Source: an uncultured virus (IMG/VR IMGVR_UViG_3300021957_005284) (lineage: Duplodnaviria > Heunggongvirae > Uroviricota > Caudoviricetes). From it: a DNA stretch of 20,000 nt. The DNA lies in the IMG/VR virus record IMGVR_UViG_3300021957_005284; one strand, 5' to 3'. The notes below the pieces were generated by a model. That model was given only the letters and a program-made list of their open reading frames with translations. It ran no database searches and had not been told where the DNA came from. This document shows, piece by piece, positions 1 through 20,000 of the stretch. A program made the position numbers and the translations under genes. The number at the start of each line of letters is the position of its first letter. Position 1 is the first letter of the stretch.

Positions 1-620
1 CTACCCATGAATGGGTCATAAACTACATCACCTTCTTTACTACAAGATAAAACTACATTTTCTACCATCTTTTCTGCAAATGGAGCTGGGTGGTTTGATT
101 CTTGACTTCTTGGTATTGACCAAATGTTCTTTTTAAAAAGTGCATTACTTCTATCAAAGTAAGGTATAGAATCTTTTTCTTTCTTAATCCAAAATATCCA
201 CTCTGTAAATGGCATGAAATAAGACTTGTCAATCTTTGGAGTTCCACACTTATCCCAAATGATTACTTGTTTAAGTGGAAACTCATATACCCAAGTTGGA
301 TGTATGGTTATATGATTATTCATTATATCTATGTGATTGTAGAATAAAGAACCGGTTGGTTTTAAAACTCTTAAACACTCACTAATCACTTTTTTCTGCC
401 AATCAACATATTCTTCATGTGATAAATCATCATTGAAACTTTCGTATTCAATAGTTCTAATCCAACCATTGGTTTTTGATTTGTTTCTCAACCAATGACC
501 TTTATTATAAGGAGGTGATGTTACAATTAAATCAATAGAATTATCTTCCATCTTTGATAGTGTAACCAAACAATCTTCGTTATATATTTTATTTTTTTCC
601 AAAAATTTTATTTTTTCCAA
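1..620 (-). CDS. Site-specific DNA methyltransferase, beta class (N4-C/N6-A); 3' end runs off the window
   Basis: Manual translation (not in ORF track): LEKIKFLEKNKIYNEDCLVTLSKMEDNSIDLIVTSPPYNKG...NHPAPFAEKMVENVVLSCSKEGDVVYDPFMGS. Catalytic SPPY precedes HPAPF and the SAM-binding DPFMGS. Start is TTG at 620 or 602. Confidence 0.93.
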   Translation of the reverse strand, partial: MEKIKFLEKNKIYNEDCLVTLSKMEDNSIDLIVTSPPYNKGHWLRNKSKTNGWIRTIEYESFNDDLSHEEYVDWQKKVISECLRVLKPTGSLFYNHIDIMNNHITIHPTWVYEFPLKQVIIWDKCGTPKIDKSYFMPFTEWIFWIKKEKDSIPYFDRSNALFKKNIWSIPRSQESNHPAPFAEKMVENVVLSCSKEGDVVYDPFMG

Positions 621-802
621 TTGTAATTTTTCATTCTACTTTGTGAACCTTTCTTTGTTTTAGGATTCTTCTTTCTTTGTATAGAATGTCTTTCATAGTA
701 GTTCTCATAATCGATATCTTCAAGTTTTTTAACTTCTGATGTAAATGAAGTTATGAATAAGATAAATACAATACTACCCAATAGAAATATTAATACAGTC
801 AT
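608..802 (-). CDS. Small membrane-anchored hypothetical protein
   Basis: Hydrophobic N-terminal helix (VLIFLLGSIVFILFITSF) and basic tail; overlaps the MTase start. Confidence 0.65.
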   Translation of the reverse strand: MTVLIFLLGSIVFILFITSFTSEVKKLEDIDYENYYERHSIQRKKNPKTKKGSQSRMKNYNWKK

Positions 803-805
803 AAT

Positions 806-922
806 TTAATTTTTTTTAAGTTTTTCATCATAATATAGTTGTTCTATCTGATACCATATTTCTTTAGGTAATCTGATAAGGATAACTTTTATCCATAAAA
901 TCAAGTTTCTCATAAAATTCAT
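806..922 (-). CDS. Small hypothetical protein (38 aa)
   Basis: Manual translation MNFMRNLILWIKVILIRLPKEIWYQIEQLYYDEKLKKN*; stop lies 3 nt before the next ATG. Confidence 0.5.
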   Translation of the reverse strand: MNFMRNLILWIKVILIRLPKEIWYQIEQLYYDEKLKKN

Positions 923-999
923 AACCTCGATTAAAACACATTATCGGTAACAATAATAATATAGACCCATATAGTGTATATAGTAATACCTATATAAAA

Positions 1000-1191
1000 C
1001 TACTCCATACTACTAACGATAGACTGAATCCACTTCCCCTTATTCAGTAATTTTCTTTTCTTAACACTCTTCTTAGTATAATTCGTTCTACCCCTAACTT
1101 CCTCAATAAGTTTTGTCCTTTTAACTTTAGATTTATATCTCTTTAACATCTTATCCATATCTTCGCCCTTTTTTCTTTTTATTATTAACAT
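1000..1191 (-). CDS. rpsU: 30S ribosomal protein bS21, Bacteroidota-like, probably phage-encoded
   Basis: 63 aa basic protein MLII..KGE..D..LKRYK.K...T.....R.R..YTK.SV.KR.....K..WIQ, co-linear with the Flavobacterium-type bS21 pattern as I recall it. Confidence 0.9.
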   Translation of the reverse strand: MLIIKRKKGEDMDKMLKRYKSKVKRTKLIEEVRGRTNYTKKSVKKRKLLNKGKWIQSIVSSME

Positions 1192-1384
1192 ATAATTTTT
1201 ATTTTAAATTTTAAACCTCGTACTCCCTACCTTAAGTGTGCAGGTCTACAATGTGATAGAGCAACCTAACCATAGGGTTAGTATAGGGTGTTTTTTCCAT
1301 AGGGTAAAAAGTCAACCTCGATAAAAAAACCACTCCGAGCTCAACTACATGACCTGCGACCTGCTCAGTTACAAGAAACCTCCA

Positions 1385-1627
1385 CTACTCTTCCACTACC
1401 ACAACATCAATTAGTTGTGCTTTTACATATTTCTCCTTACTTCTTATCAACCTCATATCTTCGAACAACTCTATTTGTTTAAAGGCCGCTTCTAAGTTGA
1501 TGTATCTTTTACCTAAGAAATCTTCTCTTAGTTTAGGTGTCTTGGTTATCGTCACCATATCTGGTATAGTGTTAGTAGGTGTTTTTTCTATTATACAATT
1601 TCTGTGTTTAAATATTGTTCCTTCCAT
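1385..1627 (-). CDS. Hypothetical protein (80 aa)
   Basis: ORF track; on the coding strand, plausible composition. Confidence 0.7.
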   Translation of the reverse strand: MEGTIFKHRNCIIEKTPTNTIPDMVTITKTPKLREDFLGKRYINLEAAFKQIELFEDMRLIRSKEKYVKAQLIDVVVVEE

Positions 1628-1704
1628 ATAGTGTTTGTTATTAGTATTAGTGTTTATAGTGTATGGGTCTATATAGGTATTACTACATCTACCCGCAATC
1701 TTTT

Positions 1705-1893
1705 TTAGTTGGTAATTAAGTTTATCAGAACTTCTCCTCTTTCTTTTTCTTTATTACTTAGTATATCCTTATACTCTATAAGGTACTCATCAAGTGAAAT
1801 TCTATTCCGCATTTTATACTTCATATCAAGAAGTTCCATAAAGGTACGGGCTTCATTATGATAATGTTGTTCTAATCTTTCGTTTGTGTACAT
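1705..1893 (-). CDS. Hypothetical protein (62 aa)
   Basis: ORF track; closely follows the upstream gene. Confidence 0.65.
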   Translation of the reverse strand: MYTNERLEQHYHNEARTFMELLDMKYKMRNRISLDEYLIEYKDILSNKEKERGEVLINLITN

Positions 1894-1898
1894 ATTAC

Positions 1899-2041
1899 GA
1901 TTCTATAAAGGGTTTACATATTTCTATTCATTATCCAATTGGTTAATTCTTTTGATTCTTTTGTTTCTAATATTCCATATTTGATAACATCATTTGCTAG
2001 TTGTTTTACATCTATTGATTCTATAAAGGGTTTACATATTT
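1899..2041. repeat. Exact 25-bp direct repeat GATTCTATAAAGGGTTTACATATTT (1899-1923 and 2017-2041)
   Basis: Two identical copies read directly, 118 bp apart. Confidence 0.95.
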
Positions 2042-2225
2042 GGTAATCTTCAGAAGATAAGGCCGCAATCCATTCTGAGGATACCTCATCATCTAATAAT
2101 TCTATTGGTGAATCCCAATCAGGAGTACTATCTTCATTTAATGGATATACAATCCCTAAATCTATATCAATACACGAACCTACTGATTTTAACTCTTTTA
2201 ACGCTGAACCTATTATTTTACTCAT
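1914..2225 (-). CDS. Hypothetical protein (likely start 2225 MSKIIG; alternative 2261)
   Basis: The ORF-track start at 2327 runs through the promoter repeat. ATG 2225 has an A-rich leader downstream of the promoter. Confidence 0.7.
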   Translation of the reverse strand: MSKIIGSALKELKSVGSCIDIDLGIVYPLNEDSTPDWDSPIELLDDEVSSEWIAALSSEDYQICKPFIESIDVKQLANDVIKYGILETKESKELTNWIMNRNM

Positions 2226-2260
2226 ATTTTTATTTATTTTAATGTTTAAACTCTTACTCA

Positions 2261-2310
2261 TTATTACACCACCAATATACGATTTTTTTTTGAGACTACA
2301 ATGGCTTTTT
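2261..2310 (-). promoter_or_regulatory. Promoter repeat copy 1 (Bacteroidota sigma70-like)
   Basis: Minus strand AAAAGCCATTGTAGTCTCA-A8-TCGTATATTGG: TTG, 19 bp, TATATTGG (consensus TTG-N19-21-TAnnTTTG). Confidence 0.75.
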
Positions 2311-2344
2311 TGAATTATTTTCGTCAAAAGTTATTAACAATTGG

Positions 2345-2655
2345 ATAAAAAAAACCCACTAAGAAGGGTGATACAACTTAGTGGGTGGTTCGGACGAACA
2401 CTTTAGGATAGGAGAGAGTGAGTAATCACCCTATTGATACCATCGGAAACCCCTAACCGATGGCTGATTTACGGTAGCTCGAGTATCTTTCATTTCCTAT
2501 AAAGACTTACACCGTTATTTTTAAAAGAGATTCAGTTTTTATAGTAGGTGTATCTCCCAACCACTACTGACGGCCCCCTATATCTACAAGGGAGAGGTCT
2601 TTTCGATTAACTAGAGAGGGAATCAAACCCTATTTTCTCAATCATCAATCATATT
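2345..2655 (-). ncRNA. Candidate ~310-nt structured non-coding RNA
   Basis: Bounded by promoter copy 2 and an intrinsic terminator; no credible ORF; GC higher than flanks; several stem-loops (e.g. CCATCGG 2440-2446 / CCGATGG 2457-2463). Confidence 0.6.
2347..2386 (-). terminator. Intrinsic terminator
   Basis: Perfect 10-bp stem ACCCACTAAG (2354-2363) / CTTAGTGGGT (2377-2386), 13-nt loop, followed by a U run on the minus strand (A8 at 2347-2354). Confidence 0.75.
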
Positions 2656-2700
2656 ACATGACTAATATACGAAAAAAAACTGAGACTACAATGGCTTTTC
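2651..2700 (-). promoter_or_regulatory. Promoter repeat copy 2
   Basis: Minus strand AAAAGCCATTGTAGTCTCAGTTTTTTTTCGTATATTAG; same architecture as copy 1, 390 bp away. Confidence 0.75.
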
Positions 2701-2715
2701 TTCATTTTTTTGCAT

Positions 2716-2904
2716 TTATTTTTCGGTAAGTAGAATATAGATAAGTGTTACTCCAAACAGGAGTCCGAAAAACCCCACGCTTTCCAAAGGATTATTCATT
2801 ATCATAAGAATACCTCGAAAGAAAAACTTAATAAATAGCGGTACTGATAATATAATTAATGCAGATACCACTCCAATTCCACCCATTTTGATTTTGTCTC
2901 TCAT
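2716..2904 (-). CDS. Small two-TM membrane protein
   Basis: Two hydrophobic segments in 62 aa. Confidence 0.7.
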   Translation of the reverse strand: MRDKIKMGGIGVVSALIILSVPLFIKFFFRGILMIMNNPLESVGFFGLLFGVTLIYILLTEK

Positions 2905-2909
2905 ACTTT

Positions 2910-3074
2910 TTATAATTTAATTCCGTTAAATCTCTCAATCTTATTCAGTACAGTATATAAAACTCTCGGGTTCATCATACTAGAGATACTCTCCATATCC
3001 CCTATAAAGTTAGGATTCAATAATATCCTCTCTAACTCCCCTCTACTGATTACTTTTTTTATCTTTTTTGCCAT
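2910..3074 (-). CDS. Hypothetical protein (likely start 3074 MAKKIKK)
   Basis: The ORF-track start at 3152 reads through promoter copy 3; ATG 3074 lies just downstream of it. Confidence 0.6.
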   Translation of the reverse strand: MAKKIKKVISRGELERILLNPNFIGDMESISSMMNPRVLYTVLNKIERFNGIKL

Positions 3075-3082
3075 CTCACTTA

Positions 3083-3132
3083 TTATTACACTACTAATAT
3101 ACGAAAAATATTTGAGACTACAATGGTCTTTT
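3083..3132 (-). promoter_or_regulatory. Promoter repeat copy 3
   Basis: Minus strand AAAAGACCATTGTAGTCTCAAATATTTTTCGTATATTAG. Confidence 0.75.
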
Positions 3133-3233
3133 TCACTTTTTTTTCTCTCCACTCGTTTACTCCTGTGTGTACACTCCCACCCACAACCACCCTAAAGTTA
3201 CGATTTTTTTTCCACATCACCAAATAAAAAGAG

Positions 3234-3383
3234 TGACAATATGTCATAAGGAAGTGGAATTACGAATAATGCAAGAAAATCCCCATTTTGTTAGAAAAAA
3301 AAGGTATCGGGTGACAATGTGTCATAGTACAAAAAGAGGTGGATTGCGAATATGATAATTAGGGGGGGTATGACAATGTGTCA
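3234..3383. repeat. Three TGACA-N3-TGTCA palindromes (3234-3246, 3312-3324, 3371-3383)
   Basis: TGACAATATGTCA once and TGACAATGTGTCA twice; extra half-site TGTCAT at 3462. Confidence 0.85.
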
Positions 3384-3986
3384 CATTTCTCTTGGAAAAA
3401 AAATAGAGACGTATAAAGAGAGACTAGAGCTGCCCCTCTATATTGATATAATAGTATAAAGTGTCATAAAGTGGGAAGTATCACATAAGGAATTATGATA
3501 TAGGGTGTGTTTTTCAACCTTTTAAGAGGTTAGATGAAGTGAGACACCCTCGTATAAGGATTTTAAGGTGTTATAGAGGTTTATTCTCAATAGGTGTAAT
3601 ATTGGGGTACGGATACATTCTCAGACGTGGTTAAAATGGATGCTTTTGAGTAGGGTTTTTTGGGGTTAAATTAGGAGTGTTTGAACATAGGGGAAAGGGG
3701 ATGTAATGAGGAATGGAATCACTCATCCCTTTAGTTCATTTCTCTGCTCTCTTATATAGGGGGAGTGGGGAGTACGAGGGGATTTCTCTTGGGGAAAAGA
3801 CGGGGAAGGGGAGTAAAGAAGCAGTCTAAATTAAGAATTGGAAGTGTGGGCTAATAGGGTTAGTACTGTAAGGGGGTTAGTGTATATAGGTATTATACTG
3901 AGTAGTATTGTATATAAGGTTAATCTCTTCCTCTCTCTACTATCTTATCTATATCATATGGATAATCAACATTACCACACTTTCCA

Positions 3987-4024
3987 CAAATATAGTAATG
4001 TTCACCTTGATATAATGGCTTTTT
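3987..4024 (-). promoter_or_regulatory. Possible promoter related to the repeat family
   Basis: Minus strand AAAAGCCATTA...TATATTTG (perfect -7 element at 3987-3994; imperfect -33); no ORF downstream. Confidence 0.45.
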
Positions 4025-4256
4025 CATTTCTATATTACACTTATTACAAATCATATTAATAAATACTATCAATAAAAATTAAGGGTGAAAAATTTTTTCT
4101 ACGACTCATTCGACCCCCCACGACAAACGAACAAACGAACAATAAGGGCAATAGGGGTACTCATTAAGTATTAAGTAGTAAAGTTATATAAAGTAGTTTA
4201 AATGGGGTTTAAATAAGTACCTTGTGGTTCAAATCGTTCAAAGGGGGTCTCATTCG

Positions 4257-5006
4257 TTATATCAACTTTAATTGGTTAAGTTTTTTTATCATTTGATTTT
4301 TGAAAAATACTTTGGATGCATATAAACTTGGATGAGAATCAAAATGATTAGGAGCTTCTTTATGATGATATCCAAGGTATCTATTTTCTATTTCAATATT
4401 ATCTCGTATCCACTCACTCATTCCACCCCACTTTAAATCACTCCAAAAATAAGATGGTTCTCCTCCTCCATGTATAGATTTCTTCGCACTCGAACTCCAT
4501 ACATTTGGGGGTTCGAATTGATAACAATTTGAATCTATTCTATCCCACGTCTCTTTTGAACTATACCAAATTATGTTATATGAATTAAGTTTGTTTCTAT
4601 GGTACTCGTTTAATTCATTATCTTTCCAATGAGCCCATCCTATATGTTGAATAAGTGTAATATTTTTTTCTTTTGATATTTCTTGAACCTTTTCCAAAAT
4701 TTTATACCATTTATCCAAAAAATAGTAAAGAGGATTTTCTTCTGATTTTACTATAAAATTATGGTCCTCTTCTTGTGGACGGGTAAGTGAACTCCATTGT
4801 ATAATACAAGTATCATTTGGTTTTATATTTGTTTCAAATAAATTGAATATCTTATAATTACTCGCACTCGAATATCCAAAATTATGAAAGGTATATCCTT
4901 CAAAATCAAATTCATATAAACCATTTCTAAGTGGTCCACCCTCAAAGGTTGAGTTATATTGTTCTGAAAATGAACACCCAAATAATTTTACTAGAGGTTT
5001 TTTCAT
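4257..5006 (-). CDS. SGNH/GDSL-like hydrolase/acyltransferase (paralog 1)
   Basis: N-terminal FGCSFS, G..SASN, IIQWS, C-terminal DSHP. Confidence 0.75.
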   Translation of the reverse strand: MKKPLVKLFGCSFSEQYNSTFEGGPLRNGLYEFDFEGYTFHNFGYSSASNYKIFNLFETNIKPNDTCIIQWSSLTRPQEEDHNFIVKSEENPLYYFLDKWYKILEKVQEISKEKNITLIQHIGWAHWKDNELNEYHRNKLNSYNIIWYSSKETWDRIDSNCYQFEPPNVWSSSAKKSIHGGGEPSYFWSDLKWGGMSEWIRDNIEIENRYLGYHHKEAPNHFDSHPSLYASKVFFKNQMIKKLNQLKLI

Positions 5007-5146
5007 TGTTGGATTAAATTATCTAATTTAATTTGTAATTTACTCATTAATTCTTTATTTCCCCCACCAATCTTTTGAGATTCTTTTAGAATAGTGTTTG
5101 TTAGGTTTTTAATCACCTCTTGTTTTCTTTTTGTTTTTGATTTCAT
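5003..5146 (-). CDS. Small basic hypothetical protein (47 aa)
   Basis: Manual translation MKSKTKRKQEVIKNLTNTILKESQKIGGGNKELMSKLQIKLDNLIQQ*; ATGA overlaps at both ends. Confidence 0.7.
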   Translation of the reverse strand: MKSKTKRKQEVIKNLTNTILKESQKIGGGNKELMSKLQIKLDNLIQQ

Positions 5147-5823
5147 TTGATTTGTTTTAGTTTATTTATAATAGATTTTGATATGATTTCATGTCCTAAT
5201 TTATTTGGATGTGCGTCATTAATTTTTAAATCGTAAGGAAAAAATAATTTTTTTAAATTTTCATCATTTTCAGTAATAGTATGATATTCTTTATTTTTAT
5301 ATTGAATTGGTGTGAAGTTATTTGGAAAATATTTTTTAAGAATTATACTAAACTCAGGTACCCATGAAAATCCAATCCATTTTATGTTCATTTTTTTACA
5401 TTCATCATCTACTTTTTTAATTTGAGTATATATAAGATGTTCTAATGTTTTGTATTCATTTTCATTCAAATTTCTTGTTGGGGTGGAAAATTGTATTATT
5501 ATATTTTCTACATTGTTAATTGTAGTAAAATATTTTATGCGTTTTAAATTATCAAGTATCGATTTATTATCACCTCCATTTTCAAATGAGGGTGTTATCA
5601 TTAGTTTATTTAATTTATTTGATACTAAATAAGGGAATGAATATTTTCTTCTATATTCATCTGCTTGAAATCCCAACCATTCAAATCTATCTTGACTATC
5701 AAAAAACTTTTTACAATCTAATTGAGTCCATCCATGATTTTCTATCATATAGTAATAATGTAACCCCTGTCCCCAAGTAAATGAATCTCCTAAAAAAACT
5801 AATCCTCCATTATAATCAATCAT
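5143..5823 (-). CDS. SGNH/GDSL-like protein (paralog 2)
   Basis: LGDSFTWGQG, NGGDN, IIQFS, DAHPNKLGH. Confidence 0.8.
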   Translation of the reverse strand: MIDYNGGLVFLGDSFTWGQGLHYYYMIENHGWTQLDCKKFFDSQDRFEWLGFQADEYRRKYSFPYLVSNKLNKLMITPSFENGGDNKSILDNLKRIKYFTTINNVENIIIQFSTPTRNLNENEYKTLEHLIYTQIKKVDDECKKMNIKWIGFSWVPEFSIILKKYFPNNFTPIQYKNKEYHTITENDENLKKLFFPYDLKINDAHPNKLGHEIISKSIINKLKQIK

Positions 5824-6083
5824 AATTTTTGTTTTTTACTTGGTTCGTATATTTTATCTATTACTTTTTTTACAACAACACACTCCTCGTATCTTTCATT
5901 TTCTACTAACCAATCTAAAAGTGTATATAATTCTGAAAGTGGTATAAGATTTATGATAGTTTTTTTTCGTATTGTTCCTTTTTCAAAACAACCTAACATC
6001 CAACCAAGAGATTTTATTCTCATTTCATAGAGTATTTCATTATCTTTTTTAATATATTTGTAGTAATACTCTTCTGGTGTCAT
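5820..6083 (-). CDS. Hypothetical protein with UVR-like C-terminal motif
   Basis: LVENERYEECVVVK resembles the UvrB/UvrC (UVR) motif. Confidence 0.6.
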   Translation of the reverse strand: MTPEEYYYKYIKKDNEILYEMRIKSLGWMLGCFEKGTIRKKTIINLIPLSELYTLLDWLVENERYEECVVVKKVIDKIYEPSKKQKL

Positions 6084-6214
6084 TATCTGTTGAAAATATC
6101 GTTAAAATGGTTATTATTAGCAGCTTTTTTCCAAAACTTTTCTCTTTGTTCTTTAGTTAGATTTTTTTCTAACCTTTTTTCTAATATTGTTTTTGATTTG
6201 TTTTTACAACTCAT
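6083..6214 (-). CDS. Small basic hypothetical protein (43 aa)
   Basis: Manual translation MSCKNKSKTILEKRLEKNLTKEQREKFWKKAANNNHFNDIFNR*; fills the gap exactly with a TAATG overlap. Confidence 0.65.
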   Translation of the reverse strand: MSCKNKSKTILEKRLEKNLTKEQREKFWKKAANNNHFNDIFNR

Positions 6215-6926
6215 GTCTAATCTTTTTATATAAATATTCTGCCCATAACTTATGAGATTTTTTAGATGGGTGTTTTCTTTTTAAAAAAGTTCCACCATTT
6301 TTTTCTAAATATTGGTACATTGACTCGTTTTTAAAATTAGGAAGTTGTTTCCATAATGATTTTAATGAGATTTGTTTTGTTTTTCTACCAAACTTATCAA
6401 TTTGTTTTTTAGGTTCTCTAACTTCTTTAAAATCATAAAATACATTGTAAAAACAATACGGTATTCCATTGATTTGTAAAAAACTTCCTAATGAAATTAT
6501 TTGATTTAAGGTTTTAATATATGAAGGTATATCCTCTGTTTGATTTAAAACAAATTCATCTTCAGTTGTTTTATCCTTATCATTATCACCCCACTTATCA
6601 TATCCTTTCCACAATCTTTCTTGTTGGTATTCGCTACCTGTCCACCATTCAAATCTCGTTGGTGATGTCCAACCAATACAAACAAATATTTCATCACTTT
6701 TTATCCAACCACTTTCTTCACTCCAACATTTTTTTGTATCTAACCAATAAGAAACGTCTCTCATTGTCTGTCTAAATATGTAATCATTTGATACTCCCGC
6801 TGATGCATTATTACAATCAACCCACCCAAACATATCACTTAAAATTGAAGAGTATCTCTCAGAGGTTTTATTTTCAAGTTCTGCACCCCAAACTACTGAA
6901 TCACCATTTGAATAAAATATTTTCAT
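6204..6926 (-). CDS. SGNH/GDSL-like protein, DUF6071-like (paralog 3)
   Basis: YSNGDSVVWGAEL, NNASAGVSNDYIFR, IGWTSPTRFE, KHPSKKSHKLWA. Confidence 0.8.
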   Translation of the reverse strand: MKIFYSNGDSVVWGAELENKTSERYSSILSDMFGWVDCNNASAGVSNDYIFRQTMRDVSYWLDTKKCWSEESGWIKSDEIFVCIGWTSPTRFEWWTGSEYQQERLWKGYDKWGDNDKDKTTEDEFVLNQTEDIPSYIKTLNQIISLGSFLQINGIPYCFYNVFYDFKEVREPKKQIDKFGRKTKQISLKSLWKQLPNFKNESMYQYLEKNGGTFLKRKHPSKKSHKLWAEYLYKKIRHEL

Positions 6927-7963
6927 AACTGTTTTGGTATTATGTTATATTTTGGATTTATGTAATTTTCAAGTAAATAATCATATAAATATTTGTAACC
7001 ATGTTGGTTTGGATGATATATTGGACCAGAATACCTATCAGCTTTGTTTCCTTTAATTTGCTCAGAGATGTTTAAACAAGGAAATGTGTTATTAGATTCC
7101 CAAACAGTTATATTATCTGCAGTAGTAAAATTTTCCATTTCATAATCTACTAACATATCTCTAAATGTTTTTTTATTATAGTTTATGTACATTTCACTAT
7201 CAACATTATAAAACTCATTTATAAAATTCTTATCTATATATGGTTCAAACAAATCAAAAAATAAAATGTTAATTCCTTTCCATTTACAATATTTTTGATA
7301 AAACATATAATTTATTTGTGCTATATTTTCATAGGTCCTTTCATCAAACAATTCAATAAAAAAATCTTGTATCCATTTTTTAGAAAATTCCTTTTCTGAT
7401 TCTGAAATCTTTGTATCTTCAAAAAATTCTTCTTTTCCTAAAAAAATATTTTCATTGTTGTTTGCACTCAAAATTTCTAATTGAATTTGTATTTTTTCAA
7501 ATGAAAGTTGAGTATTATTTATTGGATTTATTCTATTTAAAAGTTCTGGATTTAAACTCGGTCTCTTTTGATTTTTAACATAATGAAACCAATCATCGTG
7601 TGAAGGAGATGTAAATGCTGGATTAATGGCTCCATTATCTCTATATTTTGATGTAAATCCAAATAATATTAAATCGGTATCTCTATAATCTCGCGCAAGA
7701 ATATATTGTAAAAAACTAAATTGTTGGTAATTATTTGAACCTTGTAAACCTAGATTATTAATTTCAATATCACTTCCAAAAGTATCTTTGAAAAATTTAT
7801 TCCAAGAATTATTTTTTCTCCAATGATTAATTCCATCATATATATGATGACCGAAAGGTAAGTTAGGTTCTTGTGCGATTCCATCTTGAATTTCTGAATA
7901 ACAACCCTGTCCTTCAATCCATGAATCACCAAGTAAAAAAATTCTATTTATTTCTTTTTTCAT
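6923..7963 (-). CDS. SGNH/GDSL-like protein (paralog 4)
   Basis: LGDSWIEGQG, NLGLQGSNN, FGFTS, YHPNQHGY. Confidence 0.8.
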   Translation of the reverse strand: MKKEINRIFLLGDSWIEGQGCYSEIQDGIAQEPNLPFGHHIYDGINHWRKNNSWNKFFKDTFGSDIEINNLGLQGSNNYQQFSFLQYILARDYRDTDLILFGFTSKYRDNGAINPAFTSPSHDDWFHYVKNQKRPSLNPELLNRINPINNTQLSFEKIQIQLEILSANNNENIFLGKEEFFEDTKISESEKEFSKKWIQDFFIELFDERTYENIAQINYMFYQKYCKWKGINILFFDLFEPYIDKNFINEFYNVDSEMYINYNKKTFRDMLVDYEMENFTTADNITVWESNNTFPCLNISEQIKGNKADRYSGPIYHPNQHGYKYLYDYLLENYINPKYNIIPKQL

Positions 7964-8004
7964 ATTATAATAAATTTTTAAATTTTAAATAACTATATGT
8001 TTTA

Positions 8005-8643
8005 TTAGACATATTCTTCATAAATTTTTTGTTCTCTTAAATCACTATAAGTTTCACTACTTCCACACGGTGTATTAAAATCCTTTATTTTATTTGAATT
8101 AAAAATCTCTAATCCTTTCTTTGCCTGCTCGGGTCCCATATACATATGCCAACCAATACATTCAAACTCGTCATTTTTATAAAGTTTATTTTTATTTCTA
8201 CCATCATAAATCATAGGTCTTGCCCATTTTTCAAAATCTTTATTATTAGTTAAAATCATTCCACCCTGTCCGATATTCAGTATTTTTTTAAAATGAAAAG
8301 ATATTATCATAAATTTATTTTGTAAACCCATTCCCATTCCTTTATGAAATGCAGTTGCTGCATCTATAATTGAAGTTTTACCAATTTCATACATTCCTTC
8401 CCACTTTATATCTTTAAATTTTGGTTTATTACCACTCAAAATAATTTGATTTGGAACTGAAACATAAGTTTTTGCAGGTATCTCTATTTCTGTGTGTTTA
8501 ATTCCTAAATAATGTAAACACAATCGTATAGCGTTAGAATTTGAATCACATGCGATACCATATCTGTAACCAGTATATTCTGCTACTTCATTTTCAAAAT
8601 GAGTAACCCAATCCCATGGGTCATTTACTTTATACTCTTTCAT
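8005..8643 (-). CDS. DegT/DnrJ/EryC1/StrS-family PLP aminotransferase, short form (212 aa)
   Basis: FENEVAEYTG, IPAKTYVSV, IIDAA, SFHFKK (PLP lysine), GQGGMILT. Confidence 0.88.
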   Translation of the reverse strand: MKEYKVNDPWDWVTHFENEVAEYTGYRYGIACDSNSNAIRLCLHYLGIKHTEIEIPAKTYVSVPNQIILSGNKPKFKDIKWEGMYEIGKTSIIDAATAFHKGMGMGLQNKFMIISFHFKKILNIGQGGMILTNNKDFEKWARPMIYDGRNKNKLYKNDEFECIGWHMYMGPEQAKKGLEIFNSNKIKDFNTPCGSSETYSDLREQKIYEEYV

Positions 8644-9295
8644 CTATTTTAATTTCATGCATTTTATCTATTTCTTTATTTTCATCACTTCTTAATATTT
8701 TTGATGAAATTTTAATAAAATCATTCCATGATTTCACTAATATTTTTTCATTTATAATTACATTTCCAATTGGAAAATGAGGTTCAAAATTATTACTATC
8801 TATAATAGTTTCAATTAATTTTTTTATTATATTTACATCACCAATTATAAGTTGGTCATCTATCCAATATCTATCAATAACTCCTTTTTTTGGAACTATA
8901 TCTTTTGATATTTTGGGTTGATTATTTGAATTATTTAGATATAAAGTTTTTTCTTCAAGTTTAATATCTAATATATTGTTCCAATTACTAATTATATCGG
9001 TTCTATGTAATAAAACTTTTTCATATTTTGTTTCATCTAAATAATTAATTATATTTTTCCAATGAAAATACATTGGTCCATGGTCTTTTTTAAATCTTGG
9101 TTCTAATTCATCAAAATTATTTATTAAAAGATTAACATGAGGAATGTATTTGTAAATTAAATCTATTTTTTCTTTTGTTAGCTCGTTTGACCATGTTGAA
9201 ACTATGACATCTACTTTATCCAAATTTTTTAAATATGGTAGTACTATATCAAATGTTCTGTATTGTCCAAAAAATACTAATAAATCTTTTTTCAC
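8630..9295 (-). CDS. Putative glycosyltransferase-like protein
   Basis: FFGQYRTF, VIVSTW, YEKVLLHRTD, IDDQLIIG: pattern seen in GT-A-like proteins of glycan loci. Confidence 0.5.
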   Translation of the reverse strand: MKKDLLVFFGQYRTFDIVLPYLKNLDKVDVIVSTWSNELTKEKIDLIYKYIPHVNLLINNFDELEPRFKKDHGPMYFHWKNIINYLDETKYEKVLLHRTDIISNWNNILDIKLEEKTLYLNNSNNQPKISKDIVPKKGVIDRYWIDDQLIIGDVNIIKKLIETIIDSNNFEPHFPIGNVIINEKILVKSWNDFIKISSKILRSDENKEIDKMHEIKIDERV

Positions 9296-9316
9296 TTATC
9301 TAATAATTTTTTAAAT

Positions 9317-9919
9317 TTAAAATTTCTTTTTTCTTAACAAATTATATTTTGGTCTTGTTCTTTCAATAAATAACTCATTTGGTTCGTATGAAATATATTT
9401 TTTAACCATTTTATACCAAAAATAGTGAACATAAGGTAACCCATTTTTCATTCGAGGTGGGTTGTTAGTTTCTATGTAATTGTAAACAGATTTAAAAAAG
9501 TACAATAATTCATCTTTTTTACCAGCAAATATATAATCGTTTAAGGTTTTTTTTTCTTCTTTTTCTTCTACCCATATTTTGTTTTGTATATCTGAAATAT
9601 GAGTAAATACGTCTTTCCATAATAAATCTAATCTTTTAACTACTATGTATTCATATTCTTCGTTTATTGATTCTAATGCTTTTATTATTCTATTACTCAT
9701 TGCGTAAGATGGATACAAAAATAAATTATCATCTATTTTACATGGTTCGATAATAGTTCTGTGTTTTGTATCTGAAAAACCATCTTTGTATGAATAACTA
9801 TGGGTAATACTCCATGTAGAAAGAATACTATCCCAATCATCAGGTAGATTTTCTGAGTCCCATTCTATGGCTTTTCTTCTACCACGATATTCACCAAAAA
9901 TAATTAAACATTTTTTCAT
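9317..9919 (-). CDS. Putative glycosyltransferase-like protein (paralog of 8630-9295)
   Basis: IFGEYR, ILSTW, YEYIVVKRLD, LNDYIFAG; same motif order as its neighbour. Confidence 0.5.
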   Translation of the reverse strand: MKKCLIIFGEYRGRRKAIEWDSENLPDDWDSILSTWSITHSYSYKDGFSDTKHRTIIEPCKIDDNLFLYPSYAMSNRIIKALESINEEYEYIVVKRLDLLWKDVFTHISDIQNKIWVEEKEEKKTLNDYIFAGKKDELLYFFKSVYNYIETNNPPRMKNGLPYVHYFWYKMVKKYISYEPNELFIERTRPKYNLLRKKKF

Positions 9920-10845
9920 TTATCTAATAATTTTATTAACTCTTCTTTTACAAACTTTTCCATCATTTGTGGTGAAGGATGTCCCCAACCATATTCGTGT
10001 ATTTCTTTTTTATAATCCTCCCAACTTAAATATTTTCCATTTGATTCTTGAAAATAAGGAACTCCTTTTTCAATATTATCAATTGTCCATTCTAATAATC
10101 CATTATAGTTTTTATAATGCCAATGATTTGGTTTATCAATAGGAACCTCATCAATATAAGGTTTAAGTATTTCATATTTTTCAAACCACAAATCTTTACT
10201 TGGAATATCAGAATTATTTTCTGGTGCACCAAACCATTGTTCATATGCTTCTATTGAGTATGGATTTCTCATACTCATCCAATATGTACTGATTTGATTT
10301 TCTTTACAAAATCTTTCTAAATGTGACCAAGATTCTAACCAATGTAAAACTTGATTTAAAATGTTGTTCCAATTGATATCTGCTTCCCAATATTTAATTG
10401 CGTTTTCAATACCATATTTTTTAAGTGCTGAATCTTCATCATCTGGTGGAGAAAATCCACCTGTTAAATAAAAGAATCCATTTTCAACTTCCCAATTTGG
10501 TGTATAAACCAAAGTATGACCATATTTTTCTCTATCTTGTTCTGTAAATTTAGATTTAATCCAAACCGATTCTCTATTAGGGTCTGACCATTGTCCAATT
10601 ACTATAATATCTTTTGAAGATATTCCTTCACTCATTAATCTTTTGATATGATAAAAAAAGATTCTACATAAACTAACATTATCATTTGTTGCACCACCAT
10701 AGTTTAGAACCTTATATTGTTTACCTAATTCTTTTTGTAGATAATATGGCCAAGATAATCTTTCAGTATCTAATTCTTCTAAATTATTTGGATTTAATCT
10801 TACATTATTAGTAAAAGAGCAACCTGATGTTAGTACATATTTCAT
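9916..10845 (-). CDS. SGNH/GDSL-like protein (paralog 5)
   Basis: LTSGCSFT, NYGGATNDN, IGQWSDPNR, WGHPS. Confidence 0.78.
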   Translation of the reverse strand: MKYVLTSGCSFTNNVRLNPNNLEELDTERLSWPYYLQKELGKQYKVLNYGGATNDNVSLCRIFFYHIKRLMSEGISSKDIIVIGQWSDPNRESVWIKSKFTEQDREKYGHTLVYTPNWEVENGFFYLTGGFSPPDDEDSALKKYGIENAIKYWEADINWNNILNQVLHWLESWSHLERFCKENQISTYWMSMRNPYSIEAYEQWFGAPENNSDIPSKDLWFEKYEILKPYIDEVPIDKPNHWHYKNYNGLLEWTIDNIEKGVPYFQESNGKYLSWEDYKKEIHEYGWGHPSPQMMEKFVKEELIKLLDK

Positions 10846-11621
10846 ATAATTTGTTTGTATATACTTTCTGCAATTTGTTTAGAAGCAATATCGTTAGGAT
10901 GTCCTGGATTACCTTTTGTGTAATTATCATAATCCGTCCACATAAAATCTAAAATACTACTATGTTCTTTAACTTTAATAAAATTTTTAAAAATATTATT
11001 ATTAAATTTTTCATTAAATACATCTTTATACTGATGAGGATAATCACTTAAATCAAAATCTACACTTTCTATACCTGCGTAACTTTTTAAAATAATTTTT
11101 TGTTTTCCCCCAACATCTTCTAATTCAACTTTATTTTGAGATATTGCATCTAAATAAACATATGGAATGTTAAGAGAGTCTAAAAAGGAACTTAGTTTTA
11201 AAATAGATAAATAAGTTTTATACGCACAAAATGGAACATCTGAAAACAAAGTTTTTCCACAATTTAAATTAGTGTATTTACCAGAACCTCCCTTTTCCCA
11301 TTCAATAAAATCTTGAGGTTGTACGGTATCTAAAACATTATATTCTCCATCAAAAACCGAAGTCATTAATCGTGTGTTCGATGACCATGCAACTATTACA
11401 ACAGATTCGTTTCTAATTTCTTCATTATTCATTAATTCAATTATAATTGAATCTGCTATATACTCATTACCAGAACCACCCCTTGCTTTATTTATCAATT
11501 TAAAATTTAACATTTTAGATAAATAATAAGACCAACTTCCTTCATTTCCCATTTGATAACCATCGGTAAATGAACAACCAGATGTAATCAAATATTTTTT
11601 ATTACTTAGATTTATATCCAT
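10842..11621 (-). CDS. SGNH/GDSL-like protein (paralog 6)
   Basis: ITSGCSFTDG, NKARGGSGNEYI, VAWSSNTR, PGHPN. Confidence 0.8.
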   Translation of the reverse strand: MDINLSNKKYLITSGCSFTDGYQMGNEGSWSYYLSKMLNFKLINKARGGSGNEYIADSIIIELMNNEEIRNESVVIVAWSSNTRLMTSVFDGEYNVLDTVQPQDFIEWEKGGSGKYTNLNCGKTLFSDVPFCAYKTYLSILKLSSFLDSLNIPYVYLDAISQNKVELEDVGGKQKIILKSYAGIESVDFDLSDYPHQYKDVFNEKFNNNIFKNFIKVKEHSSILDFMWTDYDNYTKGNPGHPNDIASKQIAESIYKQII

Positions 11622-12381
11622 AATCTTCTCCGCCTTGTCCTACAAAATGTCCATTCCAATTTTCCTCTTCATGTAATTTGTGGTGTGAATATTCATTTGA
11701 TTTGTAAGTACTTCTATGTGGTGGATTATCTTTATCATATTCTGATGTAGAAATATAATAAAAGAATCTGATTGCACATCTTGGTTTATCTTCAGGTGAA
11801 TTTACTTCACTCACTCTATGATGTGGTCCTTGTTTTACATTTTCATTAATTACTAATCTATTAAATTTTGGTGAAACAGATTCTATAAGATTTGAATTAG
11901 GATTAATATCAATATTATCATCGTAATACTGAATATGTCCTCCCCATTCATCTTTCCAATCTGGTGTAATATAAAGTAGTGTAGTTAGTTTTCTATGTAA
12001 TCTGATTCTATCATTCCAATTGAAATCGTAATGACAACCTAAATCTTTTCCATTTCTAATTATCGAGTAGCCTGCTCCAACTAAATGTGGGTCTGGTAAT
12101 AATCCTATAATACCTGTCATTTGTTCTAATTCATACAGAAACTCACCACTATGCATTATATCATAAGTTACCCTATGTGCAGTTGGTAGTGAAATTAAAT
12201 CGTTGAATTCCTCCATTCTTGAACCAGCACGAGTAAATACTGTCCAACCACCTTTTGGAGCGTTTTTACATTCTTCATATAATTGGTGAACTGTTTTATC
12301 ATCAAGAAAATTATCAATCTTAACTCTTCCAAAACCCCACTCATTTTTACTATCTAACCATTCGTGTTTTTTATTTATCAT
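11602..12381 (-). CDS. 2OG-Fe(II) oxygenase (prolyl-hydroxylase-like)
   Basis: HYD iron ligands, LLYITPDWKDEWGG, PKFNRLV, distal HHRV and PRCAIR. Confidence 0.9.
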   Translation of the reverse strand: MINKKHEWLDSKNEWGFGRVKIDNFLDDKTVHQLYEECKNAPKGGWTVFTRAGSRMEEFNDLISLPTAHRVTYDIMHSGEFLYELEQMTGIIGLLPDPHLVGAGYSIIRNGKDLGCHYDFNWNDRIRLHRKLTTLLYITPDWKDEWGGHIQYYDDNIDINPNSNLIESVSPKFNRLVINENVKQGPHHRVSEVNSPEDKPRCAIRFFYYISTSEYDKDNPPHRSTYKSNEYSHHKLHEEENWNGHFVGQGGEDYGYKSK

Positions 12382-13292
12382 AATCTAATTGCATTATGTT
12401 TTGATTTTAACCATCTATTTTTGTAATCAAAGGATAGTTTTCCAAAATACTTTTGCCCTTTAGGATAAATATACTCTTCAAAGAAATCTATATATACAGA
12501 ATCGTGTGGATGAGCCCCAAAAGACATAACCATTCCATCTTCTGGTATATCCCATTCATTTGCTCCACTTAAATACGCAATATTACCATATTTTTCCATT
12601 GCATATTCATCAATACCGCCAAATCCATTATAGAATACAAACTTTGAAAAATCAACTTCGTTCCAAAGTGAATTTAAATAATCTGAAATATTTTTTAAAT
12701 TTGTAAATGTATCGTTCATTAAAAATGAAATATGTTCAATATTTCTTGTTGATAAAAAACTCTGAGTATCTACTATTGTTTGTAAATAATGTTCGTATCT
12801 ATCAATTGGTTTGTGTGAAATATGACAATTCTTTTTATATTCACTTAAATACCATTCAATATCTTTGTTTTCATAATAAGTAAAATCATCAACATCTGAA
12901 TTTGTGTAAACTTTATTTCCAAAAATTACATTTAGAGATTTCCATTTTCTGATAAACTCATCACTTTCTTCTTTTAAATTAAAATGATTATCTAAAATAA
13001 ATGTACCTTCGGTATGGTCATTTAAAATATCTTTACACAACTCATTTGGTATTTCTGTAAATAATCTATTTGGTTGAGACCATTCTATAATAGTAAAAAT
13101 ATTATTTGGAGTTATCCCTTTTTTTAGTAATTTAGAAACAGTATAAATAACACTTCTTTTTTGATATTCTGCACCAAATGAATCACAATGTAAATCAATA
13201 ACCTCAAATTCTGAATCGTTTCCTTTTGTAAATTTTTTCATTGAACGAAACATAACACCGTAACTACAACCTGTGTTTATAATGTATTTCAT
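12378..13292 (-). CDS. SGNH/GDSL-like protein (paralog 7)
   Basis: INTGCSYG, IIEWSQPNR, GGIDEY, GAHP. Confidence 0.72.
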   Translation of the reverse strand: MKYIINTGCSYGVMFRSMKKFTKGNDSEFEVIDLHCDSFGAEYQKRSVIYTVSKLLKKGITPNNIFTIIEWSQPNRLFTEIPNELCKDILNDHTEGTFILDNHFNLKEESDEFIRKWKSLNVIFGNKVYTNSDVDDFTYYENKDIEWYLSEYKKNCHISHKPIDRYEHYLQTIVDTQSFLSTRNIEHISFLMNDTFTNLKNISDYLNSLWNEVDFSKFVFYNGFGGIDEYAMEKYGNIAYLSGANEWDIPEDGMVMSFGAHPHDSVYIDFFEEYIYPKGQKYFGKLSFDYKNRWLKSKHNAIRL

Positions 13293-14227
13293 ATCAATTC
13301 TTTTTGTTTGATATTTTCTAAAATAATTTCTTTTATTAATTTATGTCCTTTCGGACCTGGATGTCCACCATCTATATTCCAACTTTTATTATCTTTCCAA
13401 AAGAATGTACTCCAAAGAACTACATCATCTATTTTATTTTTTTTATCAATTTTATCTATTATACTTATCAATTTTGGATTATCATGTTTAATAAGTAATA
13501 TTTCATCTTCATCATTTTTCATTGGTTTACAACTCCAAAAATCTTTTGTTAATTGAAACTCATCTTCACTAAAACAATTATATTTTTTAAAATTTAATTT
13601 ACATGATAAAAGAGGAAAATATCCATCTACAAGAATATGATTGACATTGAATTCTTTTAAAAATTTATGTAATCCAAATATAGAATAACCCCAATGTGTA
13701 AGTAACGATTCCACTTGAACATCTGTATTTGGATGTGGTGCTGATTCTCCTTTATTATCTATATCAACCCACCATGGATTTCTATGATGAGGATTTACCC
13801 TATGATTAGGTAAATTAAATACATCAGCCCAACTATATTGGTCAATATTTCTAATAGGTTCACAACTTCTAAGACCTTCTCTCAATCCTATAAAATTATA
13901 TGCAGCATGAGGTATTAGATTTATATTATATTTTTTAAGGTTTTCATTTTCAACTGGTATAAACGCAATCTCCTCGTAACTTGGTCTCCTATTAAACTCT
14001 GATTTTTGTATAACGAATAAATAATCATTTATATTTTCTTGGTTTTCTAAAACAAAGGTTTTTACTACTTCTTCAACATAATACCAACCAGTTCCACCAC
14101 AACCAAGATTTATGAAATCCAACCCAAGTTCTTCTGCTAATAAACTACCCCAAGTTTCATGATATTCAACTCCTTGTCCAAAAGTTAAACTACATCCTAC
14201 TACTACAAGGCATTTAGGTTTTTTCAT
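13289..14227 (-). CDS. SGNH/GDSL-like protein (paralog 8)
   Basis: VGCSLTFGQGV, NLGCGGTG, DGGHPGPKGH. Confidence 0.8.
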   Translation of the reverse strand: MKKPKCLVVVGCSLTFGQGVEYHETWGSLLAEELGLDFINLGCGGTGWYYVEEVVKTFVLENQENINDYLFVIQKSEFNRRPSYEEIAFIPVENENLKKYNINLIPHAAYNFIGLREGLRSCEPIRNIDQYSWADVFNLPNHRVNPHHRNPWWVDIDNKGESAPHPNTDVQVESLLTHWGYSIFGLHKFLKEFNVNHILVDGYFPLLSCKLNFKKYNCFSEDEFQLTKDFWSCKPMKNDEDEILLIKHDNPKLISIIDKIDKKNKIDDVVLWSTFFWKDNKSWNIDGGHPGPKGHKLIKEIILENIKQKELI

Positions 14228-14521
14228 TTAAAATATTTTTATTTTACCCCTCATTATATCCCAAAACATTATCCAATCTGATATCTTAGCTTTGATGGGG
14301 TCTTTAAATGCAGCTGGTTCATTCTTTTCAAAAAGATAATGACCACTCCAAGCAAATGGATAAATGATAAATGGTATAATTGGTATAAGATACCATAACC
14401 AATGATAAAAAATTAAGAAGGTACTGATTAAAGTTACCCACTGTCCAATGAAATGTAATCTAATACAATTTTTATTTTGATGTAATGAAAGATACATCTT
14501 ATAATATTCTTTTATTCCCAT
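14228..14521 (-). CDS. DUF962/Mpo1-like membrane protein
   Basis: YLSLHQN...RLHFIG...FAWSGHYLFEKNEPAAF..P; start 14521 or 14533. Confidence 0.85.
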   Translation of the reverse strand: MGIKEYYKMYLSLHQNKNCIRLHFIGQWVTLISTFLIFYHWLWYLIPIIPFIIYPFAWSGHYLFEKNEPAAFKDPIKAKISDWIMFWDIMRGKIKIF

Positions 14522-14922
14522 GATATTTCCCAATCTTTAAATTCTGATGCTATACAATCTATTTTGTAATCTTTTCTTCCACCAACTTTTTCTTGAATTT
14601 TATTTTTAGCTGTGTTTCTGATTCCATTTAATCCATGTGTCAGAAGTAATTTATTACCTCTCTCATCACCATTTCTGGCATTATCTTCATTTACCCAAAT
14701 ATGAGTATTCATTTGAGCCAATACTATTATTGCTCTAATCATATCACCATCAACTATATTGTTCGAAAGTTTTTCATCTAACAATATTTCATTTATATCG
14801 TGTACAATATCTTTTATTTCTTGTTGGTATTCCTCTTTGTGTTGTGGAATTTTAACTTCTTTTAACTGAACGATAGTTAACCTATCTATTAGTTCTCCTA
14901 ATGTTGGTAAGTATTTTCTCAT
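14512..14922 (-). CDS. Helical protein, DUF4254/DUF6165-like
   Basis: LGELIDRLTIVQLK...N..IW..ED..R...N..R...KNKI pattern. Confidence 0.6.
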   Translation of the reverse strand: MRKYLPTLGELIDRLTIVQLKEVKIPQHKEEYQQEIKDIVHDINEILLDEKLSNNIVDGDMIRAIIVLAQMNTHIWVNEDNARNGDERGNKLLLTHGLNGIRNTAKNKIQEKVGGRKDYKIDCIASEFKDWEISWE

Positions 14923-15662
14923 ATTGTTGTAACTCCTCGTTTTTGTACTACTATTGTTGCATTTTTATTAGCTAGTTCAATTGATTCATCAATATTTTTA
15001 GTTTCTACATATTTCATTACGAATGATGCCATCCAAGTATCACCTGCTCCACTCAAATCTCTAACCTCAATCGAAGTATCGACTGGATATCTTTTTTCAT
15101 TGTACATACATCCTCTTTCAGACATAGTTACAATCAATGAATCTTTCCAATCGGAATAAACTGCACCTTTTTCAACACAATTTTCCCACTCAACTTCATT
15201 CATTTTTACAAATGTATAATCTTTGAAATAATCTCCACTACCTATTGTCTTTTTTGTATCAATAAAAGATAGTTTAGATTTCTGTCCAATCTTCTTAATA
15301 TCTTCGTATGTTAAATATCCTTTATCATAATCTGCAACAATTACTGCATCATATGAATCAAAATCAACTTTACGATAATCAAATGAATTAGATACCTTAT
15401 CATTACCATCTACTCTGAGTAACATTTGGTTTGATTTGGTTTCTACATATCTTGTTTTTATGATTTGTTCGTTGTTGGTGATTAGTTCAGTTTTTCTAAC
15501 TCCTAATGCTATGAGGTTATCAACAACATTTCCTGCCATACCTTGGTTGGTAATGGTTTTTGATGGATTAAATACTGGTATGGGTGCTTCAGGACATAAT
15601 CTTTTACAATTACCATAAACAAATACATCAGTACAACTATCTCCTATAACTAATATTTTCAA
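14919..15662 (-). CDS. PfkB-family kinase resembling the RfaE/HldE heptose-7-phosphate kinase domain
   Basis: LVIGDSCTDVFVYG..RLCPEAPIPV, GMAGNV, DYDKG, DLSGAGDT, VVQKRG. Confidence 0.88.
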   Translation of the reverse strand: MKILVIGDSCTDVFVYGNCKRLCPEAPIPVFNPSKTITNQGMAGNVVDNLIALGVRKTELITNNEQIIKTRYVETKSNQMLLRVDGNDKVSNSFDYRKVDFDSYDAVIVADYDKGYLTYEDIKKIGQKSKLSFIDTKKTIGSGDYFKDYTFVKMNEVEWENCVEKGAVYSDWKDSLIVTMSERGCMYNEKRYPVDTSIEVRDLSGAGDTWMASFVMKYVETKNIDESIELANKNATIVVQKRGVTTI

Positions 15663-15994
15663 AACTCGTTTTTTTTATCTAATTGTTCTTCTAATTTTTT
15701 TATTTCAGAACATATTTCATATTTCTCTTCTTCGATTGCCCATTCTAAACATTTCTGAAGAGAATCTTCTATATTCTTTTTATGTATCCAAAAATCAAAT
15801 GCTTTCTGTTTTTCTCGTATAACACATTCAACTCTTGCAAATTGATACTTTTTTAAATCGTTTTCAATTAATGTTTTTATTCCTTTAAACATTAACGGCA
15901 TTAAAGTTAATTTTCCAACACCTTGTGTCCATTCTTGAACATCAGCCTCTCCTATGTAAATATGTTTAACTTTATATTTTGGTTTTTTCCACAT
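15659..15994 (-). CDS. Hypothetical protein with UVR-like C-terminal motif
   Basis: AIEEEKYEICSEIKK. Confidence 0.65.
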   Translation of the reverse strand: MWKKPKYKVKHIYIGEADVQEWTQGVGKLTLMPLMFKGIKTLIENDLKKYQFARVECVIREKQKAFDFWIHKKNIEDSLQKCLEWAIEEEKYEICSEIKKLEEQLDKKNEF

Positions 15995-16269
15995 TATTTT
16001 ATACTAACTTCACATACAATTGCAGCAAGATTTTCTATTTTTGAACTTGTATCAATACTTATTTTTTTAACAATCCATTTTCCCTTTAAGCAGTTAAGAG
16101 TTCCTCCTACTGTTACACAAGGTCCACCTTCAAAATCAAACATTTTAATATTACCAAAATCATCTTCATTCGTTCTTGAAAAAATGGTTTCGCCTGTTAT
16201 TCTAATTTTATCTGAACTTATTTTTTCATAGACACGCTCGTGGCCATATCTGTTACTTTTAATTTCCAT
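15994..16269 (-). CDS. Hypothetical phage-type protein
   Basis: ORF track; NRYG and DFEGGP motifs; coupled to its neighbours. Confidence 0.7.
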   Translation of the reverse strand: MEIKSNRYGHERVYEKISSDKIRITGETIFSRTNEDDFGNIKMFDFEGGPCVTVGGTLNCLKGKWIVKKISIDTSSKIENLAAIVCEVSIK

Positions 16270-16435
16270 AATAATTGTTTAATGTTTTATGTAAATGATT
16301 TAATATAAACTCATATTGTTTTTTACTACCAAATTTTTTAAAATTATTTACATATCTAATTGCTCCATCAAAATGTATATCATTTTTACAAGAATCTATA
16401 ACTTTAATTGTTTTTTTTAATAAAGTATCTTCCAT
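16259..16435 (-). CDS. Small hypothetical protein (58 aa)
   Basis: Manual translation MEDTLLKKTIKVIDSCKNDIHFDGAIRYVNNFKKFGSKKQYEFILNHLHKTLNNYYGN*; fills the gap. Confidence 0.7.
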   Translation of the reverse strand: MEDTLLKKTIKVIDSCKNDIHFDGAIRYVNNFKKFGSKKQYEFILNHLHKTLNNYYGN

Positions 16436-16447
16436 AATAATAAATAT

Positions 16448-16936
16448 TTATCTTAACCCTTTTGTAGTTTTTCTACCCAACTGTATAGCCATTTCTGATG
16501 GGGTTAGTCCTATTTTACATTGTTTTTTATACCACCAGTACATATCTTCAGTACTTCCCTTTCCTTTCATTTTTTCTAAACACTTTTCCCATAAATCTAT
16601 ACCAAATTCTAATTCTAATTCAGTTTTTAATTCATGTAATCTACTTTGCTCCTCTTCAATTCCCTTTTCCATTAGCTTTTCAGCTTTAATTTTTTTCATT
16701 TTTGCATATTGATGAGCTTCTATTTCTAAATCATTTTTATTTTTTGAATGAGAATTTGTAATATATTCATTAAACATTTTATCATACAATTTCTGATTAT
16801 CTTTTGATTCTAAAAAGAAAGGTGAATATTCAAAATCACCATTTTGTATTTTCAACAAAAGTGGTGCTGATTTTTTAAGTGGTCTTTTTCGGTACTTTCC
16901 TTCTGTGTACCACCGAAATGGGTTATATCGTGCCAT
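16448..16936 (-). CDS. Hypothetical protein (162 aa)
   Basis: ORF track; has its own upstream promoter. Confidence 0.75.
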   Translation of the reverse strand: MARYNPFRWYTEGKYRKRPLKKSAPLLLKIQNGDFEYSPFFLESKDNQKLYDKMFNEYITNSHSKNKNDLEIEAHQYAKMKKIKAEKLMEKGIEEEQSRLHELKTELELEFGIDLWEKCLEKMKGKGSTEDMYWWYKKQCKIGLTPSEMAIQLGRKTTKGLR

Positions 16937-16958
16937 AGTTTAAGTTTTAAGTGTTTTA

Positions 16959-16990
16959 CAAATATACGAAAAATATTTGAATTATCCAAA
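16959..16990 (-). promoter_or_regulatory. Bacteroidota consensus promoter
   Basis: Minus strand TTTG-N20-TATATTTG; 16961-16980 is identical to 3096-3115 in promoter copy 3. Confidence 0.75.
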
Positions 16991-17710
16991 TATTTCTACA
17001 CGAATATCTTTAAACATTTCAAATCCTCTCTCATCAAGATGCTGTCTACCTTCTGTTATCATTCTATCCCAACCACAATAATATACCCAAGGCTTTGTAT
17101 CAACACTCCAATCAATCAAATTTAGATAATGTTCATGTACATATCCATTTTTAAATCCTGGCTTATCTTCTCTTGATAATACAGGTACATATTCAAAGTT
17201 TGGTAATTCCTTTTGTATCTTTTCTAATTCTTTTCTATAAAGTAAATCACCTTCGGTTCGAGTACCAAAGAATAATTTTATATTTTTAAATGGAATTTTC
17301 TTTTGATGAAGATAATTTATCATTGAACGAAATGGTGAGATACCAGAACCAGTTGATACAAAATAGATATCTCTATCTATTAGATTATCTGGTAAAGTAA
17401 ATACTCCCATTGGTCCTTTGTATCCAAATTCATCTCCTATTTTACATTCCTTAAAAAGGTATTCACTCATTTGACCACCTGATAAATAAGTTACAATTAA
17501 TTCAAACTTATTTGAATTATCAGGATAACTTGCAACTGAATAATTTCTTTGTATTGCATTTCCACCTTCACTTGGAGCATATGGTTTAGCTACTAATTGT
17601 ACAAGTTGACCTGGTATAAAATTTATATTATCATAAAGAGGCGATTCAAATATAAATCTCCAATTTGATTTTGTTTCTTTTATTATATCTACTAAAACTG
17701 CTATATCCAT
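16982..17710 (-). CDS. FAD/NAD(P)-binding oxidoreductase, ferredoxin-NADP reductase family
   Basis: FIPGQ, RNYSVAS, GQMSEYL, GPMGVF, TGSGISPFRSM, YYCG, terminal EIFG. Confidence 0.92.
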   Translation of the reverse strand: MDIAVLVDIIKETKSNWRFIFESPLYDNINFIPGQLVQLVAKPYAPSEGGNAIQRNYSVASYPDNSNKFELIVTYLSGGQMSEYLFKECKIGDEFGYKGPMGVFTLPDNLIDRDIYFVSTGSGISPFRSMINYLHQKKIPFKNIKLFFGTRTEGDLLYRKELEKIQKELPNFEYVPVLSREDKPGFKNGYVHEHYLNLIDWSVDTKPWVYYCGWDRMITEGRQHLDERGFEMFKDIRVEIFG

Positions 17711-17711
17711 T

Positions 17712-18308
17712 TTAAAATTGTAATTCTTTTAATATTTTTTTGAAGTTTTCAAATCCTATTGCTGCATTTTCTTCCCATGTATCTATGTTACCATCATCAC
17801 TAACCCATTTAAAAGATTTGTAATCCACTCCAAATTCTTTACAAACATATGCAAGTGAATAACATTCCATATCTACGATATCACATTTGTTAATCATTTC
17901 TAAATATTTTTCTGCATAATCACTTCGTGTATTATCATAAATTTGGTCTGTTGTAAAACATTTTATTCCACTTTCAGATAATTTTATTTCACAACTATCA
18001 CTCTCAGGTGTACATCCATATTCTGCAAATGGTCTTACATCTATATTATTGTAAACTGTTCCAACTTCTATTACCTCACCAACTTTGTAATCTTTTAGAT
18101 TTCCACAAGAACCAAAGTTAATAACTATTTTTGGTTTTTTTTCTTGAATTAATTTTGTTAAATTCATTGCAGAATTTATTTTTCCAATACCTGTCTGAAA
18201 TATTTGATAATTATTTAGTTTATCTAAACCACCATGTTCTAGTGGGGTTGCTGATACTAAAATTATCTTATCATCACTCGTTCTTAATAAACTATCATCA
18301 GTCCACAT
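17712..18308 (-). CDS. mtnN: MTA/SAH nucleosidase (PNP/UDP family)
   Basis: GIGKINSA, INFGSCG, VDMECYSLAYVC, KWVSD. Confidence 0.82.
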   Translation of the reverse strand: MWTDDSLLRTSDDKIILVSATPLEHGGLDKLNNYQIFQTGIGKINSAMNLTKLIQEKKPKIVINFGSCGNLKDYKVGEVIEVGTVYNNIDVRPFAEYGCTPESDSCEIKLSESGIKCFTTDQIYDNTRSDYAEKYLEMINKCDIVDMECYSLAYVCKEFGVDYKSFKWVSDDGNIDTWEENAAIGFENFKKILKELQF

Positions 18309-18801
18309 ATTGTACTATACTTTTTACATCATATCCATCGTACAATCCAATATCCATAAAACAAATTTTATCAATTACATCTAATCCTACCATTTTACAC
18401 AAATCTTCTGCTGCTTTAATAGTACCACCAGTTGCAAGTACATCATCTACAATTACGCAACTTCCTAAATCGTGTTGTGGAATACTTGCCATTTCTAATT
18501 CGTCCTTTCCATATTCTAAACCATACTTTACTGATACCAGTTGTCTGTTTGGTAATTTTCCTTTTTTTCTTACGATTCTAACCCCACCACCATATACAAG
18601 TGCAAGTGCTGATGCAAATAAGAATCCTCGTGATTCTACACCAACCCAATATTTTACATTTCTGTAATCAACCAATCTACCCATATCTTTTACTACATCC
18701 ATAAATACAGTTGAATCAGCGAGTAGTGGTTGTATATCTCTGTATAATATACCATCAATGGGAAAATTTGGTATATCATTTATGTAATCTTTATAATTCA
18801 T
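18298..18801 (-). CDS. apt: Adenine phosphoribosyltransferase
   Basis: IPNFPIDGILYRDIQPLL, GVESRGF, RKKGKLP, YGLEYG, IVDDVLATGGT. Confidence 0.95.
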   Translation of the reverse strand: MNYKDYINDIPNFPIDGILYRDIQPLLADSTVFMDVVKDMGRLVDYRNVKYWVGVESRGFLFASALALVYGGGVRIVRKKGKLPNRQLVSVKYGLEYGKDELEMASIPQHDLGSCVIVDDVLATGGTIKAAEDLCKMVGLDVIDKICFMDIGLYDGYDVKSIVQYVD

Positions 18802-18803
18802 AT

Positions 18804-19121
18804 TTATTTTTTCAAACTAAGATATTCTTGAATTTTTTCTGAAAATAAAATATCATACACCTTTTTACCAACTTCACTTGGTTCAATAGTAATATGGGAT
18901 GATGCGTATTGAATTGCATCAATAATATCTGATTCAGAGTATAAAGGTTTAGCTTTATCTATTTCTGCATTTACAAATTGAACATAATCTTCAGATTCTT
19001 TCCATTGTTTGAATTGATAATCATAATCATTTCGCATCATTAATTCATTATCAATATCTTCTTGATTTATTTCAAAATCAAATTGAAAATCTACATCAAA
19101 TAAATCTTTAGTTCTTCCCAT
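18804..19121 (-). CDS. Acidic hypothetical protein
   Basis: ORF track; coupled to apt. Confidence 0.7.
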   Translation of the reverse strand: MGRTKDLFDVDFQFDFEINQEDIDNELMMRNDYDYQFKQWKESEDYVQFVNAEIDKAKPLYSESDIIDAIQYASSHITIEPSEVGKKVYDILFSEKIQEYLSLKK

Positions 19122-19239
19122 CTTTTAAATTTTTCATCTGTGTTTCTGAAAGTATTCCTCTTTTTTCGGTTTTATCATCAGTTGGTATGGAATACTTTTT
19201 TACCAACTCTTCTAACCAATCTTCTTTATTTTTGCTCAT
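19108..19239 (-). CDS. Small hypothetical protein (43 aa)
   Basis: Manual translation MSKNKEDWLEELVKKYSIPTDDKTEKRGILSETQMKNLKDGKN*; overlaps both neighbours. Confidence 0.6.
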   Translation of the reverse strand: MSKNKEDWLEELVKKYSIPTDDKTEKRGILSETQMKNLKDGKN

Positions 19240-19387
19240 TCGTAACTATTTCTATTGCTTCTTCTATATTATCTAATGATGATTCTATTTCAGTTCCATC
19301 GGAATAAGTTAAATCCCAAGAACCATCTCGTAACATCTCAAAATCTTCTCTGAGAGTTTCTAAAATTTCTAATAATCTTTTATTCAT
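19226..19387 (-). CDS. Hypothetical protein (likely start 19387 MNKRLL)
   Basis: ORF track 19226-19420; the internal ATG overlaps the upstream stop. Confidence 0.65.
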   Translation of the reverse strand: MNKRLLEILETLREDFEMLRDGSWDLTYSDGTEIESSLDNIEEAIEIVTNEQK

Positions 19388-19682
19388 ATCTTTTTGGAAA
19401 AACGTTTGTATAAGAATCACCCCATTGATTTTTAAACTCTTTTAAAAACCAATTTCTTGCTTCCAACAAAAATTGTTTTTGTTCTCTATCATCATACTCA
19501 CCTTCTTCTCGTATATTACCCAATACCCGTCTGAAGTTTTGGATTCCCTTTCTACCTTCAAATTTCCATGTATCCAATTGAATTTCAGTAATTTTTGGTT
19601 TTTTTCGTTGGTTCATCCACATATGAGAGAATCTGATAAAATCAGTAATTAGTTCTCTTTGGTGCTCATCTATTTTATTCAT
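19380..19682 (-). CDS. Hypothetical protein (100 aa)
   Basis: ORF track. Confidence 0.7.
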   Translation of the reverse strand: MNKIDEHQRELITDFIRFSHMWMNQRKKPKITEIQLDTWKFEGRKGIQNFRRVLGNIREEGEYDDREQKQFLLEARNWFLKEFKNQWGDSYTNVFPKRYE

Positions 19683-19806
19683 CTTTTTTTAGTTTTGGAT
19701 TTGGTTTATCACATCCACCACAGGTTTCTCGATATGCTGCATTTAATGAACCACACTCAGTACACCACCATGCATTATCAACTAAGTATCCTGGTTTATA
19801 ATTCAT
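19675..19806 (-). CDS. Small zinc-finger protein, RanBP2-type motif (43 aa)
   Basis: Manual translation MNYKPGYLVDNAWWCTECGSLNAAYRETCGGCDKPNPKLKKDE*; matches W-x-C-x2-C-x3-N-x6-C-x2-C. Confidence 0.75.
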   Translation of the reverse strand: MNYKPGYLVDNAWWCTECGSLNAAYRETCGGCDKPNPKLKKDE

Positions 19807-20000
19807 AGGTTACCTGCATCCATTTTACCATTCTCAATATCTGTTATTAAGAATTTGATTCTTTCAGATGCAATCATTGGAGCATCTTCTTCTAATAGTT
19901 GTAAAATCTGTGAAAGGTTTGACTGAATACACTCATTGTACCTACAAACATAAAAAATATGATTGCAAATACCATAAAGTAATCAATTAATTCAAATTTT

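Follow-up and report, generated by a model that had tools for sequence, protein, structure and literature searches.

A candidate noncoding RNA family with a portable hairpin module in uncultured large phages

Positions 2347-2657 of the 20-kb window (the whole stretch of uncultured phage DNA that we analyzed) probably constitute, on the minus strand, an independent gene for a noncoding, highly structured RNA of ~310 nt that belongs to a family found in uncultured large phages. The central claim of the original prediction, a stand-alone structured RNA outside the known families, is supported by homologues in other phages, by covariation, and by an empty Rfam search. The RNA is modular, with a variable 5′ part followed by a conserved 3′ core of ~175 nt, and the core begins with a 51-nt hairpin module.

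The region between two promoter-like repeats and its homologues

Almost all genes of the window lie on the minus strand, and the recognizable ones, encoding a DNA methyltransferase, an endonuclease V-like protein, phrog_8133 and the ribosomal protein bS21, fit a large phage. The region of interest is flanked on either side by a promoter-like element that recurs in the window (Table 1). Its upstream box, AAGCCATTGTAGTCTCA, occurs three times in the window compared to 0.07 occurrences expected from shuffled sequences, with none of 200 shuffles reaching three. Every box is followed by a T-rich spacer and then by TCGTATATT, of which the window contains six copies versus 0.20 expected. This promoter may resemble the Bacteroidota type with TTTG at -33 and TAnnTTTG at -7. 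Both promoter boxes also precede the RNA in relatives, and they are present in three otherwise unrelated contigs; contigs G001-G003 share the boxes but contain no homologue of the RNA, the proteins that they have in common with the window being frame artefacts over the promoter only.

Promoter copies 1 and 3 lead into ATG-initiated genes within a few bases, and copy 2, with a predicted transcription start at about 2655-2657, leads into a stretch of ~310 nt that is not an open reading frame. The expectation that no protein gene follows this copy was borne out, with no ORF longer than 22 aa within 2345-2655 and a G+C content of 0.39-0.42 in the RNA stretch versus ~0.29 in the flanks. The stems that had been proposed could all be read directly in the sequence, at the positions originally given. 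The proposal that the RNA has its own promoter and terminator also held up, given the threefold promoter repeat and a terminator hairpin that folds at -15.2 kcal/mol (z -5.2; none of 200 shuffles equally good). Thermodynamic support for the whole 321 nt was weak (z only -1.4; 10 of 100 shuffles equally good), and the 3′ half (2345-2467) had a z-score of -4.0, which none of 200 shuffles equalled.

Table 1. Features of the RNA locus and its surroundings, in window coordinates
Feature	Position	Strand	Sequence or remarks
Promoter repeat AAGCCATTGTAGTCTCA	2291-2307, 2681-2697, 3113-3129	minus	Last copy with 2 mismatches
Promoter copy 2	2662-2700	minus	Upstream box AAAGCCATTGTAGTCTCA (2681-2698), T-rich spacer, TCGTATATTAG (2662-2672)
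5′ leader hairpin	2605-2650	minus	GATTGAT..GAG..CTC..TAGTTAATC; RNAalifold, 4 sequences
T-arm-like tip	2617-2631	minus	AGGG-TTTGATT-CCCT (AGGG 2617-2620 / CCCT 2628-2631)
Hairpin GAC-CTCCCT..AGGGGG-GTC	2569-2599	minus	RNAalifold, 4 sequences
Hairpin AGTAG..CTACT	2543-2568	minus	CGTAG..CTACG in L239, both sides changed
Portable hairpin module	2468-2518	minus	P1 ACGGT/ACCGT, internal loop G-UAAG / A, P2 C-N-Y / G-N-G
Hairpin H2	2439-2464	minus	GCCATCGG / CCGATGGT, cap GGGG; stem CCATCGG 2440-2446 / CCGATGG 2457-2463
Pseudoknot 5′ arm	2425-2432	minus	AGGGUGAU on the RNA; partner is the terminator loop
Invariant C/U-rich single strand, 16 nt	2403-2418	minus	CUCUCUCCUAUCCUAA
Small hairpin GUUC-GUCC-GAAC	2388-2399	minus	MFE fold; invariant stem, hence neutral on pairing
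Intrinsic terminator	2347-2386	minus	10-bp stem, 13-nt loop with arm AUCACCCU (2365-2372), U run
bS21 ribosomal protein gene	1000-1191	minus	

The relatives of the window were identified through a single protein; they are contigs of uncultured viruses, 128-287 kb in length. When the 321-nt stretch was compared by blastn with 11 of these records, four gave real matches, namely, G009 (E 3e-41, at both contig ends), G013 (2e-24), G010 (5e-13) and G012 (4e-8), and the flanking genes gave none. The four loci share the same order of elements: the promoter, a leader GATTGAGA..CTCTA, which is retained in every family member read, a block of very high conservation, a hairpin whose loop is rich in G, a stretch rich in C and U, and a terminator.

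Two conserved words were then used to scan viral, metagenome and species-genome collections. The full module was present in 15 of 19 viral loci, in 35 of the 120 metagenome loci listed out of an estimated ~770 pattern matches, and in one of the 36 pattern matches that 185,579 species genomes yielded, this sole positive being a 2-kb contig from a bin labelled Bacteroidetes. The other 35 species-genome matches were due to chance or coding, as were the remaining pattern-matched loci, which is expected with 17 fixed bases. Among 50,697 records of cultured phages, blastn found no match to 2200-2800 and, for the module, a single chance match of 23 nt (E 0.6); the exact 24-nt pattern of hairpin H2 was not found in viral contigs. 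With 47 sources, model R2, which spans the RNA from module to terminator, yielded 18 full-length members, one member cut by the locus end, and four short members. The family comes from marine, estuarine and lake metagenomes and, so far, from uncultured large phages only.

The window, G010, G012 and G013 each contain a single copy of the module. Two complete records do not fit this picture: G009 carries a degenerate module with insertions, in which model R1, built for the module, finds nothing, and G011 shows no RNA by the same model (150 of ~200 candidates scored in these searches); a weak match in G011 lies inside a gene and was dismissed as chance. Over 2313-2716, the contig depths in two DNA runs summed to 26-139, compared to 2-24 (X18) and 19-42 (X3) in the gene bins at 1000-2312. 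This excess, in estuary, marine and salt-marsh DNA, implies that many co-occurring relatives share the stretch.

A variable 5′ part and a conserved 3′ core

The original prediction had called for homologues from large phages and for covariation among them, and both were found: related large-phage contigs carry the RNA, and four helices together with a pseudoknot covary. The 5′ part is variable. The window shares its 5′ domain only with L218, L239 and G009, and RNAalifold on these four sequences predicted 35 pairs, of which five are changed on both sides. The leader hairpin contributes 10 pairs with one-sided changes only, and its T-arm-like tip is a 14-nt insertion that the window and G009 have and that L218 and L239 lack. 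The hairpin at 2569-2599 has a different inner stem in G009 (CCTCT..AGAGG), and its outer pairs are changed on both sides in L239. A helix originally proposed between TCAGT (2532-2536) and ACTGA (2566-2570) did not withstand comparison, with two of its five pairs lost without compensation in L239 and RNAalifold preferring GAC/GTC and AGTAG/CTACT instead. Elsewhere in the family, the 5′ inserts include an extra hairpin and a ~135-nt tRNA-like element that has a T arm and acceptor-like stems that covary. In L125, L139 and L209, tRNA-like acceptor/T-arm inserts precede the module on its 5′ side.

The module comprises a 5-bp closing stem, P1 (ACGGT 2471-2475 / ACCGT 2511-2515 in the window), an internal loop, an inner helix of 3-4 bp, P2, and a nearly invariant apical loop of ~21 nt that contains AGG-NN-AUGAAAGAUAC. 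Model R1 matched the window only once, at 67.5 bits (E 3e-18), with the runner-up at 12.6 bits. In a gap-free alignment of 49 distinct copies, 93.4% of the cells were paired versus 65.5% after shuffling (none of 500 shuffles as high), and 136 cells were changed on both sides versus 41.8 in shuffles; sliding the pairing partners by 1-3 columns reduced pairing to 26-49%. Both sides change in all five pairs of P1. The middle pair of P2 (16-40) shows all four Watson-Crick types (UA 27, CG 11, GC 5, AU 4, GU 1, other 1), and pair 17-39 is UG in 43 copies, CG in 4, GC in 1 and UA in 1. Because such G-U pairs, found in 43 of 49 copies at this one position, would be A-C on the other strand, the strand is fixed. 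RNAalifold recovers the same P1 and P2 unaided, and the module hairpin folded alone has a z-score of -0.2. A TCTTT/AAAGA helix that had been placed within P1 fails in this alignment, having no pair changed on both sides and two pairs broken in 20-22 of the 49 sequences. Much of the apparent invariance of the module is circular, since the search patterns themselves fixed 14-17 of the 23 invariant columns; a pattern with its 3′ half left free returned 12 true matches that varied at just three positions. A reading of GUGAUGA as a C/D box or kink-turn was dropped, as the two bases preceding the AUG vary.

This AUG opens a short reading frame inside the module loop, ATG AAA GAT ACT CGN GCA (MKDTRA...), which extends over 20 aa in the window (2431-2493, minus), and the conservation of the loop might accordingly be read as that of a small protein. 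All 49 copies retain the ATG and the five codons after it, arginine is maintained through all four CGN codons, the GAT/GAC and GCA/GCT changes are silent, and the three silent variable sites fall on third codon positions, as coding would predict. However, most of these codons were fixed by the search patterns, and three of four variable sites on third positions would arise by chance with odds of ~0.08 by our own count. Furthermore, coding does not explain the covariation between the N of CGN and a base 24 nt upstream, and leaves 20 conserved bases upstream of the ATG unaccounted for. Codon 5 becomes Pro in L078 and Gln in L290, each with a matching change or a gain in pairing, and the G009 variant, ATG AAA TGA, stops after two codons. 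The conserved small ORF against which the original prediction had warned thus amounts to a recurrent frame kept for only six codons; position 7 holds any of 11 different residues, the length ranges over 7-87 aa (median 15), and the frame is conserved neither in length nor in sequence. We consider a small protein very improbable and the structured RNA the better reading of the module.

Downstream of the module, the core continues with the GGGG-capped hairpin H2 and a purine-rich arm that pairs with the terminator loop, forming a pseudoknot that encloses the C/U-rich strand and the small hairpin. The counts for H2, the terminator and the pseudoknot come from an anchored parsing script, the MAFFT and covariance-model alignments being out of register in this region. 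H2 (2440-2463) folds at -12.8 kcal/mol (z -4.2; none of 200 shuffles equally good), and its GGGG cap is invariant over at least 10 different complementary stems among the 18 members that have it, a count in which the script mis-parsed L216 and L066. The four shorter members (L125, L133, L140, L148) are missing H2, and even these retain the TCTCC-TAT of the C/U strand, in which CTCTCCTATCCT does not vary among the 16 RNAs aligned. The loop at 2447-2456 and the strand at 2403-2408, once suggested to pair, are invariant on both sides. The terminator stem, ACCCACTAAG (2354-2363) / CTTAGTGGGT (2377-2386), after which the minus strand has a T run, is represented by 11 distinct complementary stems in 22 RNAs; a terminator scan of the window lists nothing here because its loop limit is 8 nt and the loop is 13 nt long.

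Covariation also involves the terminator loop. In the window, AGGGTGAT (2365-2372) is exactly complementary to ATCACCCT (2425-2432), from which a pseudoknot had been proposed. In 22 of 22 RNAs, a purine-rich arm 40-60 nt upstream complements the terminator loop, with 15 distinct arm pairs, such as AGGGTGAT/ATCACCCT in the window, GAGAGACC/GGTCTCTC, TGGAGACC/GGTCTCCA, GGAGGCC/GGCCTCC, GGAGGCT/AGCCTCC, GGAGGTC/GACCTCC and GAATGAG/CTCATTC elsewhere. The RNAs' own arm-loop pairs scored a mean of 13.95 versus 10.95 for cross pairs, and none of 10,000 permutations reached the observed mean. By this comparative test of the sequences, the terminator-loop pseudoknot is real. A possible resemblance between the 3′ end of 16S rRNA (helix 45 and the anti-Shine-Dalgarno) and H2 with the terminator loop was dropped because the arms vary freely.

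In all 22 members, the C/U strand offers the purine arm an alternative partner over 4-7 bp (7 bp in the window, as seen in the MFE fold), and a two-state switch is possible. This alternative, together with the promoter-proximal position, the strong terminator at the end, and a same-strand gene downstream (1914-2264), would suit a cis-acting leader, that is, a riboswitch or attenuator in which the module senses and the terminator gates the downstream gene. We find such a leader quite improbable. The alternative pairing is hardly better than cross-sequence controls, its score being reached in 485 of 10,000 permutations, and the covarying arm pairs with the loop of the terminator and not with its stem, so that it does not compete with termination; no alternative pairing that competes for the stem was found. 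Moreover, the downstream gene has its own promoter, with the full promoter copy 1 (2274-2307) lying between it and the terminator, and the sequence past the terminator differs among relatives: it may hold another promoter, whose start is rich in G, a gene for a membrane protein, or palindromes. In addition, the module is found as a unit that has a promoter of its own and is not followed by an ORF. These observations favor an RNA that is an end in itself.

The diversity of the 5′ part raises another possibility, namely, that the transcript is a precursor cut into small RNAs: a tRNA-like piece, a 51-nt module RNA, and a 3′ sRNA. The 5′ modules indeed vary by relative (the 14-nt T-arm-like insertion, the ~135-nt tRNA-like inserts, the extra hairpin), and the module is a separate small gene among tRNA genes in G015, L248 and L265. 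Against this, the core keeps its order and spacing, from module to terminator, in all 18 full-length members; neither the window nor the tRNA-like inserts contain a tRNA according to ARAGORN and Rfam; and the contigs give no readable processing ends. We regard a precursor as improbable and treat the transcript as a single RNA.

Known RNA families and genomic company

Rfam 15 (4227 models) gave no match at the gathering score across the 20-kb window, and nothing meaningful on 2200-2800 at E values up to 10; the best sub-threshold score, 23 bits for snoU31b (37 required), was located over the promoter. On 20 related loci, Rfam reported tRNA and tmRNA only, and no ribozyme model matched in the window or in related loci. 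The original prediction, which had left room for a known Rfam family to claim the region, and had recognized no tRNA, tmRNA, RNase P, SRP or 6S RNA in it, agrees with these searches and with ARAGORN, which found no tRNA or tmRNA gene in the window. For tRNA, neither a cloverleaf nor RF00005 was detected, the only resemblance being the T-arm-like hairpin, which is missing in two of four close relatives. For tmRNA, RF00023 scored 5.9 bits (E 4) at 2644-2723, which is the promoter and not the RNA, and the same tools detected true tmRNAs in L265 and L325. The GOLLD model (RF02032) had no match in the window, while the same library identified GOLLD at 293 bits in G015 (locus L325) and at 261.5 bits in G012. 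Four sequence words of the RNA were absent from the paper texts searched, those of Creative Commons PMC and bioRxiv. A 57-nt filament RNA from a 2026 preprint proved unrelated, being an engineered kink-turn. The family is absent from Rfam and looks new.

The module is not confined to the ~310-nt RNA. In G015, it forms a 65-nt unit with its own promoter, located between tmRNA/tRNA-Met and the GOLLD RNA, which is followed by 26 tRNAs, and L248 and L265 show the same order. In L116, L121 and L186, the module is the loop of a gene-end terminator, and it also heads a second conserved RNA, 3′ of a small gene of 51-57 aa. G012 contains both the RNA and GOLLD, 35 kb apart, which implies that the RNA is neither a part of GOLLD nor its replacement.

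That the RNA lies near a ribosomal protein gene, as originally noted, is correct for the window, where bS21 is encoded, but this adjacency is not conserved: it is found in the window only, and in relatives bS21 is >100 kb away from the RNA. The protein is encoded in all four near-complete carriers of the module or the RNA (G009, G012, G020, G025), never adjacent to it; G011 has bS21 and no RNA, and this co-occurrence lacks a base rate.

To our knowledge, phage-encoded structured RNAs without a known function are few, GOLLD and ROOL among them, and each has been structurally surprising. In a published account, both are described as phage RNAs that contain pseudoknots, have no known function and are found near tRNA islands, GOLLD sometimes with tRNAs in its linker, and ROOL, encoded in phages or prophages, often near such islands, with multiple pseudoknots and no known protein partner; OLE RNA is presented there as large and structured, with a proposed role in sequestering bS21 (PMC12286853).

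The RNA of the window resembles GOLLD in being phage-encoded and heavily structured, with a pseudoknot and no known function; in addition, the module lies just upstream of the GOLLD gene in G015, and some family members carry tRNA-like inserts. There is, however, no match in sequence or structure, and the RNA is ~310 nt long compared to >800 nt for GOLLD. With ROOL, it shares a phage origin and pseudoknots, but it has no Rfam match at the thresholds used, and the helices and conserved sequences differ. GOLLD and ROOL are the closest known RNAs in lifestyle only, and the RNA of the window is a member of neither. Several features recall tmRNA and tRNA-like RNAs, namely, the T-arm-like tip in the window, the acceptor and T-arm inserts of relatives, the AUG-led frame in the module, and, in one lineage, neighboring tmRNA and tRNA-Met genes, but the RNA of the window has neither an acceptor stem nor a CCA end and its frame is not conserved. 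OLE is likewise a large structured RNA, and its proposed link to bS21 has a counterpart, by co-occurrence only, in the bS21 genes of the window and of the four near-complete carriers. Unlike this phage RNA, OLE is bacterial, and Rfam gave no match.

Expression and possible role

Two salt-marsh metatranscriptomes (X19, X20) contain contigs of relatives at 90-99% identity, for which DNA carry-over is possible. Module depth in these contigs was 12.5 and 4.1, and neighboring genes are covered too, at similar depths (2-5). Contig ends coincide with the module edges, as expected from a shared 31-mer, and starts, ends and strand are unreadable from contigs. The host polymerase would transcribe the RNA from the promoter type that serves neighboring small genes, and transcription would end at the RNA's own terminator, where the knotted loop should yield a compact, nuclease-resistant 3′ end. 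Judging from the shared promoter only, the RNA would be made early.

The RNA would act in trans, with its invariant unpaired elements, that is, the module loop, the GGGG cap and the C/U strand, serving as docking surfaces for a conserved partner. Complements of the C/U strand do not single out a target: the window contains one site with three mismatches (3933-3948), and in 151 genomes of one Bacteroidota class, scattered matches with 0-1 mismatches were about as frequent as for the reversed-pattern control and shared no locus. As a tentative candidate for the partner, we propose the host translation apparatus, that is, the small subunit, a tRNA, or their processing. This guess comes from the company of the module, comprising tmRNA, tRNA-Met, a tRNA array, GOLLD, tRNA-like inserts and bS21-encoding phages, which points weakly in the direction of translation. 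Self-assembly and self-cleavage of the module are possible alternatives, and the GGGG cap and the C/U strand could conceivably be contact sites within an RNA multimer.

A further scenario, which we consider unlikely, has the 51-nt module as a new RNA device, either a small ribozyme or a dock for a universal component of the translation machinery (such as the small subunit, initiator tRNA or tRNA elbow), that large bS21-encoding phages would use in at least four settings: as a stand-alone unit in tRNA/tmRNA/GOLLD islands, as the loop of a gene-end terminator, at the head of the second RNA class, and in the 310-nt RNA. The RNA of the window would then be an early scaffold in which the device and the C/U strand together re-program host translation.

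The family adds to the phage repertoire a compact RNA whose terminator-loop pseudoknot has strong covariation support. Its module, with more than 20 near-invariant bases, is reused across unrelated RNA contexts in many uncultured aquatic phages, which suggests a single conserved molecular partner. Both the 51-nt module and the ~175-nt core could be filed as new RNA families. Through its genomic association with tmRNA, tRNA arrays, GOLLD and phage bS21, the family also gives access to a testable link with host translation.

Genomic contexts of the module and the RNA

The 51-nt hairpin module of the ~310-nt RNA is also carried by a second RNA class, represented by the fetched loci L124, L127, L141 and L182, among others. 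Here a C-run/G-run stem closes the module, which lies directly 3' of a gene encoding a 51-57-aa product (..YPKIEYW..) without a Pfam match; about 150 conserved non-coding bases are found 3' of the module. The stand-alone form of the module occurs in an RNA island of L325, a locus from contig G015, which consists, in order, of a tmRNA, tRNA-Met, a ~90-nt hairpin RNA, the 51-nt module, a GOLLD RNA (293 bits), and 26 tRNAs, with several of these RNAs each located behind its own TTTGG..TCGTAT promoter. The tRNA-like insert 5' of the module in three further loci combines a T arm and several small hairpins with acceptor stems that covary (GGAATTG/CAATTCC vs AGAATAG/CTATTCT), and was called by neither ARAGORN nor Rfam.

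In G009, a near-complete viral contig of 275,970 bp, the first 2 kb recurs as the last ~2 kb, and the two ends (L046 and L050) are 99.5% identical over the RNA. Because the contig end repeats its start, the RNA gene is inside a duplicated stretch that is either a terminal repeat or an overlap left by the assembly.

Features of the window and of related loci
Feature	Location	Strand	Remarks
Ribosomal protein bS21, phage-encoded	window 1000-1191	-	Pfam PF01165, E 5.3e-10, 39.3 bits vs cut-off 27
Second GC-richer patch (0.40-0.42), ORF-free	window 1200-1385	-	3' of ORF 1385-1627
Direct repeat, 42 nt, 83% identity	window 1882-1923 and 2000-2041		
Two-box promoter-like element, three copies	window 2274-2307, 2662-2700, 3096-3129	-	
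ORF-free, G-rich stretch, 750 nt	window 3150-3900		
Promoter-like -7 box, then G-rich start GGGTGGTTGTGGGTGGGAG	window 3174-3203	- (minus-strand reading)	
Palindrome (G/A)TGACAAT(A/G)TGTCA(T/C), three copies	window 3233-3247, 3311-3325, 3370-3384		within 3150-3900
RNA island, large-phage fragment	L325 (G015) 10097-11751		
tRNA-like insert of about 135 nt, 5' of module	L125, L139, L209		

Neighboring genes and repeats

The related viral contigs G009, G011, G012, G020 and G025 also encode bS21, there distant from the RNA. RNA-library contigs of relatives span window 1237-1488, reaching into the second GC-richer patch. The direct repeat extends over a gene's start and the end of the gene that follows. 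In this region, a relative's contigs, both DNA and RNA-library ones, join 1876 to 2019, with 142 nt skipped.

Palindromes and promoter-like elements

In relatives, TGACAAATTGTCA palindromes, similar to those in the window, are located 3' of the RNA terminator. The ORF-free, G-rich stretch that holds the window's palindromes may serve as a set of operators or as an origin, or may mark a genome end. Also immediately 3' of the terminator, in L093, L139, L218 and L239, is the element combining the -7 box with the G-rich start; this element may form a G-quadruplex or pair with the ACCACCCAC stretch of the RNA. The two boxes of the promoter-like element recur in three viral contigs (G001-G003) that have neither the RNA nor proteins in common with the window, and this recurrence suggests that several phage lineages share this promoter type.
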